Source of the DNA: Octopus vulgaris
Taxonomy: Eukaryota
Assembly (NCBI GenBank): GCA_951406725.2
Contig: OX597817.1
Coordinates: 6,448,001 to 6,512,000, forward strand
Length of the DNA stretch: 64,000 nt
Direction: 5' to 3'
This document shows positions 1 to 64,000 of this stretch, in pieces (the stretch's first letter is position 1; each line of letters starts with the position of its first letter). Under the pieces are notes generated by a model. That model searched no databases and was not told the DNA's origin. It saw only the letters and a program-made list of their open reading frames with translations. The position numbers were made by a program, and so were the translations under genes.

Positions 1-1063
1 TTTTCCCCGTATTTCGATCGCAAGAAAATTCCCTTCCTTTCTCAGACACAGGTCGTTTTAAAAAAAAAGAAAAAAAAACGAAATTACTCGTAATAAACAC
101 GTGAAGAAGTGCGTTTCCTGGTCAGTGCTGTTATGTTTAGGTCCTTGTAAATGCCATTTCGGCAAAAGAGTTCAATACCTGACGCATAAAGGGTTGAGGT
201 GAACCGTCCATCTATATCTTCCAAGATGTTTACAATTCAATGCCTGAAGCAAGTCCAAACGATAAAAAAAATTCTGTGTGTGTGAGCGCGTGCGTATGTT
301 TGTGTGTTTGTGTGTATGTGTGACTGTGTATATGTGTATATGTCCATGCGCGTGTGTTTGTGAAACTTACAGTGCGTAAGTTTATACAAAAATATATTGG
401 TAAAAGTAAAATAAAGAAAAGACGTGAGAGAACTATGGAAAGAGCAGACGAAAGTTCGTTCGGATATGAGAGAAAGAGGTTGGTGAGAAAGTAAACGATA
501 ATAGAATCATTCTTCATGATAGAAATATTGATGTATGGGGAAAAAATGACAAACGGGAACTAGTTTTTGGCTTCGTTACTAGTGAGTTTCCCTGACAACA
601 GCAACGTCATTTATACGTCATAACTACGTAATAAGGAGAGACGAAAGCCACCTCATAGTCACAGACAATTTAACGATTTTATTACACCCATTAAAATATG
701 GTAGCAGGCAGTGATGGATGTAAGTATGGGAGCGGGGATGAAAGTAATGTAGAACCGACGCAGAGGATCAATATTTGCTGATGCCAATTCGTACTATACC
801 ATCAACATTCTTTTAATATTTCAAATGTACACCACATGGGATTTTTCTCACACACTGTACTAAAACCAATGTAAAGTATGATTTCTCTTATGAAATTTCG
901 ACATCCACGTCTGTAGAAGTTCCTGATATTGGAAATAATCATAGTAGTAGTAATGATGAGATTGATAGCATAAGTGATGATGAGTGGAGAAGGAAAGGGG
1001 GCGGATAAAAGACGTTATATACATCAGTAAAATTAAAAGAAATAGGATTGCCATCACAGCCAA

Positions 1064-1525
1064 GCAGCGAGCTGACAGTATTTTTAGCCCGCCGGGTTAC
1101 AAGCTTAGTTGTATTCCGTCGGTATTTACGTTCTTGGGGAGAGCTGGCAGAAACGTTAGCACGTCGGGCGAAATGCTTAGCGGTATTTCGTCTGCCGTAA
1201 CATTCTGAGTTCAAATTCCACCGAGGTCGACTTTACCTTTCATCCTCTCGGGGTCGATAAATTAAGTACCAGTTACGCACTGGGGTCGATGTAATCGACT
1301 TAATACCTATGTCTGTCCTTGTTTGTCCCTTCTACGTTTAGCCCCTTGTGGGTAATAAAGAAATAGGTATTTACGTTCTTGGTTCAAATTTCAGCGAGTG
1401 AAGTTTGCCTCATATAAATTCGGGATCTATAAGATAAGCAACAGTTATGTACTGAGGTCGGCATGTTTGACTTAGCCCATGTTTCAAACCCGTTGACCCT
1501 GTGCCAAACTTTGAAATCATTATTG
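1064..1525 (+). mobile_element. Older tRNA-derived SINE (family A), split by a younger family-A insertion
   Basis: Degenerate head gcgagctgacag at ~1067. The element resumes after the insert with ggttcaaatttc (B-box-like) at 1381 and ends in gtgccaaactttgaaatcattatt at ~1524. Confidence 0.7.
1138..1365 (+). mobile_element. tRNA-derived SINE family A, full length, with TSD
   Basis: Head gagctggcagaaacgttagc...gagttcaaattcc and central ctttcatcctctcggggtcgataaattaagtaccag. Flanked by direct repeat ggtatttacgttcttgg at 1121-1137 and 1366-1382. Very similar to the copy at 20454. Confidence 0.9.
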
Positions 1526-1549
1526 TTTTGTTTTCCATTTTACTCATGT

Positions 1550-3012
1550 TTTATTGAAACCTGAATCTTGCATACGTAGCCGGCTTGCTACCTGCAGCCT
1601 ATGGTACCCAACTACCTGTTCTTTTCAAATACCTGACACTCTCCTGATGAATCTGGCCATGCCAAGGAGGCACGGATTTTGCAACACTTCTACAGAGCAC
1701 TCTTCCCACATCCTTTATATTCCCCTCTCATCACCACAACGGCACATTTTGAAAGTCATATCTACATCTTATTATCATTTGAAAAAGTCCACTCAGAGCA
1801 GATTAGACTCACCAATTCTGCCTTACATTTTGGGAAATTATTGAAACTTTCTTTTGCATTTCCCAGATCCTACCCCATATTTGTCTTCCGCAGTATTTTA
1901 GTGAAGTGAATCATTCGCAGCACTAAGAGCAGTGGGTATGCGCCGCCCCGCTGGAAGATCCTTGTCCTAATTTTCATTTCTCCTAACATCTGATTCCCAG
2001 CTGTCAATTCTGTTTTCCAACGTTTCATATCGTACCATATAAGCCGCCTCGTGTTTTTTGGTAATCCATACGTTTCCATATCTCTTGTTACTCACGAGTG
2101 TGTTATCATATGTGCTTTACCATGATCAATCCATGTCATGTTCACATATGTGTGCTTTCTCTTGCAGCTTCTGATAATTCGTACGTCAATTAATAGCTGA
2201 TCTTTCGTTCCTTGGCTATTCTTTCAACACCCTTTTCTGTTCAGTGTGTAACAGCTCACATTTTTCTAAATATCCATGCATTACCCAGGTCAAAACACTA
2301 GACAATAGTTTCCACTTTGGCAGAAGACACGGGCTCTTCCAAGTTGAAATTTAGACACATTATTACGCTTCTTAAAATAACAATATCTTCCTCTTATCTA
2401 ACATCTGAGTTCTCAGCCTTCTTGCAAATATCTATCTAACACTTCTGCTATCATTTCATGGAGCCCTCCTCACCCAGCTTCATCCAATAACGTGAAACAC
2501 AATCCGGCCCCGGTCTCTTCCAATTTGAAATTCTACTTATTTGTTCCCATGCAAAGCATTCTTTTAGTCTTTTCTCTGGTTTTTAACTTCGTTTTGGCTT
2601 TTTGGTTACCTTATACCTTGCTGTGACTCTAGTGGCTCTTAATGGACTTTCTTCACTGATACCTACATATGAGCCTATATCTACTCTAGCTAAACCCACG
2701 CAGCCTTCTACTGATATTGACTCTCTTTCAACTCCCTTTCTAGGTAAGTATAATCTTGCTACCCCTGCTCCTCCATCCATATTGATTTCCTTCCCTGTTC
2801 TTCTGTCAAGCCTTGCTAGTTCGGTTTTCGTCCCATTTTCAAAAACTACTGAGTATCTACGTAATGATATCGCCGTAATGCTTACTGCCTTCACTAGATT
2901 CGCACTTTGACATCATTAGCTTCCTTACACTTCTCATGTAATCCTTCTCAATTTTCGTTTCCATTTCTATAGTTAGCACTTTACCAGTTTTTAATACTCA
3001 TGGTTACTTATA
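1550..3012 (-). pseudogene. Decayed, rearranged reverse transcriptase (RT) region of an R4/Dong-like non-LTR retrotransposon
   Basis: Minus-strand translation gives NWKRPGPD, SPCLLPKWKLL, WKTELTAG..GEMKIRTRIFQRGGAYPLLLVL (GIFQGDSLSPLLF-like), SKCAVVVMRG and ELARLDRRT..RLYLPRKG..ISVEGCV. Many stops and frameshifts; the xMDD motif is deleted. Confidence 0.85.
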
Positions 3013-3017
3013 ACTCT

Positions 3018-3295
3018 AGGGGTAGAAAGGGCTCCTTAGCCGTAGTGAAGGCAATCTATCTAGGGAGATGACGTTACAATAAATCACTCGGTCCGTAGCT
3101 TAGAAATACTGGGTTGACGTCCAGCGGGAACAGCTTTGTTTCATGGAGGAGGAAAGATCTCCTTTAGTACTTAGTTGTACAATGCTTTCCAATGTGTGTA
3201 GTAGTGGCGCGCGCACACATTATTAGCCATTTGAAAAGACAATGGAATTTAGTCTCGACCACGGTCGAACAATAATAATAATAATAATAATAATA
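3018..3295 (+). mobile_element. Short retroposed fragment with (AAT)n tail, family unassigned (possibly RTE-related)
   Basis: GC-richer segment ending cgaccacggtcgaac followed by (aat)n. The resemblance of its start to RTE untranslated sequence is from memory only. Confidence 0.35.
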
Positions 3296-3916
3296 TAATT
3301 CTCTCTTTCTTTAAATGACTTTAACGACTAGCCATCCCGTAATTAGACGCTTTGATTTGCGTTGGTTGTACAACTGGACAATTAAACAAAAGATTTAATG
3401 GGCACAGATTCGACGTCAGGCACAATAACAATAGTTCGAAAGAACTTGCCGAAAATTTCATTTCAAACGGCTGCAATTTTGGAAACAGACTTGAAAGTGC
3501 ATATTCTCGGAATATATTCTGAATCTACTTCATTTTCACTTCCCAATAAGCATGAGGAGAAATATGTTTGCGAGTTATTAACATCACGCCCTGGAGGAAT
3601 GAATAAAATGACAGGAGAATATCAAATTTATACAAAACTGTTTGAATAAATGTTCATCTTTTTCCTTTCCTTTTTTCTTTCCTCTTTTTTTCTGTTTTTC
3701 TTTTTTTATTTCGCCTGTTATAAAATTGAAACTTAAAACTGATGATGTCATTCCATCAGCGTGTGGACGCTGGCTGCTCTTGTTCATACTTTAAATTTAA
3801 ATTTCTATGATTTTGAATTTTCATTACTTCTTACTTTGAACTCGACAGACTTACTGTCGAAATATCGTTCAACCAATAAAATATCTATTACAATCGAATC
3901 GCGCTCTTCGTGTTGA

Positions 3917-3974
3917 CCACCACCACCACCACCACCACCACCACCACCACCACCACCACCACCACTACCACCAC

Positions 3975-4064
<90 letters not shown>

Positions 4065-4083
4065 TATCATTATTATTATTATT
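3917..4083 (+). repeat. Compound microsatellite (ACC)n-(ATC)n-(ATT)n
   Basis: Read directly from the sequence; it is the source of the poly-T/I, poly-D/G and poly-M/V ORFs. Confidence 0.98.
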
Positions 4084-4215
4084 GGAGGCGGCAAGCTGGC
4101 ACAATCGTCATTACACTGGGCAAAATGCTTTGCGATATTTCGTCCACCTTTACGTTCTGAGTTCAAATTACACCGCGATCGACTTTGCCTTTGTTTTTGT
4201 TTTCGGGGTCGATAT
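4084..4215 (+). mobile_element. SINE family A, 5' half
   Basis: ggcggcaagctggcacaatcg...ctgagttcaaatt...cgactttgcctt...ttcggggtcgata aligns with 1138-1260. Confidence 0.8.
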
Positions 4216-4975
4216 AGCTGTTTCTACTATAAGATTCTGTGAGCTGAATGCCTGAATAATATGTGTATCTAGGTATGTATGTACGTATGAATACATGCAT
4301 GTATATGTGTAAGCAATCATGCATGCATATACGTTTGTTTGCATGTCATAAATTTTTTTAAAAAGTATTTCATGTTAGGAAACATTGTTCATTTATGAAG
4401 GTAGTGCTCACAGAACTTAAGGATTAAAAAAACTTGAAATTGTATCACTATTCAGATCCATAGGAATTATTTCTTTAGATACATTTTTTAAACTGAATTC
4501 TCCTACTTTGATTTTACCCTTTTTATTCCAATTAATGTTGTATAGATGTTCTTACCTTATGTATGAACAAATGGTAAATATATGACAGTCTGCCTATCTA
4601 GCTTCGCATTCTCTGGCAACAAATATACTGACATCAGTATGAAGATAAAATATAATATTTCTAAAAACAAGAACAGGATTGTGATTTAGTGTCCTGCAAC
4701 GACGACCTGACATTTGACAGGGAAGAGAAAATTATGAAACTCACTGTTATTTTGAAAATAAGTTAAAGTTATATAAATATTTATAGGAAAAAATTATATA
4801 CAAGAATGTATAGTTTAATGAATGACTTCGTAATTGTTAGTACAATATTAAGAAGAAAGTAAGAATTGTTTAAAATGTTGTAGATTATATCTGGTAGTAC
4901 AGGTGCGTAAGATTAATTTTCCACAATTTCTAAATTGCCTTGCTATAAAAGAAGTTCAATACATGTAAAATATCA

Positions 4976-5118
4976 TGTATATATGTACATATGTATATAT
5001 GTATACATATACACATACACACACACATATATATAGATGTGTGTGTGTATATATATATATATATACCAATACACACACACACATATATATATACATATAT
5101 ATACATAAAAATATACAT

Positions 5119-5170
<52 letters not shown>

Positions 5171-5188
5171 GTATGCATGTATATATGT
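4976..5188. repeat. (TA)n/(CA)n compound microsatellite
   Basis: Read directly from the sequence. Confidence 0.95.
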
Positions 5189-5420
5189 GGGAAGGAAAGA
5201 GATCTCGGAGAAAGGATGAAAGTAGGAAAGAAAACGAAAAGGAAATAGTTATAAATGCGGTTATGTGTATTACATGTTATAAAACAGCTGAAATAAAATG
5301 TGGAATATAAGAAATTATGAACACATACATGAAATAATTTATTATTTTATAAACATAGTAAACATTGGAAAACTTTTTGAGCATATATTCTGAAACAGAA
5401 ATTACGCTGGTAAAATTGTT

Positions 5421-5648
5421 TTAACTCTTTAGTAATCAGATTACTCTGTCAAAAATAATTCTTATTTGTTCACATTATCTTTAATTAATCATGCATTATT
5501 TCATAGCTGTGAGGTTTCAACGATGCCATTGTTTATTCTTAGAATGATCGTGTAGGGTAGGAGTGAGAAGCCAAATCTGGTTGACTTGAACATAAAACAG
5601 GTAAAATATTTTGGCCGGATGCAGCCGTTTTAAATAATAAAAGGTTAA
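5421..5648. mobile_element. TTAA-flanked MITE, piggyBac-like non-autonomous element
   Basis: ttaa-ctctttagt at the left end and ataaaagg-ttaa at the right end. Degenerate terminal inverted repeats, TTAA at 5421-5424 and 5645-5648, about 220 bp, non-coding. Confidence 0.7.
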
Positions 5649-7649
5649 AGAATAGGAGTGGAGACTATGTGGTGAAAGTAGTGGATATAGAAAAAGAGGT
5701 CCCTATTTTCTCCTCCTCCCATTCTTATGGCGAGTCAACTTTGTGAAGCATACACAATGTTATTTCTTTGTAAATCTTTTATTAAAACTGTTGCGGATCG
5801 TCTTATCACAAGAGCCGCAATATCAACAATAAACGCAGTAGCAACAACAGCATCCAACGACAACAGGCGCGGCTGTCACATCAGCTGACTTGAAAGAGAT
5901 GCCAACAGCTGTAGGAAAACACGGCCACAGAAAATATAATATCCCAAACAACAACAACAGGAACAGGAACAATAGTACGAACATCAGCAACTGAATACCC
6001 CAATGAAAGAACAATTCCATGACATAGCTTTCATCTGTTTGAATAATATGTCGATTAATGCGGACAAAAAAAGGTAAAATAGAAAAGTGTCACTGTATAA
6101 AGTGGGAGAAAGAAAAACAAAAAACAAACTGCGAGGTTTGAAAGGAGTAAAAAACTATGAGGAAGATGTATACCTCCATCACTGAACGACTGCAAATTGC
6201 ATCAACATCACTATCAAAATCTGTATCCCTAACATGAAAAGAAGAAACACCAACTACACTGCCATTAGTATATACAAAACTAAATTAACAGACTGTATAT
6301 ATAAACACAAGAATTGCACAATGTCTTTCCAACACATCACAAAATATCACAAACACACAAAACTGACAGATACTGGATTACGAAATCAGTTAAGTGGATG
6401 CTGACCATGGAAAATGTCAAAAACACACGGTGCTAAGGTCGCTTAAATGTCGGGTCGGGCCTCAGTAGACACACAACTTATTATGATTGTTAATTATCAC
6501 AAGACACTCACAGAACTATCCCCAGTTGTAGGTGAGTAAGTAAATTAATGCCAATATTTGTAATAATTGGCAATGAAGAATACGTTTATAATTATCCATT
6601 ACATTCGATTCTGTCACACGTTTCGTACATTTTAGTTGTATTTTATTGGTAATTAATTTCAAAATCACTTGTAAGCCAAAAATATTCTGTGTAATTGTAA
6701 GCTATAAAATCATACAGAAAATATTTCAAGTACATCTGCGTTTTAGTTTTCACCGAACAACGTGACTATTTGAAAATATTATGTAACTGTTGGTTTCACG
6801 ATAGTTTCTTGCTGATTTCCTAGAGTCTGTAATTAAAGAAGGTTTCAGTCAGCAAGTAGTCTAGATTTTAATTTGTCGAGAGTGAGATGACGTTCAGAAC
6901 CGAGGCAAGAGATATGCATTCAGAAAAGAATATAAGCCCACGCATATACAAGCGCACGCACACAGTCTTGAACACAACCGCAAGCTCTCTCTCACGATCA
7001 CACATGCGCACACACGATAAACACACACGCACACACACGACGCACGCACACACACAAACACATACACACAACACACGATGAACACAATTTTTCTCTGGGA
7101 TAACTCCATTTAATTCTATCATTACATTTCGATAGCTATCTTACTTTTCTTAAAAATTGATTTCTTTAGCGTCACAGTGATTTATTCATTTCGATATACT
7201 TCATACGATGCATATCAAATCTACAACATTGGTTTTTTTTTCTTTTTCTTCTTTAATTTTTTTGCTTTAAAGGGACTGTACTATTTTGGGGATAATGGCT
7301 TAAATGTGTTTATAGTGTGCGGTTGCCTTCAATGATAGCAAGGCCTAGCTTGCCATTTAATGATGAAGGAACAGAATTATTTTCTGAGGCTGGTCAGTTT
7401 GATGCTTTTAAAATTCTGCTTATACTGTTACAAATCTGCTACGTCTATAAAAATATGACGAGAGAGGGAATTCCAGAGGATGAAGGTTCTGGTAGATAAC
7501 TGAATATATTGGTTAATATGGTCTTTAATCGTAGAACACAACATGTGTGATGAAGATAAGTGGAATATGGTTGAAAAGTTCCGTAACCTAAAGAGGGCAA
7601 GACCAGACTTCTCTGATGAGTTGAAACCATCGAAATCGGATTTACCAAA

Positions 7650-7920
7650 GGCACAGAAATGAAGCTACAAGTGTGCGGGTCAGATACTGGAGCATGTAGA
7701 GAAGTGGATTTACGACAAGCACTCAACAAGGCATTTTCTGGGTGTGGTCTGCCATTTAACTGTGAGTAATAGCAACACCTTTCCAGACACAGTGGCAAAT
7801 ATTGGAACAATGAAGTATTTTCTAGCATTGAAGAAGAATGCCAGTCTTTGTGATGTTGTTGTCGACATATGAAGCGGGTGCGTTTTTTGAGTTGTCCCCT
7901 TTAGCTGTGTATCTTGCTGA
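7650..7920 (-). pseudogene. Possible highly decayed Penelope-like GIY-YIG C-terminal fragment
   Basis: Frameshifted minus-strand pieces (FNARKYF, HCVWK, yS-VKWQ) resemble the PLE pattern SFxxxKY..YVWxLK..YSIKW. Weak. Confidence 0.3.
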
Positions 7921-8399
7921 GTTTGAGGTACAGTAATGTGATATATATATATATATAGACGTACATAGAGATATACGTATGCGCAAATAAAGACACATAC
8001 AAGAGAAATACAGAATGGCTGATGGTTAGTAAGGAGAGACGCACAAATAAGAAAGAAGAAAGCAAAGGACTACTGGAGTGGTCACAGGAGTGAGGAGAAA
8101 GAACTCTGACCGAAAGAAGATTAAGATTAATGTAAAAAATGAATAACGCTGAACCAAAGTAACACCAAATATATAGTGCGTGTGTTTTTATTGGCTAAAC
8201 TGGCAAAATGACCAACCATTCCTAAATACAACAATATCTGTTTCAACACACGATTTCACATCAAAAATCTTGCAAAACAAATATACAAACGTATATATAT
8301 AAGCACCGCTCACATATTTTGAAGAAGAAATTGATTGGGATGTCGCCCGAAGTCTCTGTCACACGAAGTTAGTGTTAATTTGCCATGTGGTTTCAAGGA

Positions 8400-9360
8400 T
8401 AACGCTCATCTTAGAAAAGGTAACGAAAGACTGCTATATGTTATGAACTAAATGAAAACAAGGTAAATTTGAGTATGAGGATAAGTGTTAAAAGTCGTAT
8501 TGAGCGGTTAGGCGTGAAATTTTGGCAACTCATTCACTGCCACCAGAATTGATTGATTTAGGAAAAGCTCATTGGTAATGGGGGTTACAATCTCTTTATG
8601 ATTAGGATGATATTTGATACAGTAAGAAGGGTTAAACTTCATGGAAATAGGATAACATTCAGTGTATTACTAAATAATGGGGTATATCACTGAAGTGGGA
8701 GAGAAAATGAACTTTTGGTGGGGATTATAGGTATTACTGCTGGGAGACATTGATTTAGAGCGATGGACATGAACAATTCTAATTGTTGTTTGAAGCAACC
8801 AGAAATATTTTCGCACTGGACCTTTCTATATGCAAGGCCAGGAGAAATTTGAAGTGAAAAATATAATCGTTACTGTGGGAAGTGGAAGAAATACGAAACC
8901 AGTAATTTGAAAAACAAACACTTTTCTTGAGGGACCAGGAAGGCTGCAGTGCGCACGGCGTCAAAAATGTTTGTCACTGAGAGAGGTCGCTCAGGTTTTT
9001 AGGGGTAGAGGAATTTTTCTAGACGGCTGGCCCTCGTTTTCATATGAAATGCTACAGTACTGCTACTAACGTACCAAGTGAGAAAATTTTGGGACTGAGT
9101 TTATATTTTGTGAAGATGTGGAGAAAGAATTGGTCGATGATGTTCGGTAAGCGTAGAGATAACAGATTTTAAGTAGATGTCAGTGAAAAGAGTGAAAGCC
9201 CGAGTAACTAGTAACCACTGTTACTGATATCCAGGAGAGTCAGATGAGAAACACGGAAAAGGTAGGCTTCGTCTGCGCAAGCTCCATGTCACGGAATATT
9301 TGAGCGAAATGGATATCCTGGACATTGAAGTGTTTACCAATTTTGAGTCAGTAAAGGGTT
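8400..9360 (-). pseudogene. Possible very old LINE RT remnant
   Basis: RPLSVTNIF (YRPISLT-like) on the minus strand near 8965-8990; the rest is only compositionally suggestive. Confidence 0.25.
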
Positions 9361-9610
9361 TGGTTCAAAATACCGACAGAATTAGCGGATACAAAACATT
9401 ACAAATATAATAAATATAACAACTAAAATGTAAGAACATTATATTATACATAAATACACACAAACCCATACACGTACATATACATATATATTCTGAGTAT
9501 GCAATTTTGTGCAATTGAGAATAGTGATTTATTTTTGTATCATTTTTGTGTCTTTGTTTAAAATACATAATACGTTTTTAGAAAGTATAAGATAAATCTT
9601 AACAGGATTA

Positions 9611-10003
9611 TCTTTATATATAAAAGTGAGGTTGTGTGCTGTCTGTCTCCTACGATTTAGATTCCTAATTACTCCCACATTTTGCGGTGCAGTTTAACCA
9701 AAACCGGGTATCTTATAGTCGGGATTCATATCGAGCCCTTCTTGGTATTAGCGCGCTTCTACGATGAGTCTACGATTTAAAAAAAAAAATTAACATCAAT
9801 TTTTCCCATTTTTAATGCAGTTTTGGCATATATAAGGGAAGAAACTCTCTAAAAATGTATTATTAGATCTCAGAACGTAAAAAGCTACAGTAACACCCTT
9901 TGTGGTTAGCCATATTGAGATGGTTATTATACTTTACATCTCTAAAAATGCTTATATAGTTATTTCCCTTACACACCCGAGCAACGCCGGGCGATACTGC
10001 TAG
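9611..10003 (+). mobile_element. Non-autonomous Helitron
   Basis: Starts with TC after an A (a|tctttatatataaaa). Subterminal hairpin cccgagcaacgccggg, ends CTAG before a T, no TSD. Homologous to 49927-50324. Confidence 0.92.
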
Positions 10004-11982
10004 TTTTATATATATTTGTGTATGTGCTCCTGTATGAAATTTCGTACACACATAGTGATAATGCCTATGTAAGAAGAAAAATTTAGGTATACAAGTATAT
10101 TCGCTGTTATGCCTTTTTGAAAATATATAACATACTATAAGTGAGCCATTCCCCCCCCCCCCAAAAAAAAGTTTCGAAATCAACACGTATATTCATAGAC
10201 CTTGTGAATCCGCTGTATTATTTAACCTGAATTTTGAAACCACAAACTGTGGACATTCAAGACTCAATTTAACAGCTCCCTAACACTGTGACGTTTAGTA
10301 AATTTGATATTCTCATCAAATTAAAAGTTCATGTAGTTGCAATGCGCAGTTTCAACCATGATGCAGCATCTTTAAGGCAGAGGGGACGTTGCCACCGTTG
10401 GTTGGCCAGTTAGATGCAGCAGCCAAATTCTCTAAGAAATAGTAATCCACTTTGCTTGTTTATTTATTGTTCTTTGTCTGCAGTAAAGATGAGACATGTA
10501 ACCCAGACGTAAATTAATTTAGGATATATTAAATTGTGATGATCCCGGACTATGCACCTTTGACCACATGCCCACTCAGTCAGGCAATCCCCGATCGAGT
10601 GTACCTATGTTTAACAATAACAATAGCAATGTGTAAATATGTTTCAGGGCAGCGTCGTTACTAAGTTGCTTGGATTTCAAATATGTATCTCCCAACTCTC
10701 AAAATCCGTCTATTCAAATATAGCAAATAGTAATTGTAATAGATTCGTATTCAAGAAGAATCCAAAATCTCATTTCAGAGATCCCTGGTTCATTACCTGC
10801 AAATATATATTATCACTTCTCTACTCACAAGAAACCCCTGAAGAAATATATGCATCATCTTGAATAATATCCCCAAAAATATTTGTACCCTCAATGTAAG
10901 CTTAAGGCAAATTCAGCGAGGCACGCACTGTCTAAATAGGGACGTGTTCCCCTTTAATTTTACAGGCACGATAAATCTGCCGGTCTTTCTCACATTTTAC
11001 ATCCATTGAATTTCAATGTAAGATTTAGTCCCATTTAAGAAGCTGAACTTGGAGACACTTATGAGCTCATGACTCTTAAGTGAATACCTGAAATACTTGG
11101 CGGAAATTTCGTCCACATTCTTTCCGTGTACCATCATATGTTCTACTGTGATAGCTGCTTAAGGTTGCAGCTGTTTCATAGAGACAACTATGCCTTACAC
11201 AGCGACAAGAACATATTATAATGTTATTCAAGCTGTTTGATTAGAAACTTGTGATAGCGCTATAAATGTTATATTTTAGTAGCCCATTGTATCATTTTAA
11301 TTTACGGGTTTAGATCCTTCGAGGGCTTATTTACCCCTTTTCCTGTCAAGAATTGATAAAAGCGTATTGATATTATACAGGATTAGATCCAATAAACTGT
11401 AGGTATCCTACATATCTATGATGTCTGGCTAGTTAATGCTGAACTTAACAAACAGTAAATTTCTAAACCATAAATCAGGCTGGAATGTCTCTTCAAGCTT
11501 CCAATTAACTTTTTTATGTTGGTTTATAATATAATTCTATATATAACGATATTTAGACCGATAATTGTAGAGAAAAAAAGTAAAAGAAGAAAGAATTAGT
11601 ACCGTCCTTAAAACAGGCATACTTGAGAAAGAAAATGCTGCCAAACACATACTTCACATAAAAATCAAAATCAAACTAACCAGTTTTATTTTATATCGTA
11701 ATTTTGTTGCCTGTGATGACATCAAACAAAAGTATCATACTTCAGACAAGAAATTTTTTTTTTTACCTTTTCTTGCTTCAGTTATTTTGACCACAATTGT
11801 CAAACGGATAATCAAATTATTACAGTCAGGATAAGATGATTTCTCAATTGTTGCCTTTTTCTAGTACCTCCTTCTTACAAGTTTATCCATGGGGAAATTC
11901 TTCATTTTCCTCTTCATTGATTTCTTTAATTCAGTCATATTTTCTCTTTGATGGAGTTTCTCTTGGTATTGAAGTCAATGTT

Positions 11983-11990
11983 TATCATCA

Positions 11991-12061
<71 letters not shown>

Positions 12062-12094
12062 ATAATTATTATTATTATTATTAATATTATTATC
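11983..12094. repeat. (ATC)n-(ATT)n microsatellite
   Basis: Read directly from the sequence. Confidence 0.97.
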
Positions 12095-12483
12095 AATAAA
12101 TGCTCTTCTATATTGGTATTTGTTATTGGGGGCGGTAGATAGCAAAATCACTAGAGACCCGAATTAAGTACTTTGTTGTATTTAGTTGTTTTCCTCTAAT
12201 GATGGGTTCAAATCTCGACATTTTCAGCAAAATTTCTGTATTGATTTCTTCTAACTGAGATGTACACTTGATGCAATAGTAAGTAATCATCCTCTTCGAT
12301 TTCTTTTTTTTTTCTTTGCATAGCTTTTCTTTACTTAATTAGAAATAATATACCTTTAGAGATAGATAAATTGTTATGGCTATCCGTTCACAAATATACA
12401 ATCAATAAGTTTTGCTTCAGTTTTGCTAATGCTACTCTATATTTTAGAAATAGAAAGCAAAATGCACACCCGTTTATTCTCTG

Positions 12484-12692
12484 CAGCGAGCTGACAGAAT
12501 CGTTAGTACATGGAATAAAATATTTGGTGCTATTTCGCTTGTCTTTACGTTCAAATTTTGCCGAGGTCGAATTTGCCTTTTATCCTTTCTGGATCGATGA
12601 AATAAGTAGTAGTTACGCACTGGTGTCGATGTAATCGACTGTCCCCTTTCCACAAAATTTGAGACCTTGTACCTAAAGTAGAAAGGATTATT
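12484..12692 (+). mobile_element. SINE family A, diverged, alternative 3' tail
   Basis: gcgagctgacagaatcgttag...gttcaaattttgccgaggtcga...ataagtagtagttacgcactggtgtcgatgtaatcgact...cttgtacctaaagtagaaaggatta. Confidence 0.85.
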
Positions 12693-12749
12693 TTAATTAT
12701 TTATCTTTGACTGGGGCACTTGAATCTTTTATAATGTTTATGGAGAAAT

Positions 12750-14740
12750 TTTCGGTATAGCAATATTAAACCTTCCATGGAAATCATGTAAGCATACCTC
12801 ACGATTTTCAGCGTAGATCGCTCTGTTGTAAGTAATATGATCAAAATCTTGTTTGAAGGTAACGGTAGCCTCATAAGGTGTCAACACAATTTATACAACT
12901 CAAAATTCGAAAAGTATATCACTGAAAATTTCAATCTTTTTTTGTGATACCAGTGGACTTTGACTCAAGCAAAACTCTATAAATCACAAGTTAATTATAC
13001 ACAAACCTCATATGTTATTCATCTTCTGGACACATATATTCCAGCCCTTATCTATCGTCTTTCTTTGTTGACTCGAGCGTACTCTCAATTGAAATTTCTC
13101 TCCGCCAACAACTCACCTACTTTACCCAGGTATTCAGCTACAAATATACCTACATAATCGAGTTCGAGGATATCTCACTTCTCTACAGGTCCTAATATAT
13201 CTGCATGTTGAATCCTTTTTATGTTCTCTTTCAATCATAAACATATATTCAATGATAACTATTTCTGCACCGAGGTTAATTATATCTCTTCACTTCTCTC
13301 TGAAATAATGCACTCGTTGACTTCAGCGCTAACACTTTTTGATCGTCACGCTTATCCGTACGGAACCTACAAGTACATATGCTAAATCTTCAGCACCTCT
13401 GAATCATTTACACCAATTTCTTTTATCTCCTTTTGTCAGACCCAATCGATGGATGGAAGCACTCCGTCGGTTACGACGACGAGGGTTGCGATTGATCCGA
13501 TAAACGGAACAGCCTGCTTGTGAAATTAACGTGTAAGTGGCTGAGCACTCCACAGACACGTGTACCCTTAACGTAGTTCCCGGGGATATTGAGCGTGACA
13601 CAGAGAGTGACAAAGCCGGCCCTTTGAAATACAGGTATAACAGAAACAGGCAGTAAGAGTGAGAGAAAGTTGTGGTGAAAGAGTACAGCAGGGATCACCT
13701 CCATCCCCTGCCGGAGCCTCGTGGAGCTTTTAGGTGTTTTCGCTCAATAAACATTCACAACGCCCGGTCTGGAAATCGAAACCGCGATCCTATGACCGCG
13801 AGTCCGCTGCCCTAACCACTGGGCCATTGCGCCTCCACTACCCAATCGATACACAGTCGTTCATAATATTTTTGATGTCCACTTCCCTAACAAACACAAA
13901 CCCTACGAAATTCCCCTCATCTTTTCACCAATCGAATGTTAGGTAGCATTTGCAGCATATGCCCTTCACGCTTGACTTATCATGAGAGTCAGCTGGTTGA
14001 CTTGAAATCATTATTTTAGACAGGCATCTTTCGCCTACATCAGTGGCATACAGATAATTCACAGCAATAAACTCGAAGTTTTCAGAAAATTCTATAATCT
14101 TACAAGAACACTGTGGATCTCTCCACTCAAATATCCACCCTGGATGTAGCTAAACAGTATCAGAAAAAATCTGTAATTTTTCTTTAAAGCAATCAGTAAT
14201 ATAAAGTTTTGCAGTCTTCAATAAAGTTTGGATAATATTCACAATCGAGTGCTGTTCCCGCACCTGGATTTCTGCTACAGTTACACAGAGAGATTTCTAG
14301 AGAGCATCAAGAGAAAGGTTTGTTGACAGCTTCGTACAAAGTAACACGGCTACACTACAACATATAGTCCACAAACGTTCTTACGCCTTTCTGTGACTTT
14401 TCTATCCTTACTAAAATAAACTTCACCCATCGGATCTGCATGGTCCAGTGTACTTTCTACTTCCACACAGCACCTCCCTCTTTTACCTACTCTAACCACG
14501 TATATTCTCCACTCTTAAGCCAAGCTTTAAACTTACAACCTGTTCCCCTTCTCCCAGATAATCATCTCTGAATCTTTCCTGCATGTTTAGACTTGAAAAT
14601 TTTGAAAAGAATCGTAAACCACATTGACTTCAATAGTCCCATAATACCTGAAAATTTTATCTAAGGTCATGAGCTCGACATCTTTCTCCAGACCAACCTA
14701 CTGAAAATGGAAAGTGCTGGCTATTTTAACGCATCCTAAA
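12750..14740 (-). pseudogene. Old RTE-like LINE remnant interrupted by a SINE
   Basis: Minus-strand scraps resembling RTE ORF motifs (VYFSKDRKVTERRKNVCG; VEK*DILELD near the expected FxYLG). Heavily decayed. Confidence 0.35.
13451..13839 (-). mobile_element. tRNA-derived SINE family B, full length, with TSD
   Basis: Minus-strand head ggaggcgcaatggcccagtggttagggcagcggac...ggtttcgatttcc (A and B boxes). 11-bp TSD acccaatcgat at 13440-13450 and 13840-13850. Confidence 0.93.
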
Positions 14741-14965
14741 ATATTTGTAACAGTTATTATTACTATCACTTAAAACTAATGAATACGCTTAAAATTTCAA
14801 AAAGCTCTTTTTTTTTAAAGTTACGTCTATATAAATTCACTCAGTGTTATGTTTTTTTAAGCTGAAGGCAATGTATGAATATTAGATTTAGTTTAGTCAG
14901 AACATTTCTCGCATTTTATTTTGAACTTGGCAGCAATAACAGCTTTTTATACCCATCTCTATATC

Positions 14966-15353
14966 TTGGAAGCACTCCGTCAGTTACGACGACGAGGGTT
15001 CCGGTTGATCCGATCAACGGAACAGCCTGCTCGTGAAATTAACGTGTAAGTGGCTGAGCACTCCACAGACACGTGTACCCTTAACGTAGTTCTCGGGGAT
15101 ATTCAGCGTGACACAGAGAGTGAGTGACAAGGCCGGCCCTTTGAAGTACAGGTACAACAGAAACAGGAAGTAAGAGTGAGGGAAAGTTGTGGTGAAAGAG
15201 TACATCAGGGATCACCACCATCCCTGCCGGAGCCTCGTGGAGCTTTTAGGTGTTTTCGCTCAGTAAACACTCACAACGCCCGGTCTGGGAATCGAAACCG
15301 CGATCCTACGACCGCGAATCCGCTGCCCTAACCACTGGGCAATTGCGCCTCCT
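14966..15353 (-). mobile_element. SINE family B, full length, with TSD
   Basis: Near-identical to 13451-13839. 12-bp TSD catctctatatc at 14954-14965 and 15354-15365. Confidence 0.93.
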
Positions 15354-16547
15354 CATCTCTATATCAAGTTGTATTCGTTATGCCTCCATACATTTTTAAT
15401 TAAATATTTGATTTACAGTTTATGTATATTCCGTGTGATAGTGATTGAGATAAATATTTGTGTCCCAATCAACTCTATATTCTTGTCTAACATAACAATG
15501 TATGCTTTCGGCACTTTTTCCTGCTACGTATCATTATTTTGTTGTAGATGAGTATTTCAACAATATTGTTCTTCCACTTTTGTTTGAAATACCAGAAAAC
15601 TCAATTACTATCTGGCATAGAGATTGGATTTAATCATATGTCCATGTTCAATATCCATTAATATAGGTGTCTCCACAAAGGTGATGCTTCTACAAGCGTG
15701 ACTTTACTTTCAGAGTAAGATACTTTCTTTTCTGAAACTCTTACTGTGATGTTGATCATTCCACTTTTTAGAGAATAGTCACTGTTATGTCAAACTACAT
15801 CTGTTTTTTATAGTGAAATTCACTTCACTTTAACTCATTCTTAAAATTTAAAAAGAAACTGTCTCTTACGAAAGCCAAGAATACCATAAGCCTATGACAG
15901 TATTTTTATATTGTGTTTCTATTCTATTTACAAGTAAAAATATTACTTAAATATATCTGTGCTAATGGCCGACTAGAGTTAAGATTCAATATTCCATGCT
16001 AAATTAAAGTTTATTTCGAATTTTTTACGATTTTTTCTTTTTTACTTACTTTCCTATCGAATTTTTTTATAATACAGTTTTTTGTAAGAAATTAGACAAC
16101 TCCGTCAGTAGCATATTTATGATTATATCAATACATGAAAATACGATGCGATTTTGCTATTTTTTTCTCATATGCTTTGATGAATGACATCGATGATTAG
16201 TGACAACATGAATACGCAACTTTTCCTAATTTCGCTTTTATGTCAGAGATATTTGTTTTTTGTTTTTTTATTGATTTCTTTGTCTACTTTAAACTATCTC
16301 TATATGAATCTTGTATAATCAACCGTAATTATTTCAATTGATTTTGTGTTCTCTAGTTATTATTGTGCCCATTTTAAGATTCTGATTGCTGAATATTCCT
16401 GTCATATTTTCTATAATTCAGTGTTTTATGGAAATGAAGATTGTCTTCTGTTATGTTTGTTGCTTATTCATCCGTAAGATTTCTTATATATCTCCGCCTT
16501 ATGGATTATTATGGAGAGTTTTTTTAATCATAAGTCGTATTGTTGTT

Positions 16548-16582
<35 letters not shown>

Positions 16583-16778
16583 ATATAAAAACCTTATTTT
16601 AAACAATATCTGATCTAAAATTTTACTTGGTTTTTACTATTGTCGTTAAAAGTGTTAACGAGATTTCCATCGACCCATTTCTGTTTTCAGTGTGCTTCTG
16701 CTCTTGTAAAAGTTCATTCCACCTTGTAGAAGATACATCAACTTACACATGCACGCCGCGCAACGCACACAGACACAA

Positions 16779-16843
16779 ACATACATACATACATACATAC
16801 ATACATACATACATACATACATACATACATACATACATACATA
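16779..16843. repeat. (CATA)n microsatellite
   Basis: Read directly from the sequence. Confidence 0.97.
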
Positions 16844-16844
16844 C

Positions 16845-16942
16845 TTACGCTACCTAAACACCAATCTTGAGAAGTTAGGCTTCACGAAACCAAAAAGGAG
16901 AAAGCTAATTCGAAGACTTCAGATCCAATCGATCGCTGGAAC
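16845..16942 (+). pseudogene. Short C-terminal fragment of a restriction-like-endonuclease LINE ORF
   Basis: YLNTNLEKLGFTKPKRRKLIRRLQIQSIAGT resembles the end of RLE-clade ORFs (LxxLG...LQxxxxxGT). Confidence 0.45.
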
Positions 16943-17169
16943 TTTATTATTGTTACCGAAGAGCTACCAATCCAATATAATCAAGCAAACATGGAATCAT
17001 TTACAGGCAAATGGCTAGAAACAGATTGGCAGAAACAACCGTAACTACTGATAAGGTTGTAGTATATTCATTGCTTGTCTACTTAATTTTATTATATATT
17101 ATTCTTCTTTATCAGTGTGACTCCTGGGTTTTCTACGCTAATGAACTTCGAATCATTTCAGTTTACCAT

Positions 17170-17520
17170 TTTTTCTTTCCTTGTTTTTACCCCTCTGCAA
17201 AGTAACTTTATTTAATTCTTTCGCAGGAAGGGCTAGTTCGACGAGTCGTGTTCTGTCATTACCTTCGAAACACGCATGGAGTTGAACTAGGGACAGCTGA
17301 TGAAGGGGAATTTTCCTTGTATTGTTTGTCTTGTACTCTGTTTTTTCGTTGTTAAAAAAAGTCCGTTTCCATGTTTGTTTTTACGTTTTCGTTTCTCGTT
17401 GAGATCTACGTCTATTTGTGGTGTCCTGTACTCACATATATATATTTATATATGCATGTATATATACATGTAGATGTAGGTACGTACATACATGTATGTA
17501 TGTATGCATATATTTTATTT
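17170..17520 (+). mobile_element. Dispersed repeat family E (PLE pseudo-LTR-like), copy 1
   Basis: Homologous to 42470-42862 and partly to 40085-40270. Shared core gcaggaagg..ctag..gacgagtcgtg..ctgtc..ccttcgaaacacgc..ctag..gacagctgatga and shared tail tgtagatgtaggtacgtacata. Confidence 0.7.
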
Positions 17521-17730
17521 ATTAATTTATTGCATGACTGAGCACCCTCGCGTCATTTCGTTTCTTTTCTGTTCTCCAAGTAAGTTTATATAAATATATA
17601 TATATGTTTGTGTGTATATATATGTATATCCCGAATTTTTTTGTGATCATAGAACTTAGCTGTTCTTTCAAATGCGTTAGAATCATTATAAGTGGATTCT
17701 CTGTGTTTAAATATACACTATATCGTATGA

Positions 17731-17732
<2 letters not shown>

Positions 17733-17825
<93 letters not shown>

Positions 17826-17872
17826 TTATATATATATATATGAGTGAGTGTGTGTGTGTGTATGTATGTGTA
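17733..17872. repeat. (TA)n-(TG)n microsatellite
   Basis: Read directly from the sequence. Confidence 0.98.
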
Positions 17873-17962
17873 TAGGGAGAGTTTACGAAAAAAACAAAAG
17901 ACGAATACAGGTGGTGTACAAAACAAACAGTTGTATTAGTATAACGCTCAGGAATAGAAAAA

Positions 17963-18004
17963 GTCTTTTACGTTTCGAGCCTACGCTCTTCTATAGAAAT
18001 TGAC
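17963..18004 (-). ncRNA. Degenerate minimal type I hammerhead-like motif
   Basis: Minus strand: gtc-aa-ttt CTATAGA a gag cgtagg ctc GAAA cg TA aaa-gac. Stems II, III and I are present, but the core differs from CUGANGA at G5 and A6. Confidence 0.45.
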
Positions 18005-18359
18005 ACCGAAAAAACAAGGAGATAAAAAAATGTGTGTAGTGGCTAACGATCTATCATGGCGACTGACTCAGACAGAAGGGTCACACACGAGAGGGAAAGT
18101 AGGGAAGATAACAAAGTAAATATGACCCCCAGCACGAAGGTGCGTGTGTGTATAAGAGAATATGTATGTTTGTGTGAAAGAGGGCTGGTGGTCAGGACGT
18201 ATGCGTGTATGTATGTGTATGTAGGTGTGTGTATGTAGGTGTGAAAATGTGGGGATGCGCGTGTGGGTGGTGTGTTGTCATGTGATGTGTAATGTTGTAT
18301 GGCGTAGTGTGGTGTGGTGTTATGTTGTTGGGAGGTCTATATGTATCTATCCATCTATG

Positions 18360-18396
<37 letters not shown>

Positions 18397-18512
18397 ATAT
18401 CTAATTGTTCAAACTGAAGTCCTTGAGCGACACGGAATATTATTTTATGGAATTTTGATTTACTGTCATGTGACTTTTGAGCAACAGCGGTTTTATATAT
18501 ATATATATATAT

Positions 18513-18960
18513 ACTCTTTACTCTTTTACTCTTTTACTTGTTTCAGTCATTTGACTGCGGCCATGCTGGAGCACCGCCTTTTAGTCGAGCAAATCGACCC
18601 CGGGACTTATTCTTTGTAACTCCAGTACTTAGTCTATCGGGTCTCTTTTACCGAACCGCTAGGTGACGGGGACGCAAACACACCAGCATCGGTTGTCAAG
18701 CAATGCTAGGGGGACAAACACAGACACACAAACACATACACACACATATATGTATATATATATATATACATATATACGACAGGCTTCGTTTAGTTTCCGT
18801 CTACCAAATCCACTCACAAGGCTTTGGTCGGGCCGGGGCTATAGCAGAAGACACTTGCCCAAGATGTCACGCAGTGGCACTGAACCCGGAACCATGAGGT
18901 TGGTTAGCAAGCTACTTACCACACAGCCACTCCTGCGCCTTCAAGCCACTCCTGCGCCTA
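18513..18960 (-). mobile_element. tRNA/CORE-type SINE family C, full length
   Basis: Minus-strand head aggcgcaggagtggctgtgtggtaagtagc..gggttcagtgcc, CORE-like cttgggcaagtgtctt, internal TA/CA microsatellite, tail gaaacaagtaaaagagtaaaagag. Confidence 0.92.
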
Positions 18961-18961
18961 C

Positions 18962-18997
<36 letters not shown>

Positions 18998-19595
18998 ACA
19001 CACTCGTTAATATTGCTGATTATTCTAGCATCAGTAGTGGTCCTCCTGTGAATTGAGAGCGATATTTTTGAAAACTTTATTGTGTTGCACAACCAAAGCA
19101 AGAAAAGGAATGTTCACAGCCAATTACCAGGACATCACAGCACCTGCAGACTTAGCTGCTAAAGATCAATCAATCCAAGTAGGAATTATATACTCTATAA
19201 TTCGCCGTTCTTGTTTGAATTAATATTAATATTGAAGATTAGTATCTTATGTCGCATTCATATCCTTCCAAGGAATAAAAGATTACTTGGTATACAAGGT
19301 TTTGTTGAAGAAGTACTTTATATCTCTTGTCTGAAGTTATGGAAGGCAGTAATAAACACATGCATTCGGAATAGTTTTGATTCGTAAAGGATTTACGTCT
19401 ACTGGTTGTCGGATGGATTATTATATTCTGCATCAAACTGCAGCTGTGGGAAGAATGCTAAATTCCCGCAATAAAAATTTAATTGATATCTTGGACATTA
19501 TTACGCGGATAATTTTTGTAAAGTCTCTGAAAGTAATTAAAATGTGTACTAATAGCATTTACACTGATTTCACGATAAATAGAGAGGAGAGGGGA

Positions 19596-19770
19596 AAGAA
19601 GGAGAAGAAGAAGAAGAAGAAGAAGAAGAAGAAGAAGAAGAAGAAGAAGAAGAAGAAGAAGAAGAAGAAGAAGAAGAAAAGAAGAAGAAGAAGAAGAAGA
19701 AGAAGAAGAAGAAGAAGAAGAAGAAGAAGAAGAAGAAGAAGAAGAAGAAGAAGAAGAAGAAGAAGAAGAA
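19596..19770. repeat. (AAG)n microsatellite
   Basis: Read directly from the sequence; one phase slip at ~19680. Confidence 0.98.
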
Positions 19771-20453
19771 TGCAGGAAAGGGAACCCAAGGACGAGGAAA
19801 TGTATTTGTTATTTAATATTGCGCTGTTCCTATGACGGGTTATGGTGTGGAGAAAATCGGACAAGCAGCGAACGGGGAAGTTAAAGCACGGCAAGGAAAA
19901 CATTAAAAAATGATGCTACAGAAATTTTGTAGCTGACGATACAGAGAATAATAATAGTGATTTGTGACATAGGCAGTGCGCATTCCTTGTGGGAGAGGTG
20001 TAGTCAAGGAAATCAATTTTATAACATGTTTGATAATTATATTATTGACTCCGGTATAATGAAAGGCAAGGTTGACTCCGGCTATGTTTCAACTTACTGT
20101 ATGTTAGGCGTTATATTGATTCTGATATTCAACGCCAGCTATTACGATGATGATGATAACATGTTGATATAACAACAACAATAATAATATTAATAATAGA
20201 TTGAAGGGAAGGGTAAATCGATACTATCGAACGAGTAATTTTCACGTATATTATCGTATACATCTTCTAAGAGAATTTGGACTCAGAACTAGAAGATTGG
20301 GATCAAACTCAAACGCAGCAATGCATTTTTTCTGATGTTGTAACGATTCTGCCAATGGTATCTCCTGCCAGACAGGTATGTTTACAATTTCTTCAAAGTA
20401 TGATTTCTACTCGTTTCACTCAGTAAGCACACTATATAGTTTATTAGTTAATA

Positions 20454-20685
20454 GGCTGTGAGCTGGCAGAAACGTTAGCGCGCCGGGCGAAATGCTTTGC
20501 GGTATTTCGTCGGTCGTTACGTTCTGAGTTCAAATTCCGCCGAGGTCAACTTTACCTTTCATCCTTTCGGGGTCGATAAATAAATTACCAGTTTCGCACT
20601 GGGGTCGATGTAATCGACTTACTCTCTTTGTCTGTCCTTGTTTGTCTCCTCTGTGTTTAGCCCCTTGTGGGTAGTAAAGAAATGG
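20454..20685 (+). mobile_element. SINE family A, full length, with TSD
   Basis: Same subfamily as 1138-1365. Direct repeat atatagtttatta at 20434-20446 and 20686-20698. Confidence 0.92.
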
Positions 20686-22239
20686 ATATAGTTTATTAAA
20701 CTGATACTGGGCTTCGAATCTTCATGAGAAACGTTTAGATAACGGGCCTCAGACCCTCTTCTCAATGTACGACTATAAAAGGAGTAGGAAACGACAACGT
20801 TTAACATGATGCCGGAACATAGATGGCGAGGGAAGCTAGGCATGCATTTGAAATTGCCAGACGATAATTCCAGGTGTTTATATATATATTCGCGTTACAT
20901 ATACGCGGGACCTATGTAAACCAAATGTAAACACGTTCTCGTACACAACGTGTACTCAATAAAATAAATTGATAATTCAAGTTTATGTGAGTGATCGTCG
21001 GATAAAATGAATATTCAGCTCCGTGCACATTCCGTGCGACAGCATGCAGCATTATCCGAATCTATTTGAGCTTGTGCACAATGAATGCTGCTTTACATTT
21101 AGTAATGCTTAACAGGGGAATAGCTGAGAGAGATGTTAATAATTCATATAAAATCAGCATTGAAAATAAATACAGTAACATCAATGCAATCAATGGATAT
21201 CAGAACAAAAATTGTAGATGTTACTCGTGTCTGGTGTTTGATACCCAGTAGTATCATACTGTATCAAAAAATATCGCTTCCGAGAATACAAAAATTCGTC
21301 TATATAACAGAGTGGTTCAATCGGAAATTCACTATACCTATAACAATAGCTAACTATTTGACCTATAAAGCAACTCATGTGAATAACAATCAGCATTTAA
21401 GAAAAGCCTTTTGATGACTTACGCAAATAAAAAAGTTCATATTTACAATGTCTAAGGGGAATTATCAAAGCATTGCGTTTTAATGCCTAGTCGTATAATC
21501 CACGGTTTCTACTGGTTTGTTGTTGGTCGAAATAGGTAAAGTATAATTACAGTAGTCGCTCACATGAATTAGGCGCATGCAGGGAGAATTAAAGTATAGA
21601 ATAAATACTCCACGTAATGAAACAAGTATAATAAACCATATGACAGCACTTAAAGTTTTTAAAACATTGATGAGAATACATATTAAAAGTGACTAAATGC
21701 AACAAAAATATTGAACAATGATGCTTTGGATGAGTGTTAGTATTACAGAGAGCCGTCTTTCACAAGTAAGCCTAGCTTGGTAACATATACATTTGCTGTT
21801 ATTTCAAGTGCCTATAGAATCGAAATTCGTGCTCCTCTAGACCTCATAAACTTGAAATAATATAGGATCACCGTTATGACATGGTAGAAAAGTAGTCTTT
21901 CAGTACCTAGTGGGTTCTCTTTACAAATAAGAGACATAAATTTGAGATAATGTTCTTTGGTGAAAGACAAAAAAAAACATTCCTGGGTTTAGAAATTGCA
22001 TTCACAACTTTAATACCGTAACTACCACACCTCACAATTTTTTCTGCTCTAAAGTAATGGATTTAAAATGTATAAGATTAGAATCAATCGGTCTTCTCAA
22101 AATTATCTACATTTAATGACCCGCAAAAATGACCAAAGTACATGAAGCCGTCGCAAACATATATGAACAATATATTTGAATGTTTCCCACGATAGCGTTT
22201 TCTCATATGTAGACAACATCATCGTTCATATCTCCCTTA

Positions 22240-22960
22240 ACTATCGCACCCGAATATTATCCACATATGTTCTAGTCACTGCAGGCCAAACGTGTTCTGT
22301 GTCAATAAAGAGTGAACTTAGAAATATACTAAAACAAGATCATATCAATCTCCCTCAACAGCAATAAAATAAAACAAAATAAGATACTGATTATTTCAAT
22401 TGTCCACTGTTACACTTTAATGCCATTAAGCATATGCAAGATACTCTTGAAACACTCTTTATCACTTCAAATAATAGATCTCCCTGACTCTGAGTCGCTC
22501 GTGCGTAATTTAATTTCTTAACAGACTTCAATTACTTAAAATTCCTTAAAACACTGCATCTCAAAAACTGATATATTCTTTCAGAAAGAGAAACAATTCA
22601 GTTTCCATCTACTACAAGTCGTCTACTAACCTTCAGTGAAAGCGATAATTGAGCAGTGCACCCAAATGTTGCTGCTGTTACACATTTCAAGGCGTGTCTA
22701 CTGACTATCAGGAAATCACTAAAAAATACACACTAAACCGAAATACATAGCCTGCCTGTTCCCTCTTTTTTGCTATCACAACTATAGTGGTCTCTACTCA
22801 TTACATCCCTTGCACTGAAGCACTCTAAATGCACTCATATTTCTTCATTCATTAGGCATGCATACATTGCTGCATCTATTGCCCCAAGCCAAACACTATC
22901 CGCTGCATTCACTTGACGAGAACTTGTTAAAAATTGTAAGTGGAAATTTTCATTGATTTT
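22240..22960 (-). pseudogene. Possible L1/Tx1-like endonuclease remnant
   Basis: Minus strand NVCMPNE (NVYAPN-like) followed ~250 bp later by RWKLN (WKLNxSLL-like), in the expected order. Confidence 0.4.
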
Positions 22961-24799
22961 AGATAGATAGCGCCCTTCCTCTTGAGTAAGCTTTAAAGAT
23001 AAAACAAAATGAAATATTTCATCTACCTAAAACGTCATCGGTTGTCTGTAGGTAGCTTACAAACTATTTTCCCAAATAGTGTCCCGAACGACACCTGAAC
23101 ATTTACAAAAACAATTTCCTATACCATGGACGAAACAGCGAACCAGCTCTTTATCTAAATATTGGTAATAGATAATAAAAATATATTCCAAAATATTATT
23201 TCATTCACCGAGATTAATTACAAGGAAATCATTTTCATTGTCTTAGGTAATTGTCTTATCAAAGCGTGGTAATCTTGTTTAATTAATGAGGATGCTGGCA
23301 TTTCGCTAAAAGCTGGCAGAATGAGTAGTACTATAGAAATGTGTAGTACTGGAGAACAAGTAGTACTAGACTTAATTGAGATATCTAATGGGATATTGTA
23401 ACCCCAATTTCAAATGATACTTGTTTGTTAAACTAGAAGCTAAAAGTATGTTTCTGAGATATTCTGTTTGTGAATTTGCTCCGAATGATCGAACACTTTA
23501 GTTTGAACATAAAGAGGTTCTTTAGATTAGAACAATAAAAATAGAATAGAAATCGAGATCAAAGGATCATTTCAGCTAGAAATTTGGAATTCAAACTCAA
23601 GACGATAATAGAGTGGCTGGACGTTTATGCGTTCTAATATGCATCCATGGAAGTTATCAAAATAACGATGAATTATGAAGACTCTTGTTGGAAAGATCAA
23701 ATTTAAAACTCATTTCATTAGCAAGAATAATATATTACCATCAACAAATTTTGTCTTGCCTGTAGAGAATAAGACCTGTAGTCTGTAATATGAGAACTAT
23801 ACACCCGAAACACCGCATACTTCCTACTACTTGTGACACTCAACGACTGTGCAATCATAGAGAAAAGAAAATGATAGTCCATGGCTACTTAGGCATCAGA
23901 GTGCAATGTAAGAAGGTAGTTATTGATGCTTTCACTACGGTTGCAATTCCACGAAGAATAGCATGATTATAATAAAAGGGTTGTAAATCAATTATTTTCG
24001 CAGCACAACTTTCAGGTAATTCGTTTAGACTTAGAATAGCTGAAGTCTGAACATAAAACAGCAGCAAAAGTGGACATAACGACGACAGAGATATCAACCG
24101 CAATGAACTACAATAAAGCATGGGTTTACGTAGATAATACAGCAGCGACAGTGAGGTCACTTATAATGAGAGAGATAACAATTTCCTCTGATCTGAATTA
24201 ACAAATCCGATAGAATAAGAAAGAGAAACAGTATTCGCGATACATGAACACGCCATCATCACTCAATGTATTGAAAAGTATCTTCAGCATGCCTGTAAAA
24301 TAAATAAATGTTGGTGGTTTTCTGAAACCGTGTAAACAGGTTGTGTCGTGAACTTGCAAAACATCGAACAAATTAAACTCTAACGCATAATAATGTATCA
24401 AACCTGAATTAAATACGCCAATTTCAACGCATTGAAAGGAAAGGTTTCACGGCATTCATTGATTATAATAAACTAGATGTTAAAAATAAAAAAAAAGAAA
24501 CATTTATGGAATGGTGTCACCATTAAATTTATAACTACCAGAAGTTGTTGACTATCATTTAAGTAAATGGCAGTCAACAACTTCAGTAAACACATTGATG
24601 AATGTGTTTTATTTATGTTGATAAACATATGTAAATTCCAGAATATAACAATAGTCAGAACTGTAAGCATTGTTAGGCATTATCGTACATCCCTTGTCAA
24701 CTATGAACATTACTATGGGTATGATTGTACGATGAATAAATGGCAACTAATTCAGTAAATAAGGAAAAGATAGTGAATTGAATAACATAATTCCCCCTT

Positions 24800-25865
24800 T
24801 TCCCTTTTTATTGGAGACAATATTTTTATCGAACTTCCTTTTCCCATTTCCTTTTTACTCATAGCTAAAAGCTTCAACCAATCGAGTAAATCAGGCTGGA
24901 ATTGGATGACGGTAATAATTAGCAAGGGTATATAATGTGCACAACATATAAATACTTAAAGCAGATACATAAAAATATACACCGATTGTCCCAAAAATAG
25001 GAATTAGTTAAGACATTATCAACATGAGGCTGAGGGAATTAGCCAGAATAGACAGAAAAAAGAGCAAAGAATATAAAGGTAGGCTTTAGGAGAGACCACC
25101 TGTATATGATATAAAAATGTTAAATTTATATCTATTTAGGGAACACTTATAAAATAAGTACTATAGGAATGCAACAAATTCTAGTGACGAACATTTGAAA
25201 ATTTTGCATATAGCTATAGAATAACTAAAAATACATATATCTGTTTTCTGTCAATCAGAATATCAAATCCTACAAAACGCAATAGTTAGCGAATTGGGAT
25301 GAGAAACGAGAAACAAAAGAAATAGAAATCATTAAAATGGCTAACAATAGGGTTACGAAGTAGCTTGCTGAAACGATGGGAATAGATGCACGTGCATCAG
25401 TAAAGCATGCAAAAATGCTGAATAGAGTAAAATTGCAACACAGACTGGGAGTCGGGTGGAAATTCGAGATAGAAGGATCTTGTATTCGGTTCATTATGTC
25501 GCTTCATTGCAAACGAATGTTATGGATGAAAATATAATTACGTAACTTTAAAATACATGAAACGTGTGACAAATAGATTAACTACATTGTTTCTGGCTGC
25601 CCAGTATTAATCACAGGAGAATCCATGTCCTGAAGGACACATATATGGCTTCATCAGGAAATTAACACATATTAGGTGATATAAACATAAGTCGAACTAG
25701 TATGAGGCAATTACAATGTGACAAGACTCTGGGGCATACCAATGCCTTTAGAAAATATAGACAAGAATAACATGGATAACTAAGCAGAAATTATTTCCAA
25801 TATCCATCATGGAAGATTTAACTCTCAAAAGTATTGAGCTCAACAGAAGATATTGCATCACTAAA
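24800..25865 (+). pseudogene. Heavily decayed R4/Dong-like LINE 3' region
   Basis: INYIVSGCPVL at ~25577-25608 (HIVSGC zinc-knuckle-like) and NVTRLWG at ~25715 (NVTILWD-like). Confidence 0.5.
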
Positions 25866-25934
25866 AACTGGATCTCATCTGAACTTTTATAAAAACGGGG
25901 AAAGAGAAATCGTGATAATGAAAATGCATTAACA

Positions 25935-26093
25935 ATGATAATAATGGTTTCAAATTTTGCCAAACGGGCAGTAATTGTGATGTGGGGGGGGGATGAGATG
26001 ATTGCATCGATCCCAGTGTTTCATCCCTAACGGATGAAAGGTAAAGTCGACCTTGGCGGAATTTGAAATTAGAACGTAAGCATTTCGTCCAGC
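25935..26093 (-). mobile_element. SINE family A, internally deleted
   Basis: Reverse-complement of family A: ggtttcaaattttgcc...atcgatcccagtg...ggatgaaaggtaaagtcgaccttggcggaatttgaa... Confidence 0.75.
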
Positions 26094-26094
26094 G

Positions 26095-26173
26095 AATAAT
26101 AATAATAATTAATAACAACAACAACAACAATAGCAATGGTGATGATGATGATGACGACGACGACGACGACGAC

Positions 26174-26230
<57 letters not shown>
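26095..26230. repeat. Compound (AAT)(AAC)(GAT)(GAC)(GAT) microsatellite
   Basis: Read directly from the sequence. Confidence 0.97.
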
Positions 26231-26231
<1 letters not shown>

Positions 26232-26240
26232 GCGAAATAG

Positions 26241-26558
26241 AGAAGAGCGCCATAGATATCATGTGAAATTGGTTGAACGATATTTCGGCATTTAGCGTGC
26301 CTTCCACAGGTTCAAACATTAAATGTCAGTCTACTACAATTTCTTTTTTGTTAAGGTTATATAGGAGGACTGAGGTAACTCCTGCAGAAGTTATAGCGAA
26401 ATAGAGAAGGCACGCTATATGCCGAAATATCGTTGAACCAATTGCACATGATAACTATGGCACTCTTCTGGAGGAGTTACCTCAGTCCTATGTAATCTTA
26501 ACAAAGAGAAATTGAAGTAGACTCACATGTAAATTTTGAACCTGTGGAAGGCACGCTA
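26241..26558. mobile_element. Two inverted, circularly permuted ~141-145-bp monomers carrying a hammerhead motif
   Basis: 26241-26390 reads X-Y; 26406-26558 is the reverse-complement of Y-X. Each monomer is terminally redundant (agaag; gaaggcacgcta). Confidence 0.85.
26273..26315 (-). ncRNA. Minimal type I hammerhead motif (A6U core variant)
   Basis: Minus strand: ttgaac CTGTGGA a ggca cgctaaa tgcc GAAA ta TC gttcaa. 6-bp stem I, 4-bp stem II, palindromic ATAT in place of stem III. Confidence 0.65.
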
Positions 26559-26567
26559 GATAGAAAA

Positions 26568-26822
26568 ACAACTATCAAAGGCTTTCTTGTAGTCTATCCG
26601 TACCATACTCAAGTTCTTTTTGACCCGGCGATTCTCTACAATCATTTTACTTATGGATAATTGATCTTTGCACTCATATTAATTCCTTTTACAGCCTTTT
26701 TGAGCTTGTTGAAGGATTGACCTCTGTTCAAGGAAGACGTGTAGTCTATCTTGGCTGTGAGGATCTTGTAGGTGGTGTTGAGAAATGTTATTGGTCGGCT
26801 GTTGTTTGGATGTTTTGTGTCT
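26568..26822 (-). pseudogene. R4/Dong-like RT fragment (domains 1-3)
   Basis: DTKHPNNSRPITFLNTTYKILTA / RLHVFLEQRSILQQAQKGCKRN*YECKDQLSISKMIVEN..KKNLSMVRIDYKKAFDS. Confidence 0.9.
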
Positions 26823-26842
26823 TTATTGTTTGGTAGCTAGTA

Positions 26843-27644
<802 letters not shown>

Positions 27645-28791
27645 CGTACATAAGTATATCATTATTAACATGTTGCTCATTTTTATTGGTGATTCTTTTT
27701 CTATTGGTGGTGGAAATGGTATTTTCTTTACTGTTATAATTCTAATTATCCTTCACATTATTTTTGTTGTTGATGTCGTCGTTGTTGTTGTAGCTATTGT
27801 TCTTGCTGTTGTTGCTGCTGCTTCTCCATCTGTTCTTATTGCTATTTTCATTATTATAAATCAGTATTAATATTATTCTAATAATTCATGATTTACAACA
27901 ACAGCAATGAATTCGATAATTGAGGTAAATACGAAGGATAATAAATATGTATAAAAGAAAATAATACAAAATGATATTCACAAGAATAGCATCAACAGCA
28001 AAAGCAGCAGCAACTCAGCAAGGAAATATTACAACAGCAATAATGCAAGTAACAATTAGATGTTGGAGCTTTAACATATAAGTTTAATAGAATGAAAAAA
28101 AATTTATCCATTTTGCACATACTTGTAATACCTTTATCTCCTGGGGTTCGTTAATCAGCATTAAAATGTATTTTTGCAAAGAATGCGACTGTGAGTTTCC
28201 TATAAATTTCATGCTAAAATGAATAAGGAGTAAAAACAAAATATGTTATTCAGCTGAGTATAATATACACATTTTAAAAAGAAATAATATATTCATATTA
28301 ACGCTTTCAGATTATCTATTGTATGGCCCATCTCTTAATAATGTCCGGGAATTTACTGTGGTTCCACCTTTCCAACATACTTCATCGATATAGTTGCTGA
28401 TCAAAATTGCTGATATAATTTCTATTGTTATGATCCGAAGTTTTGAATAGTAAATATCATTGTTTGATACGATGTGAAAGATGGGGTAGCGACAGGTCCA
28501 GAATGATGTGTATGATTTTTAATGATGTTATCATGATTATTAGACAAATATATTATATATGACTGAATAGGCTTATGGAAAATGGATACTGAGAGGAATC
28601 TTTTATTTATTAATATCTCTTCGCATTTACCTGAAATAAAGAAGGGGATTGATGTACTGTGCTTGCTCGAAAATTTCATTTTTGTTTTGCGGTTTATGTT
28701 TTACACCATATTTTCAAAGATTCAAGATTTTTGTCTATAAAGTGCACATACGCACACACACACAGGCGTCACACACCACAAACACACACAA

Positions 28792-28835
<44 letters not shown>

Positions 28836-29323
28836 CAACACCGCATTTACTTCCACACATACACATACACACTCGCAGTCACAGACACAAAATGTCTTTG
28901 AGCATAGTCACGGTTGTCGCTCTCGAGAATTCCAATCAAATTTAAAAGTCGATTCAATGCTATGAATCATACACATTTGAAATACTATTCCGGGTTCTTA
29001 ATGTCATAATTCGTCTGAATCTTATAACGATAATCCTGCTCGTAATAAAACCTGTTTTATTTTGTGCTGAATTAATGTGCTGAATTTTCTGCTGAATTAA
29101 TTGTGTTGAATTCATCATCGTCATGGAACTGGTTACAAATTATATAGTGATAGATGGAATTACGATTTCTCAAATGAAACTGGGTAACAGTAATTTAAAT
29201 GTCTTTCACACAGCTGAGATAACTGAAAATGAAGATGCAGAGATACATGCAAGATATACTTATCATCTACGACAGATGTTCCCAACCACCGTGCCGTGGT
29301 CTGCAGGGCGTTTTTTGCTTTAA

Positions 29324-29547
29324 GTATTACCTATGTAATACCTGGTCGACGAGGTGACATGAATATGGGACATGGTGGTGGTGGTGGCGGCGGCGTTAGT
29401 GGTGGTGGTCAACGCTTCAACAATGACCGATCCCCAAACCAGTGGCCACAGATTGGCCCAGACATGTCGCAACGCGACAACCAGCCGTATAACAGATCCA
29501 TGGACGAATATCATGACATATGTATTATATGGATAACTAAATTATAA
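29324..29547 (+). other. Candidate coding exon or gene fragment, Gly/Asn/Gln-rich
   Basis: GC-richer island after an acceptor-like ttttttgctttaag. Reads IPGRRGDMNMGHGGGGGGGVSGGGQRFNNDRSPNQWPQIGPDMSQRDNQPYNRSMDEYHD. No convincing donor site or partner exons. Confidence 0.3.
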
Positions 29548-29814
29548 TTTATGTACTATATTTTGTTATGCTATGAATGTGATACCTCGGTCTGTGGAAG
29601 ATTTCCCTTGCATGATGTAGGTATGTGGCGCGCTAGTCTACCGAATAGTCTTGCAGCCCTCCTGCTAAACCTCTATTTTATTAAAAACTCTTCAGGATGC
29701 TTTCGTTTTGGGCATTTTGTGCTTATTTTGCCAAACTTAAGTAGAAAACTAAATTGAAGTTATAAACAATTAAAAGGAGTAGGTATAGATATATATATAT
29801 ACACACTCCACGTT

Positions 29815-30012
29815 TCCTACACAATTCAGACTGGCGATACATAAATAAACTACAGCACAATTTAACGTTATCGCAAAAACGAATCAAAGAAGAAAAAGAT
29901 CCCATCGCTTTCAAACGACACGTGGAAAAATTTCTTCAAGGGAAACCAAATAAGTCAACTATACCTGAATAGACCTACATCAACAATTTCCTACTTGACT
30001 GGGCCATCATAC
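29815..30012 (+). pseudogene. CR1-like LINE ORF2 3' end
   Basis: RIKEEKDPIAFKRHVEKFLQGKPNKSTIP followed by NFLLDW, like the CR1 terminus FKxxLDxFLxxIPDxP..NSLxxW. Confidence 0.6.
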
Positions 30013-30577
30013 CACAAAATGAGACTTCAAAATGAGTGAATAGCTCCTATAATATGGTGCTATTAAGTTAGATATGTAGTAAGTCTATGCTTTTCTAAGT
30101 TCCACTCTCTCTCTCTATCTTTCTCTCTCTCTCCATATATATATGTATATATATAAACCATATACATAAGTGCGTGGAGAGTTAAGTATGAGTGTGAATG
30201 TCTGAATATATATATATTCACGTATACGTATATAATAGGTACAACATATACATATATATGTGAGAATATGTTGTACATATGTGCATGTATACAGAAATAT
30301 AAATTGTAAATATAAGTATGAGTGTTTGTGTATGTGCACACACATTATGTATGTGTACAGATATATTCATGGCATAGAATATGCTGCCGTGAAGCAGTGG
30401 ATTCCTTTGAGTAAAAGGTACCTCATTAATTAAGTCAATTATTTAAAGTAATTAATATTACTAACGTCATCCAGCGAAGAATCTCACAAAAACATGCTTT
30501 CGCCCACACAGACGACTACAGAAAAAGATAGAACGTAATCAGGTAAGTAAATGCAGCCACACGCACTAGTGCATACG

Positions 30578-30578
<1 letters not shown>

Positions 30579-30674
<96 letters not shown>
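30579..30674. repeat. (TA)n microsatellite
   Basis: Read directly from the sequence. Confidence 0.99.
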
Positions 30675-30676
<2 letters not shown>

Positions 30677-31229
30677 CAAGAAAAAATTATAAAAAGGCAG
30701 AATGCTAACTTGAAAGAAAATTTTAATGAAAATGGGTATATGGAAGATTTTGAAAAATTGATAAAATATTTATATATTAATTCAAACTGGTTTTCGTCAT
30801 AATGTGTATTTTCAAGAATTGTAAAGAAAAAAATTTTTTTTCAATTTGAGGAGGGGGAAAAAAGAAAATTACATTGTTTTTTGCCAAAAAATAATAATAA
30901 ATATATACAAAAATTTAAAAAAATAGGTACTCCGATACATTGTAAAGTCTATGTGTATCTTGAGTTTAATGATAGTTCACGAAAAAATTACCTTGGATTA
31001 TTGAGATCCATGGGATTAAATCAATGTGTTGTTTAATTTAATTAAGGGTGTCTCTTAAGTGAATGGCAAAACAGGAAGTAGTATATATATAGGGAGATAT
31101 ACTCACATAGCAAGTAATTTGATCTGAGATCGTGTGCTGAAACGAAAACAATTGCAGCGTGGAAGGTGTTTATAAGCCATTTAAGAAACACACAAAAGCC
31201 GTTCGATTCACTTCAACATTTAAGTTTAA

Positions 31230-31279
31230 TTTGTCAAAATATTTTCGTCGCTAAAATCCGCGACCTGTTCACTGACAAA
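31230..31279 (-). ncRNA. Minimal type I hammerhead ribozyme motif, G3-C8 variant
   Basis: Minus strand: tttgtca GTGAACA g gtcgc ggatttta gcgac GAAA atat TT tgacaaa. 7-bp stem I, 5-bp stem II, palindromic tetraloop. Lies in a ~205-bp unit (31091-31296) between (TA)n runs. Confidence 0.75.
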
Positions 31280-31295
31280 GTCCGTGCTGCATCCA

Positions 31296-31335
<40 letters not shown>

Positions 31336-31718
31336 GGGTATGTATGTGTGTGTGTTAGGGAGAGAGATGGGGAGAGGTATAATATATATATAGATTGCTA
31401 TAGTTACAAAATTCCTATGGATGTACGGATATATATAATACATTATATTACAAGCACACAAAAAAAGAACACACACACAAACGCGCACGCACGCAAACAA
31501 ACATACGTTGCAATATCCGAAGAATGTGAAAAAAGTGTTCAATACATATTCTAAGGGATATATTTCTTTACATTAAAAGTGAGAGCTTATACCTGTCACA
31601 AAATAATAGGTACGATGTGCCTGTGTCCCTAAATATTCTTCATTGATACATTGTACATTTAAAAAAAATATTTAGTGAACATTCTGTGAACTTTGAATTT
31701 AACATGTATTTTCGAATA

Positions 31719-32518
31719 TGTCTTGCCAGCATATTGTTCTGATGTCCACTGAATTTTTCTTTAGAGAACATTCTTTTCTTTGTAGTTTGATCGTAGGTTA
31801 TCTACTTCTAGCGTATGACTGACCACATAGTGGTTTTTAGCCCTTATAAATATACACATGAATTAGAATTTTCTCTGATTTTTCAGATTTTTGTATGCCA
31901 GGCTACTGGTTTTAAATTGATATTAATTAAATTAATATTCAAGTTATCTCCATCATTATTTGAATGTTAAAATAAATATGTTCTCTAATAGGCAGCACTA
32001 ACTGCAGTAAATTATTTACTGCAGATTTTGTTTCCGGAATTTAGTGCGCCAGAACTTCGACATTTGAAATTAACCTCAATGTAATCGGTGGAACTAAGCA
32101 CGTGTCTGTTTTTATACGGAAAATTGGTGGTTAGTTTTACAAATTATATTGCTTGTGGAACGATCGTACTGACGAGTCCTACGAACGATTACGATTACGT
32201 AAGTGATTTATTCGTTAATAGGCGAAACCGCCGGTCAACGATTAATTCTTGTTCTTTATATAATTTTCATCTGTCTTGCCCGCATATTGTTCTGGTGTCC
32301 GCTGAATCTTTCTCTAGAGAACATTCTTTTCTTTGTAGTTTGATCGTTGGTGATCTACTTCTTGCATATGACTGACCACATAGTGGTTTTTACCTCTTAT
32401 AAATATACACATGTATTAGAATTTTCTCTGATTTTTCAGATTTTTGTATGCTAGGCTACTGGTTTTAAATTGATATTAATTAAATTAATATTCAATTTAT
32501 CTCCCTCATTATTTAAAT

Positions 32519-32521
<3 letters not shown>
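31719..32521 (+). mobile_element. Partial tandem repeat (553-bp period, ~1.45 units), retrozyme or pseudo-LTR-like
   Basis: 250-bp direct repeats at 31719-31968 and 32272-32521 with a hammerhead in the spacer; ends at (TA)n. Confidence 0.8.
32163..32242 (+). ncRNA. Type I hammerhead ribozyme motif with canonical core
   Basis: atcgt-a CTGACGA g-t-ccta[long stem-loop]tagg-c GAAA cc gcc gg TC a-acgat. All core nucleotides are present with a GUC triplet; the first stem I pair is an A.A mismatch. Confidence 0.8.
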
Positions 32522-32564
<43 letters not shown>

Positions 32565-32723
32565 ATTTTATTATTATTTTTTATTTCGTATATTTTTCAC
32601 TTGTTTATTGTTTTGGTTTTGTGTTGAGTTTGATCTGAGAACATAGACTTTTTGTGGAGAATGGCGATTAGACGTCTATATCTAGCATGTTGACTGTCCA
32701 CTTTTCGTGTTCAGTCCTTAATT

Positions 32724-32758
<35 letters not shown>

Positions 32759-32759
32759 T

Positions 32760-32945
32760 TATTCTTTCTTTTACTTGTTTCAGTGAGTTGACTGAGGCCA
32801 TGCTGGAGCACCCGTTTTGGGTTTTTAGTTGAATAATTTGAACACTGGACTTATTTTTATTCTTTCAATAATTTTTACCGAACCGGTGATAGGGTGGGGG
32901 TCAAACCAGACACGAAGACACATACACGCGTACATACACACACAC
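32760..32945 (-). mobile_element. SINE family C, diverged 3' part
   Basis: ttttacttgtttcagtgagttgactgaggccatgctggagcac aligns with the family C tail. Confidence 0.7.
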
Positions 32946-32983
32946 ACATATGACATATATATATATATATATGTCTTCGTGTC

Positions 32984-33022
<39 letters not shown>

Positions 33023-33057
33023 AAATGGAGTTAACGCAGGTTTAAACAAGTATTTTT

Positions 33058-33221
33058 ACACACACAAACACACATACATACGCGCACACACATTAATACC
33101 AAGTAAAAAATCATAAACAAGGAGTTACAACATCTTTACTTGTGAGATTTTTGCTGCCTAGGTAACTATTTATTTATTTTTCCTTGTTAATTGTTAACAA
33201 GGTAAAAATACACTCATCTAT

Positions 33222-33298
<77 letters not shown>

Positions 33299-33591
33299 AG
33301 ACAGAGAAATGTATGTATTTCTGTATGTATATGACGTAAATATTGTAGTATATAGATAATTATGTATATATATACATATATATGCATTTGTATATATACA
33401 CATGTATTTATATCTACGCATACAAACACTCGCACGCCCCCACATACATATATATGTATATATCACTGACGCTGCATCGAATTTGACTAAGCTACACACG
33501 TTGACTATATGTATTTGTTAAACAGACTTACATGAATATTGACACAATACCTCGAGTTACATATATGTATGCCATCATACATGCATACATG

Positions 33592-33661
<70 letters not shown>

Positions 33662-34057
33662 GCACATATATATATAGATAGATATTTACATGTGTACACA
33701 CATATTTGTGTGTGTATATACATGTATATATACGCGTGCAGCTGACGTACATGCGTAGCGTGTATGTGTTTATCTGTGTATGGGCGTGCATGTGTATGTA
33801 TTTATCGATTTCCTTGTCTTCATTATATTGCCCACACGTTAACTGACGGTTTCTCAAATGACAGTGAGACTCATTTGATATAATCACATTTCCTTGTTCT
33901 TATATTAACGATTTACCCTATTGGGAAGATCGATATCGTCTTTAAAGAGAAATTCATGTTTCATGTCTTTTAATTACTTCATTTATGATTGATTAATTTT
34001 ATGATTTTTTACTTGGTATTAATGTGTGTGCGCGTATGTATGTGTGTTTGTGTGTGT
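33058..34057. repeat. Perfect 60-bp inverted repeat pair bracketing ~880 bp
   Basis: 33058-33117 is the exact reverse-complement of 33998-34057 and includes non-simple sequence (attaataccaagtaaaaaatcataaa). Confidence 0.9.
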
Positions 34058-34555
34058 GCGCGTATGTATGTGTGTTTGTGTGTGTAGCTATTTTATTTTC
34101 ATATTCGATTTAATGAACATCATTGTCATCGCCGCTACATTTTCATCGTCGTCGTCGCAGTCGTCATCATCATCATCATCATCGTCGTCGTCGTTCTCGT
34201 AGTCGTTATTATTAATACTTGCATTATTTCCGACTTATCTTTCTTCCCATCATTAATCAGCTACATTTAAAAATGGCTCTGCACCCTACAGTGATCTTGA
34301 AGTTGAAATATTGTGCTATAAGAAAATATTTGTAATATATATTTTCCTGTCTTATCACTCTAATCTTTATGCTCCTCAGCATATGGAGAAAAAAGTTTTA
34401 TTTCAAAATAGATCCTGTTATTATGATGAAAATAAAATTCCTCTTCTCTAGCGGTGCGATTTCCGCGTGTTATTTCATCTTATTTAAAGAGTTTAGAGTA
34501 TTATTTAAGTAATTTAGCAATTTTGGACAAATTATGAATTGTTTATTAATAGTTA

Positions 34556-34733
34556 TCGCCAAGCTAATATGGCAGCCCCGAAATATAGGACGAATGCTTA
34601 GCAAGGGGAAGTTCGAAGGTTATAATGGACACAGGTTCGTGTGTCACATAGCTAGCTAGAGGTGATGGCCTCTTGGAGCTAATCAACGACAGCATTCGTC
34701 CTATATTTCGGGACTGCTATATTAGCTTGGCGA
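34556..34733. repeat. Fold-back element with 43-bp arms (MITE-like)
   Basis: 34556-34598 pairs with 34691-34733 with 2 differences. Confidence 0.85.
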
Positions 34734-35953
34734 ACATTATTAATATCCCGTACCGGTGCCGTAGTCTCCTTTAGGGAGACTTAGAAATAATAATATATTT
34801 ATAAATTGTTTGTTGATTGAATAATGAACTGAACTGAAACCAAAACTATAACTTTTACGCCTAAGCCTTCATAATGAGTCCATAAAAAGATTATCTATAT
34901 CTTAAAAGTGTGCGCTTGCGTACACACACACATTGTCCCTAATAGTCTCATATTACACACGCATCGACATAAATATTCACACATCGTCATGCACATACAT
35001 TCTCCGCCATCTACAACTGATTACATGCAGATATCTTTATATCAACACTCTGCTATGGGCAAATGAGCAACTTTAAAACTTATCGAAATAGGACTATTGC
35101 ATACCCGGGCAGCAGTGCACTAAAATGCCTTTTTTTTTTTATTTGGCCGGCAATTCCAACTAATAACTCGGTCTTTCTTTCAGAAAATGTTTCCTTTAAA
35201 TGATGTTTTGTTCTCAATGTTGTGTCGATTTTCTTAATGATGCCGGTGATAACGGTATAGGTCGTCGGTGAAAGATAAGACTGAGGCAGCAATGACGACA
35301 GCTTCGAGGGAATAGGCGAAGAAAATATCGCACATCTAATTGAACGGGAATGAAAGCAACATCTGTGCAAATGAAAAGGTCAACGCGGTCGATATTACTT
35401 TGATGTATAACCTGCTAGAATTTCTAACCGAATCCTTCTAAGAAAATAACACAATATCTGCTTAAGAAACAGGGTTCGTTAAATACTTTTACATTAATCA
35501 ATTATTAATAAAATGAAGTGATGGTAGTCTAAAGTGGAAAATCTTTCGTGTATAGTTTGCATTACCGGGGCCGATTCAAATCCTTAAATGAAAACAAACA
35601 TAAAGATTTGAAAAAGCACCTAGGTAAAATTAAAACTCAAATTATAAAATGCGTATCCATTAATATCATTTTCGGGACGATAATTATCATGTATCAAAGT
35701 AAAGTCACACAATATAGGGTGTAGTTTCCAGTGGATTTTACTGACTGATGTACCACAAAACACATAATTAACGATATTCTAAGGATCCAAATTCTACTAA
35801 ATACCGCTTATTGAAAACGATATTCATCGTCCGCCATAATTATATAATATATAATATATATATATATTTACTTTATTTATAAAGCATATTACTCTACCCC
35901 TGGTATTTGAGTACTCTTTTTTGCACCTTGTTTCACATTTATATGTTTACTCC

Positions 35954-36000
<47 letters not shown>

Positions 36001-36149
36001 GATTCTCCCTTCGAAGACTATGTATGGGCGTTCAGGTTTTGCCGTACGTCCTGCACAAATGATTTGTTTCTAGTGATCCGTTTTTCCTTTCCGCATATTA
36101 GATCACACTCTCGATTAAATCGACGTTCCCTAAATAGGTCTACGGTGTA

Positions 36150-36250
36150 CCACCCGTCAAAAGTGTATTGCTCAAGAACACAACGTATCTAGGAATTGAA
36201 CTGACGATCGCTAGATCGTAAGTGCAACGCCCTAACCACGAGTCCATACA
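36150..36250 (-). mobile_element. Diverged tRNA-SINE head (family D-like)
   Basis: aagtgtattgctcaagaacacaacg...ggaattgaac...gccctaaccac resembles 56053-56165. Confidence 0.55.
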
Positions 36251-36553
36251 GGGTGTGAAAGGTAAATTATTGCCATTTTATATTTTTCATTTCGCGCTTG
36301 AGCATTGTTTGTTTTTCATTCACAGCTTAGTACGATCAGTTGGGCACCGTCTGTTTGAATCGCTGAGTCTCCAGAGAAAACGAGATAGAGAAGGAGACAT
36401 TTCTCTCTCCCCGGATCTGAACGAATGTGTGTGCTGGGAAAGAACAATATGGAGATTGCCGATGAGAGAATTTGGAAGCCCGATTAAAAAGACATGTGGA
36501 ATTAGGAGAATAAAACAAAAATGTAAAAGTAGCTGTTGATCAACTCAAACACG

Positions 36554-36590
<37 letters not shown>

Positions 36591-37767
36591 CACATACAAC
36601 ACACGCATACGCACATACTACGCACATACGCAAACACTGATATGCACATGGATAAAAGACACGAATATTTAGAGTTTGACGTGCAATTTTTACTACGGTA
36701 AACAGCAATATGAGGCAGATCAAGTGACACCGCCTCCTTTCCATTAACTCAGTTCATCTGTCAAACACCTAAAATTTATTTCAATACAAAGCAAAACTGA
36801 CTATTAAATATCAATAAAATTCCAAGAAGGTTATTATTAATATTGGTCAATTTTAATTTACGCGCTATGTGTTCTTATTTATCACGAGAGCCATGTTAAG
36901 GATATAAAGTTAATGCATTTTTTACGTGTGCAGTGGAAATGACATAAAAATATACGAACATATATAAATGACAAGAAATACTTTGGACATGGTCTGAGCA
37001 TGAAGTGTCATGAGCTAACATTTTATTCTGAATAACTCACTACTGAAAAGGGGTAATAATTTTTCATAGTCAAAATATCATTGTGTAATGTACAAATAAA
37101 AATTATAATAAATCAATTCTCACTGCAGTAAAATATTTCTTGCTGGAAATTAGTTTAGATTTTTGTAAGATAACATAGGAAACTATCACATTGATTAAAA
37201 TAAACATAAACCAGACAATCTGGACTATAATGATCAAGTATAGCGATTCGGTCCCACTGTATAAAAGTAAATAATTACCCGAATCCAATACATGTGCTTC
37301 CGGATATCATAACAAAAAAGCGCTACTTGTATATTTGGAATAAAGATGTGTATATGCAACTAGATTAATATGCTTGGATTTTATTACGGCTAGTGTGAGA
37401 AAACATAGAATAATATTAGTATATTTACATAAGTTTCCTTCGGATGTCTTTTAACTAAATCTAAAATCTGTGACATACTAGATTATTTGGGCTCTCCGCC
37501 TGCAGTCGGAAGTTACTAGCAATGTTGCACAGAACACTAAATAATATGCAAAACCAAATTTGTTCTCTCATTCTGAATTAAAAACGTTCCTTATATTTTA
37601 GGTTCTGAATTCATTTTTAGGCAATGCATATGCAGGGAAAATTTCAGTAAATGGAGATCAACAATAATAAAACATCAGTAATATATGTATAGTTTTAACT
37701 ATTATCTTGTGAAGCATAAGCCTAATAATAATTTTACAAGCAGGCGTGGGTGAGTAATAAAAAAGCC

Positions 37768-38167
37768 GGCGCAGACGTGGATGTGTGGTAAGAAGCTTGC
37801 TTCCCAACCGTATGATATGAGGTTCAATCTCACTGTGTGAAACCTTGGACAGGTGTCTTCTACTATAGACTCGGGCCGACCAAAGACTTGTGAGTGGATT
37901 TGCTAGACAGAAACTGAAAGTAGCCCGTGGATATACATATTTTTATATGTATGTGTGTCTGTGTTTGCCGCCCTCACCCCACTATCGTCTGACAACCGAT
38001 GTTGGTGTGTTACTGTCCCCGTAACTTAGCGGCTCGGCAAAAGACACCGATAAAGTAAGTACTAGGCTTACAAAGAATAAATCGTGGTGTCGATTTCTTC
38101 GATAAAAAAAAAAACCTTTAAGGCTTGCCCCAGCATGGCCACAGTCACATGACTGAAACATGTAAAG
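37768..38167 (+). mobile_element. SINE family C, diverged full length
   Basis: ggcgcagacgtggatgtgtggtaagaagcttgc...accttggacaggtgtcttctactatag...catgactgaaacatgtaaag. Confidence 0.9.
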
Positions 38168-38498
38168 CAATAACAGAATAGAATAATAATGTATCTATTA
38201 TGTTTTCCATCTAAAAATACATAGAAAACAACCACTGACAGAGCTGGTATCATTAACACCACCTGAAGTATTAGTATTGCTATTACCTTCCAGTAGCACC
38301 AATTTTTTTTATATATCATCATTACGATCACCATTGAAGTTACGATGACTAACAATACCAACAATAGGTAGTACAACTGGTATAAAAGTAGGGCGTGAAA
38401 CGATTTATGGGTCACATCAACCGAAACAGTATCAATATCAGCATCGAGACATCGGAACAAAACTGTAACAAGTAGCTATAGCAACAGCCTCTCTATTT

Positions 38499-38537
<39 letters not shown>

Positions 38538-38722
38538 ATACTACTACTACTACTACCACCACCACCACCACCACCACCACCACCACCACCACCACCACCA
38601 CCACTACCACCACCACCACCACCGCGACTACTACTACTACTACTACCAATACCACCACCACCACAATTACTACTACTACTACTACTACTAGCACCCCCCA
38701 CTACTACTGCTGCTGCTGCTAC
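38499..38722. repeat. (ACT)n/(ACC)n compound microsatellite
   Basis: Read directly from the sequence. Confidence 0.97.
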
Positions 38723-39927
38723 AAAATATTACCTGTACGACTACAACTGCGGTTGCATCTGCAACAACCCCTCCTCATTCTATTCCTCCCCTTCGTCCAT
38801 CTCTTCCTTCTCCTCCTTCTCCTTTTATTCCTCTCCCTCTTCCTCTTCCTCCACTCACTAGTACTACTACTACTACTACTAAACCACCAGCTGCTGCAAA
38901 CACCTTAAATCTAATACAATATTCAAAAAACAAGATCATGAGAATTAACAGCATCAGAACCGATACCACTACCATTATCGGCGAATACCACCATCACCAC
39001 CACCACCACAACCACCATCTCTGGTAACACCATGACCTTCCTTACATCATCAATAAAAGCCCCTGCTCTTCTTCAGCTCCCACTTCATTACACAAAATTA
39101 GTTCTCAAAACACCGACATCAACACTTCAGACACGAAAAAGCAAAAACAACTACCACCACAACTACTACCACCACGACTACCACTACCATGATCGCATAT
39201 ATTTCTCTAGACGAAGACACGTGTTTAATAAAAACTTTCCTGAATTTTCTCAACTGAAGGATTGCGGATATATTCTTCGTGCCAAATCCAAATGGTTCTT
39301 CGAGCTGGCAGACTTCCAGATTCTTGATTCATAATATTTGCTTTTCTTTTATTACCGTATAGTTATGCAGATTAAGTTGATAGAAGTGGCTGGGCCAGTA
39401 GAGCGCCGGATGAAACGCAATACAGCCCCCTGACTTCTAATTTCAAGAACAAGGTCAGGGAGCTGGGTTTTTTTTAGTTTTTTTTAAACTTTTATTTCTC
39501 AGTGTTGATATATCTCAATGATATAAGCACTAATATTAATCGAAGATACTATTTCGATCTTTCGTAACAGCCTCTTTTTTTTCTTTTTTGGTCAAAATTT
39601 GGAAATAGGCCTATTCGCTAAAACATTATAGTATATAAATGTATGTGTTTTAGAGAATCAAAGATGAGAAATTTTAGAGAATCAAAATAAATGCATTTAT
39701 GAACAACATGAAAACTTACTTAAATCATAAATATATCTGCATCACAAACCACAATGAACGATACGCACAAGCAGCAATTCGCATATATAAATCTCCTTGC
39801 CATCCTTTGCTCCAAGATTTAAATCAACCATATTTGTAGTCATACTTGTGTATGTTTATGTATATATATGTGTATGTATGTAATATATGTATATATATAT
39901 ATATCTGTGTGTGTGTATGCATGTATA

Positions 39928-39982
<55 letters not shown>

Positions 39983-40084
39983 CTGTGTGTCTGTGTTTGT
40001 CCCTCACCATCACTTCCGCGGAGGAACTGTTTTGTCGAAATCGTATCTTGTCTTTAATTGCTCAAAATACGAAGTAGAAAAACA

Positions 40085-40270
40085 ACCGACAACTGATGTA
40101 GAGTCGTTTCTTATGTTGCTTCTTTTGTTTTCCATTTGTTTCTTTCATTGTTCGCATAAAAAGTTCGTATTCCATGTTTTCGTATTTCATGTTGTTTACG
40201 TTCTGTGGTGTCCTGTGCCCATATATGCATGTGTATATACATATATATGCAAGTACATATATGTATGCAT
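40085..40270 (+). mobile_element. Repeat family E, diverged partial copy
   Basis: cgacaactgatg...ttctgtggtgtcctgtgcccatatatgcatg matches 17292-17460. Confidence 0.55.
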
Positions 40271-40279
40271 ATATATTTG

Positions 40280-40321
<42 letters not shown>

Positions 40322-40783
40322 AGTGTGTGTGTGTGTATATGTGTGTGTGTATATATGTATATATGTATGTATGTATATCGTTGCACACTGCAGCCTCCTG
40401 ATACCATCAACACGGATTCCACAGTCAAGTCAATAGCTCGGAAATGGCACGCCAGCCAAACAAACGAACTCGGAACAAATGTTCACATCAACCGACTAAT
40501 ATCAATTGTCACGTCGCCGATTCTATTCACATCAAGCGCCCGACACTAACTATTGCATCAACAGTTCGACACTAACTACCGGAACAACTGTCCGATACCA
40601 ACTGATTGCTGCATTTACTCAAAACTATTTGCAATGTATTGTTGTATTTCGGAATGGTCATCATACCAATAAAAAAAAAGACGTGTAGTATGCTTTAATG
40701 TCACAGTACCACCGATCTTCCATTGCAGAACAAAAGGACAGTAGTTCGATCTCGTGTAGTAACATTTGAGATTATATCCAGAT

Positions 40784-40838
<55 letters not shown>

Positions 40839-41258
40839 AAGGGAGAGGGGAAAATAGACAGAGGGAGACGGAGAGAGAGAGAGAGAGATAGACAAACAGA
40901 GGCAGAGGGAGGAAGAATATATATGATGTCATTTGGTTGCTATTTCTAGCTACAGCGCTAACCATGTACAGGGTATTTCCTGTCCTTTCACATTACGTCA
41001 ATAAATGAGAGAGAAAGGGGTGAACGCACATGCTATCACACTAACAACAGCAGGTCACACACGCATACTGCATTATCAACCGTATATTTTTCGTAAGCAA
41101 CCAAAACTACATTGAATGAAGACTAACTCCTGTCCCCTAAAAAAACATAGGACGAAATTTAAGACAACGAATTTGGTATGAAAGGTCTAAGGGCCTTTCA
41201 TACCAAATTTGAAGATGATAGCTTTACTTTTTTTGTGTATATTGACAAGAGAGAAGCG

Positions 41259-41329
<71 letters not shown>

Positions 41330-41864
41330 ATGTGTGTGTGTGTGTGTTTGTGTGTGTGTTGTGTATGTGTTGTGGGTGTGTATTGTGTGTGTCAATTTTT
41401 ATGGTGTCAACTGTTATGCTTATATATGTGAGAGAAAAAGTATGGGGTAGGAAGCATGCAATTTAACTAGGTGTGTAGGAGTTAGCATAAACCAGGTAGA
41501 GAGAAAAACACTAATCAAATATAAGGAGACTTCCGGTGTTAGTTTCATTCGAAAGCTATTGATTAAAAACTGATGAAATAATCTCGAATGTCCTTTCTGT
41601 ATCTTGGTTTGAAATTAGAGGTATTTTATTAAATGAACCAATAATTTATCAGACTAGCCATGAGATATTATTGGATTAAGTGAGTTTTGGAAGGCGGAAT
41701 CATTAGTCTGCGTAGGAGGTATCAAGCATCGTTGATGTAATATTATCCATTACAGCCTGCTGGCTAAAAATCACCGTCTTGTGTTTGAGAAGAATCTCAG
41801 CATTCTGATTCTAAGTGACGACAATACATGTGTGTGCATATATACATACATGCATACATACTTG

Positions 41865-41900
<36 letters not shown>

Positions 41901-41955
41901 CTTTATATATAACATGTATATATATATAATATTTATATAATACACACACATATAC

Positions 41956-41986
<31 letters not shown>

Positions 41987-42469
41987 TGTATGTATGTATG
42001 TATGTATGTATATATGTATATGATTCCAAGAAAGTCAGATGTGAATCCAACCAACTACCGGATAATATCTATCCACTATACTGCTGGTAGAATATCCAAT
42101 TATCAATAAACAAGTGTTTTTATAGCATTGCAACTACATTACCGAATGCACTAAATGGATGAGGGTAACGAATAATTTATAGAGCAATAAGAAAATGGAG
42201 GGGATCAAGAGGTGGTTCATCAAATTTTAGACATTATATTATATTACGGCTTGAAATCGTAAAGTCATGTTTCCATGCGCTTGCCAGAATCTCTTCCGTC
42301 CCAGCCAGAACAAAGGGCTTTCGTTTGTTTTTCTCGTTTGTTTTCTTGTTTATTTTGATTTCTCGTATTGTATTTTATTTCTCGTTTTGTATTTTCTTGT
42401 ACATGTATTTTTATCATGTATTTTATTGTGCAGTTTTATTGTTACGTTCTGTTTGTGTTACATTTTTTT

Positions 42470-42862
42470 CGTGCTTGTTTTACCCCTCTGCGAGGTTATT
42501 TTATTTTAATTCTCTCGCAGGAAGGCCTAGTATTGACGAGTCGTGTCCTGTCTTGCCTTCGAAACACGCTAAGTCTACTAGCGACAGCTGATGATTGGGG
42601 ATTTCTCTTGTGTAGCTTGTCCTGTACCTTGTTTTTCTGTTGTAAATAATGTTTTTCCCGTTTTCGTTCTCGTCCTGTTCCACGTCTCTGTCTTTCTGTT
42701 GTAAAAAAAAAATGGCTTTTCCGTTTTCGTTTCTGTCGAGTTCTAAGTCTTTTTGTGGTGTTCTGTACTTACGTATATATATATTTATATATGCATGTAT
42801 ATATAAATGTAGATGTAGGTACGTACATATATGTTTGTATGTATGCATATATTTTATTTATT
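42470..42862 (+). mobile_element. Repeat family E, copy 2
   Basis: Aligns with 17170-17520 and ends at a (TA)n array. Confidence 0.75.
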
Positions 42863-42863
42863 A

Positions 42864-42923
<60 letters not shown>

Positions 42924-43013
42924 TGTATATATATATACAGAGAGAGAGAGATGTAGATAGATAGATACATACATACATACATTCGTACATAAATATATAC
43001 ATATATACAGTCA

Positions 43014-43111
<98 letters not shown>

Positions 43112-45242
43112 AAAATTCATAATACACTCACACTTACATTCACGCGTGCGCACATCCACCTGTTTATAGTACATTTCGGTATATATTTGTGAACTGTTGT
43201 GTATCAATATCCAATTGAACTTGCAAAATACACTGCAGTTGATGAAATAACCTTGGTGAAGAAACGTACTCAGAATGCAAACGATATAGATAGCATTTTA
43301 TGTTTATCATATGTATTTTTTCATAGTGCGTCCCTAGTACTCTATGTGATATCGTATTAGCGTGATAATTAAAATTCTGGAAGTATTTCATGTTTGACAT
43401 TAAGGACGGAGAAACATTTGCTGTTTGAGTTTTTCATTTTCTCTCCCATTCAGTTCTCTGATAAAAACACCCATCACATTGCATTCTCTGAATTGCGTTC
43501 GGGTTATCTTTTTGATATTATAGTCAATATATTCAGGATTTTATAATGGACTTGGAAATGTCAAAGATACCGATCATTCTAGCAATAAATCTTAATATAT
43601 TAATCACGATCCCCATGGAAAATGCTCGGCAAAAATTGTGTAAATATTTAATACACATGAGGCAACTTTATGAAAATAGTATTAAATCATGAAGAATAAT
43701 CATAACCAGAAAAATTGCTGGATCTCCAATCAGTTCGAAATGTATGCATAAAAACATTAATAAATTAATGGAAGCTCTGTTTTTTGGGATAGAATGTAAA
43801 GCCTAATATTATGAGCGCTTCCATATATAAATATATTAAATTTTTGTATATATATGCACACATAAATTCATATAGATACAAGATTGTCCGCTCAATGTGG
43901 GCGTTTTTCCCATTTATTTTAATGCCAAGTTTTTCAAGAATTTTGCCAAATCCCTCAACAAGTTATTCCGTTTCATTCTTCACGTATTGCCAAAGTTACA
44001 TTAATTTTTCACTGCTCAAAGAATTGATTTAGCTACCATTTTAGCACCACATCGTTACTTAACGAGATGCTCGAGCGATAATCTGAAGGCTTTACATCAG
44101 GAGGATATAGAGTGTGCAGTAGAACCTCCCAACGAAATGCTTGAAAAGCATTTTTGGTTAATTTCGCAATGTGGGAGCGAACGTTTTCATGTTGAAAAAA
44201 CATGCAACCACTCGAGTGTTCTGGAACTTATCCATCAAGTGATTGTGGCGGGTAATGATATTTTGGGAGCATTTCATCTGTTTGTACAATTTCCTAGTGG
44301 ATTAGCGTTCATTCATATGAATGAGATGGTTCAACTGATCCTCGTTAAACTGAACAGGTCGATCAGAACGTGGACTGCATTGGGTTCGAATGGCACTTAC
44401 AAGAAGCATGATATAACAGGTTTTGTGCAGCTCTACCAGTAATGTAAATTGATTTACAACTTTCCGCATGTTTATTTCAAAATGGCATATCAAGGAAAAT
44501 AAAAGGAAAGCAAATTTGTGTGTTTCTATTTTATGAGTTGAAAGCCAAGTTGCAGCAGAATAGAACATTGACCATTCAACTCTTGTCAAACATGCGCACC
44601 ATATTCAAATACAAAAAAGAAAAAGAGGGATAAGACACTATAAATGAGTGTAGCATGAAGAGAACGATAAAAATTACCCTCTTATGATTTGTGATTCCGC
44701 TATTCTTACGCAAATATTTCTTATGTCGTATTGCAGAAAGTAACGGAAAATGGATTCTATACAATGTATCATGATTTATGCTGAGACTGAGCCAAAGTAA
44801 TGCAATAATATAAAATATATTATGGTCATATATTTGATGGTCAGCAGGTGGAATTATGCTTTATTTCTTGAATTCTTACTAAACTGTCATAAGAGGAAAG
44901 AATTGTCACAAAAATGACACAATGGATCAAACAACTACAACGGTAACTTAAGGCTCTTGTGAATCATTCATGACAACATCCGTCCATATTTTTGAAAATG
45001 ACTATGTAAAGATTAAAGAAAGGAACCCTACAAAATTTCACATACACTCAGCCTATTTGGAAACTTATCTTCGAATAAATGACTGCTTGAATAATCGCAC
45101 AAACATCCTGCACACAAGAAGTCATAATCCATTTCGAGAAATCATTCCTTACAGGATTTCAGAATTCTCATCTACTGAAATAACTAGACTTATTTATTGT
45201 TGACAAAACTCTGCAGATTCTAATAGATATATTTTTGCCTAC

Positions 45243-45394
45243 TATAGACACAAGATTTGAAATTTAGTGCTTATTTTATCGACCCCAAATTGAGGAAAGT
45301 CAAAGTCGACCACGGCAGAATTTTAACGTGAAGCATAAAGCCAGAAGAAATACTGCTTAAAATTTTGCATTAATGATTCTACATGGTCGCCGCC
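45243..45394 (-). mobile_element. SINE family A, diverged and deleted
   Basis: cttattttatcgacccc...aaagtcaaagtcgaccacggcagaattt...gattctac..gtcgccgcc. Confidence 0.65.
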
Positions 45395-47678
45395 ATAGAG
45401 ATTGGAATAAGAATTGTTGCAATTAATTAAATTTATTCTGTGTTGAATACATATATTTGTTTAGGACTGATGGTTGAAATCTGCAATTAACATTTTGCAA
45501 ACTGATACAATATCCCACTTATATATATATATATAAGTGTGTGTGTGTATGTATATATATGTGTGTGTGTGTGTCTTGTGTGTGTGCGTGTGTGTGTAAT
45601 ATTTTGGCGTCAGATTTTGATTACTTCTATAGCGTTGAACGAAACCATGAAAGCTGAAATTAAATTTTTTTTAAATATATCACGTTTGAATAGTTGTAGA
45701 ATCTTCTGATATTATTTGCTAAAGACGTTTTTTTTCTATTTAGATGCATATTCATACTTCCCTTCCATCCGTCAGTATGCAATTCAATAATATTTATCAA
45801 TATCTATAACTATGGAACACAAACATACCCACACCCACACATCATTGCCTAATATGTACGTAACAAGAAATTGGAAAATGTAGCTTAATTTATCTATTAG
45901 CATTTTTGGCTCCTTTCTCTGTGTAATGTGTATGCATACAGCTTTGATGGGTATTACATACACGCACCCCAATTATGTATCACTATTAGGAAAAATCATG
46001 CAAAAAGGTGCAGAATAAATGCATATCCTGCTGTTCACAGCAAGTGCAAGCATGTATTGCATTCTGACAAGGCTTCAGACGTTTGCCAAAAATATTCCTA
46101 ATCAACGCATCCGTATCAGTCTGGCAACTTTTCTAACTCCATATGGTGCCTGATGGAAGGACTATAATGGAACGAAGCAAAATGAGCAGAGCAAAGAGTT
46201 AATATGGAAACATTAGTAAATCGGAATCTTCGTAGTGTGTGTAGCATAAATTATAACATAAACCTTCAAATGTTAAAATGTTCGATTTACCAAATCATTA
46301 TTTACTGAAATTAGTGAGAGGCGAGTAGCTGTTTTTCACACACTAAATCTTTACATTTAATAATCAGAGCTAAAAAAAAAAAAAGGATCCGGACAACATG
46401 ATAAATGAAACACTATCACAAACTATAAATAAGGGTGGCTGGTTAACGAAAATTGAAGTTTGAAAGGTAATTTTAGACAAAACCCATTTTGAACTCATGA
46501 ATGTGAGTTGTATAAATAAGATACGTAAATAACATCTGTGGTTCCGATTTTTGAATTTATTAAAGGTTTTAGATATGTTTTCGGTTATATAACCTATGGT
46601 TGCTTTTGTGCTGGTCGTATATTTTTATACTCAGTTCTAATGCAATATTCTGAAGGCTCAGTACAGTAGAATATTTCAACTTTCTCTCTCCATGCCTGAA
46701 TGTCGAGTTGACCTTTGAAATTGATATACCTAAAGCACTAAAAACTATTAGCTAGATCCTGATATGCTTTGCTTGTAGAATTTATTTGTCTTGCAAGTTT
46801 TACTCGATATAAACGGCATAGCTGGTGCCCTTCTACCATTATTAGTGATGAGAATTGATGTCCAGTATTTGATACAAATGCGATTACTGACGATGTCACT
46901 CACTCAAGATTTATATATGATTTTACATTGTCTGAATTGAGTGGATGGCAATGTATCGTTGTCATCTTAATATATAAAATAACCTGTCTGTGTGTGTGTC
47001 CTGAATCTGTACCATACTTGGAGTAAATGAACAATTTGAAATTGGAAAAAATTTTTTTTTATTTATTAAAAAGAAATAATATTGCTCTATATATAAAGAT
47101 TCACTTCTTCAAATTGTTTTCTCCAGCTAGTTACATACACACGTATGTATACATAATTACAGTAGTGACGATTTCCAATAAAAAGGAATTTCTAAAGGTA
47201 CTTTCATGTGAGAAAATAAATTCCATTCAGAGATAGATACCTATTACTCAGTTAATTAAATGAGTTACTAAATATTCTACAATGATTTTTCAATTCATAC
47301 TTCGGACATTTTTGGGACAAGACGCCTTATTAAGACTTGATATTTTACATCTAAATCCATGTGATTATTCTTGGCGCAAATCGACTTATTAATACTTTCA
47401 CTTATTTGTTCTGTCAATGTCAGCATAGTAACTAAGTAACCAGCTATTTACACACACACACACACACATACACACACGTATGTATACATCATTACAGTTG
47501 TGACGATTTCAGATAAAAAAGAATTTCTAAAGTGACTTTCATTTTTTATATACTCCTAATTTTTCTTTTTGCGTAAGATATACACCTATGTGACTGTGTG
47601 TGAGTGTGTGTGTGTGCGAAAAATTTCATAAGGAGATTTCAAATAATTGATCAATTATCAACAGGGCATAACTACATA

Positions 47679-48356
47679 TTTCTGCCCCACCCCGATTTGG
47701 ATGATCGTAACTTTCAGAAAAAAATGAATATTTCTTAATGAAATTTTCTACGAATATGTTATATCATATAGAGTTCAAATAAAGAAAATTTTTGTTAAAG
47801 TATTTTAGGAGGGGTGGAGGAGCATTTTCGGAAAATCCATCGGAGTCTACTTCAATTCGGCTAACTTTCAAGAAAATGGATATTTTTTGATGAAATTGTC
47901 TGCAAATATACCTCTGACTATGTAGATTCCGAACATGTATGAATTTTGGGGGAAAACAATAGGGAGTTATTTCGGGGGTGTTTCGGAACAAGTCGTCCAT
48001 ATTTGTTACATTTTCTGTTTTGTGCGTTTTGTGCATCCCTACATTTCGACTGACCCAAAAGGCAATGAAGGCAAATGAAGCCCTCACCAGAAAACTCGTT
48101 ATGCTAAAAGTTACATCTAATGGTCTGGTACACAGATATTTTTATTAAGACGACTTATTTGTTGCATACGATATTTTCTTTCACTTTAAATAAATTCCCA
48201 CGTAAACGGTTCTAAAAGAAAGGCAGAAGACACCAAAAGGAAAAATAAGGAATATACACGCACAGTTAATTATAGAAGCGTAAAGAATAATTTGTGACAT
48301 ACTCTCTATAATAAACATGGTATTGAATGGAATAATTCCCCGTTTGAACTTTCTTC

Positions 48357-48407
<51 letters not shown>

Positions 48408-48876
48408 CAGAGAGAGAGAGAGAGAGAGGACACTAAGAATAAGCATGCCAACCGTTTGTGTCATTTTTTCTCCGGATTACACCCCCTCTTTAACTTATCA
48501 ATTTTTTCTCCGAAATTATACGGATGGACAAATGCACAAAACAGAAACTGAAACAAATATGGACGAAACAGTTCCCAATGGGGAACAGTTCGCAAAAACA
48601 ACCCCCAATCGCCCCCACCCCAAATCATATATGCATGGAATCTACCTAGACCGGGGTATACTTGTATCCATTTTCCTGAAAGTTAAGACGAATTGAAGTG
48701 GATTCTAGTGAAATTTCCGAAAATTCTTCCCATCCCTCCTAAAACACTTTCGCCCAAAAACTTTGTATATTCGATGCCTACATGATATAACGCATATTCG
48801 TAGACAGTTTTATTTTAAAATATACATTTTTCTGAAAGTTATCATCATCCAAATTCGGCGGGGATGGGGGCAGAAA
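47679..48876. repeat. Diverged ~265-bp inverted repeat pair (possible DNA-transposon derivative)
   Basis: 47679-47952 is approximately the reverse-complement of 48617-48876; outer ends tttctgcccc / ggggcagaaa. Confidence 0.75.
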
Positions 48877-48879
48877 GCC

Positions 48880-49551
48880 TGTGGTGTGATGGTAACAACT
48901 GTCAATGATCTCATAATGCATGTGCTCCCAAACATCGCAGAAAACTTTAGCAACAGTCAATGGCTGCGTGAACGAGCCATCTTAGCTCCACGTAATGACG
49001 CTGTCGACAAAATCAACTGCTATCTCTTGCAGCTGTTGTCAACAAAAGAACAGTCTTTCAAATCCCTCAACACTGTCATTGAGAAGGACCAGGCAGTAGT
49101 TTTTCCATCTGAGTTCCTGAACTATCTGCAGCCACCTGGGATACTAACTCACCACTTAACACTTCAAAAGGGGACCCCAATCATGCTGCACGGGAATCCG
49201 AATCCACCTCCTCTGTGCAATAGCACCTGACTGGTGGTGAAAGCGATGCGACCCCATGTCCTAGAAGCAACAATTATGACAGGGAACTATAGGGCTGAGG
49301 ATGTCTCCATTCCACGAATCCTGTTAATCTCCTATGACTTTTCCTTTGAATTTAAATGGTTCCCGTCCCCAGTGAAATTAAGTTTCGCTATGTCAATAAA
49401 CTAGTTTCAAGGACAGTCTTAACCTAGCTTCTTTCATGGGCAATTATATGTTGGATGTTAGCGTGTTGTAAATCCCCCAAATCTTTTCCTCTATACACCA
49501 ATTAAAGGACACACTCAAAACGTCGTATATTTAGAAGCTCTAGATAATTAA
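48880..49551 (+). pseudogene. Helitron PIF1-like helicase C-terminus, pseudogenised
   Basis: WLRERAILAPRNDAVDKIN...FPSEFLNYLQPPG..HHLTLQKGTPIML..NP..LCNST*LVV...IPRI...PVKLSFAMSIN*FQGQS...HGQLYVGC*RV...TQNVVYLEAL, with stops and deletions. Confidence 0.95.
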
Positions 49552-49926
49552 ACTGTGATCGATTTCAGGATTTGTTTCAATACATTTGTTTATACTCACG
49601 TCATCTTATAGAATTTTTGTGAAATTTACTTATCAGCGGGAGGGGAGCACCTGCAGGCCGGTTCTTCTCAAATTTATGCATTTTCATGTTCAACATTTTT
49701 CAAATAAATACTGACAATTGAAGCTAATTGTAAAGACAAAGAACTACCTGCTTTTAAAAAAAATTTAAGAGTGAGAACATCGGATAAATCATATTACTGA
49801 CATTACTTGTTTGTACCTCAGCTAATTACTGTTGAGAAATGCATAATCCATGTTTTATTTTACTTAAAGATTTAAAAGGCATACTTAAATTTCATTATTT
49901 TCAATAACCAGGTAAACGCCGGGTTA

Positions 49927-50324
49927 TCTTTATATATAAAAGAGAGGTTGTGTGTCTGTCTCCTACGATTTAGATTCCTAACTAGTCCCACATTTTACGG
50001 TGCAGTTTAACCAAAACCGGGTATCTTATAGTCGTGATTCATATCGAGCCCTTCTGGGTATTAGCGCGCGTCTACGATGAGTCTACGATTTAAAAACAAA
50101 ATTACCAACATTTTTTTCCCCATTTTAATGCATTTTCCGCTATTATATAAGGGAAGTAACTCTCTAAAAATGTCTACGATGAGTCAACGATTTAAAAAAA
50201 AATTTACCATCATTTTCTTTCCATTTTTAATGCATTTTTTGCTATTTTTTGGCTATAACTCTCTAAAAATGCTTATATAGTTATTTCGCTCACAAACCCG
50301 AGTAACGCCGGGCGATACCGCTAG
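49927..50324 (+). mobile_element. Non-autonomous Helitron, same family as 9611-10003
   Basis: a|TC start, hairpin cccgagtaacgccggg, CTAG|t end, internal ~100-bp tandem duplication. Confidence 0.92.
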
Positions 50325-51374
50325 TTAACGTATAAAGTTTGTATCTCAGGTACTAGGAGGTAAAATCTGCGTAGTCTATGTTTCGTGTTAGAGATCTAAA
50401 AGGCATTTTAAAATATCATTATTTTCTTTAACCCGGGCAATGCCGGGTATTTCTGTTAGCTTAATATCCAATTCAGTTTTAATTGAATAGATTTGTGGTC
50501 CCATAAAGTTAATACTCCGAAGATAGAAAAATATACATTAGAATGCCGTTACATTTGTATGTGAACAGCCCACAATCAAAAAATTGTGCAAGAAATGATT
50601 ATGAAGCCATGATTAATAGTTTCATCAGCAAATCGCGCTCTGGATTTTATTCACAAACGTTTCACTATTTACGAATTGCATTCGTTCAATAATCGGGGTT
50701 TATCACACAATGTCTTTTATACTACGTTATAACATGTTGTTTCTTCCGCTATCTATGTAACTGTATTATCAGATCGGATGCAGTTAGAGGATATGTGAAC
50801 AAACTACAAATATTAGTTGTGTACCAGATAAGGATCTCTTACACTCAATACATTCATGCATACATACACAAAACACACACATACAAACATACATACACAT
50901 ACATACACACCTATATATATATTTACACCCACCCACGGCCACATGTATGCATTGTATGTATGTATATATATATACACTAGCCACGATTCAAGGCGAATAT
51001 ATATAGGTACATATAACTGCACATGGAAAATTAAATTATGGTGCACTTATAGAGAACATGAAAAGTAATGAAGTTTAATTTCATAAATGTGATATGATAA
51101 ACAACAGAAAACTGTTCATAAAGTGATCGATATTTGCCTGACACCCAATGTACATTCTAGATTAATCTCGATATGACGGTTAGATACAATATTCAAAAAT
51201 TCTTTTATTTCTACAAGTAATGAAACTACTACAATGTAATGACGACATCGATTGTGTAAATTGCTTACGTGTTCTAAATTTATTTCTGTTTTTTTGTTTC
51301 ACTAATTTTCTTACAAAAATAATTGCTTTTATGAATTTAATAAAGAATCAGCAAATTGAATTACGCGTATGCAT

Positions 51375-51412
51375 AATATATATAGGTGTATGTGTGTGTA
51401 CATGTATATGTA

Positions 51413-51456
<44 letters not shown>

Positions 51457-51745
51457 CACCAACCATATAAATATATGTGTATATATACTTATAATATATA
51501 TACATATATGTATATATATTATCTATACATATACATACATATATACATTCATACATATACATATGCACGTTTATAATTATACATCTGTGTGTATGTATGC
51601 ATATATATATTACCAAACATATAAATATATGTAAATATACATATAATATATATATATATATATGTATGTATATATATTATCTATGCATTCATACATATAT
51701 ATATGCATACATATACATATGCACGTTTATATGTATGTGTGTAGG

Positions 51746-51779
<34 letters not shown>

Positions 51780-52040
51780 CGTGTGTGTGTGTACACGCGT
51801 GTGTATGTATATGTCAGTATTATATGAATGTATGTATATAAATGAATATACACACAAACATATTTTTGTTTATATGTATTTATAAAGATGTATATATATA
51901 TAACATGTATGTAGGAACTTTTTCTAAATATGTGCGTATTTTTATATACCTGCATTTATGTGTGCATGTGTGCCTGAGTGAATGTGTGTGTGAATGTGTG
52001 TGTGTGTGTGTGTGGTTGCATGCGTGTGTAGCTGTGTATA
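51375..52040. repeat. Degenerate (TA)/(TG) low-complexity tract with internal duplication
   Basis: Read directly; accatataaatatatgt...atatgcacgtttat recurs ~155 bp later in similar form. Confidence 0.85.
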
Positions 52041-52619
52041 TAGGTGTTTCTGAATGTTTGTGGTTAAATTCCTTTTTTACTTTTCTTTTTTTTTGCATCT
52101 GAGATATATTGTTATCGTGTCGATACTTCGTGTCCATACTTCAAAACTGCCTAAAGAAAAGTTTTGTAGTCGACCAGCTATAGTATTGTTTTCAGGAACA
52201 TTGCCAGCATTCGTTCTGGTTTCTATTGCGTAATTCTCCTTTTTGTTGTTGTTGATAACCTTAACGTGTGTAAATTCCTCTTCTCCACACACATACCTAT
52301 ACCCTCGTATATACCTCCACAAAATAACACAGAGTTGAATATCAGGTTCCTTATAAATTCATTTATGAACATACTGTGTTCATAAGAGAAGTACATTTCG
52401 GCCCAGTTGAGACTTACAAATGGCATATGTTCATAGCCCGTCAGAAGTCTAGACGAGACGTGTCATATCCGGTGTATAAGAAACTGTGAATAGTACATTC
52501 AATGGTTTTGTGGAATCCCGTTCGGCTGGATAAAAATTCGTATACTACCAGACAATATAGTATACAATTATTACTATATACTGGAGGCGACAAATCTCTT
52601 TTAGGCTGGGCGGGAAAGC

Positions 52620-52662
52620 ACGCCACTGATGAGGCCCTACCAGGCCAAAATGCATCTGGCGT
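52620..52662 (+). ncRNA. Minimal type I hammerhead motif with G12A change
   Basis: acgcca CTGATGA ggcc ctacca ggcc AAAA tgca TC tggcgt. Perfect stems and a palindromic tetraloop, but AAAA replaces GAAA. Confidence 0.75.
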
Positions 52663-52837
52663 TCTCGATGTCTGCTATTGGGATGCTTTTCGTCTCCCTC
52701 TGATGTACATGTTGTTTGAACCACAGCATGTCCATGAGAAATATCAGGACGAGTACCACAATAACCTGACTTTGAACGATGTTAGTTACATTAATTATGA
52801 AACCTAGACGGTTACCTGATATAATAGAAAGGGAGCT

Positions 52838-53803
52838 CCTGGTGCAGTCGCTTTCAGGGCTTCTAATCTTAAGTGATTGGAAGTGTTAACGTGTACATGA
52901 TTTGTCTTGAAATAAAAGATGGGCTATAATAAATATTCTGCTCGATACCAAAGGTTTGCTTGTTAGTTACGTGAGCTTAACCAGTTGAACACGTCCCGTA
53001 TAACTGACGAAATGTTCATCTCCGATCACAAAGAGGAGTAGCGAAGAAACATCATAGCTATGTGTTGAGGGAGAAATTTCGGGGTTTGAATAATCCACCT
53101 TTGAAAACATTGACGTTTCGTTCATTATCCTTAAAAATCCTTGTTCTAAAACCATTTAAGCAGAATGGGCCACACGATGTGAAGATACTCCTAACTGAGA
53201 GTCACGTGTACAGTCATGTGCTGTGTATCGTGACATGGGATCACCATGGCTGTGATTTATGTGCCTAGCGGACCCTAATCATACGTGATGAGTGTATTGG
53301 GATTCGCATACTGTTAAGTACCGTGGACATGAACTTAGTGAAGTGTTAGAAAGTATAGAAATAGAAGATGTGGGTCTTTAACATTCAAACTGACAGAATA
53401 TTATATGCTAGAGGGATGATTTAGAAGTAGTAGAGAAAGAGAATAGAAAGTGCTAGGTAACTAATTTAACCGACCCAAATGAGAAGAATGTCAATGTGAG
53501 AAGTATAGAGAAAATAGCAAATTACCAGGACCTATCCATTTAGTTACAGATGTTATGGAAAGTACAGGTAAAATGTATCCCTGTAGTTATAGGTGCAGTA
53601 TGAACTATCCCTAAACATTTAAGCAGATGGGTAGAGGAGATAGGCATCATACCTAGTTTAGCGTAGCTCCAGAAAAGAGTATTATCAGGGAGAGCTAGAA
53701 TACTTAGGGATGTTCTTAGCATCTACGTTTATTTGGCTTAGCCCATTGTCAGAATTTCTTTCCTATTACTTTAATCTGCTGTGTGTAAATGTAATAATAA
53801 TAA
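52838..53803 (+). mobile_element. Internally deleted R4/Dong-like element: non-coding segment plus RLE endonuclease remnant
   Basis: 52838-53310 is homologous to 26952-27510. 53343-53722 translates to DLEVVEKENRKC..EKIANYQDL..LWKVQVKCIPVVIGAV*TIPKHL..LQKRVLSGRARILRDVLS. (TAA)n at ~53792. Confidence 0.85.
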
Positions 53804-53804
53804 T

Positions 53805-54018
53805 GATGACTTCAAATTTTCGCACAAGACAAGCAATTTCGGATGAGGGATTAAGGGGATTACATCAACCCCAGTGCTCAGCTGATACTAATTTAATCGA
53901 CCCTGAAATGATGAAAGGCACAGTCGTTCTCGATAGAATTTAGAATCAGAACGTAAAAACGGACGAAATGCCACTAAACATTTTACCTGGTGCAGTAACT
54001 ATTCTGCCAGCTTTCCGC
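53805..54018 (-). mobile_element. SINE family A, diverged
   Basis: ttcaaattttcgcacaag...atcaaccccagtgctcagctgatactaatttaatcgaccc...attctgccagct. Confidence 0.75.
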
Positions 54019-54384
54019 TGGCAGAATTTTGTGAGAAATGATGGGCTAGTCATTACATCAAACCCCAGTGTTCAATTTCCGCTAAACATTTTCATCCGTC
54101 TTTACTTTCTGAATGAAAATTATGGTATCATTACATTTGTTTCAATTATTGATTTTATCATACGAATTGTTATACAATGATGTACAGTGTACACTATCAA
54201 TATGGTTATGCAATACAGCATGTATAAACTTTCAGCTTTTCAGATAATACCATCTAGTGTATATTATGGTATATCACATTCGGCGAATAGAATGTGATAT
54301 ATACCATTATGTGGAATTCAATCTAAAACAATTTCTTAATGACAAAAAATGAAACCATACCATTGAATCCATTCGCCTGTTTTA

Positions 54385-54613
54385 TTTTACTCTTTTACTC
54401 TTTTACTTGTTTCAGTCATTTGACTGCGGCCATGCTGGAGCACCGCCTTTAATAGAGCAACTCGACCCCGGGACTTATTCTTTGTAAGCTCAGTACTTAT
54501 TCTATCGTTCTCTTTGGCCGAACCGCTAAGTGACGGGGACATAAACACACCAGCATTGGTTGTTAAGCAATGCTAGGGGGACAAACACAGACATACAAAC
54601 ATATACACACACA

Positions 54614-54655
<42 letters not shown>

Positions 54656-54822
54656 TACGACGGGCTTCTTTTCAGTTTCCGTCTACCAAATCCACTCACA
54701 AGGCTTTGGTCGGCCCAAGGCTATAGTAGAAGACACTTGCCCAAGGTGCCACGCAGTGGGACTGAACCCGGAACCATGTGGTTGGTAGACAAGCTACTTA
54801 CCACACAGCCACTTTTGCGCCT
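54385..54822 (-). mobile_element. SINE family C, full length
   Basis: Very similar to 18513-18960 over its whole length. Confidence 0.92.
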
Positions 54823-55816
54823 ATTATTGATATATTATGCGAAAGTAGCATTTATCTTTGGATTCTACTGGATTTGCGGAATATCAATAATCTTACTCTT
54901 AGTGATGCCTCTTTCGCTGCTGGAATGGATTGTTTAATCCGTTGATCTGTGTCATTCTACCAAACCAGCATATGTAGCAATGTGCATTACTTTTGATTTT
55001 ACTTGGTCTATTCATTAGATATTTGACGAATTTACATACGTGCAAGAGAGTGGTCACAATCAGAACGTCTGTCTTCATAGCGGTTATGCACCAAATTTGA
55101 CCTGATTGTAAACAAGTCTTTCCTGAAAATGGACAGTTTTTGAGCTAACATCAGTAAACACATTATCTTAAACTTATTGATGTTGAAAGTATAACAGCAG
55201 CATTAATTATATTTTGAATGCTTTAATAATTAAATTTATCTCAAGAATAATTTTTTGTCAATCACTCGATAACAAGAAAAAACAAAGTCCCTCTATTATC
55301 TCAAGAAGGAAAACAAATTAGAAAAATATTTTATTAATGGAAATTAATTAAAGAAATGAAGCTAATTTATTCCTAATCATATTTGTACTCGCAGAATTTT
55401 GAAGAGAAAACAGAATTTAAATAACTAAGGAGAGTAATAATATTAATTAAAAATGACTAATAATAAACAAAATATATATTCAAATAACCAATTCTAAGTT
55501 CATTCTATAAAATTAATTTTTCTCTAATCAGTATATTAATTTCGGTTGAGCGTATGTGGTGAAAATTTTTATGGAAACAGATTACAAATTATATACATAT
55601 ACATATCTATTACACATGCATATGTATATACATGTATACGCGCACACATGCACACACATGCACAGATCGCACATACTCACGCATAATATACATAATACTT
55701 TTAATGTAGTTTGGTACAAATATATAATATATAGCTCCAGAATTCGCCATATAAGATATGTGTAAATATATACACACATGCACACACGCACACGCACATA
55801 CAAACATACATATATT

Positions 55817-56167
55817 GGAGACCTCCTTCGGTCACGAATGACCATGGGATTGCACCTAGAAAGTTACTCTCAGCGGTACAAGTCCGGGCAAGGTTGTTTA
55901 TGGAAGACCAGCAGTCGCAAATGTATATCATCCTCTTCTCTCCTCGCCACTGATGTTATCCAAGGGAAAGGCAAAGGGGCCGATACAGCTTGGCCCCAGT
56001 GATGTCGCAACTCATTTCTAGTGCTGAGTGAACTGGAGAAACAGGAAAGTAAAGTGTCTTGCTCAAGAATACAAATTAAAAATACAACACGCAGCCCGGC
56101 CCGGGATTCGAACTTACAACCTCACAGTCGTAAGTTCTACGCTCTATCCACTGAGTCATGCGCCTTC
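55817..56167 (-). mobile_element. tRNA/CORE-type SINE family D
   Basis: Minus-strand head gaaggcgcatgactcagtggatagagcg..gttcgaatcccggg, CORE-like ttcttgagcaagacacttt, 3' end gcaatcccatggtcattcgtgaccgaagg. Confidence 0.85.
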
Positions 56168-56419
56168 ACATATATACATATATACACCCACATATGTTCA
56201 TAAGTACATATTTACTACACCACACTTAAAAAATGAAGCACTCGGATCTTTTACATGACAATATGTCACAATGCATTTGTCATACCTGAATTAATACTAA
56301 TATTCAGGATACTTGAATTGTCTGTAAATATTAAAACCTGGAGGATTCTGATATCAAATAGAGATTTCCTCAGAAAGCGATATCGACAGACCGTACCTGA
56401 GAGCGGACGAAGGATTTAG

Positions 56420-57145
56420 ATGCTTAGGCTCAGTACACACAACATTAGAATATTGTAGTACCGGTTAAACAACGGCAGCAAATATACATACATAAACCTA
56501 GCACTGAAAAATAAGAGAACAACATGAAGCGTTTCGGCAGCGAACTTCCTTGGAAGCACTTTCTTTCTGATACTAATAATCTCGCATACAATCCCAAAAA
56601 GATGAACTTCTAAGACTACGTGAAAGGGAAATACTTAACATAGAATAAATAAATAAATAAATTAGGAGTGGCTCTGTGGTAAGTAGCTTGCTTACCGACC
56701 ACATGGTTCCGTGTTCAGTCCCACTACGTGGCACCTTGGGCAAGTGTCTTCTACTATAGCCTCGGGCCGGCCAAAGCCTTGTGAGTAGATTTGGTAGACG
56801 GAAACTGAAAGAAGTCAGTCGTATATATGTATATATATGCATATATATGTATATGTTTGCGTGTCTATGTTTGTTCCCCAACATCGCTTGACAACCGATG
56901 CTGGTGTGTTTACGTCCCCGTAACTTAGTAGTTTCGGCAAAAGGGACCGATAGAACAAGTACTAGGCTTACAAAGAATAAGTTCTGGAGTCGATTTGCTC
57001 TACTAAAAAGCGGTGCTCCAGCATGGTCGCATCCAAATGACTGAAACAAGTAAAAGATTAAAGAGTAAAAAAAGAGTAAATAAATATATAGAATATTATG
57101 CATGAGTATGTTTCCAGACGGCTTGAAGATGAGAGTAATATCGAC
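56420..57145 (+). pseudogene. Penelope-like GIY-YIG endonuclease C-terminal remnant, interrupted by a SINE
   Basis: With the SINE removed the sequence reads LRLREREILNIEY / MSMFPDGL, like the PLE terminus RExxWIxxLxTxxPxGLN. HNIRIL*YR lies upstream. Confidence 0.5.
56664..57080 (+). mobile_element. SINE family C, full length
   Basis: aggagtggctctgtggtaagtagc...gcaccttgggcaagtg...gactgaaacaagtaaaag. Possible TSD atagaata at 56640-56647 and 57088-57095. Confidence 0.92.
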
Positions 57146-57404
57146 GTGGAACCCTTCTTGAACTCTGTATATCATGAACGGTTTATCACGTCACATTTCG
57201 GATGCTATGCGTTTCAACATTAAAATCAATAGATCGTTACAAAATACGTAGTAACAGACACAGAAATCTATGGGGCTGCAAGATGTAATTGAAAATGTCG
57301 TTTATGTCACATATATGTGGAATATACATCATTTACACAAAAAGATCATGTTACTACCTTTCTACGCGAAATGACATTGTCCCTAAATTAATATGCAACG
57401 CAAT

Positions 57405-57795
57405 GTGGAGGCGCAATGGCCCAGTGGTTAGGGCGGACTCGCGGTCATAGGATCGTGGTTTCGATTCCCAGACCGGGCGTTGTGAGTGTTTATTGAGCGA
57501 AAACACCTAAAAGCTCCACGAGGCTCCTGCAGGGGTTGGTGGTGATCCCTGCTGTACTCTTTCGCCTCAACTTTCTCTCACTCCACTCTTACTTCCTGTT
57601 TCTGTTGTACCTGTATTTCAAGGGGCCGGCCTTGTCACTCTCTGTGTCACGCTGAATATCCCCGAGAACTACGTTAAGGGTGCACGTGTCTGTGGAGTGC
57701 TCAGCCACTTACACGTTAATTTCACGAGCAGGCTGTTCCGTTGATTCGGATCAACCGGAACACTCGTCGTCGTAACCGACGGAGTGCTAGAGAGG
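57405..57795 (+). mobile_element. SINE family B, full length, with TSD
   Basis: gtggaggcgcaatggcccagtggttaggg...; 12-bp TSD atgcaacgcaat at 57393-57404 and 57796-57807. Confidence 0.93.
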
Positions 57796-58174
57796 ATGCA
57801 ACGCAATCCGTAAAAGAATAGCTGTCCTGGGATAAAAACAAGGTCTCACCAAACACATACATAAACATCAACATTAGGAATATTGGTGGAGCATTCATAT
57901 CAAAGCGTCTACCAGGTGCCAGCATAAATGGCAGAATATCGTTGTTTGGATATGTATGTACCACCATACACATCAGCTGCCTTGCTTGTGTGAATATCTC
58001 TTTCGAAATCGAAGAGAAAGAAAATTAACGCAACTGCTTCGAAACGTCTTGCTGCTATACTCAGAATATATATCTACAGTTTCGCCAATAATCATTTGTA
58101 CACTTTTCTCAGTGAATGGACGGGTGCTAATCTGTGAAAGATGGGGATTTTTGAAAAAGATGTCATTTAGCATG

Positions 58175-58972
<798 letters not shown>

Positions 58973-59134
58973 CATGCTGAGTAAAACAACAGTTGCAATA
59001 AACAATTAACTCCAACAAAATATGTTAACTGCTCCATTATTTTCTCCAGTTACAGAAATGTATAAATGTAAAGAAATTGCTTTAGGAATTAGAGTATTCG
59101 GCCCATCAGCAAAAGTTTGTGAGTTCTCTTCTAG

Positions 59135-59335
59135 GTGATGCGTAGTTTCCTACAGCAAGACAATTTATTTCACATTGCCTCAGTCCACTCACCTGTCAAA
59201 AATTAGCTATATCTGTATTTCCAAGGGCTACCCTTGTCACATTCTGTGAAAACTACGTTAAAATGTATGCGGTTTTATGGAGTGGTCAGCCAATTATTGT
59301 TAATTCCAGGACGGAAAATTCGGTTTGTGTTCCTT
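59135..59335 (+). mobile_element. Old SINE related to family B
   Basis: ctgtatttccaagggctacccttgtcacattctgtg..aactacgttaa..ggagtggtcagcca matches the family B 3' half. Confidence 0.55.
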
Positions 59336-60051
59336 CCATTGGAAAGACGATAATTTCGACGAATGAATAATAAAGTATGCTTTATGGTATTTGGTATAAT
59401 TGTCTTAGTCTTTCCTGTCCAAATTTGTTTCTAGACAGTCTCACTTTTTCCCATAATGAATACACTTTTTGGTTTCATTATGGAAATTATCCCGACCTAT
59501 ATCTCAACGGAATCCCGATATGACATTTATGAACTAATGACGCCTGTTGAAGCAGAAACGTTCACGTGTGTCTTTCTCTCTCCAATAGAAGCGACTCTCT
59601 TTTCTCCAATGGCGCGTTAACTCCAGAGATCTTTCATTGCTTTGAAAATACTCTCACCTTTTCACACACAGTCAATCGCAGTTTCTGATAAGTGTACGCT
59701 TGCTTTCACTCATACATCAATGATTTATGATGTACACTATCTAGCATTGTTTCTGAGTGTCTTTTCCGACTGTTTCTGTATGTATATATGTGTGTGTGTA
59801 TGTATATATGTGTGTGTATGTGTGTGTTTGTGTGTGTGTATAGATATATCTGTATATAGATGTATATGTATATGTATAATAAATCCAAGATACTAAATGC
59901 GAAAACTAATTTCTGTGTGTCAGTGTGTCACACTTCGACCCCCCTCTCACAGTTCATTGACACTTCTATTATTGCTTATGCTGTGATAAGTGTAATAGTA
60001 GGTATAGAGTCGGTGAGGGTGGTGGTTAATAGAGAAGAGGGAGAGAGAGCG

Positions 60052-60086
<35 letters not shown>

Positions 60087-61031
60087 AAAGAGAGGTAGGG
60101 AAAGAGAGAGACAAAGAAATTTAGGGAGAGTTGATAATGTATTTATTAAAAGTAGTAGTGTTGATATTGGCAGTGGGAGTAATAATAAGAGAGAGAGAAA
60201 GTGTGGGTATGTGAGAGAAAGAGGGACTGAACATTGAACCAACATAATGAACTAACATACTGAACGAACACAATTCTTTTACACACACATTAGTCTTTTC
60301 GTGATAGTAATGGTGTGATCGTAATAGTATGGGGTGTATTAGTGATAGAGGCGGAGGCGGTGGTGATAATTGTGATGGTGGTGGTGGTGGTGGTGGTGGG
60401 CGAGACGGTCAGGGATGACGGTAAGAGAGTAAATGATGTGAAAGACAGTAGTGTTAGTGGCGGAGGGGAAGGCGGCAAAGTCAAAAGTATTCATGATGGT
60501 GGTGTCAGAAGTCTGAATGCTGTACGTATCGCACGCAGAAGTGGCGGTAATAGCGGTGGTTATCATGCAGCTTTGCAATAAATTCCAAGTCGACAAACTA
60601 TAGCATTCTTTTGATAATTGTTCATTGTTTCGTGTTCAAGTTTAATAAAATTTAATATATATTTAATGTAAGAAGTGTCGTTGATGGGCCTAATGAAAAG
60701 CCTTCCAGCGAGCGAGCTTAAAAGCTTTTAAGTTAATATATATATATGTATGTGCGTGTGTGTATGTGTGTGTGTGTGATAATTAACTAAGTAGCCAGAA
60801 GATGGATTTGATATTAATTTGCACAAAATAAAGGATTAAAGCAAATCCATTTTCTGCTTACTTAATCAATTATCATTATCTCAACTAACACCGCGGACTT
60901 CCTGAAGTACATGCAAAGGAAATATACCCCCGACTGCAGATGACACCAGGCAGCCCAAACCGTGCCAGTGCTCTACTCAACACTTCAATACACTAATCGA
61001 CATATACCCATCAGTCCATATATATATATAT

Positions 61032-61361
61032 ACTCTTGCTCTTTACTCTTTTACTTCTTTCAGTCATTTGACTGCGGCCATGCTGGAGCACCGCCTTTAA
61101 TCGAGCAACTCGACCCCAGGACTTATTCTATCGTTCTCTTTGGCCGAACCGCTAAGTAACGGAGACATAAACACACCAGCATCGGTTGTCAAGCAATGCT
61201 AAGGGAACAAACACAGACACACGAACACACACGAACACACACACACATATATATATATATACATATAAACGACGGGCTTCTTTCAGTTTCCGTCTACCAA
61301 ATCCACTCACAAGGCTTTGGTCGGCCCGAGGCTATAATAGAAGACACTTGCCCAAGGTGCC
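61032..61361 (-). mobile_element. SINE family C, 5'-truncated
   Basis: Aligns with 54385-54750 and stops at cccaaggtgcc, so the tRNA head is missing. Confidence 0.9.
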
Positions 61362-62163
61362 TCATATATATATATGTGTGAGTGTGTGTGTGTGTGTGTA
61401 CATACATACGCATATGTGTGTGAGAGTGAGAGAGAAAGAGAGAGAGAGATCATGGGTGTACGTGCAATAGTTGGGCGGTTAAGACGCTTATTTTGTAACT
61501 ACATGAATCGATATTTAATCCACCGCGCAGCACCTCGGGTAAATATCTCCTACTGCAGACTCGAAGCGTACCAATGACTTGGATGTGAATTTACTAATCG
61601 AAAACTGTGTTAAAGCCCTTCGTCTACGGGTATATATGTGTGCGTGTGTATGTGTGTGCATATTTTCGTGTATATATGTGTATCTCTGTGTTTACGTTTG
61701 TTCCTCCATTCGCTTGTTTATGTTCCGTAACTTAGCTATTCAGCAAAATAAAAAAGACAACTATAAAATGATTTACAAGGTAGGCACTGGGATAAATTCT
61801 TTTATCTAAACACTTCAAGTTGGTGTGCTAGAATCGTTACAGGTCAAAGACTAAAGATACAAATAATGTTTTAAAATGTTAACACAAGGCTAGCAATTTT
61901 CTTCAGAGGATCAAGACGATTACATTGCCCCCGGTGCTCAACTAGTGCTTATTTCATCAACCTCTGAAGAATGAAAGTCGATACATGTGTGTGAGTGTGT
62001 GTGTGTAGATATATAGATACACGCACACACACATATATATATATAGTCAAAATAAGCAACAAGGATATCCAAAGGTAGTGTGGTACAATCGTTTCATGCT
62101 AAATCTAAATTTTTACTGAACTTATATACATATATATATATAAGTACATGCATACACACACAC

Positions 62164-62263
<100 letters not shown>

Positions 62264-62299
62264 ACTAGTAGACACATCACTGTTCTGTAATCGGTGCGC

Positions 62300-62347
62300 A
62301 TTCAAAGTAGTGATCAGTAATCTTACGAAACCGGTATGCTTTTGAAT
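62300..62347 (+). ncRNA. Minimal type I hammerhead ribozyme motif, G3-C8 variant
   Basis: attcaaagta GTGATCA gta atct tac GAAA ccgg TA tgcttttgaat. Stem I has one G.U pair and one bulge; palindromic tetraloop. Lies in a ~235-bp unit between (TA)n runs. Confidence 0.72.
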
Positions 62348-62512
62348 CTCTTTAACAATTCACAATGACTTTTATTACTTTTATTCTTACCTCAGTTTAT
62401 CGAATTGTATATATGCATCGTTACTTTTCATAAAAAGCCTTTACTTTTCTTGATTTTCAATGTGCATTTTCGGTTATTTTTCATCTTACTTGCCCCTATA
62501 TATATATATATA

Positions 62513-62660
62513 TGTATCTGTATATTCAAACATGCACAGAATATTGGTTGACACAGAGTGCTATAATCCATATAAATATACACCAAAGACTGTACATTTA
62601 TATGGATTATAGTACTCTGTGTCAACCAATATTCCGTGCATGTTTGAATATACAGATACA
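62513..62660. repeat. Near-perfect palindrome, 70-bp arms with 8-nt loop
   Basis: 62513-62582 pairs with 62591-62660 with three A/G differences. Confidence 0.95.
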
Positions 62661-63123
62661 GTACCAATATCAATTCCTTCTGGAAACTATCTTAAGTATG
62701 TCCTTGGGAGCGATTATTGATGTAATCTTTTTTGCCCAATATTTTAAGGAACTTGTTGAACTTTTTTATGTCCTTAACATGTCCCTGTTACCAAAGACTG
62801 TATATATATATGTACTCTAGCAATTTGCAACAACCAATAATTAACGCAACCAAACCTCCACATGTTACTTTTGACAATCTTTTTCCAAAGAGTGAAACCG
62901 GTAAAGTAAATAAACATCTTTTAAATTGCATTTTCAAAACTTCTTTCGTATATATATATATATATTTAAATTAATTTTATGTATTGGCTTATGTATTTCA
63001 TTGTTTGATTTGCCTAATAGGGATTTTATCTCTAATTTAATATAATATAATATATTTATACTATAAAATTGGATTTAATCCTAAATCTAATTTTTCCCTG
63101 TAAGTTTTGATTTATTCCCTAAT

Positions 63124-63182
<59 letters not shown>

Positions 63183-63698
63183 GCGTATACATACATAATG
63201 CCTGCATGCATAGATGGATAGATAGATTGATAGATAGATGCATAGATATATACATACATACATACATACTTACATAGGCAGGTGTAAATTTGCGAATGCA
63301 TATATGGAAGCATTCAGAGTGAAATGATCATGTCTGAATGGCATGAACAGAAAAATATAATCTAACTAATAAAATATTACAAAGTAAAATGATTGAATAG
63401 GAATTAAAATATAGCGTGCGACGTACACCAGAAGAACAGAGCATAGAGGTAATAGACGATGATTATTGTCAAGTGGTGAAGCTACAACTATACATTAGAC
63501 TCATATGTCTATAGATTCGACAAACAAAACATGCAAAACTGTACAGAATTTAAGTTTCATCCAGCTGTCATGGGCTCACATGTTACATTGACACCGATGT
63601 TACATTACTTGAAGGATTATCCTACACTGAACTGAATATTCTATATGTTTCCATATATATGCAAGGATATACATATCTAAAAATATTTCTGTATATCT

Positions 63699-63766
<68 letters not shown>

Positions 63767-64000
63767 CTTCTTATTTTACTGTTATCATTTCTTAAATATA
63801 GCCACGAAACACGTGTACTTGTTCTACTAAATTTATACGTTTATATATATATATAGGAAAGAGGGTTTGAAAATGCAGAGCTCTTACAAAGATGTTTATA
63901 TGCTATAATTTTTCACACACAGCATTCTTAGCATTCTCGAAGTTTCAGCTCGGCATTGTATCTATTACTGACTGTAAATGCGCCTGCGCGCGATATTTGA

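What the first reader, a model, noticed from the sequence alone, without database searches (positions are those of the whole stretch)
26241..26558. Two circularly permuted, oppositely oriented monomers of a ~141-145-nt hammerhead unit
Seen: the arrangement is X-Y then X'-Y', interleaved rather than a simple palindrome. Copy 1 (26241-26390) begins and ends with agaag and holds an intact minus-strand HHR fold. Copy 2 (26406-26558) begins and ends with gaaggcacgcta, and its HHR is split: the 3' half is at the start and the 5' half at the end, so it re-forms only on a circle or in a tandem. Both copies are preceded by the same gcgaaatagagaag. Inference: one unit length plus short terminal redundancy, opened at two different points, is what reverse transcription of a small circular RNA or a tandem pLTR would leave.
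Basis: partly seen in the sequence, partly recalled or inferred. Interest (0 to 1): 0.8.

Follow-up and report, generated by a model that had tools for sequence, protein, structure and literature searches.

The report
Head-to-head pair of hammerhead retrozyme units
Two worn, head-to-head copies of a common 164-base genomic repeat carry a predicted minimal hammerhead ribozyme and were likely left by one Penelope-type retrotransposon insertion, which makes this likely a new member of the known animal 'retrozyme' repeats and not a new kind of system.

Summary
The permuted, oppositely oriented pair is real: contigs from other runs span the central junction. The boundaries need correcting. The shared 'gcgaaatagagaag' belongs to the repeat. 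Copy 1 is 26232-26409 (164-nt unit + 14 nt). Copy 2 is 26406-26561 (141 + 15 nt) and lacks a 19-nt segment that lies between CTTCT repeats. The arms meet head-to-head over a 4-nt GAAG overlap and differ at 14 of 141 sites. The hammerhead fits the Penelope-type minimal consensus except for U at core position 6; copy 2's re-formed motif has a broken helix I. The unit is a multicopy family with head-to-tail joints. The only metagenome match to the motif lies in the 3' UTR of an RT + GIY-YIG Penelope-like element. Best reading: a decayed non-LTR retrozyme inserted once with the known Penelope 5' inversion. More-than-unit length needs a circular or tandem template; DNA cannot tell which, and one fold-back explains the permutation without two openings of a circle. 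Circular RNA and self-cleavage are untested. New member of a known kind; interest 0.35.

The parts
26232..26409 (-). Copy 1: 164-nt unit plus 14-nt terminal redundancy; sense is the minus strand; its 3' end abuts a trinucleotide microsatellite
   Evidence: (D5)
26273..26315 (-). Predicted minimal type I hammerhead: helix I 6 bp, core CUGUGGA (C3 26309, U6 26306), extra A before helix II, helix II GGCA/UGCC, GAAA-UA-UC with palindromic AUAU, predicted cleavage after C17 at 26279
   Evidence: consensus compared with the PMC4209133 supplement
26391..26409 (-). 19-nt spacer segment of the unit, bounded by CTTCT repeats; present in copy 1 and in family contigs, absent from copy 2
   Evidence: tables 5c, 7
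26406..26409 (.). 4-nt GAAG overlap at the head-to-head inversion junction; an overlap of 4 or more arises in 2.0% of all breakpoint pairs
26406..26561 (+). Copy 2: 141-nt unit plus 15-nt redundancy; hammerhead split (3' half 26406-26438, 5' half 26536-26561); helix I mismatch at 26435
   Evidence: (D6)
26571..26845 (-). Broken fragment of a LINE reverse transcriptase (ends at ...IDYKKAFDS), itself multicopy, abutting copy 2 after a 9-nt A-rich gap; R4/Dong-like by recall only; the right-hand end is approximate
26095..26231 (.). Left compound microsatellite (AAT, AAC, GAC, GAT) next to the 3' end of copy 1
26846..26952 (.). Right microsatellite (GTT, ATT), in the opposite orientation to the left one
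3835..3909 (+). Related remnant: same helix I strands and GAAAUAUC, different helix II (GACAG/CUGUC), core lost; ends 7 nt before a microsatellite
   Evidence: (score 68 against a maximum of 50 in 500 shuffles)

Best explanation
This is a head-to-head pair of copies of a multicopy 164-nt non-coding repeat with a predicted minimal hammerhead, likely a decayed non-LTR retrozyme inserted in one event by a Penelope-like element's enzymes. SHOWN: the unit, the permutation, the 4-nt overlap at the junction, head-to-tail joints elsewhere in the family, and a microsatellite at copy 1's 3' end. INFERRED steps: (1) an RNA holding more than one unit (a tandem transcript, or a circle made from it) was primed at a nick in or beside a microsatellite; (2) reverse transcription ran past one unit length; (3) the cDNA end folded back, or met a second cDNA, over GAAG/CTTC about 60 nt away (26406 to 26465), giving the inverted arm; (4) the arms then decayed independently by about 5% each, and copy 2 lost the 19-nt spacer between CTTCT repeats and came to end at a LINE fragment. 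The locus is predicted to be dead as a ribozyme, because a read-through transcript folds into one long hairpin that pairs the 5' half of the hammerhead.
For: Family: 476, 456, 388 and 314 contigs laid in 4 of 4 runs; summed depth over the hammerhead 25,000-29,000 in X1 against 43-49 for the locus-specific contigs (order of magnitude only, not a copy number). Tandem: go-back joints 26335->26249 (X1) and 26316->26242 (X1, X2); spacer-like letters between units in X2 26349->26241, X2 26366->26239, X1 26403->26257 and X1 26307->26465, and in loose ends at 26256 in X2 and X5 (15 of 41 joints shown). Penelope link: the single match of the motif pattern in the metagenome collection lies 144 nt behind the stop of an RT + GIY-YIG frame, on the same strand. 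The motif fits the min-HHR consensus of PMC4209133 except at A6. Inversion: inverted 5'-truncated copies next to the 5' end are typical of PLEs (PMC8557442), and head-to-head is the most frequent arrangement (PMC3846280). Common origin: of 14 substitutions between the arms, 4 are private to copy 1, 3 to copy 2 and 1 differs in both against the family majority; at one further site (26339/26512) both arms share a letter against the majority. Microsatellite: 2 of 2 assessable 3' ends in the window lie within 7 nt of a tract, against 0.2% of positions. Hairpin -146 kcal/mol, z -14.8.
Against: No target-site duplication was found, and the two flanking microsatellites are in opposite orientations, so one clean insertion site cannot be shown. 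The arms are 10% apart, like unrelated family members (most laid contigs are under 95% alike); 6 of 14 differences could not be polarised (40 of 156 rows shown). A spacer-less joint 26241->26467 in X2 and X3, and a second version of the copy 2 + LINE junction 7-8% diverged (X2 record 9, X3 record 19), suggest that the 141-nt form may be a separate subfamily and not a later deletion. The unit circles are not better folded than shuffles (z -1.3 and +1.1), unlike described retrozyme circles. U6 departs from the core; the related A6C change strongly lowers cleavage in Mg2+ (PMC7151607). No PLE protein remnant is in the window, and outside the hammerhead L001 is unrelated to the unit (230 of 500 shuffles score as well). 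The search pattern was built from the window's motif, so the letters shared with L001 are not independent; only their position in a PLE is.
Confidence: 0.6

Rival explanations
1. Two separate cDNAs, each copied from a monomeric circular RNA (one 164-nt, one 141-nt), were opened at different points and each ran about 15 nt past the start; they joined or inserted next to each other.
For: Both arms are one unit plus 14-15 nt. A spacer-less joint exists in contigs of X2 and X3, and a diverged second version of copy 2 also lacks the spacer. No place where many contigs begin or end was found (table 6; contigs are poor evidence for ends). The model is proposed in PMC4209133 and PMC7229834.
Against: Copy 2's 3' end abuts a LINE fragment truncated at both ends, with no continuation on the left, so its length may be secondary. 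The arms share one non-majority letter. U6 makes self-cleavage doubtful, and cleavage was not needed for PLE insertion in vitro (PMC11167929).
Confidence: 0.18
2. The arms are 5'-truncated pLTR remnants of an autonomous Penelope-like element whose 3' region contains a 164-nt internal tandem; there is no independent retrozyme.
For: Depth over the hammerhead part is about ten times that over the middle of the unit, and 12-14 contigs per run (X1, X5) leave the unit just upstream of the hammerhead into unlike AT-rich sequence. Opposite-strand min-HHR pairs 100-700 bp apart are described as probably related to truncated PLEs (PMC4209133).
Against: Go-back joints imply a short period; no RT or GIY-YIG remnant lies in the window. 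The uneven depth can also come from sister families that share the hammerhead.
Confidence: 0.13
3. A short tandem satellite of this unit sat here and a DNA-level repair event (fold-back or template switch) inverted part of it and deleted the rest; retrotransposition did not make the inversion.
For: No target-site duplication, opposed microsatellites and a doubly truncated LINE neighbour all point to local rearrangement. Satellite-like growth of pLTRs is discussed in 10.64898/2026.07.22.740005.
Against: The layout matches the usual PLE 5' inversion, and a second, unlinked relative also ends at a microsatellite.
Confidence: 0.08
4. Assembly artefact.
For: PLE inversions are known to disturb assemblies (PMC8557442); no listed contig spans the whole stretch.
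Against: The arms differ by 10%, and contigs from runs with three different organism codes span the central or the right junction with 0-5 differences.
Confidence: 0.01

Closest known systems
Metazoan non-LTR retrozymes (Cervera and de la Pena 2020, PMC7229834; Li, Clavereau and Pollet 2026, 10.64898/2026.07.22.740005)
   Same: Short non-coding AT-rich unit (38-39% GC) with one type I hammerhead, head-to-tail repeats, many copies; 164 nt is inside the published ranges (150-450 bp; 51-972 bp).
   Different: The hammerhead is of the minimal PLE type with U at position 6; the predicted circle is not highly self-paired; expression and cleavage are untested; here the copies are inverted, permuted 1.1-mers. 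In the parts I read, neither paper describes a cephalopod family or this layout.
Penelope-like element pLTRs with minimal hammerheads (Cervera and de la Pena 2014, PMC4209133; Craig et al. 2021, PMC8557442; Arkhipova et al. 2013, PMC3846280)
   Same: U-rich 5' flank, extra nucleotide between 9 and 10.1, G10.1-C11.1, palindromic 15.2-16.2 (U-A); head-to-head inverted 5'-truncated copy; microhomology at junctions and deletions; microsatellite neighbours.
   Different: No RT or GIY-YIG frame at the locus; helix I is 6 bp and helix II 4 bp (canonical sizes); the arms are out of register and not a palindrome at the junction; A6 is present in all 44 rows of the published alignment that I saw (its descriptor required it).
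L001, a Penelope-like element in metagenome contig Ga0210369_1063332 (Neptune- or Nematis-like by its CxxxCxxC linker; clade not tested by a tree)
   Same: Same hammerhead architecture: AAC-CUG-NN-GA-A-GGCA...UGCC-GAAA-UA-UC-GUU, on the sense strand in the 3' UTR.
   Different: It has A6 and a longer helix II, carries RT and GIY-YIG, and shows no similarity to the unit outside the hammerhead; it is not the partner element.

Membership tests
non-LTR retrozyme | Short head-to-tail repeats of about 150-450 bp, in many copies | tested here: met
   Period 164 with terminal redundancy; go-back joints and spacer letters in contigs of X1, X2 and X5; 314-476 contigs per run. Array lengths unknown.
non-LTR retrozyme | Type I hammerhead with the conserved core in each unit | tested here: inconclusive
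   Fold and all core positions but one are present in copy 1; position 6 is U in both copies. 26306 and 26545 are not among the 40 of 156 difference rows shown, so U6 is probably the family state, but this was not seen directly.
non-LTR retrozyme | No coding capacity; GC under 50% | tested here: met
   Longest stop-free stretch 39-49 aa in tripled units; GC 38-39%.
non-LTR retrozyme | Monomer circle predicted to be highly self-paired | tested here: not met
   Circular fold z -1.3 (25 of 200 shuffles as good) and +1.1 (175 of 200). These are decayed copies; the ancestral unit was not folded. A reported property rather than the core definition.
non-LTR retrozyme | Transcribed, self-cleaved and accumulated as circular RNA | not testable with these tools
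   Needs small-RNA or total-RNA reads and a cleavage assay.
non-LTR retrozyme | Target-site duplication longer than 4 bp, when present | tested here: inconclusive
   No shared word of 5 nt or more in 41-nt flanks for either candidate right end; microsatellite flanks obscure TSDs (PMC8557442).
autonomous Penelope-like element | Single frame with RT and GIY-YIG endonuclease next to the pLTR | tested here: not met
   tblastn of the L001 PLE protein against the whole window gave no hit at E<=1; no such frame among 48 ORFs of 110 aa or more.
PLE-type insertion (works like) | Minimal hammerhead consensus CUGANGAH ... GAAAN palindrome NU H | tested here: inconclusive
   Met at every position except A6.
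PLE-type insertion (works like) | Inverted 5'-truncated copy head-to-head at the 5' end | tested here: met
   Both 3' ends point outward; 4-nt overlap.
PLE-type insertion (works like) | Bias for microsatellite or AT-rich targets | tested here: met
   2 of 2 assessable 3' ends lie within 7 nt of a trinucleotide tract; 13 tracts in the window, 0.2% expectation each. Only two cases.
PLE-type insertion (works like) | 30-40 bp tail at one end | not tested
   Needs the family's boundaries from a whole genome.

The most novel reading that the evidence does not exclude
A cephalopod retrozyme family with an undescribed U6 hammerhead core whose dispersed copies are permuted monomers of exactly one unit plus about 15 nt, carrying Penelope-type inversions and microsatellite-anchored ends. 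That would be the genomic footprint of a Penelope reverse transcriptase going once round a roughly 160-nt circular RNA in trans, occasionally taking neighbouring DNA (the LINE fragment) with it. It would be direct structural evidence for the so far only proposed retrozyme life cycle.
Probability: 0.18. Interest if true: 0.65.

Novelty: new member of a known kind. Interest (0 to 1): 0.35.

Why it matters
How animal retrozymes move is open: one view has Penelope enzymes reverse-transcribing circular RNAs into new sites (PMC7229834), another lets pLTRs grow locally into satellites (10.64898/2026.07.22.740005). A family of several hundred copy-equivalents (rough) with readable ends, inversions and microsatellite anchors would let the two be told apart from one assembly. 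The U6 core adds a cheap test of whether such hammerheads need to cleave at all. The single locus is a decayed copy with no sign of function.

Tried and rejected
No whole genome was held for the window, so no genome-wide map of ends. Rfam: 0 hits at gathering score in 64 kb, and only chance hits (none a hammerhead) among 17 at E<=10. Sequencing runs: no RNA holder listed among 24 runs; this says nothing about expression. Motif patterns found 0 matches in viral contigs and prokaryote genomes. Earlier findings of the scan: nothing in three look-ups. Pfam found no family for the 58-aa LINE piece; its identity rests on two homologues at 52-53%, one with RVT_1. Rejected: 'gcgaaatagagaag' as a target-site duplication or shared target (family contigs carry it between units); 'agaag' as terminal redundancy; insertion into the middle of the LINE (no continuation within 22000-28500); weak hits at 47789-47857 (not collinear); a long loose hammerhead-like hit at 48090 that the stricter descriptor did not return. 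Exact twin priming on one RNA fits poorly: by reading the unit, the arms' ends leave a gap of about 44 or 90 nt. Host identity: a Helitron remnant gave its highest identity (62%) to an Octopus bimaculoides protein but its best score to a crab protein, which is weak.

Full report
SETTING. The window is AT-rich, microsatellite-rich eukaryotic DNA without long genuine reading frames. It looks like an octopus genome; that rests on recalled SINE and microsatellite patterns and on a weak protein hint, not on a test. No whole genome was available.

OBSERVATION. Copy 2 (+) aligns to doubled copy 1 (-) at 88% over 160 nt, so the two are permuted, oppositely oriented copies of one unit. Comparing the window with itself at period 164 gives 14 of 14 matches at 26232-26245 against 26396-26409 (16 of 17 from 26229); copy 2 matches itself at period 141 over 14 of 15 bases, to 26561. 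Laying contigs of four public runs on 26215-26850 showed that other family members carry a variant of the 'gcgaaatagagaag' segment between one unit and the next: X2 26349->26241, X2 26366->26239, X1 26403->26257, X1 26307->26465, and loose ends at 26256 in X2 and X5 (15 of 41 joints, 12 of 13 between-letter rows and 24 of 479 loose ends were shown). The segment is therefore part of the unit. Copy 1 is 164 + 14 nt. Copy 2 is 141 + 15 nt and lacks 19 nt bounded by CTTCT repeats, plus gaps of 3 and 1 nt. The arms overlap by GAAG at 26406-26409; an overlap of 4 or more occurs in 2.0% of all possible breakpoint pairs. Both 3' ends point outward.

REALITY OF THE LOCUS. X1 record 2 and X3 record 18 span the central junction with 3 and 4 differences; X1 record 3 and X5 record 27 span copy 2 into the right flank with 0 and 5 (32 of 1718 pieces shown). 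These runs carry three different organism codes; X1 may be the source of the window and is not independent. None of the shown pieces bridges the left microsatellite junction.

THE HAMMERHEAD. Copy 1 reads, on the minus strand, helix I (6 bp), CUGUGGA, an extra A, helix II GGCA/UGCC, GAAA, U-A, U, C17 (26279). A descriptor free at positions 6 and 7 gave this single hit in the window and none in 60 shuffles; it was relaxed after I saw the motif. The motif matches the published minimal consensus at every position but A6 (PMC4209133 supplement, where all 44 rows seen have A6, as its descriptor demanded). Such motifs are thought to work as dimers and cleave poorly in vitro. The natural A6C variant cleaves badly in Mg2+ but well in Mn2+ (PMC7151607); a search for 'A6U' with 'hammerhead' and 'catalytic core' returned 0 papers. 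U6 is in both copies and is not among the shown family differences (40 of 156 rows), so it is probably the family state. Copy 2's re-formed motif has a G-G mismatch in helix I and fails the descriptor. Rfam does not detect either.

THE FAMILY. 476, 456, 388 and 314 contigs were laid at 80% likeness (these include contigs on the LINE flank). Summed depth over the hammerhead's 3' half is 25,000-29,000 in X1, against 43-49 for locus-specific contigs, and about tenfold lower over the middle of the unit. The tool warns that this is no copy number; I read it only as hundreds of copy-equivalents for the hammerhead part and fewer for the full unit. Go-back joints (26335->26249 in a 334-nt X1 contig; 26316->26242 in X1 and X2) show head-to-tail units; no go-back row was shown for X3. 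A related remnant at 3835-3909 keeps helix I and GAAAUAUC with another helix II and has lost the core (score 68, best of 500 shuffles 50). It and copy 1 both end within 7 nt of a trinucleotide tract, against 0.2% of positions.

LINK TO PENELOPE. A pattern built from the motif had one match in the metagenome collection. It lies 144 nt behind the stop of a frame with RVT_1 (E 2e-8) and GIY-YIG (E 3e-6), on the same strand: a PLE 3' UTR. The shared letters were asked for, the position was not. Outside the hammerhead there is no similarity, so this shows the type of motif, not the partner. No PLE protein remnant lies in the window. Papers on Octopus vulgaris report 31 recently active Penelope-like families and do not use the word ribozyme in the main text (PMC13282606).

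RIGHT FLANK. 26571 to about 26845 is a broken LINE RT fragment on the minus strand (52-53% to two proteins) with no continuation nearby. X2 record 9 (28 differences in 361, no gaps) and X3 record 19 (19 in 262) carry the same copy 2 + LINE junction, 7-8% diverged; positions of the differing letters indicate that record 9 has the family-majority state at 26492, 26524 and 26533. This is a paralogue or a deep allele and is unexplained. If a paralogue, the composite may have moved as one piece; pLTRs are reported to mobilise unrelated sequence in trans (PMC3846280).

MECHANISM. Head-to-head inverted, 5'-truncated copies are a standard PLE footprint (PMC8557442; PMC3846280), and a PLE protein nicks and extends both strands, starts inside its RNA and does not need hammerhead cleavage in vitro (PMC11167929). 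I infer one insertion of a more-than-unit cDNA, with fold-back or annealing over GAAG/CTTC about 60 nt apart, then decay. The arms differ at 14 of 141 sites (JC 0.107); of 8 sites that could be polarised, 4 are private to copy 1, 3 to copy 2 and 1 differs in both; one more site is shared against the majority. If the host is Octopus and the arms began identical, about 0.05 per arm is roughly 15 million years on the scale of PMC13282606 (inference). On a periodic template one fold-back puts the arms out of register, so the permutation needs no second opening of a circle. A circular or tandem template is still required, and the two cannot be told apart in DNA. Against the single event: no target-site duplication, opposed flanking microsatellites, 10% divergence, and a possibly spacer-less joint in X2 and X3. 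For the bolder circle model: both arms are one unit plus 14-15 nt. A transcript through the locus folds into one hairpin (-146 kcal/mol, z -14.8) that pairs the hammerhead's 5' half, so this copy is predicted to be inactive.

COMPARISON AND NOVELTY. It works like a PLE-mobilised non-LTR retrozyme. As a member: tandem period, non-coding and low GC are met; the core is one base off; the self-paired circle is not met in these decayed copies; expression and cleavage could not be tested. It is not an autonomous PLE. The circle-template idea is already in print as a hypothesis. I found no description of a cephalopod retrozyme or of this family in searches for hammerhead + retrozyme + metazoan, hammerhead + Penelope + pLTR + inverted (12), hammerhead ribozyme + octopus (22; 5 papers), Penelope + octopus + cephalopod + transposable (41), Penelope + twin priming (56), hammerhead + permuted (59) and Penelope + Neptune + microsatellite (60); repeat libraries such as Repbase and Dfam could not be searched, so the repeat may already be catalogued.

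WHAT I READ. 10.64898/2026.07.22.740005: parts 1-3 of 5 (introduction to discussion), supplements not seen; only 4 of its 35 genomes are invertebrate, none a mollusc by the text. PMC7229834: parts 2-4 of 6, supplement not read; its species figures may bear on novelty. PMC4209133: parts 1-2 of 4, supplement file 2 part 2 of 3 and a term search; file 1 could not be searched. PMC11167929: parts 1-2 of 4. PMC8557442: passages and a five-term supplement search (no match to the motif; Octopus appears only with Naiad elements in the rows shown). PMC13282606, PMC7151607, PMC7761336, PMC3846280: passages only. All others: search listing only. The labels R4/Dong, Neptune/Nematis for L001, and the SINE identity are recalled or read off a motif and were not tested.

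VERDICT. Observation partly confirmed, with corrected boundaries; interpretation partly supported. New member of a known kind, interest 0.35; most novel reading probability 0.18, interest 0.65 if true.

Noticed in passing
window 3835-3909 (+): Related hammerhead remnant with a different helix II and no core, ending beside an ACC/ATC/ATT microsatellite.
   Followed up: partly
window 26406-26774; X2 record 9 and X3 record 19: A second version of the copy 2 + LINE junction, 7-8% diverged: paralogue or deep allele.
   Followed up: partly
window about 26020-26095 and about 4085-4215: Fragments of the same SINE-like repeat lie beyond the microsatellite next to both hammerhead elements, in the same orientation relative to the hammerhead (alignment score 62, no shuffle control).
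   Followed up: partly
window 1900-2534 (-): Another decayed LINE RT remnant related to the one at 26571-26845 at the protein level.
   Followed up: no
window 48883-49227 (+): Helitron PIF1-type helicase remnant.
   Followed up: partly
window 44005-44442 (minus strand): Looks like a Tc1/mariner transposase remnant, judged by eye from the ORF list; not tested.
   Followed up: no
L001 1-1788: Partial Penelope-like element (RT, CxxxCxxC linker, GIY-YIG, one in-frame stop) with a minimal hammerhead at 1735-1777 in a metagenome contig.
   Followed up: partly
window 26274 and 26316, loose ends: Many family contigs diverge just downstream (into a T-run on the sense strand) or just upstream of the hammerhead, pointing to sister families that share the motif.
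   Followed up: no

Follow-up and report, generated by a model that had tools for sequence, protein, structure and literature searches.

Two groups of retroelements provide the closest comparisons for the octopus repeat described here. Animal non-LTR retrozymes (PMC7229834; bioRxiv 10.64898/2026.07.22.740005) resemble it in being non-coding, low in GC, arranged head to tail, multi-copy and free of LTR hallmarks, with one type I hammerhead motif. They match pseudo-LTRs found in Penelope-like elements, and the 2026 preprint, which sampled 31 vertebrates, three insects and a coral, equates animal retrozymes with non-autonomous Penelope-type elements (bioRxiv 10.64898/2026.07.22.740005). Partial tandems and inverted junctions occur among Penelope-like elements, and their insertions in microsatellites often lack a target duplication (PMC8557442). 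Within their Hydra clade, the target is (TA)n in 26 of 27 rows of the supplement to PMC8557442, and stems III of the hammerheads are palindromic and 9-10 nt long, some having 3 bp and a 3-nt loop; one of these elements comes from Octopus bimaculoides (PMC8557442). A weak palindromic helix III acting as a dimer is the rule for such motifs (PMC4209133). In vitro, AT-rich DNA is nicked by a Penelope-like enzyme, whose reverse transcription begins downstream of the hammerhead at a fixed internal position (PMC11167929). What hammerheads do for Penelope-like elements has yet to be settled (PMC8557442, PMC11167929).

For cephalopods, 235 hammerhead-1 loci are counted but not analysed in a squid genome paper (PMC6962438). 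We found no description of a cephalopod retrozyme or hammerhead element in the open literature. Here we describe one, possibly of a family already catalogued as an unclassified repeat, at 31716-32521 of a window, the 64,000-nt stretch of Octopus vulgaris DNA whose positions are used throughout. Our best reading is that it represents a new member, a multi-copy 553-bp non-coding repeat, of a known kind, the animal retrozyme or non-autonomous Penelope-like element. It would extend these elements to octopus.

Repeat architecture and the hammerhead motif

Self-comparison of the window returned a gapless repeat pair, 31716-31979 and 32269-32532, 92% alike at a spacing of 553. Similarity between the copies stops at 31968 and 32521, and the copies proper (31716-31968 and 32269-32521, both on the plus strand) measure 253 bp each, with 17 differences in 253 nt. 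Copy 1 leads into the spacer and copy 2 into (TA)19 at 32522-32559. The layout amounts to 1.45 units: a full 553-nt unit on the plus strand at 31969-32521 (33% GC, no ORF found), of which copy 2 is the 3' part, is preceded by a 5'-truncated, pseudo-LTR-like partial unit, copy 1. The latter begins 33-36 nt past the position equivalent to the hammerhead cleavage site, and the DNA upstream of it is unique (depth 23). The element is 806 nt long, its 3' end at 32521 lies 285 nt past the predicted cut, and no target-site duplication is present at the locus. Direct repeats of about 250 bp around a 303-bp spacer, and a unit ending in (TA)n, had been proposed in an earlier note on this DNA; both proposals stand, with a spacer of 303 bp. 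A perfect 10-bp hairpin occupies 32002-32024 of the spacer. An A/T-rich hairpin near the 3' end (32466-32499, plus strand) sits in the deepest-covered part of the family and may be a candidate reverse-transcriptase recognition site.

Repeats of ~250 bp around ~300 bp would fit the sizes of a miniature LTR element, TRIM-like or a plant-type LTR retrozyme with the 253-bp repeats as LTRs, and the excess of repeat over spacer reported below could then be solo LTRs. We consider this extremely improbable. Reading the sequence on either strand, we found no TG...CA ends and no primer-binding site or purine tract adjoining the repeats; a target duplication is likewise missing, and family copies end in (TA)n. 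Moreover, plant LTR retrozymes have type III motifs within the LTRs, unlike the hammerhead here, a type I motif in the spacer. The non-autonomous Chlamys elements such as MRC1 (PMC8557442) were once taken for LTR elements and resemble the octopus repeat in being short, non-coding and head-to-tail with pseudo-LTRs. They differ in that they belong to green algae, mostly lack a hammerhead, and have a partner known by 3' similarity.

The hammerhead motif spans 32157-32254 on the plus strand, as delimited by Rfam alignment and a descriptor, with predicted cleavage after C32236. Its core comprises CUGACGA (32169-32175), GAAA (32224-32227) and the cleavage triplet GUC ending at 32236; 32162-32168 pairs with 32237-32243 in stem I, which has a distal extension. 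All defining features of type I are present: CUGANGA, GAAA, NUH, G10.1-C11.1, three helices and an open helix I. The Rfam model RF00163 matches 32163-32242 with 27.5 bits (E 3.7e-4), short of the gathering score of 34, which nothing passes in an Rfam scan of the whole window. This alignment is that of a standard type I motif in which a 35-nt insert interrupts loop 2 and stem II is one base short; the core and the loop 2 flanks agree with the Rfam type I consensus. A type I descriptor that includes the stems matches the window once; after block shuffling, 2 of 100 windows contained any match. These coordinates and the alignment bear out the earlier description of a canonical core with a 3-bp stem III and a 48-nt stem II. 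This variant escapes the curated Rfam threshold and would probably also escape descriptors built around a short stem II. A pattern scan of viral contigs gave no matches. Sixteen pattern matches in metagenome contigs (46-69% GC, no likeness beyond the pattern) were dismissed as chance.

Stem II is extended (32176-32223, plus strand): it measures 48 nt here and about 46 nt in the majority of family contigs, carries a bulge of one nucleotide close to the base and has a GNRA-type apical loop. The 35-nt hairpin insert and bulge distinguish the motif from those of animal non-LTR retrozymes, and the unit is longer than in coral, mussel or axolotl. A bulge in helix II occurs in Drosophila virilis Penelope as well, and long loop-2 inserts are listed for Selaginella PLE-X in the supplement of PMC8557442, so the long stem is unusual, not unique.

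Stem III is a 9-nt near-palindrome in the fold model (32227-32235, plus strand). Alone it gives no fold, and its duplex with a second copy is predicted at -10.2 kcal/mol; stem III is thus predicted to form only between two hammerheads, and a one-hammerhead copy should therefore release no circle. The isolated 111-nt hammerhead region shows no folding advantage over shuffles (z -1.2). When the core is constrained to stay open, the hammerhead fold costs 6.5-8.3 kcal/mol relative to the free ensemble, whether the letters are those of this copy or of the family majority, in a model that excludes tertiary contacts and dimers; activity of a monomer is therefore not predicted. Having one hammerhead and a mismatch next to the cut, this locus is probably inactive.

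A multi-copy family in public sequencing contigs

Contigs from four of 24 listed public runs (three organism labels, four studies) were matched to 31510-32268 at 80% likeness. In run X1, which may be the window's own source and hence not independent, the unique flank is a single contig of depth 23 with no differences. Median summed depth was about 11,800 for the spacer and 145,000 for the repeat, or ~500 and ~6,000 times the unique-flank depth of 23; these values are orders of magnitude and not copy numbers. The junction of repeat and spacer is bridged by 5 of the 32 pieces listed (4,415 further pieces exist), with at least 31 nt on each side. These bridging pieces come from three runs, differ from the locus by 7-18 letters and are paralogous. 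The case that would have undone the proposal, a unique local duplication with a hammerhead unlinked to it elsewhere, thus fails: spacer and hammerhead are multi-copy, and their junction recurs in paralogous contigs. The hammerhead is tied to the repeat family-wide. This multi-copy, partial-tandem family also supports the earlier suggestion of about 1.45 turns of a 553-nt monomer inserted as a retrozyme or pseudo-LTR.

The long stem II is a trait of the family and not a local duplication, which is ruled out by the pieces spanning it (5 of the 32 listed, with 2-8 gaps); none of them lacks the hairpin, and most family contigs are 2 nt shorter than the locus near 32189. We also considered whether the A missing from the 3' strand of stem II reflects decay. 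No insertion restoring it is listed in family contigs, and the bulge is therefore a family trait.

The (TA)n 3' end is likewise common to other copies. Among the 24 of 527 loose-end rows listed, ends behind 31965 read (AT)n in 12 contigs of X1 and 10 contigs of X4, and on this basis (TA)19 is likely the target site. Thirteen contig joints, each resting on a single contig, were recorded: four lead from spacer to repeat start (one per run), four join opposite strands, and five are skips.

In all four runs, the 3' part without the hammerhead is 11-14 times deeper than the spacer. Depth rises sharply near 31745-31770, and the first 26 nt past the cut are not enriched; edge effects blur this boundary. 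The excess would be explained by cleavage-limited cDNA, or else by a sister family that is larger and has diverged in its 5' half. A family holding whole units in the hundreds and far more 3' pieces would reveal, from an assembly alone, any accumulation of insertion 5' ends just past the cleavage site.

Further loose ends, behind 32109-32112 and 31938-31942, indicate at least one sister subfamily with another segment upstream of the hammerhead and another 3' tail. Long contigs in X1 (817 nt) and X4 (652 nt) match the unit over only ~130 nt and continue for 500-650 nt in other sequence; they could be either flanks of truncated copies or a lead to an autonomous partner.

Among the 40 of 72 variant rows listed, none of the nine positions in 32155-32238 hits a core nucleotide. 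Stem variants keep pairing, with U.G to C-G at 32177, A-U to G.U at 32184, and U-A to U.G at 32238. At 32237 (plus strand), the family contigs identify a private change of this locus that produces an A.A mismatch with 32168. T makes up 95, 95, 93 and 100% of depth here in the four runs and restores the pair with A32168, as expected from the earlier guess that the mismatch is post-insertion decay. The locus itself is an ordinary decayed copy.

Copy history and proposed origin

A single template would account for three non-majority letters common to both copies, at 31805, 31818 and 31822. Copy 2 is nearer the family majority: at the 12 listed sites where the X1 majority differs from copy 1, it carries the majority letter at nine. 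Private changes number at least nine in copy 1 and at most eight in copy 2, and the copies differ at 31795, which is polymorphic in the family. This excess of changes in copy 1, together with the difference at 31795, leaves room for two templates. The locus could have formed in two events, either an older solo 3' fragment with a later, adjoining one-unit insertion, or a local duplication of the 3' part. Solo 3' parts do seem far commoner than whole units, nine of the 12 listed sites are private to copy 1, and (TA)n abounds at the spot, which also contains another possible relative of the repeat. However, repeat and spacer meet seamlessly and without (TA)n, a junction also present in paralogous contigs from three runs, and the three shared non-majority letters also count against separate origins. 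We regard two events as distinctly improbable.

The other possible relative lies at 32583-32720 on the plus strand and is followed by its own (TA)n. A diverged relative had been suggested near this position, and the suggestion holds in part: the segment aligns locally, with scores of 53 against copy 1 (0 of 2000 shuffles) and 50 against copy 2 (3 of 2000), but lacks window-wide significance (nhmmer E 0.91; absent from blastn). From this weak local alignment, an old, diverged relative of the repeat is plausible.

We think it probable that the element is a non-autonomous Penelope-like element, or non-LTR retrozyme, whose 1.45 units were inserted at (TA)n from a linear, multi-unit template. Head-to-tail copies would be transcribed from the plus strand, and two hammerheads in this RNA would pair through their near-palindromic stems III and trim it. 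A Penelope-like enzyme, the reverse transcriptase and endonuclease of an autonomous element, would then nick (TA)n and begin reverse transcription at a fixed point, 285 nt past the cleavage site. In the present copy, the start site would correspond to 32521, and the cDNA would run for 806 nt, covering a whole unit and a portion of the following one, so that a pseudo-LTR remained. Several features expected of a non-autonomous Penelope-like element are found here, namely a partial tandem with a pseudo-LTR, a sense hammerhead near the 3' end, and a (TA)n 3' end (at the locus and, among the loose ends listed, in two of four runs). So are several of those of non-LTR retrozymes: head-to-tail, non-coding organization, GC below 50%, a type I hammerhead, multiple copies, and no LTR, primer-binding site or polypurine tract.

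Endonuclease-bearing Penelope-like elements, above all those of the Hydra clade (PMC8557442, PMC4209133), are alike in their partial tandems, sense hammerhead near the 3' end and (TA)n 3' junction. The likeness includes the 9-nt near-palindromic stem III, inverted junctions in some copies and, possibly, a retained intron. Unlike Penelope-like elements that bear an endonuclease, the octopus element has no reading frame. Motif search and comparison by eye gave no match between its sequence and the octopus Hydra or Naiad consensus as published, and its 285-nt tail past the cut is longer than that of Hydra-1_Obim. Five short motifs of the element have no occurrence in the supplement to PMC8557442.

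Searches for an autonomous partner with Pfam in six frames gave only a DUF match (E 0.069), and protein searches were empty. By the same Pfam and protein searches, a frame with reverse transcriptase and GIY-YIG endonuclease is absent from the element. One minus-strand frame in the repeat contains words that we took to be reminiscent of a GIY-YIG endonuclease. This idea was rejected for want of support: Pfam returned nothing, and a word-index search confirmed none of three candidates. A full HMMER search of a neighbouring frame gave no matches. A plus-strand frame of 51 codons in copy 1 was also set aside (none of six candidates; the family majority has a stop).

A classical retrozyme cycle would place the element in the same family and differs from our preferred reading only in its circular template. 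Double cleavage would yield a 553-nt monomer, a host ligase would close the circle, and a borrowed reverse transcriptase would copy it for more than one turn. Such more-than-unit cDNA is expected from circles (PMC7229834, PMC4209133). Against shuffles, the monomer's fold is by far the more stable (z -5.6, 0/100), and its circular fold is 64% paired, partly from two local A/T hairpins that contribute to the fold score; low GC and the lack of LTR hallmarks also recall animal retrozymes. On the other hand, no contig with two hammerheads, and hence no such array, was seen among those listed, the contigs of other copies being short. The 11-14-fold deeper 3' part looks more like truncated, target-primed copies than satellite arrays. 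Hammerhead cleavage is not required for in vitro insertion by a Penelope-like enzyme, according to PMC11167929. The 553-nt length exceeds the 150-450 bp given in PMC7229834, yet falls inside the 51-972 bp of bioRxiv 10.64898/2026.07.22.740005. Overall, we judge a circular template unlikely; both the circular and the linear readings place the element among non-autonomous Penelope-type elements. Given one hammerhead at this locus, no 553-nt monomer is excised there, and a test for circles therefore applies to the family. Under the two-hammerhead rule of the 2026 preprint, a locus with 1.45 units does not count as 'active'.

Candidate splice sites and the surrounding window

The apical loop of stem II contains GTAAGT (32199-32204, plus strand), which may be a candidate 5' splice site or a plain GNRA tetraloop. 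A pyrimidine tract with CAG at 32425-32439 (plus strand) provides a candidate 3' splice site, giving a 241-nt intron from 32199. Shuffling the unit reproduces donor and acceptor in this order 10 times in 2000, in a test chosen after the words had been seen. In 23-50% of family depth, the G of the donor is replaced by A; the site lies in a CpG, and the CpG at 32117-32118 shows 0-32%. At the acceptor, TTCAG is retained in relatives and preceded by different letters (consensus agreement 0.6-0.8, among the 24 of 527 rows listed). None of the 13 contig joints is a spliced joint. In run X9, which is RNA only by guess, the ratio of repeat to spacer is as in the DNA runs, and its contigs are uninformative on splicing or expression.

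An intron is kept at the pseudo-LTR in Penelope and Chlamys-3, and that of Penelope abuts the hammerhead (PMC4209133 for the latter). The 3' end of the Penelope intron meets helix I, in contrast to the octopus element, in which the candidate donor is in the stem II loop. We found no literature on a hammerhead with a splice site in stem II of a retrotransposon. It is conceivable, and in our view quite unlikely, that this loop acts as a switch between splicing of the 241-nt intron and cleavage, with cleavage setting the 5' limit of the cDNA. If so, splicing would remove the 3' half of the hammerhead and its cleavage site, giving one RNA alternative fates. Cleavage-limited cDNA would then explain both the ~12-fold excess of 3' pieces and the start of the 1.45-mer ~33 nt past the cut, and would offer a first genomic read-out of the role of a hammerhead in Penelope-type elements.

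The window is AT-rich (28-41% GC), with many microsatellites and no real long frames, and contains no tRNA. Pfam searches of ten short frames confirmed no host exon near the element; a glycine-rich plus-strand frame of 104 codons at 29233-29547 might be one and has no usable match. Broken minus-strand frames at 26420-26840, between (TAA)n-type runs, gave nothing in Pfam and PDB searches and contain words that we take to recall an R4/Dong-like non-LTR reverse transcriptase. Similarly, broken minus-strand frames at 44005-44604 are without a Pfam match, and their words presumably recall the C-terminus of a Tc1/mariner transposase. A dispersed repeat of 385 bp is present in three copies that are 92-94% alike (13454-13838, 14967-15352 and 57403-57788). 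A 172-codon plus-strand frame at 48712-49230 matches the Pif1 helicase 2B domain (E 5e-5, just below the curated cut-off), and from this sequence match it is likely a Helitron remnant. Closer to the element, a SINE-like repeat at 32756-32920 starts right after (TA)n and has at least six copies, near 18520, 38170, 54390, 57060 and 61040 among other places; we presume it to be typical of octopus genomes. A frame within it matches a hypothetical protein of Argonauta hians (75% identity, 35% query coverage, E 3.6e-10, one match among 8000 scored).

Follow-up and report, generated by a model that had tools for sequence, protein, structure and literature searches.

A short-stem-III hammerhead motif with a reversed core pair in a dispersed repeat family from the Octopus vulgaris genome

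The C3-G8 pair of the hammerhead core is treated as near-invariant and is built into the search descriptors of PMC4209133 and PMC8557442, the latter requiring CUGANGA and listing motifs that all begin CUGA. In the parts of PMC4209133 consulted, natural U3-A8 is the only natural core covariation described, the same natural 3/8 covariation to U3-A8 is reported in PMC3088659 (Perreault et al. 2011) and, among 198 cricket sequences, C3 is changed in four and G8 in two (PMC2837043, in the portion covered). A reversed pair is known from engineered ribozymes. The C3G/G8C double mutation partly rescues cleavage of a Penelope-element hammerhead, for which protein is required (PMC11167929), and deep mutagenesis of a type III construct, in the sections covered, gives the G:C swap as the sole rescuing double change in this region (PMC9901934). 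According to the review PMC8495972, cited here in part, the 2'-OH of nucleotide 8 is essential. Hammerheads with a short palindromic stem III that cleave as dimers are a described metazoan form (PMC4209133). No report of natural G3-C8 or A3-U8 cores was found in the openly accessible literature searched, which also covered portions of PMC6765202, PMC3884650, PMC7229834, PMC6962438, PMC10085705, PMC2920678 and PMC12192606 but not the study of short-stem-III variants by Lunse et al. (2017).

The stretch analysed here (the window) comprises 64,000 nucleotides of Octopus vulgaris contig OX597817.1 and consists of microsatellite-rich animal DNA of 35% GC. At 62300-62347 on the forward strand, a reading of the sequence finds all elements of a type I hammerhead, with G3-C8 replacing C3-G8; the GUGAUCA core, the CCGG palindrome and the GUA triplet lie where the preliminary description of this DNA had placed them. 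The 5' strand of stem I (62300-62309) pairs with its 3' strand (62337-62347) over 10 bp, with one bulged U in the 3' strand and one U-G pair. There follow the core strand GUGAUCA, positions 3-9 (62310-62316; G3 is 62310, N7 is 62314 and C8 is 62315), a stem-loop II (62317-62326) that can be drawn with either 3 bp and a loop of 4 nt or 4 bp and a loop of 2 nt and is closed by G10.1-C11.1, the GAA of G12-A13-A14 (62327-62329) and a palindromic minimal stem III, ACCGGU, from A15.1 to U16.1 (62330-62335). By hammerhead numbering, the predicted cleavage bond lies 3' of A17, the last letter of the GUA triplet (62336-62337). The topology is that of type I, namely a three-way junction whose ends lie in stem I, with a stem III of 2 bp or, alternatively, of the 6-nt palindrome. 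U4, G5, A6, N7 and A9, G12, A13 and A14, the A15.1-U16.1 pair and the NUH triplet are all present, and the structural requirement for a Watson-Crick 3-8 pair is satisfied by G-C in the window copy. Stem I has just one bulged U and loop II is variable in the family; no contact between loops I and II is recognisable. The extra nucleotide between A9 and G10.1, present in a second motif at 31.2 kb and in one family variant described below, is absent from the 62.3-kb copy. Judged on structural criteria, the motif is a short-stem-III type I hammerhead, predicted to be active, that fails the consensus letters C3 and G8.

The closest described systems differ from this locus in distinct ways. Penelope-like elements carry minimal and short-stem-III hammerheads of type I (Cervera and de la Pena 2014, PMC4209133) that share with it their topology, palindromic minimal helix III and G10.1-C11.1, as well as AU-rich flanks, dispersed single copies and predicted activity as dimers. 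In all 56 metazoan representatives of Fig. S3 of that paper, however, position 3 is C or U, whereas here it is G or A, and the 62.3-kb copy further departs in its short helix II, its lack of the 9/10.1 nucleotide and the lack of a linked element reading frame. Two traits of Penelope-like pLTR hammerheads are thus found, a palindromic minimal stem III and a multi-copy family dispersed in (TA)n, and one that is usual but not universal, the extra A9/G10.1 nucleotide, is missing. The canonical type I hammerheads of metazoan non-LTR retrozymes, as described in the consulted parts of PMC7229834 and bioRxiv 10.64898/2026.07.22.740005, resemble the motif in helix I (6 bp and an extension), helix II (about 4 bp) and helix III (1-2 bp, with a loop that is palindromic); they too reside in short, low-GC, non-coding units, and solo monomers have been described. 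Unlike these, the present motif has a flipped core pair and occurs without a tandem array in the window, and none of the listed joints of its family is head-to-tail. Natural covariation of positions 3 and 8 is shared with the variants of Perreault et al. 2011, but U3-A8 keeps the order pyrimidine3-purine8 that is reversed here. The engineered C3G/G8C mutants (PMC11167929; PMC9901934; reviewed in PMC8495972, each in the portion covered) carry the identical G3-C8 pair, with cleavage partly restored; the swap described here is instead natural, amplified and alternates with A3-U8.

The motif is carried by a dispersed repeat family, of which the window contains one truncated copy (62262-62496, forward strand), bounded on its 5' side by a (TA)n array (62123-62261; period 2, 69.5 copies) that is the likely insertion target and ending in a short (TA)n run (62497-62513). 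The short unit between (TA)n arrays that had been noted from the sequence is confirmed, at about 235 nt. Other copies extend beyond both ends, as is shown by loose ends upstream of 62278 and downstream of 62482. No second copy was found within the window. A run search listed 24 runs under seven organism labels, 23 of which hold some family words; RNA runs are absent among the 24, which says nothing on expression. Contigs of four runs (X1, X5, X11 and X17, from organisms A, B, D and E) were aligned on 62262-62495 at 80% likeness, giving 714, 450, 813 and 300 family contigs, respectively, mostly less than 95% alike and covering all 30 bins. The repeat is therefore a dispersed multi-copy family, present in all four runs with 300-813 contigs each, and the absence that the preliminary description had named as fatal to its reading is not observed. 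Summed depth set against single long contigs suggests hundreds to thousands of copies, although depth itself is no copy number. At seven places, among the listed rows, the window copy departs from the majority letter in every one of the four runs and is therefore old; being old and alone, it is probably no longer functional in place. Outside animals, the family gave no matches in genome contigs (0 and 0) or in viral contigs (0), and the one match among metagenome contigs (L001) has neither core nor stems and was dismissed as chance.

Several features of the unit and its surroundings were recorded alongside. A depth step at 62326 was considered as a trace of truncation at the cut site and rejected, as like steps occur at private changes of this copy (62398-62413) and ends do not accumulate in the listed data. 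In the X5 consensus, the start of the window copy (62262) follows a pyrimidine run ending in AG, resembling a 3' splice site; the X17 sequence differs and the likeness is weak. Directly 3' of the unit, a near-perfect fold-back of about 150 nt (62512-62661), probably a miniature inverted-repeat element, has an Rfam microRNA match below threshold.

The nature of the parent element was approached through its architecture. No Pfam match to a reverse transcriptase or GIY-YIG domain occurs in the 267 reading frames of the window, so that any link to Penelope is by architecture only. Naiad and Hydra were considered as carriers, but short words of the family could not be matched convincingly to the consensus files of the PMC8557442 supplement (Naiad, Chlamys and Hydra), in which line breaks can hide matches. 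The same supplement, in the part covered, lists (TA)n as a target of several Penelope clades, and by analogy the palindromic stem III together with the (TA)n target is likely to indicate a Penelope-type or retrozyme-type element. In that supplement, the 3' ends of octopus Naiad consensus sequences (the records preceding Naiad_Ovul and Naiad_Omin) carry GAAAC shortly before CUGAUGA, which is a permuted hammerhead order; in the part covered, the authors list for one of them no more than a half core.

Variation within the family was read from a table in which 40 rows are listed and 27 others, together with 255 loose ends, are not. Position 3 is A in 27, 90, 54 and 84% of the depth of X1, X5, X11 and X17, respectively, and position 8 is U in 41, 86, 58 and 80%, with A3 and U8 each the majority in three of the four runs. 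The two shares follow one another closely across runs (r = 0.999, n = 4 runs; mean difference 0.065), the next-closest site to position 3 among 13 other motif rows compared having a mean difference of 0.27. Both are marginal shares from runs that are related to one another, possibly reflecting a single event on a tree. Neither position is part of a CpG. Direct phase is provided by one weak consensus, an X5 loose end (three contigs, agreement 0.71) in which AUGAAUA stands right behind the family stem I strand, thereby placing A3 and U8 together; this is the variant noted above for its extra 9/10.1 nucleotide. A GUGAACA core in an X17 loose end was discarded, as the stems around it do not close. 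The 5' half of the core is covered by only about 3-12% of peak depth, so that most copies are untyped at positions 3 and 8. When the listed rows are set against the totals of each run, C>G places are absent from X5, X11 and X17 and every G>C place there is explained, and C3-G8 therefore accounts for less than 4% of typed depth in these runs; in X1, one C>G and one G>C place are unlisted and could represent a C3-G8 minority. The family core is accordingly purine3-pyrimidine8, either G-C or A-U, and not just G3-C8. The earlier label of a G3-C8 variant holds for the window copy but is too narrow for the family, in which A3 and U8 are each the majority in three of the four runs.

No variants at U4, G5, A6, A9 or 62323-62339, an interval that includes the GAA and the stem III palindrome, are among the 40 rows listed, and in X5 unlisted A changes are entirely absent. 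N7 (62314), by comparison, varies freely, to A or C, as do loop II positions 62321-62322, and G10.1 is changed to A in 5-10%, breaking its pair. In stem I, C replaces U62308 in 89-99% of family depth, turning U-G into C-G and improving the stem, the listed changes of the 3' strand at 62340 and 62342 are compatible with the bulge, and G62344>A (11-17%) breaks a distal pair. The covariation that had been expected in stem I is consequently not seen, the listed changes being the one-sided U-G to C-G replacement and those compatible with the bulge; covariation occurs in the core instead. The short stem II of 3-4 bp, noted as a weakness of the fold, proves to be a trait of the family, in which listed variation falls in the loop.

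A resemblance arising by chance within AT-rich repeat DNA would account for several unremarkable properties of the motif. Monomer stability is ordinary against shuffles (z = 0.03 and 0.98) and the minimum-energy fold of the monomer differs from the hammerhead, poor monomer folding being expected, however, of short-stem-III forms. Of 204 Rfam matches in the window, the best 150 include none to a hammerhead at 62.3 or 31.2 kb, and a focused search at 62.3 kb with E up to 10 finds none either. The strict descriptor, which leaves positions 3 and 8 free, was composed after the motif had been seen. Applied to the window, it finds two sites, 62310 (+) and 31272 (-), both G3-C8, whereas 2,943 local dinucleotide shuffles yield six matches with any 3/8 pair, of which one is G-C; the preliminary description had taken a frequency equal to shuffled controls as evidence against the motif, and that in the window is far higher. 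A relaxed descriptor finds four window sites, namely both G3-C8 motifs, one with C3-G8 at 32169 and a weak one with A3/A8, where 40 shuffles of the window average 0.95. In viral sequences, 0 of 48 matches to the G3-C8 core letters plus palindrome and 0 of 67 to their C3-G8 counterparts, hence none of 115, close both stems I and II. The variation of the family, moreover, obeys hammerhead rules. Shuffles, family variation and viral core matches have thus already largely refuted the chance reading, which is regarded as most improbable.

The reading preferred here, and considered probable on balance, is that the motif is a copy of a type I hammerhead fold in a many-copy animal repeat, with a 3-8 pair of G-C or A-U and not C-G, and that the fold likely provides slow self-cutting as a dimer for what is likely a Penelope- or retrozyme-type mobile element. 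Two transcripts, or two copies, would pair through ACCGGU (computed self-duplex energy -8.3 kcal/mol) to supply stem III, and the Watson-Crick 3-8 pair would fix the ribose of nucleotide 8, leaving its base free to change. In standard hammerhead chemistry, catalysis is by G12 and the 2'-OH of nucleotide 8, and the products carry 2',3'-cyclic phosphate and 5'-OH ends; here, cleavage between 62336 and 62337 is predicted to follow the same course and leave the same ends. Such cleavage would trim the RNA of the element, possibly with help from the element's protein. The flipped-core motif is thus likely to be a working but overlooked natural variant, in which cutting is predicted.

A rather unlikely alternative is that the fold is real and selected while cutting is absent or irrelevant, the motif serving as a structural or protein-binding signal in which a flipped pair was tolerated as catalysis relaxed. 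Any Watson-Crick pair is reportedly tolerated at positions 3 and 8, depending on context (work attributed to Przybilski and Hammann, 2007). In the deep mutagenesis of PMC9901934, in the sections covered, only the G:C swap rescued; A3-U8 therefore did not, which counts against A3-U8 as an active pair and speaks for a structural role. Minimal Penelope hammerheads also cut poorly and their authors leave other functions possible (PMC4209133, in part), and the lizard element, for which hammerhead mutants are without effect on insertion in vitro, inserts without cleavage, with no reads ending at the cut site in the portions of PMC11167929 covered. The weak stem II and the instability of the monomer are compatible with this alternative as well. 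Nevertheless, positions 3 and 8 form a tertiary contact within the active core, and complementarity kept there while N7 drifts is as expected under selection on catalysis; G12, A13, A14, the NUH triplet and G10.1-C11.1 are, moreover, kept in the listed rows. Distinctly less likely again is that a canonical hammerhead has decayed and that two common transitions merely mark one amplified subfamily, the pairing itself being unselected. G>A and C>T do rank among the commonest changes of the family, the four runs are related and lack independence, sorting by organism is seen at other sites as well (r = 0.93 for 62322>A), and in both X1 and X11 the share of U8 exceeds that of A3, which leaves room for G3-U8 copies. 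Such an accident, however, needs two double changes (C-G to G-C to A-U) on exactly one known tertiary pair. None of the other listed motif sites follows position 3 so closely, and an unrelated element in the same window shares the swap.

That element contains the second G3-C8 motif, at 31230-31279 on the reverse strand, with core GUGAACA and palindrome AAUAUU, and its sequence is unrelated to that of the 62.3-kb motif. The independence of the two, asserted beforehand, holds at the sequence level, the two units being without alignment and 498 of 500 shuffles scoring equally well. The 31.2-kb motif also has a longer stem II, which, like its extra 9/10.1 nucleotide, is typical of Penelope minimal hammerheads, and its unit has a weak partial relative at 8240-8273. 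A canonical C3-G8 hammerhead at 32163-32242 on the forward strand (RF00163, 27.5 bits, under the gathering score of 34) carries an A-A mismatch adjoining the core and therefore appears decayed. It immediately precedes the second of two direct repeats (31705-31975 and 32262-32525; about 90% identical, about 555 bp apart), forming a partial-tandem, pLTR-like unit. An 11-mer shared by the 62.3-kb and 32.1-kb units was considered as a sign of homology and rejected, as 145 of 500 shuffles score equally and 35 of 100 shuffles yield two matches at one mismatch. The three hammerhead units of the window show no mutual alignment, and the tally stands at two G3-C8 motifs to one C3-G8 motif.

A baseline for the canonical pair is provided by viral contigs, in which cores with a GUCC/GGAC stem II, one stem II type, were collected with positions 3 and 8 free; 11 of 64 parts were scanned, with about 770 stretches estimated. 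In these sampled parts, 136 phage cores in 131 loci were recovered, 131 of which pass the full-fold test, and all 136 are C3-G8. Across the whole collection, purine3-pyrimidine8 cores with this stem II number six (three G3-C8, two G3-U8, one A3-C8 and no A3-U8), roughly chance level, and none has a convincing full fold in the type I/III test; U3-A8 gives two matches. The phage stretches with a G3-C8 core and GUCC/GGAC stem II are L379, L380 and L383, in which the other stems are unclosed in that test.

What is new here is a natural animal family of high copy number in which G-C and A-U alternate as the core pair. A family of this kind would constitute evolutionary evidence for selection on pairing, as opposed to base identity or orientation, and would mean, if true, that animal hammerhead counts are too low. 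Natural G3-C8 and A3-U8 variants also bear on whether Penelope-type hammerheads are selected to cut at all. It may be proposed, tentatively, that several unrelated mobile-element families in this lineage have fixed the reversed purine3-pyrimidine8 core, with G-C and A-U both active, so that thousands of copies, perhaps outnumbering canonical ones there, would have been missed by CUGANGA searches and by Rfam; some 'hammerhead-less' Penelope-type elements may carry such cores. Elsewhere in the window, a reading frame at 48712-49227 (+) has a match to the Pif1 helicase 2B domain just under the cut-off (E 5e-5) and is probably a Helitron remnant, and a SINE-like repeat with an internal microsatellite is present in five copies (61040-61360, 54394-54749, 18525-18866, 56731-57064 and 37842-38166).
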